Assembly: GCA_014378715.1 (NCBI GenBank) | Contig: JACMNE010000004.1 | Coordinates: 7,725-71,724 of the forward strand | Source: Microbacteriaceae bacterium | GTDB lineage: Bacteria > Actinomycetota > Actinomycetes > Actinomycetales > Microbacteriaceae | Length of the DNA stretch: 64,000 nt | Reading direction: 5' to 3' | Shown: positions 1-64,000 of the stretch, one piece after another | How positions within the stretch are numbered: the first letter of the stretch is position 1 | Layout: each line of letters starts with the position of its first letter | Made by a program: the position numbers and the translations under genes | The notes under the pieces: generated by a model | Told to the model about the DNA's origin: nothing | The model's database searches: none | The model's input: the letters and a program-made list of their open reading frames with translations, nothing else

Positions 1-729
1 GACACCCTGCTTGATGAAGGCGACGCGCTCGAGTCCCATGCCGGTATCGATGTTCTTCATCGGCAGCTCGCCCAGGATCTCGAACTCCTTACCCGCTCCC
101 GATCCGCGCAGGAACTGCATGAACACGAGGTTCCAGATCTCGATGTAGCGGTCGTCGTCGGCCGCGGGTCCCCCCTCGCGGCCGTAGGCGGGGCCCCGGT
201 CGTAGAAGATCTCGGAGCTGGGGCCGGCCGGGCCCGGCTGGCCGGTGGACCAGTAGTTGGAGTCCATGCCGAGGCGCTGGATGCGCTCGTCGGGCAGGCC
301 CGCGATCTTCTTCCACAGGGCGACGGCCTCGTCGTCCTTCTCATAGACGGTGACCCAGAGGTCCTTCTCGTCGAAGCCGAGCCCGCCGTCGGCCTCGCTC
401 GCGGTCAGCAGCTCCCAGGCGTAGGCGATCGCCTGCTCCTTGAAATAGTCGCCGAAGGAGAAGTTGCCGTTCATCTGGAAGAAGGTGCCGTGGCGGGTGG
501 TCTTGCCCACCTCCTCGATGTCGAGGGTGCGGATGCACTTCTGCACGCTCGTCGCGCGCGGGTACGGTGAAGGCACCAACCCGGTGAGGTAGGGCACGAA
601 CGGCACCATCCCGGCGACCGTGAACAGCAGGGTCGGGTCGTCGCTGACGAGGGAGGCCGACGGTACAACGGTGTGGCCGCGGTCGGCGAAGTAGTCGAGC
701 CAGCGGCGGCGGATGTCAGCGGTCTGCAT
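1..729 (-). CDS. alaS: Alanine--tRNA ligase, N-terminal 243 codons (rest of gene lies beyond window start)
   Basis: Own translation of minus strand from ATG 729-727: [44 protein letters not shown]...[35 protein letters not shown], typical AlaRS N-terminus. Frame stays open to nt 1. Not in the ORF track because it is cut by the window edge. Confidence 0.9.
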
Positions 730-780
730 GGTGTCCAAAACGGTGGGAGGTGCCGGGAGGCACCTGGGTGGTGGGTGGTG

Positions 781-1005
781 TCAGTCCTTGTTCGTGAGGC
801 CGGCGATGATGTCCTCCGCCTCGTCGACGGCCGTGCGCAGCTCGGTCGAGCGGTCGGTGTAGCCGTCGCGCACGGCGGAGGTGAACTCGTCGACCCGGCC
901 TCCGACGTTCTCGAAGAACGCGCGTCCCTGCGTGGTGCGGTTGATCTGGTGGGCGGCGGCGAAGCCTAGTCCGACGCCGACAATGAGCCAGAGTGCACTC
1001 TTCAT
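781..1005 (-). CDS. Small membrane-anchored hypothetical protein (YtxH/DUF948-like)
   Basis: ORF track 781..1047. One N-terminal TM helix (ALWLIVGVGLGFAAAHQI) followed by a charged helical tail. Start moved to ATG 1005, which has GAAGGG 8 nt upstream. Confidence 0.55.
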   Translation of the reverse strand: MKSALWLIVGVGLGFAAAHQINRTTQGRAFFENVGGRVDEFTSAVRDGYTDRSTELRTAVDEAEDIIAGLTNKD

Positions 1006-1089
1006 GAGGTTGCCCTTCGGTAAGCGGATGATGGCGGTGCCGGGCACCGCAGGCCAGTTTACCGGCGGCGGCCCGCGCGGTTAACGCAC

Positions 1090-1121
1090 GGAAGCGGGCC
1101 ACCAGAAGGTGGCCCGCTTCC
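1090..1121 (-). terminator. Stem-loop terminator downstream of rpsD
   Basis: Perfect 14-bp stem GGAAGCGGGCCACC / GGTGGCCCGCTTCC with loop AGAA, 38 nt after the rpsD stop. No clear U-tract, as is common in high-GC actinobacteria. Confidence 0.55.
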
Positions 1122-1158
1122 GAGACTGCGGTGCAGGTGGCGACATTACGCCGGATGC

Positions 1159-1788
1159 CTAGCGGGCCGCGTAGTACTCCACGACGAGCTGGACTTCACA
1201 GGTCACTGGCACTTCGATGCGCTTCGGGCGACGGAGCAGGCGGGCCTGCAGCTTGTCGATCTCCACCTCGAGGTACGGCGGGAGCTTCGGGAGGAGGTCG
1301 ACGTGACCTCCGGCCGCGGCGACCTGGAAGGGCTCCAGTCCCTCGCTCTTCGGGTGAACGTGGATCAGCTGACCCTCTTTCACGCGGAACGACGGACGGT
1401 CGACTCGGGCTCCGTCGACCAGGATGTGGCGGTGCACGATGAGCTGGCGGGCCTGGGCGGTCGTGCGGGCGATGCCGGCACGGACGACGAGAGCATCGAG
1501 ACGCATCTCCAGCAGCTCGACGAGGTTCTCACCCGTCAGGCCGGCGGCGCGACGCGCCTCCTGGAAGACGATCTTCAGCTGCGCTTCGCGGATGCCGTAC
1601 TGGGCACGCAGGCGCTGCTTCTCGCGAAGGCGCACGGCGTAGTCGGAGTCGGTCTTGCGCTTGGTGCGGCCGTGCTCACCCGGAGCGTAGGGACGCTTCT
1701 CGAGGTACTTGGCTGCCTTCGGCGTGAGGGCGATGCCCAACGCGCGCGAGAGGCGGGTCTTGCTGCGAGTACGTGACTTGGTAGACAC
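1159..1788 (-). CDS. rpsD: 30S ribosomal protein S4
   Basis: ORF 1159..1806 translates to STKSRTRSKTRLSRALGIALTPKAAKYLEKRPYAPGEHGR...; S4 domain present. Start set at GTG 1788 (VSTKSR), preceded by GAAAGGAA. Confidence 0.93.
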   Translation of the reverse strand: MSTKSRTRSKTRLSRALGIALTPKAAKYLEKRPYAPGEHGRTKRKTDSDYAVRLREKQRLRAQYGIREAQLKIVFQEARRAAGLTGENLVELLEMRLDALVVRAGIARTTAQARQLIVHRHILVDGARVDRPSFRVKEGQLIHVHPKSEGLEPFQVAAAGGHVDLLPKLPPYLEVEIDKLQARLLRRPKRIEVPVTCEVQLVVEYYAAR

Positions 1789-1988
1789 GGGTTCCTTTCG
1801 GTACAAAAATCATCGGTCTTCAACTGGGGCGGCGGACGAGAAGCACAGCAGGCGCCGTGAACCGTTCCGTGTGAGAAGAGGGATGCGCCGCGGGAGCGGT
1901 CCGGCTACAGGACGTCTCCCTTCAGGACAGTGACAGCAGCAGCCGTGCGCGGTCGTGTCCTGTAGGCGGGGAAAAGAATATCACGCTT

Positions 1989-3329
1989 TCAGGAGCCGCG
2001 GATGATGCGGCGCAGGCGTTCGAGGCGCGCCGCGACATCGCGTTCGTTGCCGTTGCCGGTCGGCTCGTAGTACTCGGTGCCGCGCAGCTCGTCAGGCAGG
2101 TACTGCTGCTGCGCGACCCCGTGCTCGGCGTCGTGCGAGTAGACGTATCCCTTGCCGTGGCCGAGGCGCTTCGCGCCCGGGTAGTGGGCGTCGCGCAATG
2201 GCTTCGGCACCCGCCCGAAGTCGCCGGCGCGGACATCCGCTATCGCCCGGTCGATCGCTAGGTAGGAGCGGTTCGACTTCGGGGCGGTCGCGAGGTAGAC
2301 GACGGCCTCGGCAAGGGGGATGCGGCCCTCCGGCATACCGATGAGCTGCACGGCGTCGGCCGCCGCGACGGCGATGACGAGCGCATGCGGGTCGGCCATG
2401 CCGATGTCCTCGGACGCGCTGATGATGATCCGGCGGGCGATGAAGCGCGGGTCCTCCCCCGCCTCGATCATCCTGGCGAGGTAGTGGATAGCGGCGTCGA
2501 CGTCGGAGCCGCGCACCGACTTGATGAACGCGCTGATCACGTCGTAGTGCTCGTCGCCGTTGCGGTCGTAGCGCAGCAGGGCCCGGTCGACGGCAGCGGC
2601 GACGATCTCCTTGGTCACCACGGGCCCCCCCGGCGCCTCCGTGTCGCTCGTGGTCGAGGCGGAGAGCGCGGCCGCCTCGAGCGCGGTGAGGGCACGGCGG
2701 GCGTCGCCGGAGGAGAGGCGGATGATGGTCGCCCGCGCCTCCGGGTCGAGGGTCACGGCGCCGTCGAGCCCACGCGGGTCGGCGACGGCGCGGTCGATGA
2801 CGGTGCCGAGGTCCTCGTCGGAGAGGGCTTCGAGGGTGAGAAGCAGCGAGCGGGACAGCAGCGGCGAGATGATCGAGAATGAGGGGTTCTCGGTGGTGGC
2901 CGCGACGAGGATGACCCAGCCGTTCTCTACCCCTGGCAGCAGCGCGTCCTGCTGCGCCTTCGTGAACCGGTGGATCTCGTCGAGGAACAGCACCGTCGAC
3001 ACGCCGTAGAGGTCGCGGGCCGACATGGCCTCCTCCATCACCTGCCGCACGTCCTTCACCCCCGCGTTGACGGCGGAGAGCTCGACGAAATTGCGGCCGG
3101 AGCTGTGGGCGATGGCCTGCGCGAGGGTCGTCTTGCCGGTGCCGGGCGGGCCCCAGAGGATCACCGAGACGGAGCCGCGCTCCCCGGTCTTGTCGGTGGC
3201 GAGGCTGACGAGCGGCGAGCCGGGCCCGAGGAGGTGTTTCTGGCCGGCGACCTCGTCGAGGCTCCTCGGGCGCATCCGCACCGCCAGCGGGGTCGCCCCA
3301 CCGCGCAGTCCGATCCGGGCGTCCACCAT
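1989..3329 (-). CDS. rarA: Replication-associated recombination protein A (AAA+ ATPase RarA/MgsA)
   Basis: Walker [22 protein letters not shown]-terminal MgsA domain ([18 protein letters not shown]). The 504-aa ORF was trimmed to ATG 3329 ([11 protein letters not shown]...); the Arg/Pro-rich extension is non-coding-like. Confidence 0.9.
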
Positions 3330-3433
3330 GCCTCCAATCGTACGTGGCGCCCCCGGCCGCGGCCTGCCGCGCGCACCCCGGCCGGTGCGCGCCGATACAG
3401 TTCTGGGGGGACATCCCGATCGACGGAGGAAAC

Positions 3434-4240
3434 GTGGCACCGAGCAAGAACGTCGACCGCGAGGCACGGGAGGCGCGGATGCGCATGCGCCGGTTCGCCG
3501 CACGGCAGCGGGTCCACGCCCACCAGGTCGCGCGTCGCCGCAGGGACAACATCCTTGCCGTCACCGCCGTCGTCGTCATCGCGACGCTCGCCGCCGTCGC
3601 CCAGATCTACTACTTCTCAGCAGGCCCCGGCACGCCGGAGCCGGTCGCGTCGCCGTCGGCGTCACCCTCCGCCTCTCCCGACGCCGTCGGCAACGTGGGG
3701 AACGTGCCCTCGGCCGAGATCGCGGCGGGCCGCGCCTGGACCGGCGACCTCACGCTCAACGGCATCGATCTCGGCATCCGCATCGACGGCGACCTCGCGC
3801 CCCAGGCCGCATCCGTGTTCATCTCGCTGCAGCAGTCCGGCTACTACACGAACAACGCCTGCCAGCGTCTCACGACCTCCGACCAGCTGAAGGTGCTTCA
3901 GTGTGGCCAGCCGAACCTCGAGGGCTCGCCCGAACAGGGCTTCAGCTTCGGCCCGCTCGAGAACGTGCCGGCCGACGGCGTCTACCCGGCTGGCACGATC
4001 GCCATGGCGCGAGCAGCGACGCCCGAGAGCATGTCGACCCAGTTCTTCATCACCTACGGCGACTCGGTGCTCGACACCGCCGCGACCGGTGGCGGCTACA
4101 CGGTCTTCGGGCAGGTCACGAGCGGTCTCGACGAGTTCGTCGCGCAGATCGCGAGCGCCGGAGTCACCTCCGGCGGTTCCTCGGCGACCGACGGGCAGCC
4201 GGCTATCGCGACCACGATCACGTCCCTGACCCTTCAGTAG
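3434..4240 (+). CDS. Membrane-anchored cyclophilin-type peptidyl-prolyl cis-trans isomerase
   Basis: Cyclophilin motifs [10 protein letters not shown] and [12 protein letters not shown]; N-terminal TM helix [22 protein letters not shown]. Start at GTG 3434, with GGAGGA 4 nt upstream. Confidence 0.85.
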
Positions 4241-4356
4241 GGACCGTCCCCGCGGCCGAACTGACACTCCAGCGGGACGAAGCGACGATTCCCGGGGGCT
4301 GACTGTGCAATAGGCTGGACCACGGCCGCTCCGACCGGAACGGCCAGAGCAGCAAG

Positions 4357-5598
4357 GTGAGACTTTTGGCGACCAACGATCAGGCACCCTGGGGCCGCGT
4401 CGACGAGACAGGTACCGTCTTCGTGCGCGAAGCAGACGGCGAACGCGCCGTCGGCCAGTATCCCGACGGCACAGCGGAAGAGGCCCTCGCCTACTTCCAG
4501 CGCAAATTCACCGAACTCGCGGGCCAGGTGACCCTCCTCGAGCAGCGAATCAAGCGCGGCACGGCGGTCGCCGACGTTGCGAAGACGATCTCAACCCTTA
4601 CGGCGAACATCGCGACGGCCAACGCCGTCGGCGACCTGCAGGCGCTGCAGCGTCGTCTTGAGGCTCTCGGCGGTGCCGTCGGCGAGATCGTCGAGAAGCA
4701 GTCCATCGAGCAGAAGGCGCAGGTCGACTCGGCCATCGCCGAGCGCGCGTCGCTCGTCACCGAGGCGGAGGCCCTCGCGGCCCAGGACCCGGCGAAGGTG
4801 CAGTGGAAGCAGGTGAGCGCCGAGCTCGACGAGATCTTCGCGCGCTGGCAGAAGCACCAGCAGGACGGCCCGCGCCTGCCCAAGACCGAGAGCAATGAGC
4901 TGTGGAAGCGCTTCCGCGCCGCCCGCACGATCATCGAGACGCACCGCAAGGCGTTCTTCGCCGAGCTCGACTCCGTACACAAGGACGCCCGCAACAAGAA
5001 GCAGGAGCTCGTCGAGAAGGCCGAGGCCCTCGTACCGAAGGGCGTCGACGGCATTCCCGCCTACCGGCAACTGCTCGACGCATGGAAGCTCGCCGGCCGC
5101 GCCGGCAAGAAGTTCGACGACGCCCTCTGGGCGAAGTTCAAGACCGCAGGCGACTCCCTCTATTCCGCGAAGGCGGATGTCGAGGCCCTCGACGACGAGG
5201 AGTACGCCGGCAACTACGAGCAGAAGCTCGCTCTCCTCGCCGAGGCCGAGCCGCTGCTCACCGAGACCGACCGCACCAAGGCGAAGGCCGCCCTCCTCGA
5301 CATCCAGACCCGCTGGGACGCGATCGGCAAGGTCCCCCGCGACAAGGTCAAGGTGGTCGAGGACCGCATCCGCAAGGTGGAGGCCGTTGTGCGCAAGCTC
5401 GACGAGGACCACTGGGAGCGCAACAACCCCGAGCGTAAAGCGCGCTCGGAGGGACTCGCGAGCCAGCTGCAGGACGCGATCGGCAAGCTCGAGCGCGAGC
5501 TCGCTGAGGCGAAGACCTCCGGCGATACGCGCCGGATCGCCGAGGCCCAGGAGGCGCTCGACGCCCGCAGGGTGTGGCTGGACGCGCTCGGCGGCTGA
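4357..5598 (+). CDS. DUF349 domain-containing protein
   Basis: 413-aa helical repeat protein with repeated WKxF / RWxxIG units (LWKRFRAAR, ALWAKFKTAGD, IQTRWDAIGKVPRD), characteristic of actinobacterial DUF349. Confidence 0.8.
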   Translation: MRLLATNDQAPWGRVDETGTVFVREADGERAVGQYPDGTAEEALAYFQRKFTELAGQVTLLEQRIKRGTAVADVAKTISTLTANIATANAVGDLQALQRRLEALGGAVGEIVEKQSIEQKAQVDSAIAERASLVTEAEALAAQDPAKVQWKQVSAELDEIFARWQKHQQDGPRLPKTESNELWKRFRAARTIIETHRKAFFAELDSVHKDARNKKQELVEKAEALVPKGVDGIPAYRQLLDAWKLAGRAGKKFDDALWAKFKTAGDSLYSAKADVEALDDEEYAGNYEQKLALLAEAEPLLTETDRTKAKAALLDIQTRWDAIGKVPRDKVKVVEDRIRKVEAVVRKLDEDHWERNNPERKARSEGLASQLQDAIGKLERELAEAKTSGDTRRIAEAQEALDARRVWLDALGG

Positions 5599-5621
5599 TC
5601 CCCGCGACATCTGCTTCACCC

Positions 5622-5650
5622 TGGACAGGAGGTCTCGCGCCTCCTGTCCA
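5622..5650 (+). terminator. Stem-loop terminator after the DUF349 gene
   Basis: Perfect 11-bp stem TGGACAGGAGG / CCTCCTGTCCA with loop TCTCGCG, 24 nt after the stop codon. Confidence 0.55.
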
Positions 5651-5719
5651 CAGGGGTCTGGAATGCACAGTTGTGGCCCTGAGGCGGAGGATCGACTCCG
5701 GCACGCGGGACCATGGGGG

Positions 5720-6259
5720 ATGCCCAGGTACCTTCCTCCCGTCCTCACGCGGGACGACCTGCCGGAGGCCGAGCTGTGCGCCGCCCGGCTCGACGGCGAG
5801 GTGTTCGAGCTCGGCGAGTGCTTCTGGCCGGTCGACACCTTCGAGGGGGCCGCGGAGCGCGGCGCGTCCCTCGCCGCGGTGCTCCCCCGGCGGCTGATCG
5901 CTGAGCGGCTGACGGCCGCGTGGGTGCATGGGGCGGTCTCCTCGCTGCCTAGACCGCTCCAGCTCGCCGTCGACACGTCGGCCCGCTACCGCTCCCCCGG
6001 GGAGCGCGTCGAGCTGCGCGAGGTGGTGCTCGAGGCGGGCGACACCGAGGTGCACGGTGGTCTCACGGTCACCTCCCCCCGCCGCACCGTCATCGACCTC
6101 GCCAGGTTCAGTGCCGGGTTCGGCGACGCAGAGAGGATGATCGTCGCCGCTCTGGCCGCCGTAGGCGGGTTCGAGCTGGCCGACGTCGTGGAGCACCTAC
6201 AGCACCGCCGGCACCTGCCTGGCAAGCTGCGTGCCGCCCAGCGCCTGAGGACCGCCTGA
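5720..6259 (+). CDS. Hypothetical protein with AbiEi-antitoxin-like motif
   Basis: In-frame tail of ORF 4895..6259, starting at ATG 5720 (MPRYLPPVLTRDDLPEAELCAARLDGEVFELG...). Contains GGLTVTSPRRTVIDLARF, resembling the AbiEi family TSPxRTxxDLA motif. High GC3. Confidence 0.5.
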   Translation: MPRYLPPVLTRDDLPEAELCAARLDGEVFELGECFWPVDTFEGAAERGASLAAVLPRRLIAERLTAAWVHGAVSSLPRPLQLAVDTSARYRSPGERVELREVVLEAGDTEVHGGLTVTSPRRTVIDLARFSAGFGDAERMIVAALAAVGGFELADVVEHLQHRRHLPGKLRAAQRLRTA

Positions 6260-6270
6260 GGACCGCCTGA
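6243..6270. repeat. 11-bp tandem repeat x2.5 (GCCTGAGGACC) spanning a stop codon
   Basis: gcctgaggacc gcctgaggacc gcctga. The TGA stop of the 5720..6259 CDS lies in the second unit. Confidence 0.8.
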
Positions 6271-6348
6271 CCCGCCGGCCTGCCTCCGGTGACCGAACGT
6301 CACCCGGCGTACTGGGGAACGCCTGCGACGTCTTCCCGATGTGAGCGT

Positions 6349-8604
6349 CTAACCGGCGCTTACCCTGTAGACGTCGTAGACGGCGTCGATGCGCCGCACC
6401 GCGTTCAGGACCCGGTCGAGGTGGGTGGTGTCGCCCATCTCGAAGACGAACCGGCTGATCGCCAGGCGGTCGCTCGAGGTGGAGACCGTCGCCGACAGGA
6501 TGTTCACGTGGTGCTCGGAGAGCACCCGGGTGACGTCGGAGAGGAGGCCCGCCCGGTCGAGCGCCTCGACCTGGATCTGCACCAGGAAGATGCTCTTCGA
6601 CGACGGCGCCCACTCGACGTCGATCATCCGCTCGGGTTCGGTGCGCAGCGACTCGACGTTACGGCAATCCGACTGGTGCACCGAGACGCCAGCGCCCCGG
6701 GTGACGAACCCGACGATCGCGTCTCCCGGTACCGGGGTGCAGCACTTCGCGAGCTTGACGAGAATGTCGGGCGCCCCGCGCACGAGCACCCCGGAGTCGC
6801 TGTTGCGCAGCTGCTTCGACTTGCCGCGGCTGGGCAGGGTGAGCTCGGCGTCCTCGGCCTCCGCCTCGGTGTTGATCGTCGCGAGCACCCGCTCGAGCAC
6901 CGACTGGGTCGAAACGTGTCCCTCGCCGACGGCCGCGTAGAGCGCGGAGACGTCGTCGTAGCGCATCTGCGACGCCACGCTGCTGATCGAGTCCTGGCTC
7001 ATCAGCTTCTGCAGAGGCAGGTTCTGTTTGCGCATCGCACGGGCGATGGCGTCACGGCCCTGCTCGATGGCCTCGTCGCGCCGTTCCTTGGTGAACCACT
7101 GCTTGATCTTGTTGCGAGCCCTCGGGCTCTTGACGAAGTTCAGCCAGTCCTGGCTGGGGCCGGAGTCGGGGTTCTTCGAGGTGAACACTTCGACGACGTC
7201 GCCGCTGTTGAGCACGGTCTCGAGGGGCACGAGCCGTCCGTTGACCTTCGACCCCATGGTGCGGTGGCCGACCTCCGTGTGCACGCCATAGGCGAAGTCC
7301 ACGGGGGTGGCCCCGGCCGGGAGGCCGATGACCTTTCCCTGCGGGGTGAAGACATAGACCTCCTTGGCTCCGATCTCGAAGCGCAGGGAGTCGAGGAACT
7401 CGCTCGGGTCGACGGTTTCGGCCTGCCAGTCGCTGATGTGCGCCAGCCAGGCCATGTCGCCGTCGTCGGTGAGGGCGCCCCCGGAGCTTTTGCCGCCGTT
7501 GACCCGCTCCTTGTACTTCCAGTGGGCGGCAACGCCGTACTCGGCCCGGCGGTGCATCTCCTCCGTGCGGATCTGGATCTCGACCGGGCGCCCGTTCGGG
7601 CCGATGACGGTCGTGTGCAGGGACTGGTACAGGTTGAACTTGGGGGTGGCGATGTAGTCCTTGAAGCGGCCAGGGATCGGGGTCCACCTGGCGTGGATCG
7701 CGCCGAGCACGGCGTAGCAGTCCCGCAGTGAGGTGACGAGCACCCGGATGCCGACGAGGTCGTAGATCTCGTCGAACTCGCGGCCGCGCACGACCATCTT
7801 CTGGTAGATCGAGTAGTACTGCTTCGGGCGGCCAGCGACCTTGCCTTTGATGCGGTTGACCTTGAGGTCGTCGCTGACGGCGTCGATGACCGCCTGCACG
7901 AACTCCTCCCGCTTGGGGGTGCGCTGCCGCACAAGGCTCTCGATCTCGACGTAGAGCTTGGGGTAGAGCACCGCGAACGACAGGTCCTCGAGCTCCCACT
8001 TGATCGTCTGGATGCCGAGCCGGTGCGCGAGCGGAGCGTAGATCTCCAGAGTCTCCTGGGCTTTGCGCCTGGCCGACTCCGACTCGACGAATCCCCAGGT
8101 GCGGGCGTTGTGCAGGCGGTCTGCGAGTTTGATGACCAGCACGCGGATGTCCTTCGACATCGCCACGACCATCTTGCGTACCGTCTCGGCCTGGGCGCTG
8201 TCACCGTACTTGAGCTTGTCGAGCTTGGTGACCCCGTCGACGAGCATCGCGATCTCGTCGCCGTACTCCTCGCGGAGCACGTCGAGGCTGTAGTCGGTGT
8301 CCTCCACCGTGTCGTGCAGGATCGCGGCGGCGAGGGTCTTCGGCCCGATCCCCAGGTCGGCCAGGATCTGTGCCACGGCGATGGGGTGGGTGATGTACGG
8401 TTCGCCGCTCTTGCGCAGCTGCCCTCGGTGGGCCTTCTCGGCGGTCACATAGGCGCGTTCGATTATCGAGACGTCGGCCTTCGGGTGCTGTGCACGTGCC
8501 GTCTTGACGAGGCGGTCGACGGCACCGACCGGCTGCGTCTTGGAGAACAGGCGGGGTAGGAAGGCGCGCAGCGATGCGATGCTCGGCGTTGTCGTCTCGC
8601 TCAT
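6349..8604 (-). CDS. relA: Bifunctional (p)ppGpp synthetase/hydrolase (RelA/SpoT homolog)
   Basis: 751 aa with HD domain (HPIAVAQILADLG, ILHDTVEDT), synthetase domain (YKSLHTTVIG-like: YQSLHTTVIGPNGRPVEIQIRT), and TGS and ACT domains. Confidence 0.95.
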   Translation of the reverse strand: MSETTTPSIASLRAFLPRLFSKTQPVGAVDRLVKTARAQHPKADVSIIERAYVTAEKAHRGQLRKSGEPYITHPIAVAQILADLGIGPKTLAAAILHDTVEDTDYSLDVLREEYGDEIAMLVDGVTKLDKLKYGDSAQAETVRKMVVAMSKDIRVLVIKLADRLHNARTWGFVESESARRKAQETLEIYAPLAHRLGIQTIKWELEDLSFAVLYPKLYVEIESLVRQRTPKREEFVQAVIDAVSDDLKVNRIKGKVAGRPKQYYSIYQKMVVRGREFDEIYDLVGIRVLVTSLRDCYAVLGAIHARWTPIPGRFKDYIATPKFNLYQSLHTTVIGPNGRPVEIQIRTEEMHRRAEYGVAAHWKYKERVNGGKSSGGALTDDGDMAWLAHISDWQAETVDPSEFLDSLRFEIGAKEVYVFTPQGKVIGLPAGATPVDFAYGVHTEVGHRTMGSKVNGRLVPLETVLNSGDVVEVFTSKNPDSGPSQDWLNFVKSPRARNKIKQWFTKERRDEAIEQGRDAIARAMRKQNLPLQKLMSQDSISSVASQMRYDDVSALYAAVGEGHVSTQSVLERVLATINTEAEAEDAELTLPSRGKSKQLRNSDSGVLVRGAPDILVKLAKCCTPVPGDAIVGFVTRGAGVSVHQSDCRNVESLRTEPERMIDVEWAPSSKSIFLVQIQVEALDRAGLLSDVTRVLSEHHVNILSATVSTSSDRLAISRFVFEMGDTTHLDRVLNAVRRIDAVYDVYRVSAG

Positions 8605-8702
8605 TCACGCTCCCTCATCAGCAAAGCTAGCACCGGCGGCCGGGTGCCCCGTGCAGCCGCCCGGGCGGTCAGGTCGACGGCCGGTTCGACCGGGGGTGGA
8701 CT

Positions 8703-8726
8703 GCTCAGTCGACCGCTCAGTCGACC
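8703..8726. repeat. 12-bp tandem duplication (GCTCAGTCGACC x2) spanning a stop codon
   Basis: gctcagtcgacc gctcagtcgacc. The second unit carries the last codons and the stop (TCA on the plus strand, 8717-8719) of the rhodanese gene. Confidence 0.8.
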
Positions 8727-9043
8727 GTGGGCGGCGCTGAACCGTCGGCGACGATGTCACCGCCGGCGTCCCGCCAGGCGATCATGCCGCCGTCGACACT
8801 CGCCGCGTCGTAGCCCGCGTTCACGAGGGCCGACGCGACCCGGGCGGATCGCTGGCCGGAGTGGCAGACCACGAGGATCCTGGCGTCATCCGGCAGCTCT
8901 CCGACCCGCTCCTGCAGCGCCGACATGGGCAGCAGGGTCGCGAGGGGCGAGTGGCCGCGCGCCCATTCGTCTGCTTCCCGGACGTCGATGAGCAGCGTGC
9001 CGCTCTGCACCTGGCTGAGGGCGTCGGCCGCGGAGACGTTCAT
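8717..9043 (-). CDS. Single-domain rhodanese-like sulfurtransferase
   Basis: 108 aa with active-site loop CHSGQRSA. 4-nt overlap with the secF stop. Confidence 0.85.
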   Translation of the reverse strand: MNVSAADALSQVQSGTLLIDVREADEWARGHSPLATLLPMSALQERVGELPDDARILVVCHSGQRSARVASALVNAGYDAASVDGGMIAWRDAGGDIVADGSAPPTVD

Positions 9044-10032
9044 ACGAGAAGGCTCGCCTCGCGCGCGGCGAGGGTCTTCTTCGTCTGCTTCTTGATCACG
9101 TCGTCGCGTTCGCGCAGCTGCGCGTAGAGCGGGGACGCGATGAAGATCGTCGAGTAGGTGCCGATCAGGATGCCGATGAACAGGGCGAGCGAGATGTCGC
9201 GGAGGGTTCCGGCCCCTAGGAGCACCGATCCGATGAAGAGGATCGACGCAACGGGCAGTAGGGCCACGACCGAGGTGTTGATCGAGCGCACGAGCGTCTG
9301 GTTCACGGCGAGGTTCACCGACTCAGCGAAGGTGCGCCGGGACCCCGCCCCGTCCTCGCTCGTGTTCTCCCGCACCTTGTCGAAGACCACGACCGTGTCA
9401 TAGAGCGAGTAGCCAAGGATGGTGAGCAGCCCGATGACGGCGGCCGGGGTCACCTCGAAGCCGAGGACCCCGTAGACGCCGGCAGTGATCACCAGGTCGT
9501 GCAGCAGGGCGACCATGGCTGCGGCCGACATCTTCCACGTGCGGAAGTACAGGGCCATCACGATCCCGGCGAGCACGAGGAACACCACGAGTCCCCGCAG
9601 CGCCTGGGCGGTGATGTCCTGGCCCCAGGTGGCGCCGATGAACGAGGCGCTGACCTGCTCGAGGGGTACGTCGTACGCGGTGGCGAGGGCGGCCTGGAGG
9701 GAGGTGCTGTCGGTGTTCGTGAGCTGCGAGGTCTGCACACGGATGGCGGTGTCACCGACGGTCGAGATGCGCGGTGCACCGTCGGAGGTGACGGCGGCGA
9801 CGGTCTGCTCGGCGATGCCGGTGTCCAGCGGGGCGGAGAGCCCCGCGACCTGGAACTCGGAACCGCCGCGGAACTCGATGCCGAACTGGAAACCGCCTCG
9901 GGTGAAGGGCAGGGCGATCGCGAGGATGACCATCACGAGCGCGATGGAGTACCAGATCTTGCGTTTGCCGACGATGTCGAACGAGCGCTTTCCGGTGTAG
10001 AGGTCGTTTCCGAACTGGGAGAAGCTGGCCAT
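9040..10032 (-). CDS. secF: Protein translocase subunit SecF
   Basis: 330 aa, 6-TM SecF pattern (MASFSQFGNDLYTGKRSFDIVGKRKIWY...). Start overlaps the secD stop (TGATG). Confidence 0.93.
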   Translation of the reverse strand: MASFSQFGNDLYTGKRSFDIVGKRKIWYSIALVMVILAIALPFTRGGFQFGIEFRGGSEFQVAGLSAPLDTGIAEQTVAAVTSDGAPRISTVGDTAIRVQTSQLTNTDSTSLQAALATAYDVPLEQVSASFIGATWGQDITAQALRGLVVFLVLAGIVMALYFRTWKMSAAAMVALLHDLVITAGVYGVLGFEVTPAAVIGLLTILGYSLYDTVVVFDKVRENTSEDGAGSRRTFAESVNLAVNQTLVRSINTSVVALLPVASILFIGSVLLGAGTLRDISLALFIGILIGTYSTIFIASPLYAQLRERDDVIKKQTKKTLAAREASLLV

Positions 10033-11753
10033 CAGGAATCCTTGCCCGTGCTCGATGAGGTCGTTCCCGCGCGCTCGGCGGCCTTGCGTTCCGCGATGGT
10101 CTGGCGTTTGATCGCCTCGCGGCTGCTCGATGACACTTTGCCGACCGGGAGGTCCTGCACGCGGAACGTCGCGCGGCCGCGGTAGACGGCACCGAGCGCG
10201 CGCGGGTCGAGCCCGCTCGCCTTGTGGCCCTCGCTGAAGAACCTGGTGCGGCCGATGAGCTGCAGCAGCGGGTGGGTGAAGAGCGAGACGACGATGAGGT
10301 CGACGATCGTCGTGATGCCGAGCGTGAGCGCGAAACCGCGCACGTTACCGACGGCGAGGATGAACAGGATCGCGGCGGCGAGGAAGTTGACCGCGTCGGA
10401 CGCGAGGATCGTGCGCACCGCGCGTTTCCAGCCGGCTTCGATCGCGGAGCCGAGTATCCTCCCGTCCCGGAGCTCGTCCCTGATCCTCTCGAAGTAGACG
10501 ATGAACGAGTCCGCTGTGATCCCAATGGCCACGATGAGGCCCGCGACACCTGCGAGCGATAGCCGATACCCCTCATTCGACGAGAGGTAGGTGACCACGA
10601 GGTAGGTGATCCCCGCGGCGATCACGAGCGACGCGATCGTCACCAGCCCGAGCATCCGGTACTGGAAGATCGAGTAGACGACGACCAGGATGAGGCCGAT
10701 CAGGCCGGCGAGGAGCCCGCCCTGCAGTTGGCTCGAGCCGAGGGTGGCCGAGATGATGTCGGAGCTCTGCACCTGGAAGCCGATCGGCAGTGCGCCGAAC
10801 TTCAGTTGGTCGGCGAGGGCCTTCGAGCTGTCCTGGGTGAACGATCCGGTGATCTGGGCCTTGCCGTCGGTGATGATGGCGTTCGAGGCCGGCGCGGTGA
10901 TGACCCGGCCGTCGAGGACGATAGCGAACTGGTTCTGCGCGCCGGTGAGGCCGTTGAGGCGGGTGGTGACCTCGGCGAACTGAGTGGTGCCGGTGCCGTC
11001 GAACTCGAGGTTGACTCCCCAGACGTTGGTGACGGCGCCCTGGGCGTTGGGCACCAAGCCGGCGCTGGCATTCGTGATGTTCGCACCCTCGACCTCGACC
11101 GGTCCGAGGATGAACTTTGCCGCGCCGGTGGCGTCACAGGTGACGATCGGCTGATCGGTCGGCGCCGTGTTGAGGCTCAGTGAGTCGATCGTCCCGCAGT
11201 CGAAGTTCGTGAACTGGTCCAGCAGTGCCGGCGTGATGTAGTTGAGGTCGCTCGCGTTGGTCGGGCTGATGCTCGGGGTGGCCTCGAGCGGAGCGGCGTT
11301 CGGGTCGGAGGGCGAGGGACTCACGGGCAGGCCGTCGGCCCCGACGGCGCTGGTGGCCGCGGCATCCGTCACGAGCACCGGGCGGAACTCGAGCTTCGCG
11401 GAGGACTCAATGCGGTTGAGCGTCTCCTGGTCTGGCGTGCCCGGGATGGAGACGACGATGTTCTGCGACCCCTGGGTGTTGATCTCCGGCTCGGAGACAC
11501 CGCTGGCATCGATGCGCTGGCGGATGATCGCCACGGCCTGGTCGAGCTGCTCCGCCGACACCGTCGCGCCGCTCTCCAACTGCGGCGCGAGGATGATCTG
11601 CGTGCCGCCCTCCAGGTCGAGCGCGAGCTTCGGCGTCCACGACCCGTTCGAGAAAGCGACGGACGCGCCGTTCGCCGCGATCAGGGCCGCGACGATCACC
11701 ACGAGCCACGTGAGTGATCTCAACGCCTTCTTTGCCGGAGTCGTTCTTGCCAC
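10032..11753 (-). CDS. secD: Protein translocase subunit SecD
   Basis: 573 aa with a large periplasmic loop followed by an RND-like 6-TM bundle (GYRLSLAGVAGLIVAIGITADSFIVYFERIRDE). Confidence 0.93.
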   Translation of the reverse strand: MARTTPAKKALRSLTWLVVIVAALIAANGASVAFSNGSWTPKLALDLEGGTQIILAPQLESGATVSAEQLDQAVAIIRQRIDASGVSEPEINTQGSQNIVVSIPGTPDQETLNRIESSAKLEFRPVLVTDAAATSAVGADGLPVSPSPSDPNAAPLEATPSISPTNASDLNYITPALLDQFTNFDCGTIDSLSLNTAPTDQPIVTCDATGAAKFILGPVEVEGANITNASAGLVPNAQGAVTNVWGVNLEFDGTGTTQFAEVTTRLNGLTGAQNQFAIVLDGRVITAPASNAIITDGKAQITGSFTQDSSKALADQLKFGALPIGFQVQSSDIISATLGSSQLQGGLLAGLIGLILVVVYSIFQYRMLGLVTIASLVIAAGITYLVVTYLSSNEGYRLSLAGVAGLIVAIGITADSFIVYFERIRDELRDGRILGSAIEAGWKRAVRTILASDAVNFLAAAILFILAVGNVRGFALTLGITTIVDLIVVSLFTHPLLQLIGRTRFFSEGHKASGLDPRALGAVYRGRATFRVQDLPVGKVSSSSREAIKRQTIAERKAAERAGTTSSSTGKDS

Positions 11754-11858
11754 CAGGGAACTCAGCTTTCTCTGCGGGCGAGGGCACCACGATGCGCCTC
11801 ACCCATGATGGGTCCAACGCGCGACGACCGCGCGGTGGACTCGGGTCGAACTGGTTTT

Positions 11859-12293
11859 CTACTCGCCGGACTTCTTGGCCGGGTCGGTCGACCCGGTGGC
11901 CGCATCGTCCGTGCTGGTGGTGTCCGTGGCATCCGCTTCGACACGCTCGCCGAACTCGGGCTCGCCCGAGACGAGCGCGTCGGTGGAGTCCTCATCGAGC
12001 GCCTCGGCGTCGTCGACGGCGTTGGGCACGACCGCGTAGTCGGCGACCTTGAGGATCGTCTGGCGGTGGATCATCAGGACGGTGCCGGGGGTGGTCTCGA
12101 TCGTCGCGACGTTGGTGTCCTCGTCGAGGGTGAGGATCGTGCCGTAGAGGCCGTAGTTGGTCATGATCTCGACGCCGGGCACGAACTTCGTCTGGCGCTC
12201 CTCGGTCTCACGCTTGCGCTTGCGACCCTGGAAGACCTGGAAGACGATGAACGCGCCGAGGGCGACGACGAGGAGAATAAGTGTGGGATCCAT
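11859..12293 (-). CDS. yajC: Preprotein translocase subunit YajC, with acidic C-terminal extension
   Basis: N-terminal TM helix plus YajC core (GVEIMTNYGLYGTILTLDEDTNVATIETTPGTVLMIHRQTI). Confidence 0.85.
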   Translation of the reverse strand: MDPTLILLVVALGAFIVFQVFQGRKRKRETEERQTKFVPGVEIMTNYGLYGTILTLDEDTNVATIETTPGTVLMIHRQTILKVADYAVVPNAVDDAEALDEDSTDALVSGEPEFGERVEADATDTTSTDDAATGSTDPAKKSGE

Positions 12294-12384
12294 ACGTGGA
12301 ACGACCCTTCCGGGGTGTGCATTGGGGCTTGCGATGAATGGGGGCCTTCGCGGCCCGCGTCACGGCCGGTGAGGCCAAATTGAA

Positions 12385-13425
12385 TTATAGGTCATCCGGA
12401 AGCAGGCCGAGGCTGGAGCGATCGATGCCGAAGTGCTTCCACGCGAGGCGCGTGGCGACGCGGCCGCGCGGGGTGCGGGTCAGTAGTCCGATCCGGACGA
12501 GGAAGGGCTCCACCACCGACTCGATCGTCTCGGCCTCCTCGCCCACCGAGACGGCCAGCGTGTTGAGGCCGACCGGCCCGCCGTCGAAGCGGGTGAGGAT
12601 GATGTTCATGACCTCGCGGTCGAGCCGGTCGAGCCCGAGCTCGTCGACGTCGTAGAGGTCGAGGGCTCCGTGGACGGCGGCCAGTCCCGCTCCTCCCCCG
12701 TGCACGAGCGCGTAGTCACGTACCCGACGCAGCAGGCGGTTCGCGATTCTCGGGGTTCCCCGGCAGCGGCCGGCGATCTCGGCCAGGGCCGAGCGGTCGA
12801 TCGGCAGGTCGAGCAGTGAGGCTGCACGGACGAGCACCTGCTCGAGCTCTGACTCGGCGTAGAACTCGAGGTGGGCGGTGAAGCCGAACCGGTCGCGCAG
12901 CGGGTTGGGCAGCAGACCCGAGCGGGTGGTGGCACCGACGAGGGTGAACGGCGAGAGGTCGAGCGGGATCGAGGTGGCCCCTGCACCCTTGCCGACCATG
13001 ATGTCGATGCGGAAGTCCTCCATGGCGAGGTAGAGCATCTCCTCGGCGGGGCGCGCCATCCGGTGGATCTCGTCGATGAAGAGGATCTCGCCCGGCACGA
13101 GCGACGACAGCACCGCGGCCAGGTCGCCCGCGTGCTGGATCGCCGGTCCGCTCGACATCCGCAGGGGTCGGCCGCTCTCCTCCGCCACGATCATGGCGAG
13201 TGTGGTCTTGCCCAGTCCTGGCGGGCCGGCGAGCAGGATGTGATCGGGGGTGCGGTTCTGCAGCGCGGCGGCCTGCAGCAGCAGCTGCAGCTGGGCGCGC
13301 ACCTTCACTTGGCCGACGAACTCGGCAAGGCTCTTGGGGCGCAGAGCGCCCTCGAAGGCGAGCTCGGCCTCGGACTCGGGGGTGGGGCTGACGATCTTCA
13401 CCGAGGGGTCGTCTGATCCGGTCAT
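12385..13425 (-). CDS. ruvB: Holliday junction branch migration DNA helicase RuvB
   Basis: The 624-aa ORF was trimmed to ATG 13425 ([15 protein letters not shown]...). Walker [35 protein letters not shown]. 4-nt overlap with ruvA. Confidence 0.93.
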
Positions 13426-14030
13426 CGGGCGGTCCCCGGGCCGAGGCGGGTCAGGGCGATGCGCAGCAGCGCGGGAACGCTCGCCAGCGCGGTCTCCGGT
13501 GCGTCGGCGACCGCCTCGTCGACGGCCTGCGCGGCGACCCGCTCCGACCAGCCGAGCCCGACGAGGGCGATGAGCACGTTGTCGCTGATCGACGTGGTCG
13601 TCGCCTTGGCCGGGGCAGCGGATGCCTCGAAGGCCTGCATCTTTCCAGCGAGTGACAAGACGATGAGCTTCGCGGTCTTCGGCCCGATGCCGGAGACCTT
13701 GCGGAAGGCGCCGTCGTTTTCGGTGCCGACCGCGGAGGAGATCTCGCCCGGGGTCATGGCGGAGAGCACCCCGATGGCCGACCGCGGGCCGACGCCGGTG
13801 ACGCCGCGGAGCAGGTCGAAGACGGCGAGCTCCTCGCGGGTGGCGAAGCCGAAGAGGGCAAGGTCGTCCTCGCGGACGATCAGTGCAGTGTGCAGCATGG
13901 CCTCCGAGCCGATCCGCATCCCGAGCGCCTGCTGCGCAGTGACCCCTACCGCGAGGCCCACTCCCCCGACCTCGATGACGGCGGTGGTTCCGGCGACGGC
14001 GATCGCGATGCCGCGAACTGAGGAGATCAT
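13422..14030 (-). CDS. ruvA: Holliday junction DNA helicase RuvA
   Basis: 202 aa, [28 protein letters not shown]..., HhH motifs ([13 protein letters not shown]). Confidence 0.9.
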
Positions 14031-14608
14031 CTGGCCAGCCTACGTTTGGCCGGGGACATCGCCGCGCGTTCAGCGGCGAGCCAGGCCTCCTGCGCCTTCG
14101 TGGGGGCGCCGGCCGTCGGGGCGATGGCAGCCCCCCGCTTCCAGGCGTGGCAGATCGCGATGGCGAGGGCATCCGCGGCATCGGCTGGCCCCGGGATGGA
14201 GTCGAGGCCGAGAACCCGGGCGACCATGGCCCCGACTTGCTTCTTGTCGGCTGCGCCATAGCCGGTGATCGCGGCCTTGACCTCGGAGGGGGTGTGCAGT
14301 CCGACGGCGAGACCGCGCTTGGCCGCCGCGTGGAGGGCGACGCCGCTGACCTGGGCCGTGCCCATCACGGTTCCCAGGTTCTGCTGTGCGAAGACGCGCT
14401 CGAGCGAGACGGCGTGCGGGGCGAACCGGTCGAGGAGTTCCTCGATGCCGGTGCCGATCGCGAGCAGGCGCTGTTCGAGAGGCATGTCGGGCGGGGTGCG
14501 CAGCACCGCGACGTCGACGAGGGTGGCCCGGCGGGTGCCGTCGACGTCGACGATTCCGACCCCGCACCGGGTGAGGCCGGGGTCGATCCCGAGAACCCGG
14601 ATCGTCAC
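14027..14608 (-). CDS. ruvC: Crossover junction endodeoxyribonuclease RuvC
   Basis: 193 aa, [17 protein letters not shown], and C-terminal [12 protein letters not shown] motif. Confidence 0.92.
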
Positions 14609-14611
14609 CGG

Positions 14612-15370
14612 TCAGTCGTTGTCGAGCTCGGCGAGGACGTCCGAGTGCACGTCGTAGTTGCCATAGACGTTCTGCACGTCGTCGTTGTCCTCGAGGGCGT
14701 CGACGAGGCGGAAGACCTTGCGGGCCGTCTCGGCGTCGACCTCGACGAGTACCTGCGGCACGAACTCGATGTCGGCCGACTCGTAGTCGATGCCCGCGCT
14801 CTGCAGCGCGGTGCGCGCCGCGACGAGCGACGACGGGTCGGTGATGATGTCGAAGCCCTCTCCGCGGTCGTTGACCTCCTCGGCCCCGGCGTCGAGCACG
14901 GCCGCGAGGATGTCGTCCTCGGTGAGCGCGTCGACCTTGCGGACACCGATGACGCCCTTGCGGTGGAAGTTGTAGGCGACGCTGCCGGGGTCGGCGAGTG
15001 TACCGCCATTGCGGGTCATGATGGCGCGCACATCAGCTGCGGCACGGTTGCGGTTGTCGGTGAGGCACTCGACGAGAAGCGCGACGCCGTTGGGGGCGTA
15101 GGCCTCGTAGACGATCGTCTGGTAGTCGACCGCTTCACCGAGCTGGCCCGACCCGCGCTTCACCGCTCGGTTGATGTTGTCGATCGGCACCGAGGTCTTC
15201 TTGGCCTTCTGGATGGCGTCGACGAGAGTCGGGTTGCCCGAGAGGTCGGCACCGCCCATCTTGGCGGCGACTTCGATGTTCTTCACCAGCTTGGCGAACG
15301 ACTTCGCGCGACGCGAGTCGATGATTGCCTTCTTATGCTTGGTGGTTGCCCACTTGGAGTGGCCTGACAT
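14612..15370 (-). CDS. YebC/PmpR family DNA-binding transcriptional regulator
   Basis: 252 aa, [28 protein letters not shown]... (family signature). Confidence 0.92.
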
Positions 15371-15422
15371 AGTGCTCCTTCGTCGACTTTCCAGACAGCC
15401 CAGTCTAAGACAGGGTCGGTGT

Positions 15423-16031
15423 TCAGCGGCGCTCGCGCGCCGTGTCGACGAGGTCGAGGAAGAGTTCGTGGAAGCGCGTCTCGCCGTTCATCTCGGGGTG
15501 GAACGAGGTTCCGAGCAGGTTTCCCTGCCTGGCGGCGACGATCCGCCCGTCGCCGAGGGTCGCGAGGGCCTCGACAGCTGGGCCGGCCGCGGTGATGACC
15601 GGCGCGCGGATGAACACGGCGTGCACGGGGGGCGCGCCGAGGGTCTCAATCGTGAGGTCCGCCTCGAACGATTCCGCCTGGGTGCCGAAGGCATTGCGCT
15701 GCACGGTGATATCGAACCCACCGATGCTCTGCTGCCCCGGTGCTGCCCCGTCGATGCGGTCGGCCAGCAGGATGAGCCCGGCGCAGGTGCCGTAGACCGG
15801 CAAGCCGGCGTCGATGGCCGCCCGGAGCGGCCCGGCGAGTCCGAACACCCGGGACAGCTTGTCCATCACGGTGGACTCCCCGCCGGGGATCACGAGCCCG
15901 TCGGCCGCACCGAGCTCCGACGCCCGGCGCACGGGGTGTGCGTCGGCGCCGAGCCCGGTGAGGACGGCGAGGTGTTCCCGGAAATCGCCCTGGAGGGCGA
16001 GCACTCCGATTCGCGGAGTTCTACCAGCCAC
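15423..16031 (-). CDS. pdxT: Pyridoxal 5'-phosphate synthase glutaminase subunit PdxT
   Basis: 202 aa, [14 protein letters not shown], nucleophile motif [10 protein letters not shown]. Overlaps the pdxS 3' end. Confidence 0.92.
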
Positions 16032-16923
16032 GTGTCGCGAGGCGGTGCGGGGCGGGGAGGTCGGACACGTTGATGCCCACGATTGCCTCGCCGAGTCCGC
16101 GGGATGCCTCGGCGATGACGGCCGGGTCGTCGAAGAACGTGGTCGCCTTGACGATCGCGGCGGCGCGGGCGACGGGGTTGCCCGACTTGAAGATGCCGGA
16201 TCCCACGAACACGCCGTCGGCTCCGAGCTGCATCATCATGGCGGCGTCGGCCGGGGTGGCCACACCCCCGGCGGTGAACAGCACGACGGGGAGCTTGCCG
16301 GTGCGGGCGACCTCGAGGACGAGGTCGTAGGGGGCCTGCAGGTCTTTGGCCGCGACATACAGCTCGTCGTGGCTCTTGGCGCTGAGCGCCGCGATCTCTG
16401 CCTTGATCGTGCGGATGTGCTTGGTCGCCTCGGAGACATCGCCGGTGCCGGCCTCGCCCTTCGAGCGGATCATCGCTGCGCCCTCGTTGATGCGACGGAG
16501 CGCTTCGCCGAGGTTGGTGGCGCCGCAGACGAAGGGGATCTGGAACTTCCACTTGTCGATGTGGTTGACGTAGTCGGCGGGGCTCAGCACTTCGGACCCG
16601 TCGATGTAGTCGACGCCGAGAGCACCGAGGATCTGCGCCTCGACGAAGTGGCCGATGCGGGCCTTCGCCATGACGGGGATCGACACGACATCGCGGATGC
16701 CGTCGATCAGGTCGGGGTCGCTCATGCGGGCGACGCCTCCCTGGGCGCGGATGTCGGCCGGGATGCGCTCGAGCGCCATGACGGCGACGGCTCCCGCGTC
16801 TTCTGCTATACGCGCCTGCTCGGCGTTGACGACGTCCATGATGACGCCCCCCTTGAGCATTTCGGCGAGGCCCCGCTTGACTCGGCTCGTGCCGAACTGG
16901 TCGTGTGTGGTGGTGTCACTCAT
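16021..16923 (-). CDS. pdxS: Pyridoxal 5'-phosphate synthase lyase subunit PdxS
   Basis: 300 aa, [39 protein letters not shown]. Confidence 0.95.
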
Positions 16924-16935
16924 TGTGTGTGTACT

Positions 16936-17532
16936 CTACTCCGCGGTTGCTGTGTGGTCGGCTGGTGACGAGGGGGGCCAGGCATCCGCGATGGATTGGC
17001 GGACGTCTCCCAGGATCTGAGGCAGCGCCTTGGTCTTGGCGATGATCGGGAAGAAGTTCGAGTCGAGGGCCCAGCGCGGCACGATGTGCTGGTGGAGGTG
17101 ATCGGCGATACCTGCACCGGCGATGCGGCCCTGGTTCATTCCGAGGTTGAAGCCGTCGGAACGGGACACTTGGCGGATGACGCGCATCGCCGTCTGGGTG
17201 AGGCTGCCGATCTCGGCGACCTCCTCCGGGGACGCCTCGTCGTACTGGGCGATGTGACGGTAGGGGCAGACGAGCAGGTGACCGCTGTTGTAGGGGAACA
17301 GGTTGAGCAGCACGTAGGCGTGGGTTCCTCGGGCGACGATGAGGGCGTCCTCATCGGTCATTCCCGGAGCCATGCAGAACGGGCATTCGTGCTCGGGCGG
17401 CTGCTGCCCGTTCTGGATGTAGACCATGCGGTGGGGGGTCCAGAGTCGCTGGAACTCGTCGGGCACACCTGCGATGTCGTAGGACCCGTCCAGACGGATG
17501 CCGTCCAGCTCGTCGTCGCTGACTGGAACCAT
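16936..17532 (-). CDS. HIT family protein (Ap4A phosphorylase-like)
   Basis: 198 aa with histidine triad HLHQHIVPRW. Conserved position downstream of thrS. Confidence 0.85.
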   Translation of the reverse strand: MVPVSDDELDGIRLDGSYDIAGVPDEFQRLWTPHRMVYIQNGQQPPEHECPFCMAPGMTDEDALIVARGTHAYVLLNLFPYNSGHLLVCPYRHIAQYDEASPEEVAEIGSLTQTAMRVIRQVSRSDGFNLGMNQGRIAGAGIADHLHQHIVPRWALDSNFFPIIAKTKALPQILGDVRQSIADAWPPSSPADHTATAE

Positions 17533-17534
17533 CG

Positions 17535-19553
17535 CTACACCTGTGCCTTCGTCTTTATTGCCGTGGTGATGCGCTCGATGGCCTCATCGATCGGCACGCC
17601 GTTGTCCTGGCTGCCGTCGCGGTAGCGGAAGCTGACCGCTCCCGCCGCGCGGTCGTCCTCTCCGACAATGAGCTGGAACGGCACCTTCGCCTTGGTGTGG
17701 GTGCGGATCTTCTTCGGCATCCGGTCGCTCGAGTGGTCGACCTCCGCGCGGACTCCGAGGGCCCGCAGTCGCGCGATCACCCCGTCGAGGTAGGGGCCGT
17801 AGTCCTCGGCGACGGGTATCCCGACGACCTGCACGGGCGACAGCCACACCGGGAAGGCGCCGGCGTAGTGCTCGAGGAGGATCGCGAAGAACCGCTCGAT
17901 GGAGCCGAGCAGCGCGCGGTGGATCATCACCGGCTGCTGCCGGGTGCCGTCGGCCGCCGTGTACTCGAGGTCGAAGCGCTCCGGCTGGTTGAAGTCCAGT
18001 TGCACGGTGGATAGCTGCCAGGTGCGGCCGATCGCGTCGCGCGCCTGCACGGAGATCTTGGGGCCGTAGAAGGCGGCGCCGCCCGGGTCGGAGACGAGCT
18101 CGAGCCCGGACTCCTCGGCGACCTCGCGCAGAGTCTGTGTCGCCTGTTCCCACGCCTCGTCGGACCCGAACGACTTGTCGGGGTTCCGGGTCGACAGCTC
18201 GAGGTAGAAGTTGTCAAGTCCGTAGCCGCGCAGGGTCTCGAACACGAACTCGAGCTGGCTCGCGATCTCGTCGCGCACTTGGTCGGGTGTGACATAGATG
18301 TGGGCATCGTCCTGGGTGAGCCCGCGCACCCGGGTGAGCCCCTGCAGGGTGCCGGACTTCTCGTAACGGTAGACGGTGCCGAACTCGGCCAGGCGCAGCG
18401 GCAACTCACGGTAGCTGCGACCGCGGGCACGGAAGATGAGGTTGTGGAACGGGCAGTTCATCGGCTTCAGATAGTAGTCTTGGCCCTGGCGGGTGACGTG
18501 GCCGTCGGCATCCGTCTCCTCGTCGAGGTGCATCGCCGGGAACATGCCCTCCTTGTACCACTCGAGGTGCCCGCTGGTCTCGAACAGCGAGCCCTTGGTG
18601 ATGTGCGGCGAGTAGACCTGCTCGTAGCCATGGGCGACGAGCCGGTCGCGCATGTAGTTCTCGATCTCGGCGCGGATGATGCCGCCCCGGGGGTGGAACA
18701 CCGCAAGCCCCGAGCCGATCTCGTCGGGGAACGAGAACAGGTCGAGCTCTTGGCCGAGCTTGCGGTGATCGCGCTTGGCGGCCTCCTCGAGCCTGGCCTG
18801 GTAGGCGCGCAGGTCGTCCTTCGTCGGCCAAGCCGTGCCGTACACGCGCTGCAGCTGCGGGTTCTTCTCCGAGCCGCGCCAGTAGGCCGCCGCGGTGCGC
18901 ATCAGGGCGACGCCGTTTCCGATCATGCGGGTGTTGGGCAGGTGCGGGCCGCGGCAGAGGTCTTTCCAGACAGTCTCGCCCGACTTCGGGTCGACGTTGT
19001 CGTAGATGGTGAGCTCGGCTCCCCCGACCTCGACCGACTCGTTGTCCGCCGCGTCTGCCGCGCCGCCCTTGAGGCCGATCAGCTCGAGCTTGTACGGTTC
19101 GTCGGTCAGCTCGGCGCGCGCCTCATCGTCGCTGACGACCCTGCGCACGAATCTCTGACCCGAGCGGATGATGCGCTCCATCGCCTTGTCGATGGCCTTG
19201 ACGTCCTCCGGGGTGAAGGGGGTCGCGACATCGAAGTCGTAGTAGAAGCCGTCCGCGATGGGCGGGCCGATTCCGAGCCTCGCGGCGGGGTTGATCGTCT
19301 GCACCGCCTGCGCGAGCACGTGGGCCGCTGAGTGCCGGAGGATCGCGAGACCGTCAGGCGAGGTGATCGTGACGGGCACGGCGATCTGGTCGGCCGCGAC
19401 GTTCGTGGCGAGGTCCCGCAGCTCGCCGTCGACGCGCATCGCGACGACGCTCCGGTCGGTGAACAGCTCGAATCCGGTCGACTCCACGGTGGCCGTGACC
19501 GGCTCGGGTGCTGACTCGATGACGGCGTTCTCTGGCACGGAATTCTCTGGCAC
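17535..19553 (-). CDS. thrS: Threonine--tRNA ligase
   Basis: Class II ThrRS motifs ([50 protein letters not shown]). ORF trimmed to GTG 19553, with AAGGAG 9 nt upstream. Confidence 0.92.
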
Positions 19554-19671
19554 GAGATGCGACTCCTTGTTGCGTGTGGGCACCCCCCACTTTATCTGTG
19601 CACACCGGCAGCGGATGACGGGGACGCCGCCTCGCGACCGGTGCGGCGACGGGGCCAACTGCACCGGGAAA

Positions 19672-19699
19672 CAAAAAAGCCCCGGAAGACCGGGGCTTT
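19672..19699 (-). terminator. Rho-independent terminator of the minus-strand tRNA operon
   Basis: GCCCCGG-AAGA-CCGGGGC hairpin. On the minus strand it is followed by TTTTTTG, directly after tRNA-Val(GAC). Confidence 0.75.
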
Positions 19700-19704
19700 T
19701 CTTG

Positions 19705-19776
19705 TGAGCGATACTGGGATCGAACCAGCGACCTCTTCCGTGTCAGGGAAGCGCGCTACCGCTGCGCCAATCGCTC
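19705..19776 (-). tRNA. tRNA-Val (anticodon GAC)
   Basis: Reverse complement GAGCGATTGGCGCAGCGGTAGCGCGCTTCCCTGACACGGAAGAGGTCGCTGGTTCGATCCCAGTATCGCTCA folds as a cloverleaf. Anticodon loop CTGACAC, T-loop GGTTCGATCC. Confidence 0.9.
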
Positions 19777-19818
19777 AAACTGTGTGAAATTAGTCGTACC
19801 GCGAAGAAAAGTACTGCG

Positions 19819-19889
19819 AGGTGGCGACGGGATTTGAACCCGTGTGGACGGCTTTGCAGGCCGCTGCCTCGCCTCTCGGCCACGCCACC
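19819..19889 (-). tRNA. tRNA-Cys (anticodon GCA)
   Basis: Reverse complement GGTGGCGTGGCCGAGAGGCGAGGCAGCGGCCTGCAAAGCCGTCCACACGGGTTCAAATCCCGTCGCCACCT. Anticodon loop CTGCAAA, discriminator U. Confidence 0.9.
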
Positions 19890-19939
19890 ATGTTGTGGTT
19901 TCCCACTCCACGCAAGCCTGTCACGTGAGTCTTATTTCG

Positions 19940-20011
19940 AGCGGATGACGAGATTCGAACTCGCGACCCTCACCTTGGCAAGGTGATGCGCTACCACTGC
20001 GCCACATCCGC
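19940..20011 (-). tRNA. tRNA-Gly (anticodon GCC)
   Basis: Reverse complement GCGGATGTGGCGCAGTGGTAGCGCATCACCTTGCCAAGGTGAGGGTCGCGAGTTCGAATCTCGTCATCCGCT. Anticodon loop TTGCCAA. Confidence 0.9.
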
Positions 20012-20129
20012 ACACTCGCATTTCTGCGTGCTTGGAGAGACTAGCGGATGCAGCGGCGCTGCGCCAATCGGGTGACACCGTGTCGCGCGAACGGAGGTGG
20101 GCCGCGGGTGTGGCAAGATTGTGGAGTCA

Positions 20130-20202
20130 GGGCGATTGGCGCAGTTGGTAGCGCGCTTCGTTCACACCGAAGAGGTCGTGGGTTCAAGTCCCGCATCGCC
20201 CA
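20130..20202 (+). tRNA. tRNA-Val (anticodon CAC)
   Basis: GGGCGATTGGCGCAGTTGGTAGCGCGCTTCGTTCACACCGAAGAGGTCGTGGGTTCAAGTCCCGCATCGCCCA. Anticodon loop TTCACAC. Confidence 0.9.
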
Positions 20203-20339
20203 CCCTGATCACCATGCCCCCTCGGCCGGCCGTGAAGTCTACGGGCAATTCCCGGGTACGATTCTCTGCCCAACGGCATAGCATTCCTGTTACCGGGCCC
20301 ATCTCTCTTCCGGGTCCGTTCCATCAGGAAAGGAAAACC

Positions 20340-21557
20340 ATGTCGGGAAACAGAGCGGTTGCCTACAAGGCCCCAGGAAAAGTCGAAGTCATCGACATCG
20401 ACTATCCGACTTTCGAACTCAAGGACGGGCCGGGAGTCAACCCGGCCAACGTGGGACGCAAGGTGCCCCACGGCGTGATCGTCAGGACCGTCGCGACCAA
20501 CATCTGCGGCTCGGACCAGCACATGGTCCGTGGGCGCACGACAGCTCCGGCGAACCTCGTGCTCGGTCACGAGATCACCGGTGAGGTCGTCGAGGTCGGC
20601 CCCGGCGTCGAATTCGTCAAGGTGGGCGACATCGTGTCGGTCCCCTTCAACATCTCCTGCGGGCGGTGTCGCAACTGCAAGGAGCGCAAGACGGGCATCT
20701 GCCTGAACGTCAACCCCGACCGCCCTGGCAGCGCGTACGGCTACGTCGACATGGGCGGCTGGGTCGGCGGGCAGGCCGAGTACGTTCTCGTTCCCTACGC
20801 CGACTGGAACCTCCTCGTCTTCCCCGACCGCGACCAGGCGCTCGAGAAGATCATGGACCTCACCATGCTGTCGGACATCTTCCCGACGGGCTTCCACGGG
20901 GCCGTCACGGCCGGTGTGGGCGTCGGATCTACGGTGTACGTCGCCGGGGCTGGCCCCGTCGGCCTCGCGGCCGCCTCAGGCGCGATGCTCCTCGGAGCGG
21001 CGGCGGTCATCGTCGGAGACATGAACGCCGATCGTCTCGCCCAGGCACGCAGCTTCGGCTGCGAGACGATCGACCTCACTCAGGGGGAGATCGCCGACCA
21101 GATCGAGCAGATCCTCGGGGTCCCCGAGGTGGACTGCGGCGTCGACGCCGTGGGCTTCGAGGCGAAGGGCCATGGGAAGGAGGCCGGCGAGGCGCCGGCG
21201 ACGGTGCTCAACTCGCTGATGGACATCACGGCGGCCGGAGGCGCCATGGGCATCCCCGGGCTCTATGTGACCGGCGATCCAGGTGGCATCGACGACGCCG
21301 CGAAGAAGGGCTCGCTGTCGCTGAGCCTCGGCACCGGCTGGGCGAAGTCGCTGTCCTTCACCACCGGGCAGTGCCCGGTGATGAAGTACAACCGGGGGCT
21401 CATGATGGCGATCCTTCACGACCGGGTGCACATCGCCAAGAACGTGAATGCCAAGGCGATCTCGCTCGACGACGCCCCGCGCGGCTACGCGGAATTCGAC
21501 GCGGGAGCCGCGACGAAGTATGTGCTGAACCCGAACGGATACCTCGACGGCAAGTAG
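20340..21557 (+). CDS. fdhA: Glutathione-independent formaldehyde dehydrogenase (Zn-dependent MDR family)
   Basis: ORF 20097..21557 overlaps tRNA-Val, so the start was moved to ATG 20340 (MSGNRAVAYKAPGKVEVIDIDYP) behind AGGAAAGGAAAA. Zn motifs GHEITGEVVEVG and CGRCRNCKERKTGIC; Rossmann VAGAGPVGLAA. Confidence 0.85.
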   Translation: MSGNRAVAYKAPGKVEVIDIDYPTFELKDGPGVNPANVGRKVPHGVIVRTVATNICGSDQHMVRGRTTAPANLVLGHEITGEVVEVGPGVEFVKVGDIVSVPFNISCGRCRNCKERKTGICLNVNPDRPGSAYGYVDMGGWVGGQAEYVLVPYADWNLLVFPDRDQALEKIMDLTMLSDIFPTGFHGAVTAGVGVGSTVYVAGAGPVGLAAASGAMLLGAAAVIVGDMNADRLAQARSFGCETIDLTQGEIADQIEQILGVPEVDCGVDAVGFEAKGHGKEAGEAPATVLNSLMDITAAGGAMGIPGLYVTGDPGGIDDAAKKGSLSLSLGTGWAKSLSFTTGQCPVMKYNRGLMMAILHDRVHIAKNVNAKAISLDDAPRGYAEFDAGAATKYVLNPNGYLDGK

Positions 21558-21617
21558 CACCTGACACAAGCAACGCCCGCCGACTCGATGGTCGGCGACC
21601 ATTGCTGTGCGAGGCGG

Positions 21618-23924
21618 TCAGACCTTCGCGACCTCGCGGGCGGGCTCGATGCGGACGACCACGGCCTTCGACACCGGGGTGTTGCTCTGCTCCGCCACGC
21701 TGTCGAGGGGGATCAGCACGTTCGCCTCGGGGAAGTACGCCGCAGCGCAGCCCTTCGCGGTGGGGTAGGACACGGCGCGGAACGCCCGCAGCACGCGGTC
21801 GGGTTCGTCCCTCCACTCGCTGAATATGTCGACCTGCTGGCCGTCGACGAGTCCGAGTTCGGCGAGGTCCTCAGGGTTGATGAACACCACGTTCCTGCCC
21901 TGCTTGATTCCGCGGTAGCGGTCGTTGAGGCTGTAGATCGTGGTGTTGAACTGGTCGTGCGAGCGGAGGGTCTGCAGTATCAGCCGTCCGGCCGGGCGCT
22001 CGACCGGCGCGAGGTCGTTGACGGTGATCATCGCCTTGCCTGTGCTCGTCGCGAAGCTGCGCGAGTCGCGCGGCCCGTTGGGGAGGATGAAGCCGTCGCG
22101 GTTCCTGATCCGCGTGTTGAAGTCCTCGAAGCCGTCGACGACCCGTGAGATGTGGTCGCGGATCGAGTCGTAGTCTCTTTCGAACCCGGCCCAGTCGATT
22201 CTCGACCGGGAGCCGAGCACCGCGCGGGCGAGCCGGGTGACGATCGAGATCTCCGAGAGAACCTCGGGCGCGATCGGCGCGAGCTTGCCGTGCGAGGCGT
22301 GCACGGCGCACACCGAATCTTCTACCGACACGAACTGCGCGCCAGAGGCCTGCACGTCGATCTCGGTGCGCCCGAGCGTCGGCAGGATGAGCGCCTCGGC
22401 GCCGATGACGGCGTGCGAGCGGTTGAGCTTGGTGGAGACCTGCACGGTGAGTTCGGTGCCCTGCATGGCGGCCTCGGCTGCCGCGGTGTCGGAGATGGCG
22501 GCGACGAGGTTGCCGCCGACCGCGAACCAGACCTTGATCTTGCCCTTCTGCATGGCCTCGATGCCCTGGAGGCTGTCGACTCCGTGCTCCCGCGGCACAG
22601 CGAACCCGAATTCCTTCTCCAGGGCGTCCATGAACGGCTCCGGCATCTTCTCCCAGACGCCCATCGTGCGGTCGCCCTGAACATTGCTGTGCCCCCGGAT
22701 CGGCGATGCACCAGCGCCTGGCTTGCCCATGTTGCCGCGCAGAAGCAGCAGATTGACGATCTCCTTGATCGTCGACACCGCCTTCGTGTGCTGCGTGATG
22801 CCCATGGCCCAGGTGATGATGACCCTCTCCGAGCTGATGTAGCGCTCCGCGAGCTCGTCGATCTCCGCGGTCGTCAGGCCGGTGGCCTCGAGAACCTCGG
22901 CGTCGTCGACGAGCGCCATGTGCGCCGCGAACTCCTCGAGCCCGACGGCGTGCTCCTCGAGGAACGCGTGGTCGAGCACGGTGCCGGGGTTCGTGGCCTC
23001 TGCGGCGAGCACCCGCTTGGAGACGGCCTGCAGCAGGGCCATATCGCCACCGAGCCGCACCTGGAGGAACTGGTCGGCGAGGTTCGTGCCCTTGCCGATG
23101 ATGCCCTTCACGGTCTGTGGGTTCTTGTAGCGCAGGAGTCCCGCTTCCGGGAGCGGGTTCACGGCCACGATCTTCGCGCCGTTCTTCTTCGCGTCCTCGA
23201 GGGCGGTCAGCATACGTGGGTGGTTCGTTCCCGGATTCTGACCGAGGATGATGACGAGATCGGCCTTCTCGAAGTCGTCGTAGGCGATCGTCGACTTTCC
23301 GACCCCGAGCGTCTCCCCCATCGCCGCCCCGGTGGACTCGTGGCACATGTTCGAGCAGTCGGGCAGGTTGTTGGTGCCGAAGGCACGCACGAACAGCTGG
23401 TAGACGAACGCGGTCTCGTTCGCGGTGCGGCCGCTGGTGTAGAACGCCGCCTCGTTCGGCGAGTCCAGGCCGTTCAGCTTCTCGGCGATGATCGCGAAGG
23501 CCTCGTCCCAGCCGACGGGCTCGTAGTGGTCGGATCCGGCCCGCTTGTAGACGGGCTCGACGAGGCGCCCCTGCATGCCGAGCCAGTACTCGCTCTTCTC
23601 CAGCAGATCGGTGACGGAGTGCTCGGACCAGAAGTTGCGCGGGACCTTCAGCGGGTTCGCCTCCCAGGTCACGGCCTTCGCGCCGTTCTCACAGAACTCC
23701 GCGAGCTTGCGGTGGCTCGGGTCCGGCCACGCGCAGCTCATGCAGTCGAAGCCGTCCTTCTGGTTGAGGGAGGCCATCAACTTGAGCGTGCGTCCCACCC
23801 CCATCTGGGAGATCGCGGGCTCCATCGAGTGGGTCACCCCGGGCACGCCTGCCGCCCAGTGCTTAGGGCCGGTGACCGTGATGTTGTCGTCGTTGACGTC
23901 GTCGATGGGCGGCTGGCTGCTCAT
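21618..23924 (-). CDS. FdhF/YdeP family molybdopterin oxidoreductase
   Basis: The 955-aa ORF was trimmed to ATG 23924 (MSSQPPIDDVNDDNITVTGPKHWAAGVPGV...). Family-typical DGFDCMSCAWPDP Cys cluster and a molybdopterin-binding domain. ATGA overlap with the fdhD stop. Confidence 0.85.
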   Translation of the reverse strand: MSSQPPIDDVNDDNITVTGPKHWAAGVPGVTHSMEPAISQMGVGRTLKLMASLNQKDGFDCMSCAWPDPSHRKLAEFCENGAKAVTWEANPLKVPRNFWSEHSVTDLLEKSEYWLGMQGRLVEPVYKRAGSDHYEPVGWDEAFAIIAEKLNGLDSPNEAAFYTSGRTANETAFVYQLFVRAFGTNNLPDCSNMCHESTGAAMGETLGVGKSTIAYDDFEKADLVIILGQNPGTNHPRMLTALEDAKKNGAKIVAVNPLPEAGLLRYKNPQTVKGIIGKGTNLADQFLQVRLGGDMALLQAVSKRVLAAEATNPGTVLDHAFLEEHAVGLEEFAAHMALVDDAEVLEATGLTTAEIDELAERYISSERVIITWAMGITQHTKAVSTIKEIVNLLLLRGNMGKPGAGASPIRGHSNVQGDRTMGVWEKMPEPFMDALEKEFGFAVPREHGVDSLQGIEAMQKGKIKVWFAVGGNLVAAISDTAAAEAAMQGTELTVQVSTKLNRSHAVIGAEALILPTLGRTEIDVQASGAQFVSVEDSVCAVHASHGKLAPIAPEVLSEISIVTRLARAVLGSRSRIDWAGFERDYDSIRDHISRVVDGFEDFNTRIRNRDGFILPNGPRDSRSFATSTGKAMITVNDLAPVERPAGRLILQTLRSHDQFNTTIYSLNDRYRGIKQGRNVVFINPEDLAELGLVDGQQVDIFSEWRDEPDRVLRAFRAVSYPTAKGCAAAYFPEANVLIPLDSVAEQSNTPVSKAVVVRIEPAREVAKV

Positions 23925-24838
23925 GCGGTGCTCGTTTCTCTTGTGCTGGGGAGCTCTGTGGTGAGGGGCAGTGCGCCCGACAGGTCGGAAGGAGTGGAGT
24001 CGGTGGGGGCGGAGGTGATGCGCTCCGGGCCGGTGTAGATGACCATCGAGTTGCCGCGCAGGAACCCGACAATCGTGATCCCCATCTCGGCCGCGAGCTC
24101 GATCGCCAGCGACGAGGGGGCGGAGACGGCCGCGGGCATGGGGATGCCGGCCATCGAGGCCTTCTGGGTCAGCTCGAAGCTCGCCCGGCCGGAGACCATC
24201 AGCACGGTCCCCCGCAGCGGGAGCCGGTTCTCCTTCACGGCCCAGCCGACGACCTTGTCGACGGCGTTGTGGCGCCCGACGTCCTCCCGCAGCACGAGGA
24301 GCTCCCCGGTCGCGGCGTCGAAGAGAGCGGCGGCGTGCAGCCCGCCGGTCTTCTCGAAGACATCCTGGCCCTCTCGGAGCCGGTCGGGGAAGGTGACGAG
24401 CAGCTCGTCGCGAACGGTCAGGTGATCGTGGGCAACGTCGTAGGCGGAGAGAGTGCGCACCGCGTCGATGCTCGCCTTGCCGCACAGCCCGCAGGAGCTG
24501 GTGGTGTAGAAGTTGCGCTCCAGGCTGGGATCGGGGGGTGCGACCCCGGGTGCCAGAGTGACGTCGAGAACGTTGTAGGTGTTGAGCCCCTCGACGGTCG
24601 CGCCAGCGCAGTACCTGGCCGCGCCGAAGTGCTCACCCGTGGAGATGACCCCCTCGGACACGAGGAATCCGGCCGCGAGGTCGAAGTCGTGGCCCGGGGT
24701 ACGCATCGTGATCGCCATGGCACGCCCACCGACCCTGATCTCGAGAGGTTCCTCCGCGGCAAGCACGTCCTCGCGCTGGATGGCGGGGGTGCCGACGGTG
24801 AGCCGGGTGACCCGGCGTCGTACTGTGATTCTGCCCAT
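23921..24838 (-). CDS. fdhD: Formate dehydrogenase accessory sulfurtransferase FdhD
   Basis: 305 aa, SSCGLCGK and DVGRHNAVDKVVG motifs. Confidence 0.9.
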   Translation of the reverse strand: MGRITVRRRVTRLTVGTPAIQREDVLAAEEPLEIRVGGRAMAITMRTPGHDFDLAAGFLVSEGVISTGEHFGAARYCAGATVEGLNTYNVLDVTLAPGVAPPDPSLERNFYTTSSCGLCGKASIDAVRTLSAYDVAHDHLTVRDELLVTFPDRLREGQDVFEKTGGLHAAALFDAATGELLVLREDVGRHNAVDKVVGWAVKENRLPLRGTVLMVSGRASFELTQKASMAGIPMPAAVSAPSSLAIELAAEMGITIVGFLRGNSMVIYTGPERITSAPTDSTPSDLSGALPLTTELPSTRETSTA

Positions 24839-24905
24839 ACCTTATGACTACCAGTAATCCCTGCGAGCAAGGGGGCGGGCCACGCCGGGCAGTGGGGCGG
24901 GGCGC

Positions 24906-25631
24906 TCAAGCCAACCGGGTGGGCCGGCCGAAACGGGTGACGACTCCCGGGGAGTAGAGCACGGAGTCGGGGGCGCGCCCGCCGACCGATGCGATGCCGG
25001 CCGCCGCGACGAGGTCGTCGTCGAGCTCAAGCAGATCCGCCCGGAACAGCTGCCAGCTCGCGTGCTCGTTCGGCATCGACAGGGTGTGTGCGCCGCGGCG
25101 AACGAACAGCAGCCAGCGTGCGGTCAGGAAGTCGGCGAGCGGGTCGTCCACGACCTCGACAGCGGACGTCCGCACGGACACGAGCGACGCGGGGCGGCCG
25201 GGTGCGAGGCGGCGTGACCGGTAGGTGACGACGTCGTCGCTTCTCTCGACGGAGGCGGACGCCCAGACGTACGGCAGGCTGAACAGCGTGCGGGCGACGA
25301 GCACGGCGGCCAGTCGGGACGCCTCGAGGGACCGGAACACGACACCGCGGTGGCCGTCGCGGTCCATGCCGTAGAGGCGCACGTTGACCTCGGTGAACGA
25401 TCCGAAGTACGGGATCGCGAGGCCGCCGAGCACGGCAGAGTCGCGCATCTCGAACGGGATGAGGCCGACCCAGGTGGCGCCGTCGAACACGTCGGGCACG
25501 ATCCCCTCCGGCAGCAGCGGGGCGATCTCGGCCGGGTCGACTCGCCAGTGCACGAACACGAGCCCCCGCCAGAACTGGCTGAGGACGGGGGTGCCCGCGA
25601 GGGGGCTGGCGATGGCGTTGATCGGGTCCAC
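24906..25631 (-). CDS. DUF2071 (YqjF-like) domain protein
   Basis: 241 aa, LVFVHWRVDPAEIAPLLPEG...WVGLIPFEM...EVNVRLYG, typical of DUF2071. Starts 9 nt after the upstream membrane-protein gene. Confidence 0.7.
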   Translation of the reverse strand: MDPINAIASPLAGTPVLSQFWRGLVFVHWRVDPAEIAPLLPEGIVPDVFDGATWVGLIPFEMRDSAVLGGLAIPYFGSFTEVNVRLYGMDRDGHRGVVFRSLEASRLAAVLVARTLFSLPYVWASASVERSDDVVTYRSRRLAPGRPASLVSVRTSAVEVVDDPLADFLTARWLLFVRRGAHTLSMPNEHASWQLFRADLLELDDDLVAAAGIASVGGRAPDSVLYSPGVVTRFGRPTRLA

Positions 25632-25640
25632 TGTTTTACC

Positions 25641-26762
25641 CTACGTCCGGGCGGCGGGGGAGCCTGCGAATGGTCTGACAGGGCGCCGCCCGCCCGCCAG
25701 GAGCCAGGCGCCCGCCGAGCCGGCCAGCGACCAGGCGACGACTGCCGACGCCGCCGCGAACTGGGCGATCGCCGGTTCCGGCTGGCCCGTGTAGAAGATG
25801 CCGATCCGCGCGGCGAAGACCCCGACCAAGCCGGTTCCCAGAGCCCCGCCGACGAGCAGCACCGTCGCCGCGAGCCAGAGCGTCTGCCCCGTGCGGCGGG
25901 CGAGCGGGTACCCGATCGCGGCGCAGACGACCGCGGTGATCGCGGCGGTCAGCACTGCGCCGACGGCCGTGAGGTTGCCGCTGCCGGCCCCGACCGCCAC
26001 GAGTCCACAGAGCATTCCCAGCGCGGGGCCGTGAGGAATGCCGCGGCCCCGCAGCATCCGCTGCAGGATCACCCAGATGAGAGCGGATGTCGCGGGGCCG
26101 AGCACCGCGTTCGAGACGATGACCGGGGTGGCTGAGTCGACCGCGAGCTCCATACCGACGAACCAGACGACGCAGAGCGCCCAGGCCGCAGGCGGGAACC
26201 AGGGAGGGAACCGGGCAGCGAGGCGCGAGGGGACGGCCGGGACCGGGGAACCCCGGCGGGCGACGAGCACCACGGTGCAGGCCGCGCCGACGCCGACCGC
26301 GACCGGCAGCACGCCGGCGAGGTCGACGACGCCGAGCGGGGCTGAGTCGATCTGGAAGACGGCCAGGGCCACGGGCGAGAACACGACCAGTACCCAGAGG
26401 GTGGCGAACACGAGGGACAGCCGGCGGCCGGAGGCGAGCGTGATCCGGGCGGCGAGCGCGGCGCCGAGGCCGGCGAGGGCGGTCGCGAGCACGGCGAGCC
26501 CGGGTCCGAGACCGGCCGGGTCCGCCCCGGAGTCGGCGGCGAGGCCGGAGGTGCCGGCATCGACCGTGGGACCGCCCTGGCCTCCCCCGGTCATCGAGGT
26601 CCACACGGCGGCGATGGCGAGCACGGCGAGCCAAGCGCCCCAGCCCGTGGCGCAGCCCACGAGCGCACGTACGGCGCTCGGACGCGGACCTCCGGCCACT
26701 GCCACGGTGCCCGCGAGAACGGCGAGTGCGGTGATGGCGCCAGACGCTCCGATGATGATCAC
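25641..26762 (-). CDS. Polytopic membrane protein with a degenerate ammonium-transporter (Amt) fold
   Basis: 373 aa, about 10 TM segments. The C-terminal two thirds align by eye to the window's own Amt (27897..29177), but conserved pore residues are replaced (see findings). Confidence 0.6.
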   Translation of the reverse strand: MIIIGASGAITALAVLAGTVAVAGGPRPSAVRALVGCATGWGAWLAVLAIAAVWTSMTGGGQGGPTVDAGTSGLAADSGADPAGLGPGLAVLATALAGLGAALAARITLASGRRLSLVFATLWVLVVFSPVALAVFQIDSAPLGVVDLAGVLPVAVGVGAACTVVLVARRGSPVPAVPSRLAARFPPWFPPAAWALCVVWFVGMELAVDSATPVIVSNAVLGPATSALIWVILQRMLRGRGIPHGPALGMLCGLVAVGAGSGNLTAVGAVLTAAITAVVCAAIGYPLARRTGQTLWLAATVLLVGGALGTGLVGVFAARIGIFYTGQPEPAIAQFAAASAVVAWSLAGSAGAWLLAGGRRPVRPFAGSPAART

Positions 26763-26869
26763 TGGACTGTTGATGTCGACCGCCTCCCTCGCGCCATCGT
26801 AGGGCGATCCGCTCGGCAGGTGGACACGTCACCGGTCCGGCGGCGGCCGAAGTGTGCAAGATTGCAGGT

Positions 26870-27799
26870 ATGACGGATGCGCACCCGACCCCCGGCCCGC
26901 CCCCGACGAGCGCCGACGACCTGCTTGTCCTGCTGGCCGTCGCCCGCACCGGACGGTTCACGACGGCTGGCGAGAGTCTCGGACTCAACCACACGACCGT
27001 CTCCCGGCGCATCGCGGCGCTGGAGATCATGCTCGGCGGCCGGGTGCTCTCCCGGGTGCAGGGCGGGTGGGAGCTCACGGAGCTCGGACAGCGCGCCTCC
27101 CGGGCGGCCGAGGGCATCGAGGCTTCCGTCGCCGCGCTGAGCGCGCCTGCAGAGAAGCCCGACCGCCTCTCTGGCGTGGTGCGCCTGTCGGCGACCGACG
27201 GGTTCAGCGCCTACATCGCGGCCCCGGCGATCGCGAAGCTGCAGCTCGAGCACCCCGGGCTCTCCGTCGAGATCGTCACCGTCACGAGGCGCGCGCTGCA
27301 GCACCGCTCGGGGCCCGACATCGAGGTCGTCGTCGGCGAGCCGCAGGTGCACCGCGCCGAGGCGTTCCGCCTCGGCTTTTACACCCTGGGCATGTACGCC
27401 TCTCGCACCTATCTCTCCGAGCGCGGGATGCCCACGACCGTGGCCGAGCTCACACGACATCCGCTCGTCTACTTCGTTGATTCCATGCTGCAGGTCGACG
27501 ACCTGGACGCCCCCCGGCGCCTGGTGCCTGGCATGCGCGACTCGGTCAGCTCGACGAACGTGTTCGTGCACGTTGAGGCGACGCGGGCCGGTGCCGGGAT
27601 CGGGTTCCTGCCCTGCTTCATGGCCGACCGGCACAGCGACCTCGTTCGTCTGCTGCCCGGCGACTTCCGGGAGCAGCTCCCGTACTGGATGGTGCTCCGC
27701 CCCGACTCACTGCGGCAGGGATCTGTCGCGGCCGTCGTCGACGCGCTGCGCCGGCAGACCCGTGACAGCCGCGAGGCACTGCTCGGCCGCCCGGCCTGA
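26870..27799 (+). CDS. LysR family transcriptional regulator
   Basis: N-terminal wHTH FTTAGESLGLNHTTVSRRIAALE plus a LysR substrate-binding domain. Start set at ATG 26870. Divergent from the Amt-like gene. Confidence 0.88.
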   Translation: MTDAHPTPGPPPTSADDLLVLLAVARTGRFTTAGESLGLNHTTVSRRIAALEIMLGGRVLSRVQGGWELTELGQRASRAAEGIEASVAALSAPAEKPDRLSGVVRLSATDGFSAYIAAPAIAKLQLEHPGLSVEIVTVTRRALQHRSGPDIEVVVGEPQVHRAEAFRLGFYTLGMYASRTYLSERGMPTTVAELTRHPLVYFVDSMLQVDDLDAPRRLVPGMRDSVSSTNVFVHVEATRAGAGIGFLPCFMADRHSDLVRLLPGDFREQLPYWMVLRPDSLRQGSVAAVVDALRRQTRDSREALLGRPA

Positions 27800-27821
27800 C
27801 CGCACGGCCTCACAACGCAGA

Positions 27822-27855
27822 GAAGTGGTGCCGCCCCGTGGGACGACACCACTTC
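27822..27855. terminator. Hairpin between convergent lysR-family gene and amt
   Basis: 9-bp stem GAAGTGGTG / CACCACTTC around a 16-nt loop, between the two stop codons. Confidence 0.4.
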
Positions 27856-27896
27856 CCGTGCTGTGGATCTGTGCAGCGGATATGCGGTGGTGCGAG

Positions 27897-29177
27897 TTAC
27901 CTGGACTCGGCGAGCACGTAGCCCTCCTCGCCGTGGATGACAGTGTCGATCCCGGCGACCTCGTCCTCGTTCTTGATCCGGAAGCCCATCGTCTTCTCGA
28001 TGATCGTTCCGATCGCGAAGGCGAGGACGAACGAGAACAGCAGGACCGAGAAGGCCGCGATGGCCTGAACGAGGAGCTGGGTGAGGCTGCCGCTGTAGAT
28101 GAGGCCGGTGCCTGTGGCGAAGAAACCCAGGTACAGGGTTCCGATGAGGCCACCGACGAGGTGGATCCCGACCACGTCGAGCGAGTCGTCGAAGCCGAGC
28201 TTGAACTTCAGGTCAACGGCGAGGGCACAGACGGCACCCGCGACGAGGCCGAGCACGATCGCCCAGAACGGGGTGAGCGACGCGCAGGCCGGGGTGATCG
28301 CGACGAGGCCGGCGACGGCGCCCGATGCTGCACCCACTGAGGTCGGCTTGCCGTCGCGGATCTTCTCGACGAGGAGCCAGGCCAGGAGGGCCGCTGCTGG
28401 GGCGGCGATCGTGTTGATGAACGCGAGCGCGGCGACGCCGTCGGCGGCGAGTTCGGAGCCGGCGTTGAAGCCGAACCAGCCGAACCACAGGAGACCGGCG
28501 CCGAGAAGCACGAACGGCGGGTTGTGCGGAGTGTAGGCGCCCTTGGCGAATCCGACGCGCTTGCCGAGAACGAGGGCCAGGGCGAGGGCGGCCGCACCGG
28601 AGTTGATGTGCACCGCGGTGCCTCCGGCGAAGTCGATCGCGCCGACTCCGAAGACCTGCTGCATGCCGTACGTGATCCAGCCGCCGTCGGTGAAGCTGCC
28701 GTCGGACCCGAGGGTGAAGTTGAAGACCCAGCTGGCGACGGGGAAGTAGACGACCGTGACCCAGACGCCCGCGAAGATCAGCCAAGCGCCGAACTTGGCG
28801 CGGTCGGCGATGGCTCCGGAGATGAGGGCGACCGTGATGATAGCGAAGGTCGCCTGGAAGGCGGCGAAGGCGAGCGGCGGGTACATGGACCCCTCCGGCA
28901 CCTCGAGGAGGCCGGTGAGGCCGAGGTTGGCGGTATCGATGCCGAGGAAGCCGTCGATGCCGAAGTAGGTCGCGGTGCCGGCGTTGGAGAACGCGATCGC
29001 GTAGCCGTAGAGCACCCAGAGGACTCCGACGAGGCCGATGGCCCCGAAACTCATCATCATCATGCTGATGACGCTCTTCGCCTTGACCAATCCGCCATAG
29101 AAGAAAGCCAGGCCGGGGGTCATCAGCAGTACGAGCGCCGAACAAATCAACAGGAAGGCGGTGTTGCCTTGATCCAT
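27897..29177 (-). CDS. amt: Ammonium transporter
   Basis: 426 aa with canonical Amt motifs: AIDFAGGTAVHINSG, LWFGWFGFNAGS, DDSLDVVGIHLVGGLIGT (twin-His present). Confidence 0.93.
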   Translation of the reverse strand: MDQGNTAFLLICSALVLLMTPGLAFFYGGLVKAKSVISMMMMSFGAIGLVGVLWVLYGYAIAFSNAGTATYFGIDGFLGIDTANLGLTGLLEVPEGSMYPPLAFAAFQATFAIITVALISGAIADRAKFGAWLIFAGVWVTVVYFPVASWVFNFTLGSDGSFTDGGWITYGMQQVFGVGAIDFAGGTAVHINSGAAALALALVLGKRVGFAKGAYTPHNPPFVLLGAGLLWFGWFGFNAGSELAADGVAALAFINTIAAPAAALLAWLLVEKIRDGKPTSVGAASGAVAGLVAITPACASLTPFWAIVLGLVAGAVCALAVDLKFKLGFDDSLDVVGIHLVGGLIGTLYLGFFATGTGLIYSGSLTQLLVQAIAAFSVLLFSFVLAFAIGTIIEKTMGFRIKNEDEVAGIDTVIHGEEGYVLAESR

Positions 29178-29294
29178 GGTGAACCTCTCATCGTGAGCAA
29201 AAACGTGGTGTCGAGACCCGGGCGCGACAGTCGAGGGACGAGCCGGGCACGACCACAGTTTTGCGGGATCACGTTTCGGCAGGAGCCTCAGGGT

Positions 29295-29310
29295 GTTTCC
29301 GTCGTGTTAC
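29295..29310 (-). promoter_or_regulatory. Putative GlnR box upstream of amt
   Basis: The minus strand reads GTAAC-ACGACG-GAAAC, matching the actinobacterial GlnR a-site/b-site consensus gTnAc-n6-GaAAc, about 120-130 nt upstream of the amt ATG. Extra GAAAC half-sites at 29273-29277 and 29337-29341. Confidence 0.4.
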
Positions 29311-29416
29311 GCCCGCGCCCGGCACGTTAACATCCTGTTTCGCGCGACCGGCAAGGCGCTCCGAGGGCGGCAGACAGGGCGTGCGGACAGGGCGTGGTGA
29401 CCGCGCGCGGACCGGG

Positions 29417-30427
29417 TCAGCGTGGCGGGGAGGTCAGGGAGATCAGGCGGGACGTCGCCCGGAGGTACTTCTTGCGGTAGCCGCCCGCGAGCATGTCCTC
29501 GGCGAACACCTGGTCGAAGGGGATGCCGGTGTTGATGACGCGCACCTGGGCGTCGTAGAGGCGGTCAACGAAGGCGACCAGCCGCAGCGCGTCGGTCTGG
29601 CTGGCCAGCTCGTGCACCCCGTGGAAGGCGACGGCGTCGAGGCCCTCGACGAGGGTCACATAACGGGAGGGGTGCACGGTCGCGAGGTGCTCGACGGCCG
29701 CGTCGAAGTCGTCGACGGTGATGGTTCCGTCGATGGAGGCGACCGCGGCGTCGAAGTCGGCCTCATCGAGGGCGGTGGCATGACCCTCGACCGTGCGGCG
29801 GCGGTAGTCGAGCCCGTCGATGCGCAGGGTGAGGAACTGCGCGGCCAGCGCGTCGATCTCGCGGAGGAAGTCCGCGGCGGCGAAGCGGCCCTCGCCGAGC
29901 GCGTTCGGCGGGGTGTTCGAGGTCGCAGCGATCCGGGTGCCTGTGGCGACGAGCTCTGAGAGCAAGCGGGACATCAGCCGGGTGTCGCCCGGGTCGTCGA
30001 GCTCGAACTCGTCTATGCAGACCAGCGACGAACCGCGCAGGAGCGCGATCGTCGGGGCGTAGCCGAGGGCGCCGACCAGCGCCGTGTACTCGATGAACGT
30101 GCCGAAGTACTTGCGTCCAGGGGCGGCGTGCCAGAGGGCAGCGAGAAGGTGGGTCTTGCCGACCCCGAATCCCCCGTCGAAGTAGATGCCGGGCAGGGTC
30201 TCTGGGGGTCGGCGCCGGCGGAACAGGCCGCGGCCCGCGACATCCGTCCATTTCGCGGTGAAGACGCGCACCTCGTCGACGGCGGCCGCCTGCGAGGGGT
30301 AGTCGAGGTCGGGCCGGTAGGAGTCGAGGGTCGCACCGACGAACTGGCGTGGCGGCACGAGGTGGGCGACGATCTGCTCTCCGCTGATCGTGGGCCTGCG
30401 GTCGACGAGTCGCTCTGTCACACCCAT
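29417..30427 (-). CDS. zapE: Cell division protein ZapE (AFG1-like ATPase)
   Basis: ORF trimmed to ATG 30427 ([20 protein letters not shown]...). Walker [16 protein letters not shown], Walker [12 protein letters not shown]. Confidence 0.85.
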
Positions 30428-30572
30428 GCTGTCAGTCGACAATGCCCCGGCCTCACCTTGTGTGTCGATATTGGACTCGTGCCCGTTCAGGATTCGTGGC
30501 GCGGGCACGATGAAGCTTAACCTTGCTGGTGCAGCACCAACGCCGCGCAGCCGGCGCCACCCGGAGGAACCC

Positions 30573-31517
30573 ATGACGATCGACCCCGACGCATCCCCAG
30601 CATTCAGCGGCTTCGCCCATCCGGAACGGCTTGTCTCCACGGACTGGCTCGCCGCGCACCTCGGCACGGCGGGGCTCGTCGTCGTCGAGTCCGACGAGGA
30701 CGTGCTGCTCTACGAGAGCGGTCACATCGCGGGTGCCGTCAAGGTGGACTGGCACACCGACCTCAACGATCCCGTGGAGCGGGACTACATCGACGGCGCA
30801 GCCTTCGCCGCCCTGCTCGGCTCCAAGGGCATCTCCCGCGACACCACCGTCGTGATCTACGGCGATAAGAACAACTGGTGGGCCGCCTACGCCCTGTGGG
30901 TGTTCACCCTCTTCGGCCACGACGACGTTCGCCTGCTCGACGGCGGACGCGCCAAATGGGAGGCGGAGGGACGCGAGTACACCCGCGACCGCCCGACGCC
31001 GGGCCCGGTCGACTACCCCGTGGTGCAGCGCGACGACACCGTCATCCGCGCCTACAAGGACGACGTGCTCGCCCACCTCGGCTCACCCCTCATCGACGTG
31101 CGCTCCCCCGAGGAGTACAGCGGGGAGCGCACGACCGCTCCCGCGTACCCGGAGGAGGGCGCCCTGCGGGCCGGGCACATCCCCAGCGCACAGAACGTGC
31201 CCTGGGGCAGGGCGGCGGCCGAGGACGGCACCTTCCGCAGCCCGGCCGAGCTCGACGAGCTGTACCGCGTGGGCGCAGGGCTCTCTGACGGCGACGACGT
31301 GATCGCCTACTGCCGCATCGGTGAACGGTCGGCGCACACCTGGTTCGTGCTCACCCACCTCCTCGGTTTCGAGAACGTGCGCAACTACGACGGCTCCTGG
31401 ACCGAGTGGGGCAGCGCGGTGCGCGTGCCGATCGCGCAGGGTGCAGAGCCCGGCGAGGTGCCTGCGCGGGTGCCGGCCACTGCTGTACCGGCCACCGTGC
31501 CAGCCGCCGAGCGATGA
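30573..31517 (+). CDS. sseA: Two-domain rhodanese sulfurtransferase (thiosulfate/3-mercaptopyruvate type)
   Basis: ATG 30573 behind GGAGGA. Active-site loop [11 protein letters not shown]. Pro/Ala/Val-rich C-terminal tail. Confidence 0.85.
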
Positions 31518-31948
31518 CCGACCTTCCCGAGGCGCTCGCGCAGATCCGCGACGACTTCCTCGGACTCGCCCAGTCCGAGCGCCTGATGCTGCTGCTCGAG
31601 TTCTCGGACGAGCTGCCCGATCTGCCGGAGCGGTTCGCCGAGCACCCCGACCTACTCGAGCGCGTCGAGGAGTGCCAGGCGCCCGTCTTCATCTTCGTGG
31701 AGGTCGACGACGCCGGGATCGTGCTCCTGCACGCCACCGCGCCGAAGGAGGCGCCGACGACCCGCGGCTTCGCCTCGATCCTCGTGCAGGGGCTGGCCGG
31801 GCTCACCGCGCAGCAGGTCCTCGACGTGCCGGAGGACTTCCCGCAGATGATCGGCCTCGGCGCGGCGATCTCGCCGCTGCGGCTGCGCGGGATGAACGCG
31901 TTGCTCAGTCGAACCAGGCGCCAGGTGCGCGCGAAGATCGCGGCGTGA
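31514..31948 (+). CDS. sufE: SufE-like cysteine desulfuration protein
   Basis: 144 aa, [32 protein letters not shown]...[13 protein letters not shown] (conserved Cys). ATGA overlap with the upstream stop. Confidence 0.85.
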
Positions 31949-32721
31949 TCCTCACCCGGGTGGTGCCGGGCGGCGATGCGGGCGGCCCGGGTTCCGTCGA
32001 CACGGACTCGGACGGCGCCCGCGACGACCTGCGCTCCTGGTACGCTGCCCCGCGCCCCGACTGGCTACGGCTCAACCTCATCTGCAGCGTCAACGGCAGC
32101 GCCGTGGGCGCCGACGGCACCTCGGAGACCCTCACCAACCGCGCCGACCGCGCCATCCTCGGCGCCATCCGCAGCCTCGCCGACGTGATCCTCGTCGGGG
32201 CGGCCAGCGTGCGCGCCGAGGGCTACCATCTACCCAAGACCGCGAGACTCGCGATCGTCACCGCGAGCGGTGACCTGGCCGGCCACCGCATCCTCGGTGA
32301 GGCTGCCGCGGGCCGCATCCTGGTGCTCTGCCCGACATCCGCTCGAGAATCCGTGATCGACTCCCTCGGCGGCCTGGCAGCGGATGTGGTGCCCGTGGCC
32401 GATGACGGAGGCCAGCTGACACCTCGTGCGATGCTCGACGCGCTGTCCGCCCTCGGGCTGCGGCACGTCGTCTGCGAGGGCGGCCCGGCACTCGCCGTGC
32501 AGATGCTCGATGCGGGCCTCGTCGACGAGCTGTGCCTGTCGACCGGTCCCGTGCTCGCCGGGCTTCCGTCAACGGGGGGCCCGCTCACGGCCCTCGGGGT
32601 GAACATCGAACGGCGGCTGCGCCTCGACCAGCTGCTCGTCGACGACGGCAGTGGGCTCTACGCGCGCTGGGGAGTCACGATGGAGTGGCCCCGGCACGGA
32701 GGGTTGCCAGCCAGTCGGTGA
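31945..32721 (+). CDS. RibD C-terminal domain / dihydrofolate-reductase-like protein
   Basis: GTG 31945 overlaps the sufE stop (GTGA). ILVGAASVRAEGY and VVCEGGPALAVQMLDAGLVDELCLS are typical of pyrimidine-reductase-fold proteins. Confidence 0.7.
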   Translation: MILTRVVPGGDAGGPGSVDTDSDGARDDLRSWYAAPRPDWLRLNLICSVNGSAVGADGTSETLTNRADRAILGAIRSLADVILVGAASVRAEGYHLPKTARLAIVTASGDLAGHRILGEAAAGRILVLCPTSARESVIDSLGGLAADVVPVADDGGQLTPRAMLDALSALGLRHVVCEGGPALAVQMLDAGLVDELCLSTGPVLAGLPSTGGPLTALGVNIERRLRLDQLLVDDGSGLYARWGVTMEWPRHGGLPASR

Positions 32722-33901
32722 TCTGCCGGTCGAAGCGCTCCGGGTCCAGGTTCCAGAGCTTCGCGTGCCGGGCGACCGACCACCGGTGGTAGGTCACGAT
32801 GTCGGGGCGGGCGGCGGCCAGGGCGGCGGACGCCACCTCGGGCACGAACCCGTCGTCGGAGCTGTGCAGCAGAAGCACGGGCACCCGCAGCTCGTCGCCG
32901 CGGAGCACGAAGTCGAGGGTCTTCAGGTCGATCGGCGCGTCCTGGCCGGTCAGGCGGTGCGCGCGCGGGCTGCCGAGCAGCGACAGGGCTGCACGGCTCA
33001 CCCCGGGCGGTACCCGCCGCTCGCTGGCCTGGAAGGACAGCGTCGGCACCCAGTCGACGACGGGTGACTCGAGCACGATACCCCGGACGACCCCGGCGAC
33101 CGCCGAGTTCGCCACGGTCTGCAGCACGGTCGCCCCGCCCATCGACCAGCCCATGAGCACGATGTCGGTCGCCCCGTTGTTCGTGGCGAAGCGGATCGCG
33201 GCGTCGACGTCGAGCCACTCCGTTCCGCCGAGCCCGTAGCGCCGGTCGGGACTGGCGGGTGCATTGCCGTCGTTCCGCCAGGAGATCAGCAGGCTGTGGT
33301 AGCCGGCGGCGCGGAACGCGGGAACCGCCCGCAGGCCCTCGGCCCGGGTGACGCCGCGTCCGTGCACCTGGATGACCCAGCGGCCCGTGCCGGCAGTGAC
33401 CGCGGCACTGCCCGACTCGGACTGCGCGCGGACAAGCCATGCGGGGGCCGGGCCGATGCCGGTCGGCACCGACACGCTCTCCCAGGCGAAGCCGAGATCG
33501 TGTGGCGACAGGTGGAACCAGCCGCCGTAGCGCCCGCGGCGGGCCGTCGCCAGGTCGCCGAAGTCGATGCCGAGCACGGCGCGGGTGACCGACACGGGGG
33601 TGGACGAGACCACATCTCCCAGGCGGGCGTGACCGGTGTCTCCCGAGAACCAGAGACCGTACCTGCCGGGCACGAGGGCGTCCGGCGAGCGGTCCAGCGT
33701 GACGGTGCGCCCGACCGGGTCGGACGAGAGGATGCGCACCCGTTCGGCGGCGGTGCGCGGCGGGGTCACGGCGATCCGCGCGACGAGCACGGTCAGGGCT
33801 GCGAGCGAGATGGCGACCACGGAGGCGAGGGCGGATCCCGCGATGATCACGGTTGTCCACGGGCGACTGGCGCGAACGGCGTGCCTCCCCGGATCTATCA
33901 C
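32675..33901 (-). CDS. Membrane-anchored alpha/beta hydrolase
   Basis: 408 aa with N-terminal TM helix and nucleophile elbow GWSMGG. Its 3' end overlaps the convergent 31945..32721 CDS by 47 nt. Confidence 0.8.
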   Translation of the reverse strand: MIDPGRHAVRASRPWTTVIIAGSALASVVAISLAALTVLVARIAVTPPRTAAERVRILSSDPVGRTVTLDRSPDALVPGRYGLWFSGDTGHARLGDVVSSTPVSVTRAVLGIDFGDLATARRGRYGGWFHLSPHDLGFAWESVSVPTGIGPAPAWLVRAQSESGSAAVTAGTGRWVIQVHGRGVTRAEGLRAVPAFRAAGYHSLLISWRNDGNAPASPDRRYGLGGTEWLDVDAAIRFATNNGATDIVLMGWSMGGATVLQTVANSAVAGVVRGIVLESPVVDWVPTLSFQASERRVPPGVSRAALSLLGSPRAHRLTGQDAPIDLKTLDFVLRGDELRVPVLLLHSSDDGFVPEVASAALAAARPDIVTYHRWSVARHAKLWNLDPERFDRQITDWLATLRAGATPS

Positions 33902-33923
33902 GGTCGAACTTTAGTCTTCACTC

Positions 33924-34520
33924 GTGCCCGTCACCGTAGCAGGATCCCCTGCCCCGCCCCTGTTCGCCTCGGCGCTCGACGCCATCCGCGCCGCGAACCC
34001 GCGCGCCGAGCTCGACGTCGCCGAGATCCGGGCCCCGGCCGGCGTCGCCCCCTACGCCGTCGCCCTGTCCGCCGACGTCACCTCGGCCAGGCACGAGGGC
34101 GACTCCGAGCAGGGCACCGGCCGCTTCGTACTGCTGCATGACCCGGCCGCCCCCGACGCCTGGGGGGGCGTGTTCCGGGTGGTCTGCTTCGTGCAGGCTC
34201 CGCTCGAGACGGACATCGGCGTCGACCCCTTTCTGGCGGATGTCGCGTGGTCCTGGCTGGTCGGCGCGCTCGACGCGCACGGGGCGGCCTATCGCTCCCT
34301 CTCCGGCACCGCGACGAAGATCCTCTCGAGCGGCTACGGGGAGCTTGCCGACCAAGGCGACGGGGCACAGATCGAGTTGCGCGCCTCGTGGACCCCCACC
34401 GACGCCAGGATGTCCTCGCATGTGGAAGGCTGGGGGGAATTACTGTGCATGTTGGCGGGACTTCCGCCGACCATCGAAGGAGTGACCACTTTGTCGTCTC
34501 GTCGTCTTGGACGTGATTAG
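33924..34520 (+). CDS. DUF3000 domain protein
   Basis: 198 aa, GTGRFVLLHDPAAPDAWGGVFRVVCFVQAPLE. Conserved actinobacterial partner upstream of RNase D. Confidence 0.75.
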   Translation: MPVTVAGSPAPPLFASALDAIRAANPRAELDVAEIRAPAGVAPYAVALSADVTSARHEGDSEQGTGRFVLLHDPAAPDAWGGVFRVVCFVQAPLETDIGVDPFLADVAWSWLVGALDAHGAAYRSLSGTATKILSSGYGELADQGDGAQIELRASWTPTDARMSSHVEGWGELLCMLAGLPPTIEGVTTLSSRRLGRD

Positions 34521-35769
34521 CGTTAGTCGCGACACGCCGCCCGTGACCGGGGAAGCCGTCCAGCTCCCCCATGCCCTCGTCTCCGTCATCGACTCACGCG
34601 AGGGATACCTCGCCGCCGTGGACGCGATCGCAGCCGGGCACGGTCCCATCGCGATCGACGCCGAGCGTGCCTCCGGTTTTCGCTACTCTCAGCGCGCCTA
34701 CCTGATCCAGGTCTTCCGGCGCGGCTCTGGCATCTTCCTCTTCGATCCCCCGGCGATCGGCTCCTTCAGCGAACTCGACGACGTCATTCGCAACGATGAG
34801 TGGATCCTGCACGCGGCCAGCCAGGACCTCGCCTGCCTGCGCGAGGTCGGTCTCGACCCCACCCGCATCTTCGACACCGAGCTCGGGGCGCGGCTTGCGG
34901 GCCTGCCCCGCGTCGGACTCGGCACCGTCGTGGAGGCGCTCCTCGGGGTACACCTCGCGAAGGAGCACTCGGCGGCCGACTGGTCGACGCGTCCCCTCCC
35001 CCAGTCATGGCTCGTCTACGCCGCCCTCGATGTCGAACTGCTCGTGGACCTCAGGGAAGCGATGGGCGGTGTGATCCAGGAGCAGCGCAAGACGCGCATC
35101 GCCGAGGAGGAGTTCGCCGCCGTGCTCACCCGCGAGGCCAAGCCACCGCGGATCGACGCGTGGCGCCGGCTCACCGGGCTCAGCTCCCTGCGCCACGTGC
35201 GCAACCTCGCCGTCGCCCGCGAGCTGTGGCTCGCCAGGGACGAGTACGCGCGCGAGATCGACACCTCGCCGGGTCGCCTGGTCCCGGACTCCGCGATCGT
35301 CGCGGCCGCCAGAGTGCTGCCGGCGACCAAGCGCGACCTTGCCGCCCTGCGCGAGTTCAGCGGTCGCGCGAGCCGGTCGGAGCTCGACCGCTGGTGGGAT
35401 GCCATGGAACGGGGACTGGCCACGACCGACATGCCGCCCCTGCACATCGCGAACGAATCGCCGTTCCCGCCCGCCCGCGTCTGGAGCGAGAGGAACCCCA
35501 CCGCCGACCGCCGGCTCAAGGCGTCCCGCGCCGGGGTCGCCGAGGTCGGCGCGCTCCTCGACGTGCCCGTCGAGAACCTGCTGACCCCCGAATCGCTGCG
35601 CCGCCTCGCCTGGGCGCCGCCCGAACCGCTCGATCTCGTGGGCATTCGCTCGGCACTGGAGAACCTCGGGGCCCGTCGCTGGCAGGTTGACGCAACCGCA
35701 CAGGTAATCCTCAATGCCTTTGTAGATGCTGGCCAAAGCGACGCGGACGCCCCCGAGGCGACGTCGTAG
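34507..35769 (+). CDS. rnd: Ribonuclease D (3'-5' exonuclease plus HRDC domain)
   Basis: DEDD exonuclease motifs IAIDAERASGFRYSQRAYLIQV, HAASQDL, YAALDVELL. Exact start is uncertain (TTG 34507 or GTG 34513). Confidence 0.85.
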   Translation: MDVISVSRDTPPVTGEAVQLPHALVSVIDSREGYLAAVDAIAAGHGPIAIDAERASGFRYSQRAYLIQVFRRGSGIFLFDPPAIGSFSELDDVIRNDEWILHAASQDLACLREVGLDPTRIFDTELGARLAGLPRVGLGTVVEALLGVHLAKEHSAADWSTRPLPQSWLVYAALDVELLVDLREAMGGVIQEQRKTRIAEEEFAAVLTREAKPPRIDAWRRLTGLSSLRHVRNLAVARELWLARDEYAREIDTSPGRLVPDSAIVAAARVLPATKRDLAALREFSGRASRSELDRWWDAMERGLATTDMPPLHIANESPFPPARVWSERNPTADRRLKASRAGVAEVGALLDVPVENLLTPESLRRLAWAPPEPLDLVGIRSALENLGARRWQVDATAQVILNAFVDAGQSDADAPEATS

Positions 35770-35844
35770 GAAGAGTCAAACGATTCCTGAGGCTTTTTTC
35801 GCGAGCCTAGGATCGCAGCATCCCGTTATCGAGTTGGAGGCATT

Positions 35845-37059
35845 GTGGCCGAGAGAGCTGAAGTCGTATTCGTGGACGGGGTCAGGACCCCGTTCGGTCG
35901 CGCCGGCGAGAAGGGCATGTACTGGCAGACCAGGGCCGACGACCTCATTGTCAAGGCCATGATCGGACTGCTCGAACGCAACCCGAACGTGCCGAAGGAC
36001 CGCATCGACGAGGTGGCGATCGCCGCGACCACCCAGACCGGTGATCAGGGGCTGACCCTGGGTCGCACAGCCGCCCTCCTCGCCGGGCTGCCGAAGTCCG
36101 TTCCCGGCTACGCCATCGAGCGGATGTGCGCCGGTGCCATGACGGCCGTGACCACCACCGCCGGGGCGATCGCCTTCGGCGCCTACGACCTCGCCATCGC
36201 TGGCGGCGTCGAGCACATGGGCCGCCACCCGATGGGCTTCGGCGCCGACCCCAACCCGCGGTTCATGGCCGAGAAGCTCGTGAGCGCCGACGCCCTCAAC
36301 ATGGGCAATACAGCCGAGCGCATCCACGACCGCTTCCCGCTCCTCACCAAGGAGCGCGCCGACCGCTTCGCGTTCGGCAGCCAGCGCAAGACCGCTGAAG
36401 CTTACGCGGCAGGCAAGATCCAGCCCGACCTGATCGCCGTCGCGACGCGAAACGCGAACGGCTGGGGGCTGGCCACCGCCGACGAGGGCCCCCGCCCCGA
36501 GACCACCATGGAGGGACTCGCGGGCCTCCGCACCCCCTTCCGTGCCCACGGACGCGTGACGGCCGGCAACTCCTCCGGTCTCAACGACGGCGCCACCGCG
36601 AGCCTGCTGGCGAGCGCCGACGCAGCCAAGGAGTTCGGACTCACCACCAAGATGCGCCTGGTCAGCTTCGCTTTCGCCGGGGTCGAGCCGGAAATCATGG
36701 GGATCGGCCCGGTGCCGTCCACCGAAAAGGCCCTCCGCAAGGCCGGCCTCACGATCGCCGACATCGGCCTGTTCGAGCTCAACGAGGCCTTCGCCGTCCA
36801 GGTGCTCTCGCTGCTCGACCACTTCGGCATCGACGACGAGGACCCCCGGGTCAACATGTGGGGCGGCGCGATCGCCGTCGGCCACCCGCTCGCCTCCTCC
36901 GGGGTGCGTCTGATGATCCAGCTCGCCGCCCAGTTCGAGGAGCACCCCGAGGTGCGCTACGGCCTCACCGCCATGTGCGTCGGCCTCGGCCAGGGGGGTT
37001 CGGTCATCTGGGAGAACCCGCACTTCACCGGCAAGAGCAAAGCAAGGAAGGCCAAGTAG
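35845..37059 (+). CDS. fadA: Acetyl-CoA C-acyltransferase (thiolase)
   Basis: 404 aa, catalytic Cys region IERMCAGAM, C-terminal TAMCVGLGQGG. Confidence 0.9.
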   Translation: MAERAEVVFVDGVRTPFGRAGEKGMYWQTRADDLIVKAMIGLLERNPNVPKDRIDEVAIAATTQTGDQGLTLGRTAALLAGLPKSVPGYAIERMCAGAMTAVTTTAGAIAFGAYDLAIAGGVEHMGRHPMGFGADPNPRFMAEKLVSADALNMGNTAERIHDRFPLLTKERADRFAFGSQRKTAEAYAAGKIQPDLIAVATRNANGWGLATADEGPRPETTMEGLAGLRTPFRAHGRVTAGNSSGLNDGATASLLASADAAKEFGLTTKMRLVSFAFAGVEPEIMGIGPVPSTEKALRKAGLTIADIGLFELNEAFAVQVLSLLDHFGIDDEDPRVNMWGGAIAVGHPLASSGVRLMIQLAAQFEEHPEVRYGLTAMCVGLGQGGSVIWENPHFTGKSKARKAK

Positions 37060-39186
37060 ATGACCCCCCGCTACGACGATCTCACCGCCATGTCCGCTGA
37101 CGAGGTCGTCACGCACTCCTATGTGCGCGACATCCGCTTGTGGAGCGGCAAGACGCTCGCCCTTGTCACGCTCGACAACGACCGCGACCACACCCGCCCG
37201 TCGACCCTCGGCCCCGTCACCCTGATCGAGCTCGGCGAGGTGCTCGACGCCCAGGCGGCGCGGGCCGCGGCCGGCGAGATCCAGGCCGTTGCCGTCACCG
37301 GCAAGCCGTACATCCTTGCCGCGGGCGCAGACCTGAGCAAGATCGACGACATCCCGAGCCGCGACGTGGCGAAGCAGCTGGCGCAGCTCGGCCACGAGGT
37401 GCTCGGCAAGCTCGATTCGCTCGGCGCTCCGTCGTTCGTGTTCGTCAACGGGCTCGCGCTCGGCGGCGGGCTTGAGATCGCGCTCAACGCGAACTACCGC
37501 ACCATCGACCGCGGGGTGCCCGCCATCGCTCTGCCCGAGGTCTTCCTGGGGATCATCCCCGGCTGGGGAGGCGCCTGGCTGCTGCCGAACCTGATCGGCA
37601 TCGAGAATGCGCTCAAGGTCATCATCGAGAACCCGCTCAAGAACAACCGCACCCTGAAGGGCCAGGACGCCTTCGAGCTGGGGATCGCCGACGCGATCTT
37701 CGACTCGGCGAACTTCCTCGAGGACTCGCTGCGCTGGGCCGACGGGGTCATCTCCGGCTCGGTCACGGTCAAGCGGCCGAACGAGCCAGGCAAGCTCGAG
37801 CGCGCCGTAAAGTGGGACGCCGCCGTCGGCATCGCCCGCAAGATGCTCGAGAACCGGATCGGCACCGTGGCGAAGTCGCCGTACGCCGCGCTCGACCTGT
37901 TGAAGGCCGCCAAGAACACCGACCGCTCGACCGGGTTCGCCGCCGAGGACGATGCCCTCGCCGACCTGATCGCCGGCGACCAGTTCAAGGCGAGCATCTA
38001 CGCCTTCAACCTCGTGCAGAAGCGGGCCAAGCGTCCGGCCGGAGCTCCCGACAAAAAGCTCGCCAAGCCGGTCACCAAGGTCGGCGTGATCGGGGCCGGC
38101 CTCATGGCCAGCCAGTTCGCGCTTCTCTTCGTGCGCCGACTGAAGGTGCCGGTGGTCATCACCGACCTCGACCAGGCCCGCGTCGACAAGGGGGTCGCCT
38201 ATATCCACGGCGAGATCGACACCCTCCTCACCAAGGGACGCATCAACGGCGACGAGTCGAACCGGCTCAAGGCGCTCGTCACCGGCACTACCGACAAGTC
38301 GCTCTTCGCCGACGCGGACTGGGTCATCGAGGCGGTCTTCGAGGAGCTGTCGGTGAAGCAGGACGTCTTCGCCGAGATCGAGAAGTACGTCTCCGACACG
38401 GCCGTGCTGGCGACGAACACCTCGTCGCTGTCGGTCGAGCAGATCGGTGCGAAGCTCGCCCATCCCGAGCGGCTCGTCGGATTCCACTTCTTCAACCCGG
38501 TCGCCGTGATGCCGCTGGTCGAGGTCGTCAACCAGCCGGCCACCGACGAGGCGACGCTCAGCACCGCCATGGTCGTCGCGGCACAGCTGTACAAAAACGC
38601 CGTCATCACCACCGACACCCCGGGATTCGTGGTGAACCGCATCCTCGCCAAACTGCTCGGCGAGGCGATGCACGCCGTCGACACCGGAACGCCATTCGAG
38701 GTGGTCAACGGGGCGATCGCCCCGTTCGGCCTGCCGATGACCCCGTTCGAGCTCCTCGAGCTCGTCGGGTTGAAGGTCGGCGCGCACGTGCTCGACACCC
38801 ACCACGCGGCCTTCCCCGACCGCTTCTTCGACAGCGCGAACCTGCACGCCCTCGCCGAGCACGGACAGGTCTTCGAGCGGGACGCCAAGGGCAGGGTCAA
38901 GGGCTTCGACAGGAAGGCCGTGGCGATCGTCAAGGGCGGGACCAGCCCGATGACGGCGGAGGAGATCCTCCGCCGGGTCGAGGATGGCCTGGCCGACGAG
39001 ATCCACCGGATGCTGGAGGAGAACGTCGTGGCGGCCCCCGAGGACATCGACCTCTGCCTCATCCTCGGCGCCGGCTGGCCGTTCCAGATGGGCGGGGCGA
39101 CGCCGTACCTCGACCGCGTCGGCGCCTCGCACCGCGCCTTCGGCGGCACCTTCCACACCCCGCTCATCCGGGGCCTGGCCAGCTAG
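37060..39186 (+). CDS. fadB: Fatty-acid oxidation multifunctional enzyme (enoyl-CoA hydratase / 3-hydroxyacyl-CoA dehydrogenase)
   Basis: 708 aa with an N-terminal crotonase fold and Rossmann VGVIGAGLMASQFA. Starts directly after the fadA stop. Confidence 0.9.
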   Translation: MTPRYDDLTAMSADEVVTHSYVRDIRLWSGKTLALVTLDNDRDHTRPSTLGPVTLIELGEVLDAQAARAAAGEIQAVAVTGKPYILAAGADLSKIDDIPSRDVAKQLAQLGHEVLGKLDSLGAPSFVFVNGLALGGGLEIALNANYRTIDRGVPAIALPEVFLGIIPGWGGAWLLPNLIGIENALKVIIENPLKNNRTLKGQDAFELGIADAIFDSANFLEDSLRWADGVISGSVTVKRPNEPGKLERAVKWDAAVGIARKMLENRIGTVAKSPYAALDLLKAAKNTDRSTGFAAEDDALADLIAGDQFKASIYAFNLVQKRAKRPAGAPDKKLAKPVTKVGVIGAGLMASQFALLFVRRLKVPVVITDLDQARVDKGVAYIHGEIDTLLTKGRINGDESNRLKALVTGTTDKSLFADADWVIEAVFEELSVKQDVFAEIEKYVSDTAVLATNTSSLSVEQIGAKLAHPERLVGFHFFNPVAVMPLVEVVNQPATDEATLSTAMVVAAQLYKNAVITTDTPGFVVNRILAKLLGEAMHAVDTGTPFEVVNGAIAPFGLPMTPFELLELVGLKVGAHVLDTHHAAFPDRFFDSANLHALAEHGQVFERDAKGRVKGFDRKAVAIVKGGTSPMTAEEILRRVEDGLADEIHRMLEENVVAAPEDIDLCLILGAGWPFQMGGATPYLDRVGASHRAFGGTFHTPLIRGLAS

Positions 39187-39200
39187 ACCACGGGTGGTCA

Positions 39201-39306
39201 GGTCATCATTCAGGAGTTTCGCGCCGAAGCCGGTCAGAACCGGCCATAATCAAGCCCCAGGACTTGTTCGCGACGGGTTTGACGGCCGGACTCCTGAATG
39301 ATGACC
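39201..39306. repeat. 17-bp perfect inverted repeat flanking a 72-nt spacer (convergent intergenic region)
   Basis: GGTCATCATTCAGGAGT (39201-39217) and ACTCCTGAATGATGACC (39290-39306). Inner hairpin GCCGG-TCAGAA-CCGGC. Relatively AT-rich. Confidence 0.8.
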
Positions 39307-39317
39307 AGATCGATGGG

Positions 39318-40301
<984 letters not shown>

Positions 40302-40345
40302 CTGCTTAGGCTATGACCCCGAAGCTGGATGCTGGGTGCGGAAAT

Positions 40346-42304
40346 TCAATCCGGGCGGGCCGCGGATTCCGTGCCGACGCCGCGGCTGAGAGCCGAGTCG
40401 CCCTGCAGCGGGCGGGCGACGGGGATCTTGCTCCCGAGCACCTGCTCGACGATGTCCCTGGCGATCTGCTGTGCTGTCAGCCCGACGTCCTCGAGGATCT
40501 GCGCGCGTGTGGCGTGGTCGAGGAACTCGTCCGGCAGGCCAAGCTCGGTCACCGGGGTGTCGACCCCGGCCGCGCGCAGGTCCTGGCGGATGCGGGTTCC
40601 GACCCCTCCGACGCGGATGCCGTCCTCGAGGGAGACGACCAGGCGGTGGTCGGCGGCAAGCGAGATGACGCTCTCCGGAACCGGGACGACCCAGCGAGGG
40701 TCGACGACAGTCGCGCCGATGCCCTGCGCGGCGAGCCGTTTGGCGACGTCGAGTCCGACCTCGGCCATCGGCCCGACGGTGACGATCAGCACGTCGGGGT
40801 GGTCGGCCTCCGAGAGCACGTCGACGCCGTCGTCGAGGCGGCGCACGGCCTCGAATTCGCGGCCGACGGTGCCCTTCGAGAAGCGCACGACGGTGGGACC
40901 GTCGGAGACCGCCACGGCCTCGCCGAGCTCCTCACGCAGCCGGGCGGCGTCGCGCGGCGCGCTCAGGCGGATTCCGGGGATGACCTGCAGGATCGCGAGG
41001 TCCCACATGCCGTGGTGGCTGGGCCCGTCCGGCCCCGTGACCCCAGCGCGGTCGAGCACGAATGTGACGCCTGCCCGGTGGAGGGCGACGTCCATCAGCA
41101 CTTGGTCGAAGGCGCGATTGATGAAGGTCGCATAGAGCGCCACGACGGGGTGGAGCCCGCCGAATGCCATCCCGGCCGCCGAGGTGACTGCGTGCTGTTC
41201 GGCGATACCCACGTCGAGCACCCGGTCGGGATACTTCTCGGCGAACCTGTGCAGCCCGGTGGGGCGGAGCATCGCCGCAGTGATCCCTACGATGTTCGAG
41301 TCCGCGTCGGCGAGCTTCACGATCTCGTCCGAGAACACGGAGGTCCAGGACGGGGCGCCGGGCCCTCCGATGGGCTCGCCCGTTTCCGGGTCGATCTGGC
41401 CGACGGCGTGGAACTGGTCGGCATCGTCGTGCACGGCTGGCCCGTAACCGCGGCCCTTCTGCGTGATCGCGTGCACAATGACCGGTGCGCCATAGTTCTT
41501 GGCCTGCTCCAGCGCCTCGCGCATGGCGGAGATGTCGTGACCGTCGATCGGCCCGATGTACTTGATGTCGAGGTTGGAGTAGAGCGCCTCGTTGTTGGAG
41601 AACCGGGCGAGGAACCCGTGCATGCCGCCGCGGACCCCGCGGTAGATCGCTTGGCCGGGGGCGCCGAAGCGGTCGAAGAGGTCGCGGCTCGACAGGTACA
41701 GCTCCCGGTAGGAGCGGCGGGTGCGCACGGTGTTGAGGAACCTGGCCATCCCGCCGATCGTGGGGGCGTAGGAGCGTCCGTTGTCATTGACGACGATGAC
41801 GAGCTTGCGCTTGTTGTCGTCGCTGATGTTGTTGAGCGCCTCCCAGGTCATGCCCCCGGTGAGCGATCCGTCGCCGACGACGGCGATGACGTGCCGGTCG
41901 CCCTGGCCGGTCATGGCGAAGGAGCGGGAGATGCCGTCCGCCCAGGACAGCGAGCTGGAGGCGTGGGAGCTCTCGACAACGTCGTGCACCGACTCGGAGC
42001 GCTGCGGGTAGCCGGCGAGGCCGCCCCGCTCCCGCAGGTGCGAGAAGTCCTGGCGGCCGGTGAGCAGCTTGTGCACGTAGGACTGGTGTCCGGTGTCGAA
42101 GACGATCGGGTCTCGCGGCGAGTCGAAGACCCGGTGGATCGCGATCGTGAGCTCGACGACGCCGAGGTTGGGGCCGAGGTGGCCGCCGGTCTTCGAGACC
42201 TCGCGCACGAGGAACTCGCGCACGTCCCGCGCGACCTGGACGAGCTGACCGGGGGTCAGGGAGTCGAGGTCGCGCGGACCATGAATGTTCTCGAGCAGAG
42301 TCAT
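40346..42304 (-). CDS. dxs: 1-deoxy-D-xylulose-5-phosphate synthase
   Basis: 652 aa, GHQSYVHKLLTGR, and TPP motif GDGSLTGGMTWEALNN. Confidence 0.95.
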   Translation of the reverse strand: MTLLENIHGPRDLDSLTPGQLVQVARDVREFLVREVSKTGGHLGPNLGVVELTIAIHRVFDSPRDPIVFDTGHQSYVHKLLTGRQDFSHLRERGGLAGYPQRSESVHDVVESSHASSSLSWADGISRSFAMTGQGDRHVIAVVGDGSLTGGMTWEALNNISDDNKRKLVIVVNDNGRSYAPTIGGMARFLNTVRTRRSYRELYLSSRDLFDRFGAPGQAIYRGVRGGMHGFLARFSNNEALYSNLDIKYIGPIDGHDISAMREALEQAKNYGAPVIVHAITQKGRGYGPAVHDDADQFHAVGQIDPETGEPIGGPGAPSWTSVFSDEIVKLADADSNIVGITAAMLRPTGLHRFAEKYPDRVLDVGIAEQHAVTSAAGMAFGGLHPVVALYATFINRAFDQVLMDVALHRAGVTFVLDRAGVTGPDGPSHHGMWDLAILQVIPGIRLSAPRDAARLREELGEAVAVSDGPTVVRFSKGTVGREFEAVRRLDDGVDVLSEADHPDVLIVTVGPMAEVGLDVAKRLAAQGIGATVVDPRWVVPVPESVISLAADHRLVVSLEDGIRVGGVGTRIRQDLRAAGVDTPVTELGLPDEFLDHATRAQILEDVGLTAQQIARDIVEQVLGSKIPVARPLQGDSALSRGVGTESAARPD

Positions 42305-42339
42305 GCGTGCGAGTCTACGTCGGCCACAGTGGACGAGGC

Positions 42340-45162
<2,823 letters not shown>

Positions 45163-45275
45163 GTCGTTGTCTCCCTTGCTGAACTGTGCCAATCCTGACC
45201 GCCGGGTTGCCGCGTCGCCAGCAAGGCAAGCCTAAGTGACCGCCGGTTGCTGCGGCGAGGATCCGCCGTCAAAAC

Positions 45276-45293
45276 TATCTTGATGTCAAGATA
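45276..45293. promoter_or_regulatory. AT-rich palindrome upstream of acnA (candidate operator)
   Basis: TATCTTGA-TG-TCAAGATA, an 8+8 perfect inverted repeat 114-131 nt upstream of the acnA ATG, in an otherwise GC-rich intergenic region. Confidence 0.45.
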
Positions 45294-45302
45294 AATCTAG
45301 CA

Positions 45303-46067
45303 TCATTCAGAAGCGGATGTCGCGGAGTTGATGCGCCCGTAGACGCTCCGCACCAGCATCCACGTGATCCAGAGCATGATCGCGTAGAACGGCACGCCGA
45401 GGATCAGCTTCACCGTGCCGAGCAGCTCGACCTCGCCGGCCAGGAACAGGGGATACTCGGCGATCAGTCGGGTCGCGAACAGTCCTACCCAGAGCCAGGT
45501 GGCCACGTTGAGAACCCGGCGCTTGGCGCGGTCCCTGCGCCAGTCCAGCCCGTCATTGCTCAGCACCCCGACGACGAGTCCGATGACGGGGTAGCGCACG
45601 AGGATGCTGACGAGCAGCACCACGAGCGAGACGACGTTGATCACGGTGCCGGGCAGGAAGTTGTCCTCCGGGCGCCCGGTGAACAGGGCGAGCCCGGCCG
45701 AGATGGCGACGCCGGCGACGCCGGCGAAAGCCTGGGTGATCGGGGTGCGTGAGAGGAGGCGCACGACTACGAAGACGAGGGCGATGGCGACGGGGATGAG
45801 CACCGAGGCGATCAAGTTCTTGGTGACGGCGTAGATGACGAGGAAGCCGAGGGCGGGCAGGATCGCCTCGACAAGGCCGCGCACCCCGCCGACCGCGCCG
45901 AGGAGGGAGGAGGCGGTCGGCATCTCGCCAGGGGCGACCTGCGAGATCCCGGCGCTGCGCACGGCGGCGCTGAACGCCTCGCGCACGGTCGCCGGCGCGG
46001 TCTCCTCGAGCTGGGGCTCGACAGACTCGTCCCCCCCGTCCTGCGGACGGCCGTTGTCCGTCGCCAC
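45303..46067 (-). CDS. DUF3159 domain membrane protein
   Basis: 254 aa, multi-TM. Conserved actinobacterial block DUF3159-DUF3710-dut. Confidence 0.75.
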   Translation of the reverse strand: MATDNGRPQDGGDESVEPQLEETAPATVREAFSAAVRSAGISQVAPGEMPTASSLLGAVGGVRGLVEAILPALGFLVIYAVTKNLIASVLIPVAIALVFVVVRLLSRTPITQAFAGVAGVAISAGLALFTGRPEDNFLPGTVINVVSLVVLLVSILVRYPVIGLVVGVLSNDGLDWRRDRAKRRVLNVATWLWVGLFATRLIAEYPLFLAGEVELLGTVKLILGVPFYAIMLWITWMLVRSVYGRINSATSASE

Positions 46068-46072
46068 CTGGG

Positions 46073-46750
46073 TTACTCGATCCCGGCGGCCGGGGGCGTC
46101 TGGCCGGTCGCGGATGCTGGCATGTGCAGCGGGATGAGATCCCTGGGCGGCATCGGGGTCGCGCCGCGCACCACCACGACACTGCGGAACAGGTCGTCGA
46201 TCTTCCTACCGGCCTCCGGGTCCACGGCCCCCTCGCCCGCGACGACGCCGCGCAGGAACCAGCGCGGCCCGTCGACGCCGATGAAACGGGCCAGGCGCAT
46301 CGTGGAGCCGCCCGCGGTCGCGACCGTGGGGATCTGCGCATGCAACTCGGGACCGAACGGTCCGTCGGCGAGTGACGTGGTTCCGCCCTGCTTGTGGATC
46401 TGTTCGGCGATCTGCTCGCGGATCTCGTGCCAGAGTCCGGTGGTGCGGGGGGCGGCGAACGGCTGCAGCTGCAGGGTGGACCCGGCGTAGTCGAGGGCCA
46501 CGGCGACGACGCGCTTGCTGCCCTCCTCCACCTCGAGGCGCAGGTGAAGGCCCTCGCGGGGCAGGATCTTCACTCCCCCGAGGTCGACGTAGGGGCGCAC
46601 GGCGTTCGCCTCGCTGTCGTCCAGCGGTCCCTCGGTCTCGCGGTCGTCCGGCGCGGACTTGGACTCGTCGATCTCGTCGATCTCGTCGAGTTCGGACAGG
46701 TCGGCACCGGATCGGGGTTCGATGCCGTCCACGGCGGTGGTGTCACTCAC
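46073..46750 (-). CDS. DUF3710 domain protein
   Basis: 225 aa, acidic N-terminus then GPLDDSEANAVRPYVDLGGVKILPREGLHLRLEVEE, typical of DUF3710. Confidence 0.75.
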   Translation of the reverse strand: MSDTTAVDGIEPRSGADLSELDEIDEIDESKSAPDDRETEGPLDDSEANAVRPYVDLGGVKILPREGLHLRLEVEEGSKRVVAVALDYAGSTLQLQPFAAPRTTGLWHEIREQIAEQIHKQGGTTSLADGPFGPELHAQIPTVATAGGSTMRLARFIGVDGPRWFLRGVVAGEGAVDPEAGRKIDDLFRSVVVVRGATPMPPRDLIPLHMPASATGQTPPAAGIE

Positions 46751-47211
46751 GAGGGGTCTCCTGGTTCGTTGGGTCGGTATCCAGTGGACCCGAAGCCGGA
46801 TATGCCTCGATGGCTTCCCGGCAGGGATTCGACCGGGATGAATGTGGCTCGCGTCACGGGCATAACGATCAATTGCGCGATCCGGTCTCCGACTGACACA
46901 GAATACGCCTCCGTGGCGTCGGTGTTGAGGAGGGTGACCCGGATCTCGCCCCGGTATCCCGCGTCGACGGTGCCCGGGCTGTTCACGACCGTGATGCCGT
47001 GGCGGGCGGCGAGCCCGCTGCGCGGCACTACGAGGGCGACGAAGCCGTCCGGCAGGGCGATCGAGATACCGGTGCCGACGGTGGCCCGGTGTAAGGGCTG
47101 CAGGACCACGTCCTCGGCGGATGCGAGATCCGCTCCGGCATCGCCGGGATGGGCGTAGGACGGCACATCCGCTTCGCCCGGTGATAACAGAACTTCGACG
47201 TATTCGGGCAC
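46747..47211 (-). CDS. dut: dUTP diphosphatase
   Basis: HPGDAGADL, PRSGLAARHGITVVNSPGTVDAGYRGEI, GDRIAQLIV. The 232-aa ORF was trimmed to GTG 47211 (154 aa, the same length class as mycobacterial Dut). GTG 47250 is an alternative start. Confidence 0.88.
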   Translation of the reverse strand: MPEYVEVLLSPGEADVPSYAHPGDAGADLASAEDVVLQPLHRATVGTGISIALPDGFVALVVPRSGLAARHGITVVNSPGTVDAGYRGEIRVTLLNTDATEAYSVSVGDRIAQLIVMPVTRATFIPVESLPGSHRGISGFGSTGYRPNEPGDPS

Positions 47212-47250
47212 GTGACGAGGGTAGTGCAGTTCATCTGATCGAATAGGCAC

Positions 47251-47706
47251 ATGCCGATTTATCGTGAACGTCTCTGGCCCTCCCTGTGGGTCTTCATCGC
47301 CACCGCCCTCGTGATGCCCGCGAGCCTGCTCGTTTTCCTGCCCATCAACACCCTGGTGGGGTACATCGTGGCGGTCGCACTGTACGCGGCGTGCGTCGGT
47401 CTGCTCGTGGCGACGTCGCCATCGATCGCCGTCACCGGCACCCACGTGATCGCCGGCCGGGCGCGTCTCCCGCTCGCGTTCGCGGGCGTCGCGGAGGCCT
47501 TCACCGGGGAGCAGGCGACCCTCGAGCGGGGCCAGCGCCTCGATGCGCGGGCGTGGCTCGTGATCCGCGGCTGGATCTCGCCGGTGGTCAAGGTTCCCGT
47601 CACCGACCCGGCCGACCCGGCGCCCTACTGGCTCATTTCGACCCGCAAACCCGACGAGTTCGCCGGGGCGATCGCAGCGGCGAGGGAGGGTGCTGCGTCT
47701 CAGTAG
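47251..47706 (+). CDS. DUF3093 domain membrane protein
   Basis: 151 aa, MPIYRERLWPSLWVFIATALVMPASLLVFLPI..., two TM helices. Divergent from dut. Confidence 0.75.
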   Translation: MPIYRERLWPSLWVFIATALVMPASLLVFLPINTLVGYIVAVALYAACVGLLVATSPSIAVTGTHVIAGRARLPLAFAGVAEAFTGEQATLERGQRLDARAWLVIRGWISPVVKVPVTDPADPAPYWLISTRKPDEFAGAIAAAREGAASQ

Positions 47707-47725
47707 CGGATGGTGCGGGAAGAGG

Positions 47726-48019
47726 TCAGGCCGCGCACTCCACGCAGATTGCCCCGAGCTTCTCGGTGTGGTCGATCTGCGAGCGGTGCTTCACCAGGAA
47801 GCAGCTCACGCAGGTGAACTCGTCCGCCTGGGGCGGGAGCACAACGACGTCGAGGTCGAGGTCGGAGAGGTCGGCACCTGGCAGCTCGAAGCCGCCGGGG
47901 TTGTCCGAGTCATCGACATCCACCACACCGGACATCTTGTCCGGCACGCGCTCCTTGAGAGCTTCGATCGACTCGGAGTCGTCGTCGTTCTTGCGGGGTG
48001 CGTCGTAATCCGTTGCCAT
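47726..48019 (-). CDS. DUF4193 domain protein
   Basis: Start at ATG 48019 (MATDYDAPRKNDDD...). C-terminal DEFTCVSCFLVKHRSQ...CVEC zinc-ribbon-like motif. Confidence 0.8.
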   Translation of the reverse strand: MATDYDAPRKNDDDSESIEALKERVPDKMSGVVDVDDSDNPGGFELPGADLSDLDLDVVVLPPQADEFTCVSCFLVKHRSQIDHTEKLGAICVECAA

Positions 48020-48221
48020 GCCAATTCCAGTCTGTTCAGCCGCATTCAATTCACATGGGCGGCCACAGTTTGCATCATCCGAGGATGAATAGCAAACCGT
48101 CTATGTGGGGTACCCGAAGTGCCTCTGCATCAACTTCCGGCACGCCCGGCGTATTCCCCGGAAATCCCCCCGGTTCATGGCAACCTAGGCACAATTCGAT
48201 ACAGTCCGGAAGGCCATTCGC

Positions 48222-49358
48222 ATGCAAGACCTCACCGTCATCGGAGTCGAGAACGGCGCGCTACTCGTGGCGTCGCGCGACGGAACCCGGTACAGAATCG
48301 CCATCGACGACGTTCTCCAGTCGAAGCTGCGCCAGTCGCTGCCCGCGCCCGGGTCCGGGCGAAAGCTCGCCCCGCGCGACATCCAGGCGCACATCCGCTC
48401 TGGGATGTCGGCCGAGGAGGTCGCCGCGACCACCGGGGTCGCCGTGGAGTACATCCGCAAGTTCGAGGGCCCCGTGCTCGCCGAACGCGAGTTCGTGATC
48501 GAGTCCGCTCTGGGTGTGGCCGTGCACACCGCGATCGACTCCGACCCTCTCGCCACCGGCTCGACCTTCGGGTCTGTTATCCGCGACCGGCTTCGCGATC
48601 TCGGGGCGACGGGAGAGCGCTGGGCCAGCTGGAAGGAGGCCGACGGCGCCTGGGTCGTGAAGCTCGCCTTCACCGCCGACCAGATCGACCACGACGCCCG
48701 ATGGCATTACGAGCCGAAGAAGGCCGCGCTGGCGCCGATCAACAACGAGGCCAACACCCTCTCTCAGCAGGGCGAGATGCCAGGAGGCCTCATCCCCCGG
48801 CTGCGCGCGGTGGGCGAGGACGAGCGCCCGCTCGATTCCTCTCGTTTCGACAGCGGAGCATTCGACGTGCGCGGCACCGATGCGCGCGACGACACCGCGT
48901 TCCAGGTCGACGCCATCGCCTTCGGCCGCCACCCTGGATCGTCGCCCGAGGCGGCCTCCGCCGCCATCAACCGCGCCCCGGCCGAGTCCGTGGGCTCCAG
49001 CCAGACCTCCGACCTGCTCGATGCCCTCCGGCGCCGGCGCGGGGAGCGCGAGAGCGCGGCAGCCTGGGACGGCGACGAGGCGAAGGCGGCCCACCCGTCG
49101 ACCGGCGGCATCCGCCTGATCGACATCCCGCTCGACGTGTTCGACGAGGGACCGGCGGTCACGGCGCCGCTCCCCCTCCCGCCGTTCGCGCCCGCGGCGA
49201 TCGGCCAGCAGACGACGGGCCAGCAGGCGGGCCAGACCTCCGGCCAGTCGGGCACCCAGTCGAGCTCCTCACGGTCCACGGCGCGCAAGGGCAGGGCGTC
49301 GATGCCGAGCTGGGACGAAATCGTTTTCGGCGCCCGCTCGGATGACGACCCGGCCTGA
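48222..49358 (+). CDS. sepH: Septation protein SepH (DUF3071)
   Basis: N-terminal MQDLTVIGVENGALLVASRDGTRYRIAIDDVL and HTH-like SGMSAEEVAATTGVAVEYIRKFEGPV. Disordered C-terminus ending WDEIVFG. Confidence 0.8.
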   Translation: MQDLTVIGVENGALLVASRDGTRYRIAIDDVLQSKLRQSLPAPGSGRKLAPRDIQAHIRSGMSAEEVAATTGVAVEYIRKFEGPVLAEREFVIESALGVAVHTAIDSDPLATGSTFGSVIRDRLRDLGATGERWASWKEADGAWVVKLAFTADQIDHDARWHYEPKKAALAPINNEANTLSQQGEMPGGLIPRLRAVGEDERPLDSSRFDSGAFDVRGTDARDDTAFQVDAIAFGRHPGSSPEAASAAINRAPAESVGSSQTSDLLDALRRRRGERESAAAWDGDEAKAAHPSTGGIRLIDIPLDVFDEGPAVTAPLPLPPFAPAAIGQQTTGQQAGQTSGQSGTQSSSSRSTARKGRASMPSWDEIVFGARSDDDPA

Positions 49359-49387
49359 GTCGCCCGCCGGGTTGACGGCCGGCTGCA

Positions 49388-49413
49388 GCCGGCTCAGCCA
49401 GCCGGCTCAGCCA
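49388..49413. repeat. 13-bp tandem duplication (GCCGGCTCAGCCA x2) spanning a stop codon
   Basis: gccggctcagcca gccggctcagcca. The second unit contains the stop (49407-49409) and last codons of the phosphodiesterase-family gene. Confidence 0.8.
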
Positions 49414-50546
49414 GCGAACGCCCCGAAGCGCAGCAGCGGGATCGCTGTCTCTGCCGGAGACAGCGACCCGTGCTGTCCGACCATGTTGCGTCCGCGCTGG
49501 CTGGGCGCGCGCGAGTCGTAGTAGGCGATGTTGCGGCGCGCCGCCACGATGATGTCGCCGATCCGCGGCTCCACCTCGGCGGCCACGGTGTCGCCGAACC
49601 AGCCGGCGGCGATCGCCTCGGCCCGGGTGGCGACCCAGGACCGCTCCCCCTCGCTCCCGAGCCACGCGGCCAGCAGCGAGTCCCGCACCGCGCGGCTCGC
49701 GTCGGGCTCGATGTGCAGCTGCAGGCACCGCGGTTCCCCGGCGATGAAGCGGATGCCGTCGACGAGGCCGTCGATCTCGTCGAAGAGCACGTGCGACCGG
49801 TGCGCGATGTCGAGCACACCGTGGTCGGCGGTGACCAGCAGCCCCTCGTCGGGGCGGAGCGATGCGGAGAAGTCGCGGATCGCGCCGTCGATCTCCTCGA
49901 GCTGGTCGGTCCACTTCGCCGACTCGCAGCCGTCGGAGTGGCCCACCTTGTCGAGCTCGGCGATGTAGACGTAGACGATCGCGCTCGGCGTCTGATCGAG
50001 GATCGCCCGGGCCGCCTCGAGGCGTCCGGCGATCGAGGGGGCGCTGCGGTAGTGGGCGCCGCGCAGGATGGCGGCGGTGAGACCGGAGGAGCGATGGTTC
50101 TCAGTGGAGACGACGTAGCTCGGCACGCCGACATCCGCTGCCTGCTCGAAGATGGTCCTCGAGCGCTGCCAGGTGGCGGGGTCGAGACGGTCGTCCCAGC
50201 CGCTGAGCTGGTTCACCACCCGGTCGTTCGCGGCATCGAGCACGGTGTAGCCGACGAGGCCGTGCTCGCCCGGCGCGCGGCCGGTGGTGAAGGTCGCGAG
50301 CGCGGCCGCGGTGGTCGTCGGGAAGCCGGCCCCGATCGTCGATCCGCGGTTCAGGAGGGGCGCGAGGGTGCGGGCGTGGCCGGAGCGGGCGGCGAGGGCC
50401 TGCGCGCCGAGGCCGTCGACGAGGATGACGACCGCCTTCGCGACGCCGCGGAGGGCAAGCCTGTTCTCCTGCCCACGGACGGCATCGAGGCAACTCGGCA
50501 ACACGTCGGCGAGGCTGAGCCGGTGTGTTTTGGCGGCCGGTAGCAT
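49407..50546 (-). CDS. Alkaline phosphatase / nucleotide pyrophosphatase family protein
   Basis: Only the C-terminal 379 aa of the 942-aa ORF are coding-like. ATG 50546 (MLPAAKTHRLSLADVLP...). Metal-site motifs ILVDGLG, TTTAAALATFTTG, LLVTADHG. Confidence 0.8.
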   Translation of the reverse strand: MLPAAKTHRLSLADVLPSCLDAVRGQENRLALRGVAKAVVILVDGLGAQALAARSGHARTLAPLLNRGSTIGAGFPTTTAAALATFTTGRAPGEHGLVGYTVLDAANDRVVNQLSGWDDRLDPATWQRSRTIFEQAADVGVPSYVVSTENHRSSGLTAAILRGAHYRSAPSIAGRLEAARAILDQTPSAIVYVYIAELDKVGHSDGCESAKWTDQLEEIDGAIRDFSASLRPDEGLLVTADHGVLDIAHRSHVLFDEIDGLVDGIRFIAGEPRCLQLHIEPDASRAVRDSLLAAWLGSEGERSWVATRAEAIAAGWFGDTVAAEVEPRIGDIIVAARRNIAYYDSRAPSQRGRNMVGQHGSLSPAETAIPLLRFGAFAG

Positions 50547-50558
50547 GGCTGCAATCCT

Positions 50559-53036
50559 ATGACTACTCCTCGCACCAAGACTGACCCCAGCGCGCCCCGT
50601 GACCCGGCAGGGCCCGGAGAACGCATCGAGGACGTGGATGTCGCGGACGAGATGCAGGGATCCTTCCTCGAGTACGCGTACTCGGTCATCTACTCCCGCG
50701 CCCTCCCCGACGCCCGCGACGGGCTGAAGCCCGTGCAGCGGCGCATCCTCTACCAGATGACCGAGATGGGCCTGCGACCCGACCGCGGGCACGTCAAGTC
50801 GGCCCGGGTCACCGGCGAGGTCATGGGCAAGCTGCACCCGCACGGCGACGCGTCGATCTACGACGCCATGGTGCGGATGACCCAGTCGTTCATCATGCGG
50901 GTGCCCCTGATCGACGGGCACGGCAACTTCGGGTCCCTCGACGACGGCCCGGCCGCCGCCAGGTACACCGAGGCACGCCTCGCTCCGGCCGCCAGCGCCA
51001 TGACCGCCGACCTCGACGAGGACGTCGTCGACTTCGTGCCCAACTACGACCTTCAGCTCACCCAGCCGGAGGTGCTGCCCGCCGCGTTCCCGAACCTGCT
51101 GGTGAACGGCGCGAGCGGTATCGCCGTCGGGATGGCGACCAACATGGCTCCGCACAACCTCATCGAGGTCGTCGGCGCGGCCCGCCACCTGCTCGACAAT
51201 CCGGCCGCGACCCTCGACGACCTGATGTCGTACATCCCGGGCCCCGACCTGCCGACCGGCGGCACGATCATCGGCCTCGCCGGCGTGCGCGACGCCTACG
51301 AGTCGGGCCGCGGTAGCTTCCGCACCCGCGCCCGGGTCTCGATCGAGGCCATCACCGCCCGCAAGACCGGGATCATCGTGACCGAGCTGCCCTACATGGT
51401 GGGCGCGGAGAAGGTCATCGAGAAGATCAAGGACGGCCTCGCGTCGAAGAAGCTGAGCGGCATCTCCGACGTCACCGACCTCACCGACCGCCGCCACGGG
51501 CTGCGCCTGGTGATCGGCATCAAGACCGGGTTCAACCCGGAGGCGGTGCTCGAACAGCTGTACCGCTACACCCCGCTCGAGGACCAGTTCAACATCAACG
51601 CCGTCGCACTCGTCAACGGCGGACCGCGCACCCTGGGCCTGCGCGAGCTGCTGCAGGTGTACCTCGACCACCGCATCTCGGTCGTCACCCGCCGCAGCCA
51701 GTTCCGGCTCGCCCGCAAGCTCGAGCGGCTGCATCTCGTCGAGGGGCTCCTCATCGCGATCGTCGACATTGACGAGGTCATCCAGGTGATCCGCGCCAGC
51801 GACGACGGCGAGCAGGCGCGCACGAAGCTCATGGAGGTCTTCGACCTCTCCACGCTCCAGGCCGAGTACATCCTCGAGCTGCGGCTGCGACGGCTGACGA
51901 AGTTCTCCCGCATCGAGCTCGAAGCCGAGCGGGACGAGCTCGCGGCAGCGATCGCCTACCTGCGCGAGCTGCTGGCCAGTCCCTCGCGCCTGCGCGCCCT
52001 CGTCTCCAGCGAGCTCGACGAGGTCGCTGAGCGCTTTGGAACGCCGCGGCGCACGATGCTCACCCAGGCGGGGCCCAGTATCGCGACGACCGCCTCCCGC
52101 CGGGCTGGCCCCGTGCTCGAGCACGCCGATGTGCCCTGCCGGGTGCTGCTGTCGACGACCGGGCGGGTGGTGCGGGTGGACTTCGCCGAGGCCCAGCCCG
52201 ACGCGGTGCCGCGCGCGGTGCGCCGCAGCAAGCACGACGCGCTCCGCTCCGATGTGCTCACCACGAGCCGCACCGAGATCGGCGCCGTCACGAACCTGGG
52301 ACGCATCATCCGCTTCTCCCCGATCGACCTCCCGGTGGCCCCGGAGAACTCGATCCAGCTCGGCGCTGGCCGCAAGATCGTCGAGTACATCACCCTGGCG
52401 AACCGCAGGGAGCGCATCATCGCGCTCGTGTCACTCGACTCGGTCGACTCCATCGCGGTCGGCACCCGGCTCGGGGTCGTCAAGAGGGTCACAGTCGGCG
52501 CGTGGCCGAACCGGCCCGACTTCGAGATCATCGCGCTCAAGCCGGGCGACGAGGTCGTGGGCGTCGCCCAGGGGCCGGAGACGCACGAGCTCGCGTTCGT
52601 CAGCGCGCTCGCGCAGCTGCTGCACTTCCCCGCGTCGGCCGTGCGCCCGCAGGGGCCGGCCGGCGGCGGGGTCGCGGGCATCAGCCTGGGGGCCAAGGAC
52701 TCCGCGATCTTCTTCGGATCAGTCGACCCTGAGGGCTGCGTCGTCGTGACGGTGTCGGCGAACTCGGCGACGCTCCCCGGCACCGACCCCGGCCGGGCTA
52801 AGGTGTCGGAGTTCGCGGAGTTCCCCGGCAAGGGGCGCGCGACAGGCGGGGTGCGCGCACACTCCTTCCTGCGCGGCGAGGACTCGATCGCTCTCGCCTG
52901 GGTGGGGCCAGCTCCCGCCCACGCGGTGGGCCCGGACGGCTCGCAGCGGATGCTGCCGGACTCTGGCACCAAGCGCGACGGCTCCGGCACCCCGCTCGAC
53001 GGCGCCATCGGCTCGATCGGCGCCTCGATCCACTGA
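50559..53036 (+). CDS. parC: DNA topoisomerase IV subunit A (GyrA/ParC family)
   Basis: 825 aa, FLEYAYSVIYSRALPDARDGLKPVQRRILY, catalytic Tyr region AAARYTEARL, C-terminal beta-pinwheel. Confidence 0.9.
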   Translation: MTTPRTKTDPSAPRDPAGPGERIEDVDVADEMQGSFLEYAYSVIYSRALPDARDGLKPVQRRILYQMTEMGLRPDRGHVKSARVTGEVMGKLHPHGDASIYDAMVRMTQSFIMRVPLIDGHGNFGSLDDGPAAARYTEARLAPAASAMTADLDEDVVDFVPNYDLQLTQPEVLPAAFPNLLVNGASGIAVGMATNMAPHNLIEVVGAARHLLDNPAATLDDLMSYIPGPDLPTGGTIIGLAGVRDAYESGRGSFRTRARVSIEAITARKTGIIVTELPYMVGAEKVIEKIKDGLASKKLSGISDVTDLTDRRHGLRLVIGIKTGFNPEAVLEQLYRYTPLEDQFNINAVALVNGGPRTLGLRELLQVYLDHRISVVTRRSQFRLARKLERLHLVEGLLIAIVDIDEVIQVIRASDDGEQARTKLMEVFDLSTLQAEYILELRLRRLTKFSRIELEAERDELAAAIAYLRELLASPSRLRALVSSELDEVAERFGTPRRTMLTQAGPSIATTASRRAGPVLEHADVPCRVLLSTTGRVVRVDFAEAQPDAVPRAVRRSKHDALRSDVLTTSRTEIGAVTNLGRIIRFSPIDLPVAPENSIQLGAGRKIVEYITLANRRERIIALVSLDSVDSIAVGTRLGVVKRVTVGAWPNRPDFEIIALKPGDEVVGVAQGPETHELAFVSALAQLLHFPASAVRPQGPAGGGVAGISLGAKDSAIFFGSVDPEGCVVVTVSANSATLPGTDPGRAKVSEFAEFPGKGRATGGVRAHSFLRGEDSIALAWVGPAPAHAVGPDGSQRMLPDSGTKRDGSGTPLDGAIGSIGASIH

Positions 53037-53066
53037 CGCGGGCCGGTGCGTGGCGCCCGATCGGGG

Positions 53067-53634
53067 CTAGTCCTCGAACGGGACCGGCGCCAGCACCGGC
53101 AGGGTCGACTCCGTGTTGCCGACCCGGAGGTACGGTTCGACGAAGACGCGCTCGTCGCCGACGGCCGGCTGCCACCAACGTGCGGCGATGACCGAGTCGT
53201 GCACGAGCGGCACGGTCGCCTCCGGGGCCGGCGCCTCGAGCCAGTCGTTCGCCGTCGCCAGCGGCAGCCGGTATCCGATCGACGCGAGGTGCGAGCGCAG
53301 GGACCTGGCGGCCGCATCCCGTCTGGCCGCGTCGGCGCGGGCGCTCTCGGCCCGCCTGCGCGCCACCAGTTGCATCGGCAATACCACGAAGAGGGCGAAG
53401 GGCGCTCCGGTGCCGGCGATGCCGACGGCCACGAGGGTGCCGGCATCCGCCGCCCCGACCGTTGCCCCACCCGCGATCACCAGCGCGGCGCCCAGCGCGA
53501 GCACACCGACCACGAACGCCACGATCCCGATCGGGATGATCCGGGCGGGGCGGGCGGAGTCGAGGGCGGCCCGGGTGACCGCCGTGGTCTCCACGGCGGC
53601 CGCCGGCAGCGAGGAGGACGGCACCGCGCGCAGC

Positions 53635-53642
<8 letters not shown>
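53067..53642 (-). CDS. Hypothetical membrane protein translationally coupled to parE
   Basis: 191 aa with two predicted TM helices (IIPIGIVAFVVGVLALGAALVIAG; LVAVGIAGTGAPFALFVVLPMQLV). ATG overlaps the parE stop (ATGTCTGA). High GC3. I recognise no family. Confidence 0.55.
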
Positions 53643-55713
<2,071 letters not shown>

Positions 55714-55931
55714 GGGTGTTCTCCTTCGTGGCCTGCGGGAGTGGTGCGGGCGTGTCCCACCGATCAGCCGCGTTCCAGCCTAATTCACCCCGCCGGCCGG
55801 CACCGCGTCGCAACACCGGGCGGGAAACACTACGCGGTGAGCGAAATCGTGTGTATTGCCACGCGGTTGTCACCGGTGTGTGTTGTGATAGAGCCTGTAT
55901 CCGCACGTATCGAGTTTTGGAGGAACCCGAA

Positions 55932-56150
55932 ATGTCTCAGACCGCCCCCCGTTCCACTGTCGAACTTGAACCGCGCCACGAACTCACCGCCGACGACCGC
56001 TGCGACAGCTGTGGTGCCCAGGCCTACGTCCGTGTCACGATGGCGAGCGGCCAGCTCCTGTTCTGCGCGCACCACGGCGCCAAGTTCAAGGACAAGCTCT
56101 CCGCCAGCGCCCTCGAGTGGCACGACGAGTCCAGCAGGCTCAACCAGTAG
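55932..56150 (+). CDS. Small conserved actinobacterial Cys/His protein (DUF7455-like, zinc-ribbon-like)
   Basis: 72 aa from ATG 55932 behind GGAGGA. CDSCGAQAYVRVTMASGQLLFCAHHG (CxxC...CxHH). The DUF number is assigned from memory. Confidence 0.65.
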   Translation: MSQTAPRSTVELEPRHELTADDRCDSCGAQAYVRVTMASGQLLFCAHHGAKFKDKLSASALEWHDESSRLNQ

Positions 56151-56163
56151 CCCAATCTGCATC

Positions 56164-56203
56164 ACGGGCCGGCATGGATTCGTCCATCCCGGCCCGTTTT
56201 TTT
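56164..56203 (+). terminator. Rho-independent terminator
   Basis: ACGGGCCGGCATGGA-TTCG-TCCATCCCGGCCCGT hairpin followed by TTTTTTT. Lies between convergent genes. Confidence 0.8.
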
Positions 56204-56231
56204 GTGCCACATCCACAGAGCGGATGTCGGC

Positions 56232-58382
56232 TCAGCCCAGATAGCGGCGGGGAAGCTCGGGGCTGACGCGTACCGCGAGCTCCTCCCCGATCGTCCCCAG
56301 AGTGTCCGCCCAGTCCTGGAGGGTGAGTTCGCCCTCCGCTCCCCCGAAGATCACCACACGGTCGCCCTCCTCCGCCGAACCGTCATCTGATCCGAGGTCG
56401 ATCTCCAGGTGGCGCGCTTCGACGCGGCCGACGATCGGGTATCGGCGACCGTCAATCGTCACGGGCAGGAGGCCGGGGCAGCCCGCGGGGATTCCGTGCG
56501 CGGTGCCGAGCGAGACAACGCCGGTGCGCCCGGTGTTGCTCGCACGAACTGCGGTGAGGGTGCCCGCCAGCGTCATCACGGGCGCCAGGCCGAGGTCGGC
56601 CGGTCCCACCCCTCCTCCGGGAGCGATCCCGTAGGTGAACGCTCCCATCCGCACCAGATCAAACCGACAGTCGTCGCGGGCGAAACCCGCGGCGCTGGCG
56701 GCGAGGTGGGTGACGGAAACGTGCGCCCCCAGGTCCTCCGCCACCGCGATGGCAATCCGGAACCTCTCGGCAGCGGCGGTGTCTTCGTCGTCGGATGCCT
56801 CGGCGATGTGCGTCCACACCCCGGTGAGCTGGGCCAGCCCGGCCCGCTCCAACTCGAGGGCGGCCGCTACCAGCGGTGGCCATTCCTGCTCCGTTGCTCC
56901 GTTCCGGTGCAGTCCGGTGTCGATCTTCAGGTGGAGACGCGCCGGAACACTCGCCCCGCTCGTCCCGATCGCCTCCAGCTGGTCGATCGTCGACACACCC
57001 AGCTCGATGCGCGCGTCGATGGCCGACCGATAGTCGTCCCAGGGTCCGAGAAGCCAGGCGAACAGGGAGACCTCGTGGCCGATCCCCGCGGACCGGAGGG
57101 TGAGGCCGGTTGTCACGTCGAGCACCCCGATCCGGGTGACTCCAGCGGCGACGGCCGCCCTGGCGATGGGCAGGAGCCCGTGTCCGTAGGCGTCACCCTT
57201 GATGACGGCCATCAGCTCGGACGGGGCAAGGCGGTCGCGCAGCAGTGTGAGATTGCGGCGGTACGCGTCGAGGTCGATCGTGACCACGCCCTCGGCACCC
57301 TCGGGGTTCAGCTGGCGGCGATCGAGATCTACCCGATCCCGGCACAACCCGATGGCGAACGCGGTGGCGGTATCGACCGGGGTGCGTCCGACTGCCGCCG
57401 CCCAGGTCGCAATGCCGGGTTCGCCCCGGGCCGGATCCCCGACGATCACCACCTCCGCGCCGATCCTGGTCGTCGCCGACCCCAGGTCGAGCACGATGAC
57501 GTCCATGGCTACGCGACCCGCGATCGGGTAGAGCACACCGTCGAGCCACGCGACCCCACGGTTGCCGGCCACCCGGTCCAGTCCATGCACGTAGCCGATC
57601 GAGACCAGCGCGAGGTTGCTGCGCTGGCTTGTTCGGTAGGTGTAGCCGTAGGAGATCCCCTCCCCGGCGTCGACGGTCTTTGTGGCGACGACGGTCGCGG
57701 TCACCCTCAGGGCCGAGGCGAGGGTGGCCCCGTCGCCGAACGGGACCCCGACGAGTTCGCGGTCGATCACGATCGCCGTCGAGCCGGCCGAGACTCCGCC
57801 GAGTCGCCCGGTCAGGGGAGGAGCCAGCCCGGCGCGGGTGGCGGCGGTGACGACGGTCTCGAACTCGGAGCCGATTGCCGTCACGGCGGCGGGGACGTCC
57901 GCACCGGGGAAGCCCCACAGTCCGTCCACTCGCAGATCGCCCCGGCTCTCGAGCCCGGCCGCCTCCGCGAGCGTCACCGCGAGATCCCGGCTGCTGAACC
58001 CGCGCACCCCGCTGCCGAGCGCCGCGGCGAGTTGCACGTGGTGCAGGCCGGCTCGCGCCGCCTCCTCGAGTCCGGCGACGGAGGAGACCACGGGCACCAC
58101 CGTGTGGTCCAGATAGGAGCGCGGATCGTCGGTGGGCCTGTGCCACGCGGCGAGGACGGACCCGACCCCGGCATTCCGCACGGCGATCGCGTCGTCGAGT
58201 GTGGCGACGATCAGGGAGTCGATCCCCCCGGCGCTGGCTGCTGCGGCAAGCGCGGAGGTCGCCGTGGCCCAGCTCGACAGGTCGGCGACGATAGCGACAT
58301 CCGCTGATGCCTGTCGCACTGCCCGCAGGTTGCCCGCAACGGCGTCGGCGCTGAGCGAGAGGGAGTGCAGAGGGCGCCTCAC
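56232..58382 (-). CDS. Tandem (head-to-tail) fusion of two alanine-racemase-fold modules
   Basis: 716 aa, GTG start at 58382. C-terminal module carries AVIKGDAYGHG, HLKIDTGLHRNG, WTHIA, VRMGAFTYG. N-terminal module carries GEGISYGYTYRT, SIGYVHGLDR, GRVAMDV but no PLP lysine motif. See findings. Confidence 0.85.
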   Translation of the reverse strand: MRRPLHSLSLSADAVAGNLRAVRQASADVAIVADLSSWATATSALAAAASAGGIDSLIVATLDDAIAVRNAGVGSVLAAWHRPTDDPRSYLDHTVVPVVSSVAGLEEAARAGLHHVQLAAALGSGVRGFSSRDLAVTLAEAAGLESRGDLRVDGLWGFPGADVPAAVTAIGSEFETVVTAATRAGLAPPLTGRLGGVSAGSTAIVIDRELVGVPFGDGATLASALRVTATVVATKTVDAGEGISYGYTYRTSQRSNLALVSIGYVHGLDRVAGNRGVAWLDGVLYPIAGRVAMDVIVLDLGSATTRIGAEVVIVGDPARGEPGIATWAAAVGRTPVDTATAFAIGLCRDRVDLDRRQLNPEGAEGVVTIDLDAYRRNLTLLRDRLAPSELMAVIKGDAYGHGLLPIARAAVAAGVTRIGVLDVTTGLTLRSAGIGHEVSLFAWLLGPWDDYRSAIDARIELGVSTIDQLEAIGTSGASVPARLHLKIDTGLHRNGATEQEWPPLVAAALELERAGLAQLTGVWTHIAEASDDEDTAAAERFRIAIAVAEDLGAHVSVTHLAASAAGFARDDCRFDLVRMGAFTYGIAPGGGVGPADLGLAPVMTLAGTLTAVRASNTGRTGVVSLGTAHGIPAGCPGLLPVTIDGRRYPIVGRVEARHLEIDLGSDDGSAEEGDRVVIFGGAEGELTLQDWADTLGTIGEELAVRVSPELPRRYLG

Positions 58383-58548
58383 ACATTCCCTTCGTCGAAC
58401 ACGAGCACTATCGACCCCACTCTATCCCGCGGGCGCTGCCAGGAAGCCGGGCTCCGGCCGCCCTCCTCCCTGGTTCACCCACACCCTGGCTGTAGGCTGG
58501 CAGATGGAAATCAGACGTATGCACGACAAATCTTTGGGAGAGAACACC

Positions 58549-59586
58549 GTGGCCTCAGGCACAACCCCACCGCAGAGCCTCGGGCTTCGGACCCGTCTCA
58601 AGTACGTGGCGGAGCGTGTTCGTGGATTCGACGGGGCGTCGCTCCTGACCAGGGCGAGGGCGGTCGCGGCGACAACCCACAAACCGGTCGTCTCTGTGCT
58701 GTGCGACATGCTCTACTCGGCCGCCTTCCGGCACACGGCCTTCCAGGACTACGTCGATTTCGACTTCGCTCTCCTCACCCGGGCGGAGCGGGCGACATTC
58801 ATGACCCACTCTTTCTCCAATCACATCGCGGACAAGTTCGACCACCCGGACTACCGGGTGCTCTTTCACAACAAGATTGAGTTCAACCGCACTTTCGGCG
58901 AGTTCCTCGGGCGGGAGTGGCTCGACATCAGGCGGGCCTCGGCGCAGGACCTGCGCGAGTTCGCCCAACGCCACGGGCGCATCATCGGCAAGGTTCCGGT
59001 CAGTGACTCCGGACACGGGGTGTCCCGGTACGAGGCGGATGAGATCGACGACTGGGATGCGTTCCTCGCGGAGCTCCTCCGCACAGGCCAGACCCTCGTC
59101 GAGGAGAACATCCAGCAGCACCCCGACCTCGCGGTCATCTGCCCCGGGACCGCGAACACGACCCGGGTCACGGCGTTCTTCGACGGAAGCCAGTCCCACA
59201 TCCTCTCGATGGCGCAAAAGTTCGGCCGCGGCCAGGCCAGCGACCAGCAGACGTTCGGGGGCTTCTACACCATGCTCGATGACAACGGCGCGTCCCGCGG
59301 GCCCGGGTACGACTCCCACGACGGCGTCTTCGCGACCCACCCGGAGTCTGGCGTGTCGATCCCCGACTTCCGCCTCCCGATGATGCCTGAGCTGCGAGAG
59401 TTCATCGACCGGGTCAGCCGGGTGGTGCCCCAGGTGCAATACGTCGGCTGGGACATCGTGATCGGTCCGTCCGGCCCGGTGCTCGTCGAGGGCAACTGGG
59501 GAGCCGGCGTCTACGAGAACAAGCCCAGTGTCACCGGAATCCGCACCGGCAGCCTGCCTCGATTCCGGAGCGTCATCGGGTTCTAG
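58549..59586 (+). CDS. ATP-grasp fold amidoligase (resembles the sugar-transfer-associated ATP-grasp family)
   Basis: ORF 58132..59586 trimmed to GTG 58549 (GGGAGAG 6 nt upstream; codons upstream have low GC3). ATP-grasp motifs RIIGKVPVSDSGHGV, LVEENIQQHP, VGWDIVIGPSGPVLVEGNWGAG (ExN). Confidence 0.75.
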   Translation: MASGTTPPQSLGLRTRLKYVAERVRGFDGASLLTRARAVAATTHKPVVSVLCDMLYSAAFRHTAFQDYVDFDFALLTRAERATFMTHSFSNHIADKFDHPDYRVLFHNKIEFNRTFGEFLGREWLDIRRASAQDLREFAQRHGRIIGKVPVSDSGHGVSRYEADEIDDWDAFLAELLRTGQTLVEENIQQHPDLAVICPGTANTTRVTAFFDGSQSHILSMAQKFGRGQASDQQTFGGFYTMLDDNGASRGPGYDSHDGVFATHPESGVSIPDFRLPMMPELREFIDRVSRVVPQVQYVGWDIVIGPSGPVLVEGNWGAGVYENKPSVTGIRTGSLPRFRSVIGF

Positions 59587-59644
59587 CGTCCCTGCCGCGC
59601 GGCGACAGCCGGGGTCGTCCACGTGGGGCCCCGGCGAAGGGCGC

Positions 59645-59931
59645 TTAGGTCGTCCGCCGGCGCAGCATATCGCGGGCGACGCCGAATTCCGGCGTGCGGT
59701 GCTCCACGGGGACGGCGAAGCTGCCCCCGACGGTGAGGGAGACCACATTGTTGACGACGGGTGCCACGCGTAGGAGGCGAAGATCACGGAGTAGAACAGC
59801 TGTGGGATGCACCACTCGGCGAACAACGTCGGGGGCTCGTGCCGGTCCGCGGTGATGCTGTTCGGGAGCTGGTTAGCTGTCGCGAACGCATCGCAGGCAT
59901 GTCCGATGGCCACGATTGCCCCGACGAGCAC
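59645..59931 (-). pseudogene. Small membrane-protein ORF interrupted by a frameshift (or sequencing error)
   Basis: Two consecutive high-GC3 minus-strand frames. First frame: VLVGAIVAIGHACDAFATANQLPNSITADRHEPPTLFAEWCIPQLFYSVIFASYAWH. Second frame, after a 1-nt shift near 59759-59766: PVVNNVVSLTVGGSFAVPVEHRTPEFGVARDMLRRRTT, ending at stop TAA 59647-59645. Confidence 0.4.
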
Positions 59932-60069
59932 GATTCTCCGGAGCAGGCGGTGGTCCGGGAGTCGAGGGTTCCCGCCGCGATCATCGAGCTCGCTCGGCCG
60001 AGTCTCCTCAGCTCGCCGCTCTCACTGCGGGGAGCGAACGCACCCGGCCCGGCCCGGGGCGATGCTGCC

Positions 60070-60771
60070 TCACTGCTCGCGGCGGATGATGCCCATCGGG
60101 GTAGACTGGTGCCCCTGACCGAGTGGATTGTCGCGCAGCACCCGCTCGAGGGTGCGGGTTCTGGCGCGATCGACCGTTGATCCGAGCACATTCCCACCCA
60201 GGTCGTTGATGTCGGTGATGAGCACTTCGACATTACCTCCAAGAGCCGCCCGAAGGGCCCGCGCGACCTCGTGGGGACGCTCGGGGGCAAGGACGACGTG
60301 GGCGTTGAATGGCGGTATGGTTCCGCTGGTCGGACCGTCGATCCCGCGGGCCTTGGGGCCGGCGACCCGGTAGAAGTCACCCCGGCGTCCGAACGGCTTC
60401 GTGACGGCTGCTACGGCGGCGGCGAGTACGATGCGCGGTGTGCCGCACTCGCGCAGCGCCATCTCCATCGTCTGCGGGAGCCCGAGGCCTATGCCGCTCG
60501 GCGTGCGTGCCACGTGGCCGGACAGCCACGTGGCCAGTTTGCGCGGGATGATGGATTCAGTCGGATATGAGCGCCCCTGCGTGATGGCGACGATCTTCTC
60601 GGTCACAAAAAGCACGTCGCGGTCGCGGAGAAGTGCGGAGGCGAACGTGGTGACCACCTCGGTGATGTCGTCGCCTTCCAGTACGAGCTTGGTCTTGATC
60701 GGGATGCGCAGGTAGCGCACGCCGTCGACGACCGTCTCCAGCTGCTTGCCGTCGTTCGCTTTAGCGGGCAT
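60070..60771 (-). CDS. CofE-like (F420-0:gamma-glutamyl ligase fold) protein
   Basis: 233 aa. DVLFVTEKIVAITQGRSY, ARGIDGPTSG, VEVLITDINDLGGNVLGST and NPLGQGHQSTPMGIIRRE resemble the PF01996 family pattern. Assigned from motif memory, not from a search. Confidence 0.6.
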   Translation of the reverse strand: MPAKANDGKQLETVVDGVRYLRIPIKTKLVLEGDDITEVVTTFASALLRDRDVLFVTEKIVAITQGRSYPTESIIPRKLATWLSGHVARTPSGIGLGLPQTMEMALRECGTPRIVLAAAVAAVTKPFGRRGDFYRVAGPKARGIDGPTSGTIPPFNAHVVLAPERPHEVARALRAALGGNVEVLITDINDLGGNVLGSTVDRARTRTLERVLRDNPLGQGHQSTPMGIIRREQ

Positions 60772-60811
60772 CTGGGCGCACTCCCCTAGTGGTATCGGGC
60801 ATCCGCTAGGT

Positions 60812-62161
<1,350 letters not shown>

Positions 62162-62258
62162 GAGGGTACCTTTCAGGTTCTTGCTGCAGTCGTTCTCGGG
62201 TGGTCGTCGAGGCCCTCGCACGGGGTGATCGTGCCGCTGGTTCGGGGGTGGGAGGCGT

Positions 62259-62288
62259 GTTTTTGGGCAGTACGTTTTTGGGCAGTAC
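62259..62288. repeat. 15-bp perfect tandem repeat x2 in the rpoD upstream region
   Basis: gtttttgggcagtac gtttttgggcagtac (minus strand GTACTGCCCAAAAAC x2), 98-127 nt upstream of the rpoD ATG. Confidence 0.85.
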
Positions 62289-62413
62289 TAAGACCCATGT
62301 CAAGTTCCTGAGGTTTGCGCGGAGAAACCTGCGTCAAACCCCTGGTACGTGAACGGGTCCTACGTCAATTATTGCACGGATTGCCGACACACCTTGACAA
62401 TCGACCGCCCCGT

Positions 62414-63751
62414 CTAGTCTGATCCGCGCCGCCAGATCCTGGCGAGTGCAACCCAGATCGGGGCCACCTGTATTCCCTCGTCCTCGCGGAGCTGCGACCG
62501 GGTGCGACGCCTGGCGCGGATGACGAAGGCGACGCCGATGCCCACCACGATGTAGGGCACGAGGAGCGCGATGCGGAACGAATCCCAGGCGAACACATCG
62601 GAGGGGTGCCCCAGCGCGATCCTGGCTCGGTCGAAGGCGTCGAGGACCACACCGATGAGGAACATCATCACGAAGCTGGCAAAGAATCCGCCGACGTTGA
62701 CCACCCCGTTCGCCGACCCCTGGCTGCGCATTGGGTTGAAGGTGCGGGCGAAGTCGAATCCGATCAGGGATCCGGGTCCCCCGACCCCGAGAACGAGGAT
62801 GAGGAGCACGACGAGCCAGAACGGCGGCCCCCCCGGCCAGGCGACGACCGCCGACCAGACGAGGCCCATCGCGGTGACGATGGCGAGGACCAGGTTCGAG
62901 CGGCGCATCGGGAACCGGGCTGTGAGGATGCCGATGACGGGCCCGGAAATCATTCCCGCAATGACGATGAGGGTGAGTAGCCCGGAGGCAGTCGCCCGGG
63001 AGTACCCGAGCGCGCCGGTCAGGAGGGGAAAGCCCCAGAGGAGCGAGATGACCGTGCCGGGCGACTGCGTGATGAAGTGGGACCAGAATCCCAGCTGCGT
63101 TCCCGGGCGTCTCAGGCTCTGCCGCAGCAGCCCCATCGCCTCGCCCCAGCTCCGCGCCGGCTCGTGCACGGGCGCTCCGTCCGGTCCGTTGCGCACAAGC
63201 ACCAGCACCAGCACCGCGGCGACGACCGACAGCGCGGCGGCGGCGACGAACGCGGGAGACCAGCCGAAGCCTTGCAGGGCGATCGACAGCGGGATCGCCG
63301 AGAGCACCTGGCCGAGCTGGCCGACGTTGCCCGTCCACTGGGAGACCTGCGGCAGGATGCGCCCGGAGAACCAGGCGGTGAGCAAGCGGATGACGGAGAT
63401 GAACGTCAACGCGTCGCCCGCACCGACCAGGACGCGACCGACGATCGCGACGCCGATCGACGGGGCGAGGGCGAGGGTCAGCTGGCCGGCCGCCATGAGC
63501 ACGGCGCCCGCGCAGATGAGCACTCGCGGCCCGAGCCGGTCGAGGATGACCCCGACCGGAATCTGCAGGGCCGCGTAGACCGCAAGCTGCAGCACGGCGA
63601 GGCTGGACAGCGCGGATGCCGACACCTGGAACCGCTCGGCGGCATCGACGCTCGAGACCCCGAGCGAGGTGCGCTGCATGACCGCGATGACGTAGGCGGT
63701 GACGGCGACCCCCCACACCAGCCAGGAACGAGCGGAATTCATCCTGCCCAC
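62414..63751 (-). CDS. MFS transporter
   Basis: 445 aa, 12 predicted TM helices, MFS loop motif GVILDRLGPRVLI between TM2 and TM3. Confidence 0.85.
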   Translation of the reverse strand: MGRMNSARSWLVWGVAVTAYVIAVMQRTSLGVSSVDAAERFQVSASALSSLAVLQLAVYAALQIPVGVILDRLGPRVLICAGAVLMAAGQLTLALAPSIGVAIVGRVLVGAGDALTFISVIRLLTAWFSGRILPQVSQWTGNVGQLGQVLSAIPLSIALQGFGWSPAFVAAAALSVVAAVLVLVLVRNGPDGAPVHEPARSWGEAMGLLRQSLRRPGTQLGFWSHFITQSPGTVISLLWGFPLLTGALGYSRATASGLLTLIVIAGMISGPVIGILTARFPMRRSNLVLAIVTAMGLVWSAVVAWPGGPPFWLVVLLILVLGVGGPGSLIGFDFARTFNPMRSQGSANGVVNVGGFFASFVMMFLIGVVLDAFDRARIALGHPSDVFAWDSFRIALLVPYIVVGIGVAFVIRARRRTRSQLREDEGIQVAPIWVALARIWRRGSD

Positions 63752-63790
63752 TGTATCGGGCGGCCGGTTCGCCCGGGCGTCCCCCTCGGG

Positions 63791-64000
63791 TCAGGCGCGG
63801 AAGTCGTCGTCCGCGCCGGGCCGGCTGGCGAGGAAGTGTTCCAACTCGGCGGCGATCTCGTCGGCGGACGGCAGCTCGCCGTCTTCATCGGTGAGCGGTG
63901 ACCGGAGCGGATTGCCCTCCATGTAGGAGTCGTGGCGATCCTCGAGGGTCGACACGAGCTTCGCAAGCTCAGGATTGGTCTGCACCTGCGCGTCGATCTT
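63791..64000 (-). CDS. C-terminal fragment of a CDS continuing beyond the window end (possibly PAC2 family)
   Basis: Frame is open from nt 64000: KIDAQVQTNPELAKLVSTLEDRHDSYMEGNPLRSPLTDEDGELPSADEIAAELEHFLASRPG... The acidic tail with LPSxDEIAAELExFL resembles actinobacterial PAC2-family C-termini. Function call is weak. Confidence 0.4.
   Translation of the reverse strand, partial: KIDAQVQTNPELAKLVSTLEDRHDSYMEGNPLRSPLTDEDGELPSADEIAAELEHFLASRPGADDDFRA

Follow-up and report, generated by a model that had tools for sequence, protein, structure and literature searches.

Canonical bacterial alanine racemase (Alr/DadX; e.g. Geobacillus 1SFT, Streptomyces 1VFH/5FAC and M. tuberculosis 1XFC) is a homodimer with two identical composite active sites, in which the Schiff-base Lys39 of one chain is paired with Tyr265', Met312' and Asp313' donated from the beta-domain of its partner. 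Residue Tyr354 (Geobacillus numbering) is strictly conserved in Alr and sets alanine specificity; members of the family that act on other substrates replace this gate and thereby admit larger side chains, with Asn in the membrane-anchored serine racemase VanT, Thr in the lysine racemase Lyr and Ala in the broad-specificity racemase Bar (PMC3485190, PMC4542195), although these too are homodimers with complete sites. Pairing of an active enzyme with a catalytically dead paralogue as its obligate partner is exemplified by trypanosome AdoMetDC/prozyme (PMC5201418), in which the dead partner acts allosterically. Class III adenylyl cyclases, which are unrelated in fold and chemistry and serve only as an analogy, include both homodimers with two sites and mammalian C1-C2 pseudo-heterodimers with one catalytic and one degenerate site (background in PMC9433096).

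Within a 64-kb stretch of Microbacteriaceae DNA (hereafter the window), a GTG-initiated ORF of 716 aa was found to contain two stretches each of Pfam Ala_racemase_N (PF01168) and Ala_racemase_C (PF00842), and scored 271 bits against the TIGR00492 'alr' model, for which the cut-off is 168. The ORF and its neighbours are arranged as follows:

56232..58382 (-), whole ORF, 716 aa plus stop, a fused AlrA-AlrB protein of the alanine-racemase family
57720..58361 (-), N-half (AlrA part), aa 8-221, a degenerate TIM-barrel remnant with no PLP lysine; Ser36 (58275-58277) sits at the Lys39 position
57342..57719 (-), N-half beta-domain, aa 222-347, with S244-Y245-G246, Tyr264 (57591-57593), D269/R270, G289/R290 and Met293/Asp294 (57501-57506)
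57288..57341 (-), linker, aa 348-365 (CRDRVDLDRRQLNPEGAE), corresponding to the AlrA C-terminus plus the AlrB leader of two-gene relatives
56235..57287 (-), C-half (AlrB part), aa 366-716, with a complete PLP site: Lys395 (57198-57200), Tyr399, Lys486, Arg493, His525 and Arg578; its trans residues are degenerate, with SYG deleted, Thr627 (56502-56504) and GRVEARH
56283..56285 (-), Glu700 codon, at the position of the alanine-specificity gate Tyr354
58504..59586 (+), divergently transcribed ATPgrasp_ST-family ATP-grasp ligase (PF14397, 85 bits); the start is uncertain (ATG at 58504 or 58519)
60070..60771 (-), CofE-like (F420_ligase superfamily) protein, 233 aa (PF01996, 53 bits; TIGR01916 only 34 bits against a cut-off of 181)
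60812..62221 (-), principal-type sigma-70 factor, one boundary of the conserved locus
55932..56150 (+), DUF7455 small protein, convergent with the racemase gene, the other boundary of the conserved locus
53635..55713 (-), topoisomerase IV/gyrase B-type subunit (parE-like), followed by the parC-like gene at 50559-53036 (+)

In order to assign catalytic residues, each half was aligned to solved Alr structures, to a family alignment and to a canonical-Alr HMM, and the three approaches agreed. The C-half has the equivalents of K39, Y43, K129, R136, H166 and R219, but its SYG segment is deleted, the Y265 position is Thr and M312/D313 are Ala/Arg. Conversely, the N-half, the best PDB matches of whose beta-domain are Alr C-terminal domains, has SYG, Y265, M312 and D313 but none of the barrel residues. 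An earlier note, made from the sequence alone, had proposed this reciprocal loss and a single composite site formed by K395 and Y264, and both are supported here. The note had placed Ala33 at the lysine position of the N-half; the residue aligned with Lys39 is instead Ser36 (ADLS36SW against AVVK-SNAYGHG), although this does not matter for the argument, because the only Lys in residues 1-352 is K235. The note also knew of no description of the architecture, which is consistent with our finding no description of it in the papers we could search, but it missed both the change at Tyr354 and the ligase neighbourhood, which bear on function. A scan for promoters and terminators across 56050-58650 found nothing, which is uninformative for a 69% G+C actinobacterium.

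The architecture is not unique to this ORF; it is one member of a sizeable, so far unremarked family. To determine whether the pattern holds across this family, 126 A modules and 59 B modules were compared with 214 canonical Alr. Residues that act from the PLP-binding chain are about 100% conserved in B modules and at most 13% in A modules, whereas residues donated in trans (Ser259, Tyr260, Arg285, Gly304, Arg305 and Met308 in HMM numbering) are 98-100% conserved in A and 0-17% in B. The position of the catalytic Tyr in B modules is occupied by Y, F, W, M, G, V or T (Tyr in 27% of 59), and is therefore unconstrained rather than always lost; the surrounding trans-acting residues are lost in essentially all B modules. 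In an ungapped alignment (LGTIGE700ELAVR against LGTISYEIVTR), Tyr354 is replaced by Glu700, and the position is Tyr in 100% of the 214 canonical Alr but Glu (39) or Asp (20) in 59 of 59 B modules.

The two parts exist as separate, adjacent genes (alrA and alrB) in many Microbacteriaceae, with 4-nt or overlapping junctions in L002, L004, L029, L056, L084, L086 and L088 (L and P numbers are our handles for the assembled sequences and protein sequences compared), and the stop/start overlaps occur at the point that corresponds to the linker. Fused versions in the same order were found in at least 15 distinct sequences; in some of these and other family members (P0011, P0014, P0034, L056_N and others) the A barrel is largely or wholly deleted, although it is still predicted to be folded in the window protein. 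Both the two-gene pairs and the fused A-B forms, including that of the window, lie at the same sigma70...DUF7455-parE locus, which supports an obligate A:B pair with one Lys/Tyr site. By contrast, canonical Microbacteriaceae alr genes lie in the glmS-acpS-alr-tsaE-tsaB context.

An AlphaFold2 model of the whole 716-aa chain had a pLDDT of 85.1 and a pTM of 0.83, which fits a fixed arrangement of the two halves, with pLDDT falling below 50 at the linker (residues 350-357); single-chain Foldseek comparisons gave both modules the Alr fold (TM 0.86-0.93 to Alr chains). We reason that the ORF encodes a covalently linked pseudo-heterodimer of the alanine-racemase (fold-type III PLP) family with one catalytic centre instead of two, a reading to which we assign a probability of roughly 0.72. 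The C-half has every residue that acts from the PLP-bearing chain, including Lys395 as Schiff-base and L-side base, whereas the N-half is a pseudo-enzyme that cannot bind PLP but keeps Tyr264 as the second base, Arg290 and Met293/Asp294. That the halves pack like the head-to-tail Alr dimer, such that Lys395 and Tyr264 flank one PLP and catalyse two-base racemisation, and that the second, symmetry-related site is dead, is inferred from sequence and model confidence rather than from measured geometry or activity. Two-base racemisation cannot be universal in the family, since a divergent subclade (L029, L086 and L088) has Phe at the Tyr265 position of AlrA (19 of 126 A modules).

The neighbours of the racemase are always amide ligases, and two different ligase systems occupy the same slot beside it. 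In the window, the ATPgrasp_ST gene and the CofE-like gene are present; both are also found in L083 and L091, the ATP-grasp gene being 72% identical to that of L083, and the pair is conserved within the fused subclade. In other relatives, a MurT-like ligase is encoded with a GatD-like protein, an arrangement that recalls the Mur-ligase-like plus GATase_3 pair of MurT/GatD lipid II isoglutaminyl synthase (S. aureus 6GS2, S. pneumoniae 6FQB). However, scores were far below family cut-offs (96 against 800 bits, and 87 against 450), and the GatD-like protein lacks the glutaminase Cys94 (Gly or Ser) in 7 of 7 loci and His189 in 5 of 7, so glutamine-dependent amidation is unlikely. Microbacteriaceae have type-B peptidoglycan with Lys, Orn or DAB as the diagnostic diamino acid; D-DAB is the bridge in Clavibacter, D-Lys is recorded for Frigoribacterium and D-Orn for Homoserinimonas (PMC9603630, PMC7033078). 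From the gate residue and these neighbours we infer, only tentatively, that the substrate is not alanine and that the product, possibly a basic D-amino acid such as D-Lys, D-Orn or D-Dab, is used by the adjacent ligases for type-B peptidoglycan. The proposal rests on one gate residue plus gene neighbourhood and, because all Microbacteriaceae have type-B walls, the taxonomic correlation does not discriminate. Membership of the VanT or Bar/Lyr families was rejected: PDB matches to 4dyj and 4dza had E values of 2e-14 and 1e-10, against 8e-65 for Streptomyces Alr; vanT models scored 185 against a cut-off of 460 and 119 against 900, and no extra domain was present; and none of VanT, Lyr or Bar has an acidic residue at position 354 in the cited papers.

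The same single-site architecture could simply be the alanine racemase of this organism, housekeeping or secondary, with the change at Tyr354 being neutral or tuning kinetics. The TIGR00492 score is above its cut-off, all core catalytic residues for alanine racemisation are present, and a different, reverse-order single-site fusion that keeps Tyr354 sits at the canonical glmS-acpS-alr-tsaE locus, indicating that the architecture as such is compatible with a housekeeping Alr; furthermore, no canonical alr was seen within the 64-kb window, although a wider protein search was dominated by Agromyces hits and gave no answer for the rest of the genome. We nevertheless consider this alternative unlikely, given the invariance of Tyr354 in canonical Alr and its replacement in every B module, the altered specificity that follows its mutation in characterised enzymes, the position of the gene away from the canonical locus, and the existence of a canonical 374-aa Alr (P0416) in another species of the alrAB-bearing genus Glaciihabitans.

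It is less likely still that the halves pair between chains, the N-half of one with the C-half of another, to give a dimer of fused chains with two active sites. The linker between the last conserved N-half element and the first C-half strand is short (about 13-18 residues), and the termini of an Alr dimer probably lie in beta-domains at opposite ends; on the other hand, the single-chain model has a pTM of 0.83 and the C-terminal strand of the N-half is remodelled into a helix, which frees extra slack, and in either arrangement each active site is an A-part/B-part composite. There is little to recommend a one-base PLP enzyme (aldolase, transaminase or eliminase type) or a non-catalytic binding or regulatory protein: the Phe-bearing subclade has no compensating Tyr in a conserved position and the cassette is rich in pseudo-enzymes (AlrA and the GatD-like protein), but in the window protein and 85% of A modules the Tyr is kept, together with Arg, Met and Asp of the trans set at 88-100% conservation, which is hard to explain without two-base chemistry. 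Finally, although close relatives do have two genes in different frames, an artefactual joining of adjacent genes was rejected, since a separate Logan assembly, 99.8% identical in DNA, carries the same intact ORF, and at least 12 fused homologues at 41-53% identity, including one from the cultured species Parafrigoribacterium mesophilum, have linkers of similar length.

A further possibility, which remains doubtful but is not excluded, is that AlrA/AlrB is the so far unidentified racemase that supplies the D-diamino acid of type-B peptidoglycan, and that the adjacent ligase module attaches this amino acid to the alpha-carboxyl of D-Glu to make the B-type cross-bridge; that module would be the MurT-like ligase with its glutaminase-dead GatD-like partner in most genera, replaced by ATPgrasp_ST plus the CofE-like protein in the Parafrigoribacterium/Terrimesophilobacter-like clade of the window. 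In the literature searched, no enzyme was found to be assigned to making or attaching the B-type bridge amino acid, and no report linking MurT/GatD with racemases was found; the change of Tyr354 to Glu/Asp and the invariable ligase neighbours give a concrete, testable candidate for part of this synthesis. Automated annotation labels these proteins 'alanine racemase' or 'alanine racemase C-terminal domain-containing protein', which hides both the asymmetry and the possible change of substrate.

Alanine racemase is a textbook symmetric homodimer and an antibiotic target. A natural lineage that has split the two halves of its active site between a pseudo-enzyme, here donating a catalytic base, and an enzyme, and has then fused them, would be a clean bacterial example of how symmetric oligomers become asymmetric single-site machines, as adenylyl cyclases did; intermediates are still alive, in the form of intact tandem paralogues, two-gene pairs, fusions, fusions with a decaying barrel, and an apparently separate clade of reverse-order fusions.

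In order to establish whether the unusual gene is genuine, the open reading frame and its surroundings were examined directly; the following features were considered.

56232-58382, minus strand: the racemase-like gene, which starts with GTG and encodes 716 aa
56409-58307, plus strand: a 632-aa ORF antisense to the racemase gene
53113-56244, plus strand: a 1043-aa ORF antisense to parE

The two very long antisense ORFs have low-complexity Arg/Ala/Gly-rich translations typical of shadow ORFs in a 69% G+C genome, and are not genes. The racemase-like ORF, in contrast, is real; a separate Logan assembly, 99.8% identical over 2.9 kb, carries the same intact reading frame. Pfam identified two Ala_racemase_N and two Ala_racemase_C stretches, and the NCBIfam alr model scored 271 bits against a cut-off of 168. 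The protein is 100% identical to a MAG protein annotated 'alanine racemase [Microbacteriaceae bacterium]'; the identical protein is also labelled as from a Burkholderiaceae bacterium in public records, although synteny and 83-88% ParE identity to Microbacteriaceae loci indicate that this second label is a binning error.

To assign the catalytic residues, each half was aligned to solved alanine racemases, the protein was aligned to 12 homologues (alignment A1), and it was scored against an HMM built from 76 canonical actinobacterial Alr sequences. The C-half has equivalents of K39, Y43, K129, R136, H166 and R219, namely K395, Y399, K486, R493, H525 and R578; its SYG segment, however, is deleted, Thr627 occupies the Tyr265 position, and Ala/Arg replace Met312/Asp313. 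The N-half has SYG (244-246), Tyr264, Arg290 and Met293/Asp294, but none of the barrel residues. The earlier note, which had read the two halves as having reciprocally lost their catalytic residues so as to leave one composite Lys/Tyr site, is supported by these data, and its codon assignments were correct. It had, however, placed Ala33 at the Lys39 position of the N-half, whereas the residue at that position is Ser36; the argument stands regardless, because residues 1-352 contain a single Lys (K235), far from the motif.

Full-length homologues of 731-745 aa at 49-53% identity come from Parafrigoribacterium mesophilum, Terrimesophilobacter MAGs and metagenomes, and an exhaustive HMMER scan added many more relatives. 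To determine whether the reciprocal pattern holds across these proteins, modules were classed by a few marker positions (Lys39, the SYG Tyr, Met312 and Tyr354), and for every position conserved in at least 90% of 214 canonical Alr, conservation was tabulated in 126 'A' modules (no Lys39) and 59 'B' modules. Because the markers are fixed by definition, only the positions not used for classing are informative. Residues that act from the PLP chain, including K129, D/T/G 122-125, R136, H166, H196, R219, G217 and G222, are 90-100% conserved in B; in A they are at most 13% conserved, apart from Gly217/Gly222 (40-48%), and most of these columns are deleted. Conversely, residues donated in trans, including Ser259, Arg285, Gly304 and Arg305, are 98-100% conserved in A and 0-17% in B. 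The Tyr265 position is Tyr in 85% of A modules, and is unconstrained in B (F 21, Y 16, W 5 and others). Together these data provide strong comparative support for one composite Lys/Tyr site per A:B unit. An exception is a divergent AlrA subclade (19 of 126 A modules; among the loci examined, L029:3091-3474, L086:1148-1795 and L088:5333-6010), which has Phe at the Tyr265 position (GFSDG / GFADG) while keeping SYG, Arg and Met312, and whose partner AlrB has F or Y there in a degenerate context; two-base racemisation is questionable in these, and their chemistry is unexplained.

Gene organization gave further evidence for the pairing of the two parts. In Glaciihabitans sp. UYNi722 (locus L056), a Microbacteriaceae MAG (L002), two other MAGs (L004, L029) and several metagenome contigs (L084-L088), the two parts are separate genes in different frames, with ends that overlap or abut. 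The first, alrA, is short (197-276 aa in the reading frames examined, 215-250 aa where genes were called), with a stub of the barrel without Lys plus an intact beta-domain, whereas alrB is about 350-360 aa; NCBI names the former 'alanine racemase C-terminal domain-containing protein', and it occurs in Agreia, Leifsonia and others. Fused proteins keep the order A-B and range from a full barrel remnant (the window protein and homologues P0002-9, P0012, P0032 and P0033), through a mostly deleted barrel (P0011, P0014, P0039, P0051), to the beta-domain alone (P0034, P0036, P0041, P0046, P0054). The A barrel is therefore dispensable, and only its beta-domain is under selection, as expected if the role of A is to donate Tyr265', Arg, Met and Asp to the site of B.

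AlphaFold2 applied to alignment A1 gave a mean pLDDT of 85.1 and a pTM of 0.83 for the whole chain, with only the loop 162-166 and the linker 350-357 below 50, and Foldseek matched Alr chains at TM 0.86-0.93. We infer from a pTM this high, for two modules of about 350 residues, that there is a defined arrangement between the halves; the Alr-like head-to-tail packing and the K395-Y264 geometry remain inferred, and pairing between chains instead of within one chain is not excluded.

All family members sit between a principal sigma-70 gene and DUF7455-parE-parC, whereas the canonical alr of other Microbacteriaceae lies at glmS-acpS-alr-tsaE-tsaB. In most loci a four-gene cassette (for example L084:3223-7074) runs murT-like, gatD-like, alrA, alrB, or ends in the fused gene as in L090 and L092, with overlapping or abutting gene ends where genes were called; this arrangement was found in L084/L085, L086, L088, L090 and L092, with the same order in L002, L004 and L056, although in L029 the murT/gatD pair lies on the opposite strand. 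The MurT-like Mur ligase and the GatD-like GATase_3 protein are both very divergent from characterised lipid II isoglutaminyl synthase, scoring 96 against 800 bits and 87 against 450 bits, respectively. The GatD-like protein has Gly or Ser at the catalytic Cys94 in 7 of 7 loci tested (L090 and L092 were not among them) and has lost His189 in 5 of 7, and therefore should not be able to supply ammonia from glutamine. The pair represents a Mur-type ligase with a dead glutaminase partner, a candidate amino-acid-adding enzyme for the type-B peptidoglycan bridge. In the window, in L083 (Terrimesophilobacter) and in L091 this pair is absent, and two other genes occupy the same slot; in the window these are:

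58504-59586, plus strand: an ATPgrasp_ST ligase, divergently transcribed
60070-60771, minus strand: a CofE-like protein (F420_ligase superfamily, far below the cofE cut-off)

Two unrelated ATP-dependent carboxylate-amine ligase systems thus alternate beside the same racemase, in what looks like a swap of ligase modules at a fixed locus.

To gain insight into the substrate, we examined the position of Tyr354 (Geobacillus numbering), which is Tyr in 214 of 214 canonical sequences but Glu (39) or Asp (20) in 59 of 59 B modules, and Glu700 here, in an ungapped and well-anchored alignment. Published work shows that this Tyr, with Tyr265', restricts Alr to alanine; it is Asn in VanT serine racemases, Thr in lysine racemase and Ala in a broad-specificity racemase, and swapping it shifts specificity (PMC3485190, PMC4542195). 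A modules also often carry Asp five residues after Tyr265, where canonical Alr has Pro; this is D269 here, and is invariant in alignment A1. Microbacteriaceae have type-B peptidoglycan, cross-linked from the alpha-carboxyl of D-Glu through a bridge that can be a D-diamino acid; D-DAB is the bridge in Clavibacter, Lys/B2beta is recorded for Parafrigoribacterium, D-Lys/B2beta for Frigoribacterium, and DAB for Glaciihabitans and Lacisediminihabitans (PMC9603630, PMC7033078). We therefore tentatively infer a non-alanine and possibly basic D-amino-acid racemase feeding the neighbouring ligase for wall synthesis, an inference which rests on a single gate residue plus gene neighbourhood and is not demonstrated.

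A neighbour-joining tree of barrel regions, for which no support values were obtained, placed all B modules in one clade together with intact, fully equipped paralogues carrying Glu/Asp354, namely the Frigoribacterium P0043 cluster and Subtercola P0040. The latter (Subtercola frigoramans, 597 aa) comprises a fully equipped Alr module (residues 45-412) with Asp at position 354, plus an extension of about 185 residues with no Alr similarity. In Frigoribacterium sp. Leaf263 (L005:9980-12210) two intact alr genes lie in tandem at the canonical locus; the first has Tyr354 but K129->Cys and D313->Asn, whereas the second has Glu354 and K129->Thr and groups with the AlrB clade through its P0043 cluster. 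This is a plausible picture of the ancestral, pre-split state, and the two products may form heterodimers.

A separate clade of 570-750-aa proteins (L082:8001-10232, encoding P0308, in the cluster of P0101; also P0053, P0061-63, P0082, P0091, P0093, P0104, P0105, P0114 and P0156) shows the same reciprocal logic in the reverse order, B-A: the first module has Lys39 and Tyr354 but lacks the Tyr265 region, its beta-domain being gutted, and the second has a barrel stub (Lys->Ser) and an intact SYG/Tyr265/Met312 beta-domain. These proteins sit at the canonical glmS-acpS-[alr]-tsaE-tsaB locus, in L082 that of a 74% G+C organism, and appear to be an independent origin of the same asymmetry; the tree suggests that asymmetric single-site Alr arose at least twice.

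No paper describing tandem, heterodimeric or pseudo-dimeric alanine racemases was found, in a literature search that did not cover most subscription journals. What appears to be new is the architecture, in which the residues of a known kind of enzyme that act from the PLP chain and those donated in trans are divided between two modules. The protein belongs to a wider, so far unremarked AlrA/AlrB family with a possible new specificity and a suggestive link to type-B cell-wall synthesis.

Follow-up and report, generated by a model that had tools for sequence, protein, structure and literature searches.

The question raised by this locus is whether an alanine-racemase-fold protein, an ATP-grasp protein and a CofE-fold protein, encoded together between parE and rpoD in a Microbacteriaceae genome, act in a common pathway, and if so on which acceptor. 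The window, that is the whole stretch of DNA analysed, comprises 64,000 nucleotides.

A family-level gene block between parE and rpoD

The following features were assigned:

53635-55713, minus strand: parE, flanking gene
55929-56150, plus strand: DUF7455 zinc-ribbon protein, convergent with the racemase gene and conserved beside parE (context)
56232-58382, minus strand: fused racemase, 716 aa, two Ala_racemase_N plus Ala_racemase_C modules (Pfam)
56232-57317, minus strand: racemase C-half, aa 356-716, catalytic barrel (alignment to reference Alr)
57318-58382, minus strand: racemase N-half, aa 1-355, degenerate TIM barrel and intact beta-domain (alignment to reference Alr)
58383-58548: divergent intergenic region between racemase and ATP-grasp genes, 166 bp
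58549-59586, plus strand: ATP-grasp protein, 345 aa, Pfam match to PF14397 (ATPgrasp_ST)
59587-60069: spacer of 483 bp separating the converging ATP-grasp and CofE-like genes
60070-60771, minus strand: CofE-fold protein, 233 aa, Pfam match to PF01996
60812-62221, minus strand: rpoD, principal sigma factor (context)

The first-pass annotation had described an accessory cluster of four genes in this interval. The flanking genes which it named (parE, the small zinc-ribbon gene and rpoD) were confirmed, as were the racemase, ATP-grasp and CofE-fold genes and their positions. The fourth gene, a frameshifted small membrane ORF at 59587-60069, was rejected: this region contained no clean ORF, had no homologous counterpart among 94 related loci and gave no Rfam hit. 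In the closest relative (L001) the corresponding stretch is only about 60 bp long. Among relatives the junction between the ATP-grasp and CofE-like genes measures 9-833 bp (median 83), and two loci (L004 and L072) carry inserts of 7-8 kb there. The region is a lineage-specific spacer unique to the present genome and not a demonstrable gene.

The term accessory had to be abandoned. Of 80 Microbacteriaceae loci, which represent at least 10 genera, nearly all showed the order parC, parE, DUF7455, alr, ATP-grasp, cofE-like, rpoD. The gene of the large racemase subunit (AlrL) lay divergent from the ATP-grasp gene and within 1.5 kb of it in 76 of 77 evaluable loci, and the CofE-like gene was convergent with the ATP-grasp gene at a distance of at most 1 kb in 69 of 73. 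The set is a conserved family-level block and not a strain-specific island. Scanning part of the window showed housekeeping genes throughout the surrounding region and no further biosynthetic, transport or regulatory genes alongside the set. The same partial scan gave no genes of the Mur, F420, NRPS or glycosyltransferase type, in agreement with the annotation.

A racemase with complementary modules

The two modules of the 716-aa ORF matched their Pfam models with E values of 4e-61 and 5e-45, and the protein scored 271 bits against TIGR00492 (cutoff 168). The catalytic bases of Alr are Lys39 and Tyr265 (PMC10851380). Alignment to reference Alr located the PLP-lysine of the C-half at Lys395 (nt 57198-57200), together with equivalents of Tyr43, Lys129, Arg136, His166, Ser204, Arg219 and Gly221. 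Each of these barrel residues was kept in 78-79 of 79 C-halves or large subunits. The beta-domain of the C-half has lost the Tyr265 loop after aa 609, a deletion present in 79 of 79 orthologues, and lacks equivalents of Tyr284, Met312 and Asp313. Tyr354 is replaced by Glu700 (nt 56283-56285); across the orthologues this position is Glu (78 of 79) or Asp, and the Asp171 position is Ser.

The N-half carries Asp34 (nt 58281-58283) at the position of the PLP-lysine. Its Tyr245 (nt 57648-57650), Tyr264 and Met293-Asp294 correspond to Tyr265, Tyr284 and Met312/Asp313, the residues donated in trans by an Alr monomer. Tyr265, Tyr284 and Met312 were kept in all 79 N-halves or small subunits and Asp313 in 72. 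The N-half barrel is the least conserved part (mean identity 55%). In most genera the racemase is encoded by two genes, alrS and alrL, and the small subunit has lost almost the entire barrel. All 79 racemase pairs showed complementary catalytic residues. This pattern was absent from canonical single-gene Alr controls, which hold all residues in one chain.

Judged by these alignments, the racemase is an Alr-fold enzyme of two non-equivalent modules, with a PLP-lysine barrel in the C-module only and the Tyr265-type base and the other trans-donated residues confined to the N-module. The complementary halves imply one composite active site per pair. The annotation's fused racemase is indeed a single ORF in this genome; nevertheless, the protein appears to be a pseudo-heterodimer with complementary halves and not a simple fusion, a variant not described before among alanine-racemase-fold enzymes. 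The two modules would pair as in the Alr dimer, within one chain here and between small and large subunits in most genera, and the resulting single active site would racemise a free alpha-amino acid.

Alanine is the likeliest substrate, as the pair persists irrespective of the diamino acid in the bridge. Since Glu or Asp occupies the specificity-gate position (Tyr354 in Alr), another substrate is possible. The first-pass annotation had suggested that the racemase provides the D-diamino acid of a peptidoglycan bridge. This proposal is weakened by a Canibacter locus in which the ATP-grasp and CofE-like genes are present and the racemase is absent, and by the retention of the racemase/ATP-grasp pair in a contig of the Microbacterium enclense type, a species with L-lysine (PMC10757982). 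As the racemase is also kept in this L-lysine-type species, it may simply supply D-alanine.

The ATP-grasp protein and the pathway

The ATP-grasp protein matched PF14397 with an E value of 2e-24 and 86.9 bits (cutoff 31.4). It matched no curated NCBIfam family, and a literature search found no paper mentioning PF14397. The divergent region of 166 bp described by the annotation holds for the GTG start at 58549; with the ATG start at 58519, from which the deposited protein of 355 aa begins, the gap is 136 bp. No match to a sigma-70 consensus was found in 58383-58548, and the Microbacterium counterpart of this gap is only about 45 bp long. Orthologs from different genera are 57-76% identical. At its N-terminus the protein has a helical domain that spans about 120 aa. 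The conserved residues Lys148, Glu185, Asp302, Glu314 and Asn316 presumably serve as nucleotide and Mg ligands, as in ATP-grasp enzymes generally. RimK was among the best fold matches, and the family shows weak similarity to RimK and glutathione synthase, both of which extend a free alpha-carboxylate.

A functional link between racemase and ATP-grasp protein, as the annotation had assumed, is supported by gene arrangement beyond their divergent neighbourhood. In a Leifsonia locus (L094) rpoD, cofE-like, ATP-grasp, alrS and alrL all lie on the same strand, with 4-bp overlaps between ATP-grasp, alrS and alrL. Another locus (L095) carries an ATP-grasp ortholog (47% identical) 10 bp upstream of alrS-alrL on the same strand. 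In both loci racemase and ATP-grasp genes are thus translationally coupled. In Gryllotalpicola (L017) the racemase genes and the ATP-grasp gene were relocated jointly to the mfd-eno region. These three cases argue for co-function of the two proteins.

Outside the Microbacteriaceae, several of the nearest named ATP-grasp clusters belong to Erysipelotrichaceae or Erysipelothrix, the other lineage with group-B peptidoglycan, here of type B1-delta (PMC4062643). Relatives of about 28-34% identity were found beside murT-gatD or in operons with these genes, in three arrangements:

Arrangement 1: murT-gatD, flippase, ATP-grasp relative
Arrangement 2: murT-gatD-ATP-grasp relative
Arrangement 3: ATP-grasp relative-murT-gatD, overlapping

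Further relatives adjoin ezrA, ftsEX or an Acyl_transf_3 gene, and an Erysipelothrix-type contig contains two tandem copies. Some Firmicute contexts are neutral, and the Firmicute homologs are 25-34% identical to the Microbacteriaceae protein, so that specificity need not transfer. Atopobiaceae, whose walls we take to be A-type, also carry a relative. A cell-wall target of the ATP-grasp protein is plausible from these contexts, which agrees with the cell-envelope acceptor suggested in the first-pass annotation. ATP-grasp ligases that build D-amino-acid cross-bridges have a precedent in a passage of PMC2922099 citing Bellais 2006.

We consider the chances about even that the set serves peptidoglycan-precursor chemistry as a module conserved in the Microbacteriaceae, a reading partly supported by gene context. 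The ATP-grasp protein would activate a carboxylate with ATP and create an amide linkage on the stem peptide of peptidoglycan. The likeliest site for this is the free alpha-carboxyl of D-iso-glutamate, where MurT-GatD amidates and where the group-B interpeptide bridge is attached. The CofE-fold protein would be a putative second nucleotide-dependent amide ligase. Leifsonia, presumably with B2-gamma peptidoglycan and a one-residue bridge, possesses the two ligases together, and a rule of one ligase for each bridge residue therefore does not fit simply. The annotation had called the group-B bridge enzymes poorly defined; likewise, our literature search found no paper naming them, and the set offers a testable candidate for group-B peptidoglycan enzymes.

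It is rather unlikely that synteny in a rarely rearranged region explains everything, with the split racemase as the housekeeping alanine racemase and the other two proteins in unrelated jobs, e.g. RimK-like aminoacylation of a protein C-terminus. The TIGR00492 score, the strong match of the C-half barrel to Streptomyces Alr (175.7 bits), the retention of the pair in an L-lysine species, the housekeeping surroundings and the RimK fold match would all suit this explanation, as would several Firmicute homologs beside the translation genes infC-rpmI-rplT, ileS, glyS and valS. The Leifsonia overlaps, the L095 operon and the Gryllotalpicola relocation speak against it, as does the recurrent association with murT-gatD.

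A soluble product, namely a D-aminoacyl or gamma-glutamyl di- or tripeptide (low-molecular-weight thiol, osmolyte or cofactor tail), is improbable. The two ligases would act successively, like CofE/CofF on F420 or GshA/GshB on glutathione. A racemase together with two different amide-ligase folds is compatible with this, as are the weak glutathione-synthase and RimK-like matches and the known pairing of CofE with the ATP-grasp CofF (PMC8498797). Against it, the scanned part of the window showed no other biosynthetic, transport or regulatory genes, the Firmicute homologs lie beside cell-wall genes and have no CofE-like partner, and racemase and ATP-grasp often occur apart from the CofE-like gene (for instance in L017, L057, L004 and L072).

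The CofE-like gene follows rpoD on the same strand after 40 bp, and the median gap in relatives is 6 bp; rpoD is probably the upstream gene of its transcription unit. The gene is thus tied mainly to rpoD, and its membership in the pathway, assumed in the first-pass annotation, is weakened to a positional one. The protein matched PF01996 (E 4e-14, 53 bits, cutoff 25), and its AF2 model (pLDDT 84.7) matched A. fulgidus CofE in Foldseek (E 5e-10, TM 0.55-0.58). Asp187 (nt 60211-60213) aligns to the Asp of the CofE motif 'ITDTNG'. In spite of this fold and the database name 'coenzyme F420-0:L-glutamate ligase', a true F420-0:L-glutamate ligase in a locus for F420 tail synthesis is very improbable: identity to CofE is 18-19%, the scores against the cofE equivalogs are 34, 25 and 23 bits (cutoffs 180, 304 and 274), 'AITQGR' replaces 'SKAEGR', the part after the ITD motif has about 45 residues compared to about 100 in A. 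fulgidus CofE, and the scanned part of the window showed no other F420 genes. The Pfam label 'sugar-transfer associated' and some database entries named 'flagellar biosynthesis protein' would point to modification of a surface polysaccharide or flagellin glycan by the ATP-grasp protein. This is equally hard to credit, as the surroundings of its gene, both here and in the Microbacteriaceae contexts examined, contain neither glycosyltransferase nor flagellar genes.

Comparison with known systems

Racfm of Enterococcus faecium, which we take to be a PLP-independent racemase of the Asp/Glu type, differs from the Alr fold of the present locus. Its partner Aslfm activates D-Asp, the amino acid to be added; for the present ligase the carboxylate of the stem peptide is more likely the activated group. 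The likeness lies in the pairing of a racemase gene with an ATP-grasp ligase: in the part of PMC2922099 that cites Bellais et al. 2006, Aslfm/Racfm are a D-aspartate ligase and an aspartate racemase, and the ligase adds the branch amino acid to the peptidoglycan precursor.

MurT-GatD, the lipid II iso-glutamine synthase, acts via an acyl-phosphate on the alpha-carboxyl of D-iso-Glu, the same site as proposed for the ATP-grasp protein. Its genes adjoin or share operons with ATP-grasp relatives, but neither murT nor gatD was found in the scanned part of the window. MurT has a Mur-ligase fold and transfers ammonia; the ATP-grasp protein is related to it by context only.

The pairing of a CofE-type with an ATP-grasp ligase has a precedent in CofE (F420-0:gamma-glutamyl ligase) and CofF (alpha-glutamate ligase) (PMC8498797, PMC10861534). 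The CofE fold and the 'ITD' Asp are also found here. In contrast to CofE, the protein falls far under the equivalog thresholds and is shorter in its C-terminal part; its gene lacks F420 context and is probably co-transcribed with rpoD.

The racemase shares its fold with the canonical homodimeric Alr/DadX (PDB 1SFT, 5FAC, 1XFC). The PLP-Lys, Arg219, Arg136 and His166 in the C-module and the Tyr265'-type base in the N-module suggest the same two-base mechanism. Here, however, the residues are partitioned over two non-identical modules, so that at most one active site per pair would form instead of two; moreover, the PLP-binding module lacks the Tyr265 loop and shows the exchanges Tyr354 to Glu/Asp and Asp171 to Ser. 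In prozyme systems such as trypanosomatid AdoMetDC/prozyme, a dead duplicated paralog is kept as obligate partner of the active one, and the racemase similarly retains a degenerate paralogous module beside the catalytic one. Unlike a prozyme, this 'dead' module would still provide catalytic residues in trans, and thus neither racemase module alone should be active.

Gene content and conservation of the locus

Three genes were found between the DUF7455 gene, which lies beside parE, and rpoD. This is in agreement with the first-pass annotation, and the Pfam and TIGR00492 matches of their products were above the cutoffs:

56232-58382, minus strand: racemase of 716 aa with two alanine-racemase modules (Pfam Ala_racemase_N, E 4e-61; Ala_racemase_C, E 5e-45)
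58549-59586, plus strand: ATP-grasp protein of 345 aa (PF14397, ATPgrasp_ST; 86.9 bits versus a gathering score of 31.4)
60070-60771, minus strand: CofE-like protein of 233 aa (PF01996; 53 bits versus 25)

The divergent intergenic region between the racemase and ATP-grasp genes indeed measures 166 bp, given the GTG at 58549 as the ATP-grasp start. The reported absence of Mur, F420, NRPS and glycosyltransferase genes from the window was also borne out in a partial scan of the remainder, which revealed ordinary housekeeping genes instead. The frameshifted membrane ORF proposed as the fourth gene (59587-60069) was ruled out. Six-frame translation of this segment gave no clean ORF, blastn and tblastx comparisons with 94 loci and the window showed no similarity to related loci, and neither Rfam nor a terminator scan gave a match. 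The equivalent junction in the closest relative of the window (L001) measures about 60 bp. The convergent ATP-grasp/CofE-like junction is an insertion hot spot with gaps of 9-833 bp (median 83, 69 loci), and the 483-bp spacer of the window is unique to it. In two loci, L004 (11011-17846) and L072 (11017-19186), inserts of 7-8 kb with low GC3 part the ATP-grasp gene from the CofE-like gene.

The genes had been described as an accessory cluster. However, the block is conserved across Microbacteriaceae. With each species represented by one genome, a scan located 316 places encoding relatives of the ATP-grasp protein, and the best 80 of these were all from Microbacteriaceae, including Microbacterium, Paramicrobacterium, Cryobacterium, Frigoribacterium, Lacisediminihabitans, Homoserinimonas, Terrimesophilobacter and Gryllotalpicola. 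According to tblastn with the window proteins, almost all 80 share the order parC (+), parE (-), DUF7455 gene (+), alr (-), ATP-grasp gene (+), cofE-like (-) and rpoD (-). A horizontally acquired island was ruled out by this family-wide conservation, by the unremarkable base composition and by a GC3 that is only slightly lower. The GC3 values are 0.85 for the racemase gene, 0.85 for the ATP-grasp gene and 0.81 for the CofE-like gene; most neighbouring housekeeping genes have 0.90-0.94. The first-pass annotation was largely right in what it observed and wrong in the accessory framing and in the fourth gene.

A neighbourhood comparison, as it had suggested, showed the set to be co-conserved in the relatives. 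The gene of the large racemase subunit, alrL, was divergent from the ATP-grasp gene and at most 1.5 kb away in 76 of 77 evaluable loci. The CofE-like gene was convergent with the ATP-grasp gene and at most 1 kb away in 69 of 73. The gap between rpoD and the start of the CofE-like gene has a median of 6 bp among the relatives and measures 40 bp in the window. Thus, the CofE-like gene is probably co-transcribed with rpoD, the gene of the principal sigma factor.

Several loci are rearranged. In Leifsonia sp. Root112D2 (L094) rpoD, cofE-like, the ATP-grasp gene, the small-subunit gene alrS and alrL all lie on the same strand, with 4-bp overlaps at ATP-grasp/alrS and at alrS/alrL. Another locus, L095, carries an ortholog of the window ATP-grasp gene (47% identical) 10 bp upstream of alrS-alrL and a second ATP-grasp paralog (33% identical) divergent from this pair. 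The Gryllotalpicola locus (L017) has alrL, alrS and the ATP-grasp gene relocated jointly beside mfd/eno, away from parE, cofE-like and rpoD. A Homoserinimonas MAG (L002) has the CofE-like gene immediately upstream of alrS, and in L057 the ATP-grasp gene is followed by neither the CofE-like gene nor rpoD. Canibacter (L098, 8728-12457) keeps the DUF7455 gene, a diverged ATP-grasp gene (34% identical), cofE-like and rpoD; the racemase pair is absent from this locus and was either lost or moved. Consequently, considering also the inserts in L004 and L072, linkage is tight between the racemase and ATP-grasp genes, and the CofE-like gene goes mainly with rpoD, its ties to the other two being looser.

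A single MAG contig (76,411 bp), labelled 'Burkholderiaceae bacterium' at NCBI, encodes proteins identical to all three. The label probably stems from a wrong taxonomic assignment or from faulty binning, as all relatives of the proteins and of their neighbours are in Microbacteriaceae, and the G+C content is 70%. Two scaffolds of one Lacisediminihabitans changchengi assembly (L008 and L010) carry the entire locus with identical coordinates and identities, either because the assembly duplicated it or because a large duplication took place recently. Between parC and parE, a gene at 53067-53642 (minus strand) encodes an Ala-rich predicted membrane protein of 191 aa without Pfam family. It shares 8 bp with the start of parE, and tblastn recovered it solely from the closest relative, L001 (49% identity). 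Long antisense ORFs of up to 1043 aa, for example 53113-56244 (plus strand) and 58555-59931 (minus strand), result from the 70% G+C content and should not be taken for genes.

The split racemase

The 716-aa protein matched the alanine racemase family profiles (PF01168 and PF00842; TIGR00492 with 271 bits at a cutoff of 168) with two modules, an N-half (aa 1-355) and a C-half (aa 356-716). The catalytic residues of alanine racemase (Alr) are Lys39 and Tyr265 (PMC10851380). Both halves were aligned to Streptomyces coelicolor Alr (5FAC) and to a Geobacillus stearothermophilus Alr sequence whose numbering reproduces Lys39, Arg219 and Tyr265. The C-half keeps all barrel residues checked, namely Lys39, Tyr43, Lys129, Arg136, His166, Ser204, Arg219 and Gly221. 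The loop bearing Tyr265 is deleted from it, and Tyr284, Met312 and Asp313 are also lost. The N-half is the complement: none of the checked barrel residues is present (Lys39 is replaced by Asp), and Tyr265, Tyr284, Met312 and Asp313 are kept. These four are the residues that a normal Alr monomer gives to the active site of its partner.

The same pattern was observed in a census of 79 module pairs, comprising the window and 78 loci. Each barrel residue was present in 78-79 of the 79 large modules (C-half or AlrL), and the Tyr265 loop was deleted in all of them. The small modules (N-half or AlrS) lack Lys39, Tyr43, Lys129, Arg136, His166, Ser204 and Arg219; Tyr265, Tyr284 and Met312 were found in 79/79 and Asp313 in 72/79. 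The rearranged loci of Leifsonia, L095 and Gryllotalpicola show the complementary pattern as well. Of the 12 single-gene homologs that served as controls, 10 have both residue sets in one chain. A symmetric homodimer with two sites calls for Tyr265, Tyr284, Met312 and Asp313 in the module that bears Lys39, and this combination was found in none of the 79 pairs. We infer from the residue pattern that the two modules would pair like an Alr dimer yet form one complete active site only.

Most genera encode the two modules in separate genes that overlap, with a small subunit of about 210-325 aa, often little beyond the beta-domain, and a large subunit of about 345-380 aa. The fused form occurs only in the window, L001, L003 and a few relatives, for example Parafrigoribacterium and Terrimesophilobacter. 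Among nine fused orthologs the mean identity was lowest in the N-half barrel (55%), compared to 79% in the C-half barrel and 71-72% in the beta-domains. A free-standing full-length homolog of the small-subunit type (P0147, 399 aa, on a 3.9-kb contig) has Ser at the Lys39 position and has lost the barrel residues; Tyr265, Tyr284, Met312 and Asp313 are kept.

A literature search found no description of a heteromeric alanine racemase of this kind. Judged by sequence, the split racemase is a novel form of a known kind of enzyme and would clearly illustrate how an obligate pseudo-heterodimer can occur in nature among fold-type III PLP enzymes. One of the duplicated copies would have kept the 'cis' residues only and the other the 'trans' residues only, with a re-fusion of the two genes in a single lineage. 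Since the name 'alanine racemase' is given to both genes, the split has a bearing on annotation, and it also bears on the design of inhibitors of the D-cycloserine type.

The substrate of the racemase was considered from the residues of the entryway. Position Tyr354, the substrate gate and a determinant of alanine specificity (Asn there gives serine racemases), was Glu in 78 of 79 pairs and Asp in Leifsonia; Tyr was present in 10 of the 12 single-gene controls. The gate residue of the window protein is Glu700, encoded at 56283-56285. In the large module the Asp171 position is Ser, and Thr169 is replaced by Glu. By these residues, the entryway is more acidic than in canonical Alr controls. The changes at Tyr354 and Asp171 suggest that the substrate may be other than plain alanine. 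The first-pass annotation had suggested the D-diamino acid of the peptidoglycan bridge as the racemase product. This residue varies among Microbacterium species: M. enclense has L-lysine and its clade mates have D-ornithine (PMC10757982). A contig encoding the exact M. enclense ATP-grasp protein (L099) keeps alrS (211 aa), alrL (345 aa), cofE-like and rpoD, which weakens the proposal. For a racemase retained whichever bridge residue is present, a universal product, for example D-alanine, would be the better explanation. If the genomes hold no canonical alr, the split enzyme would be the housekeeping alanine racemase of the Microbacteriaceae.

The CofE-like and ATP-grasp proteins

The CofE fold of the 233-aa protein was recovered by Foldseek with 2PHN and 7ULD (E 5e-10 to 4e-9, probability 1.0, TM 0.53-0.58), and the Asp of the CofE motif 'ITDTNG' is conserved as Asp187. 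However, CofE has 'SKAEGR' where this protein has 'AITQGR', and the C-terminal part is much shorter than in CofE. The equivalog scores were 34.4 versus 180.65 (TIGR01916), 25 versus 304 (NF009810) and 23.4 versus 274 (NF009809). F420 biosynthesis genes were found neither in a partial scan of the 64-kb window nor in related contexts with called genes. A true CofE function in F420 synthesis was rejected on these sub-cutoff scores and on the gene context as far as scanned.

The ATP-grasp orthologs are 57-76% identical across genera. Lys148, Glu185, Asp302, Glu314 and Asn316 were invariant in 14 diverse homologs; by the general pattern of the fold, which has a Lys and an Asp / Glu-x-Asn motif, these residues would be ligands of nucleotide and Mg. 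An AF2 model (pLDDT 72) combined the ATP-grasp fold and a helical domain at the N-terminus, and its best matches in a fold search were PsnB, RimK and Ddl (E about 1e-6). The sequence itself gave no meaningful match to solved structures. Neither the window protein nor nine homologs, scanned for a curated family such as D-aspartate ligase, had an NCBIfam match above threshold, and the homologs gave only sub-threshold matches to RimK-like proteins and glutathione synthase. RimK-type ligases and glutathione synthase extend a free alpha-carboxylate. PF14397 was reportedly defined by Iyer et al. in 2009, and our literature search found no paper on the family.

When a profile was run against 1.8 billion cluster representatives, a single Microbacteriaceae cluster reached 544 bits, and full-length relatives followed with 170-296 bits. 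The named clusters were from Canibacter, Erysipelotrichaceae (two clusters), Erysipelothrix, Atopobiaceae and 'Clostridiales'. The relatives outside the Microbacteriaceae whose contexts were examined are 25-34% identical to the window protein. In Erysipelotrichaceae (L081-L084) murT-gatD and a flippase gene of the MurJ/Polysacc_synt type precede the ATP-grasp gene. Two further loci (L090, L091) have the order murT-gatD-ATP-grasp with a 10-bp gap, and a third (L097) has ATP-grasp-murT-gatD with overlapping genes. Other relatives lie beside ezrA, between ftsEX and infC, before an Acyl_transf_3 gene and in one neutral context. Thus, peptidoglycan genes neighbour the ATP-grasp gene as alr in Microbacteriaceae and as murT-gatD in three Firmicute arrangements. 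The CofE-like gene was absent from all Firmicute ATP-grasp contexts examined. Paired ATPgrasp_ST paralogs were observed twice, as two tandem genes on an Erysipelothrix-type contig (L088, 6976-9023) and in divergent orientation in L095 (6801-9026); each might catalyse one of the two ligations that a two-residue bridge, for example Gly-L-Lys, calls for.

A possible role in group-B peptidoglycan

Group-B peptidoglycan, described chemically in 1972, is cross-linked via the alpha-carboxyl of D-glutamate. It defines the Microbacteriaceae, including the plant pathogens Clavibacter and Leifsonia, and is also found in Erysipelothrix. MurT-GatD amidates the alpha-carboxyl of D-iso-glutamate in lipid II, and the group-B bridge is attached at this very group. 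Peptidoglycan of type B1-delta has been reported for Erysipelothrix rhusiopathiae and Holdemania filiformis (PMC4062643). In the library searched, no paper was found that names the enzymes building the group-B bridge.

The first-pass annotation had put the cluster forward as a candidate for this task, should the organism be a Microbacteriaceae with group-B peptidoglycan. The comparative data argue for the ATP-grasp protein; the case for a D-diamino-acid racemase is weaker, and that for the CofE-like gene slight. Whether the locus is a peptidoglycan-precursor module appears to us evenly balanced. The narrower assignment of the ATP-grasp protein as the group-B bridge ligase is less likely than not and is put forward tentatively. 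A fuller model, likewise less likely than not, would have the PF14397 ATP-grasp attach glycine or a diamino acid, as the bridge, to the D-glutamate alpha-carboxyl in both Microbacteriaceae and Erysipelotrichaceae, with the split, single-site racemase and the CofE-fold ligase as dedicated partners. In this model the racemase might, for example, provide the bridge residue or epimerise it, and the second amide bond might be the work of the rpoD-linked CofE-fold ligase. The locus offers a short, concrete and directly testable list of candidates for the group-B bridge enzymes. In other Gram-positives, D-amino-acid bridges are built by ATP-grasp ligases (PMC2922099).
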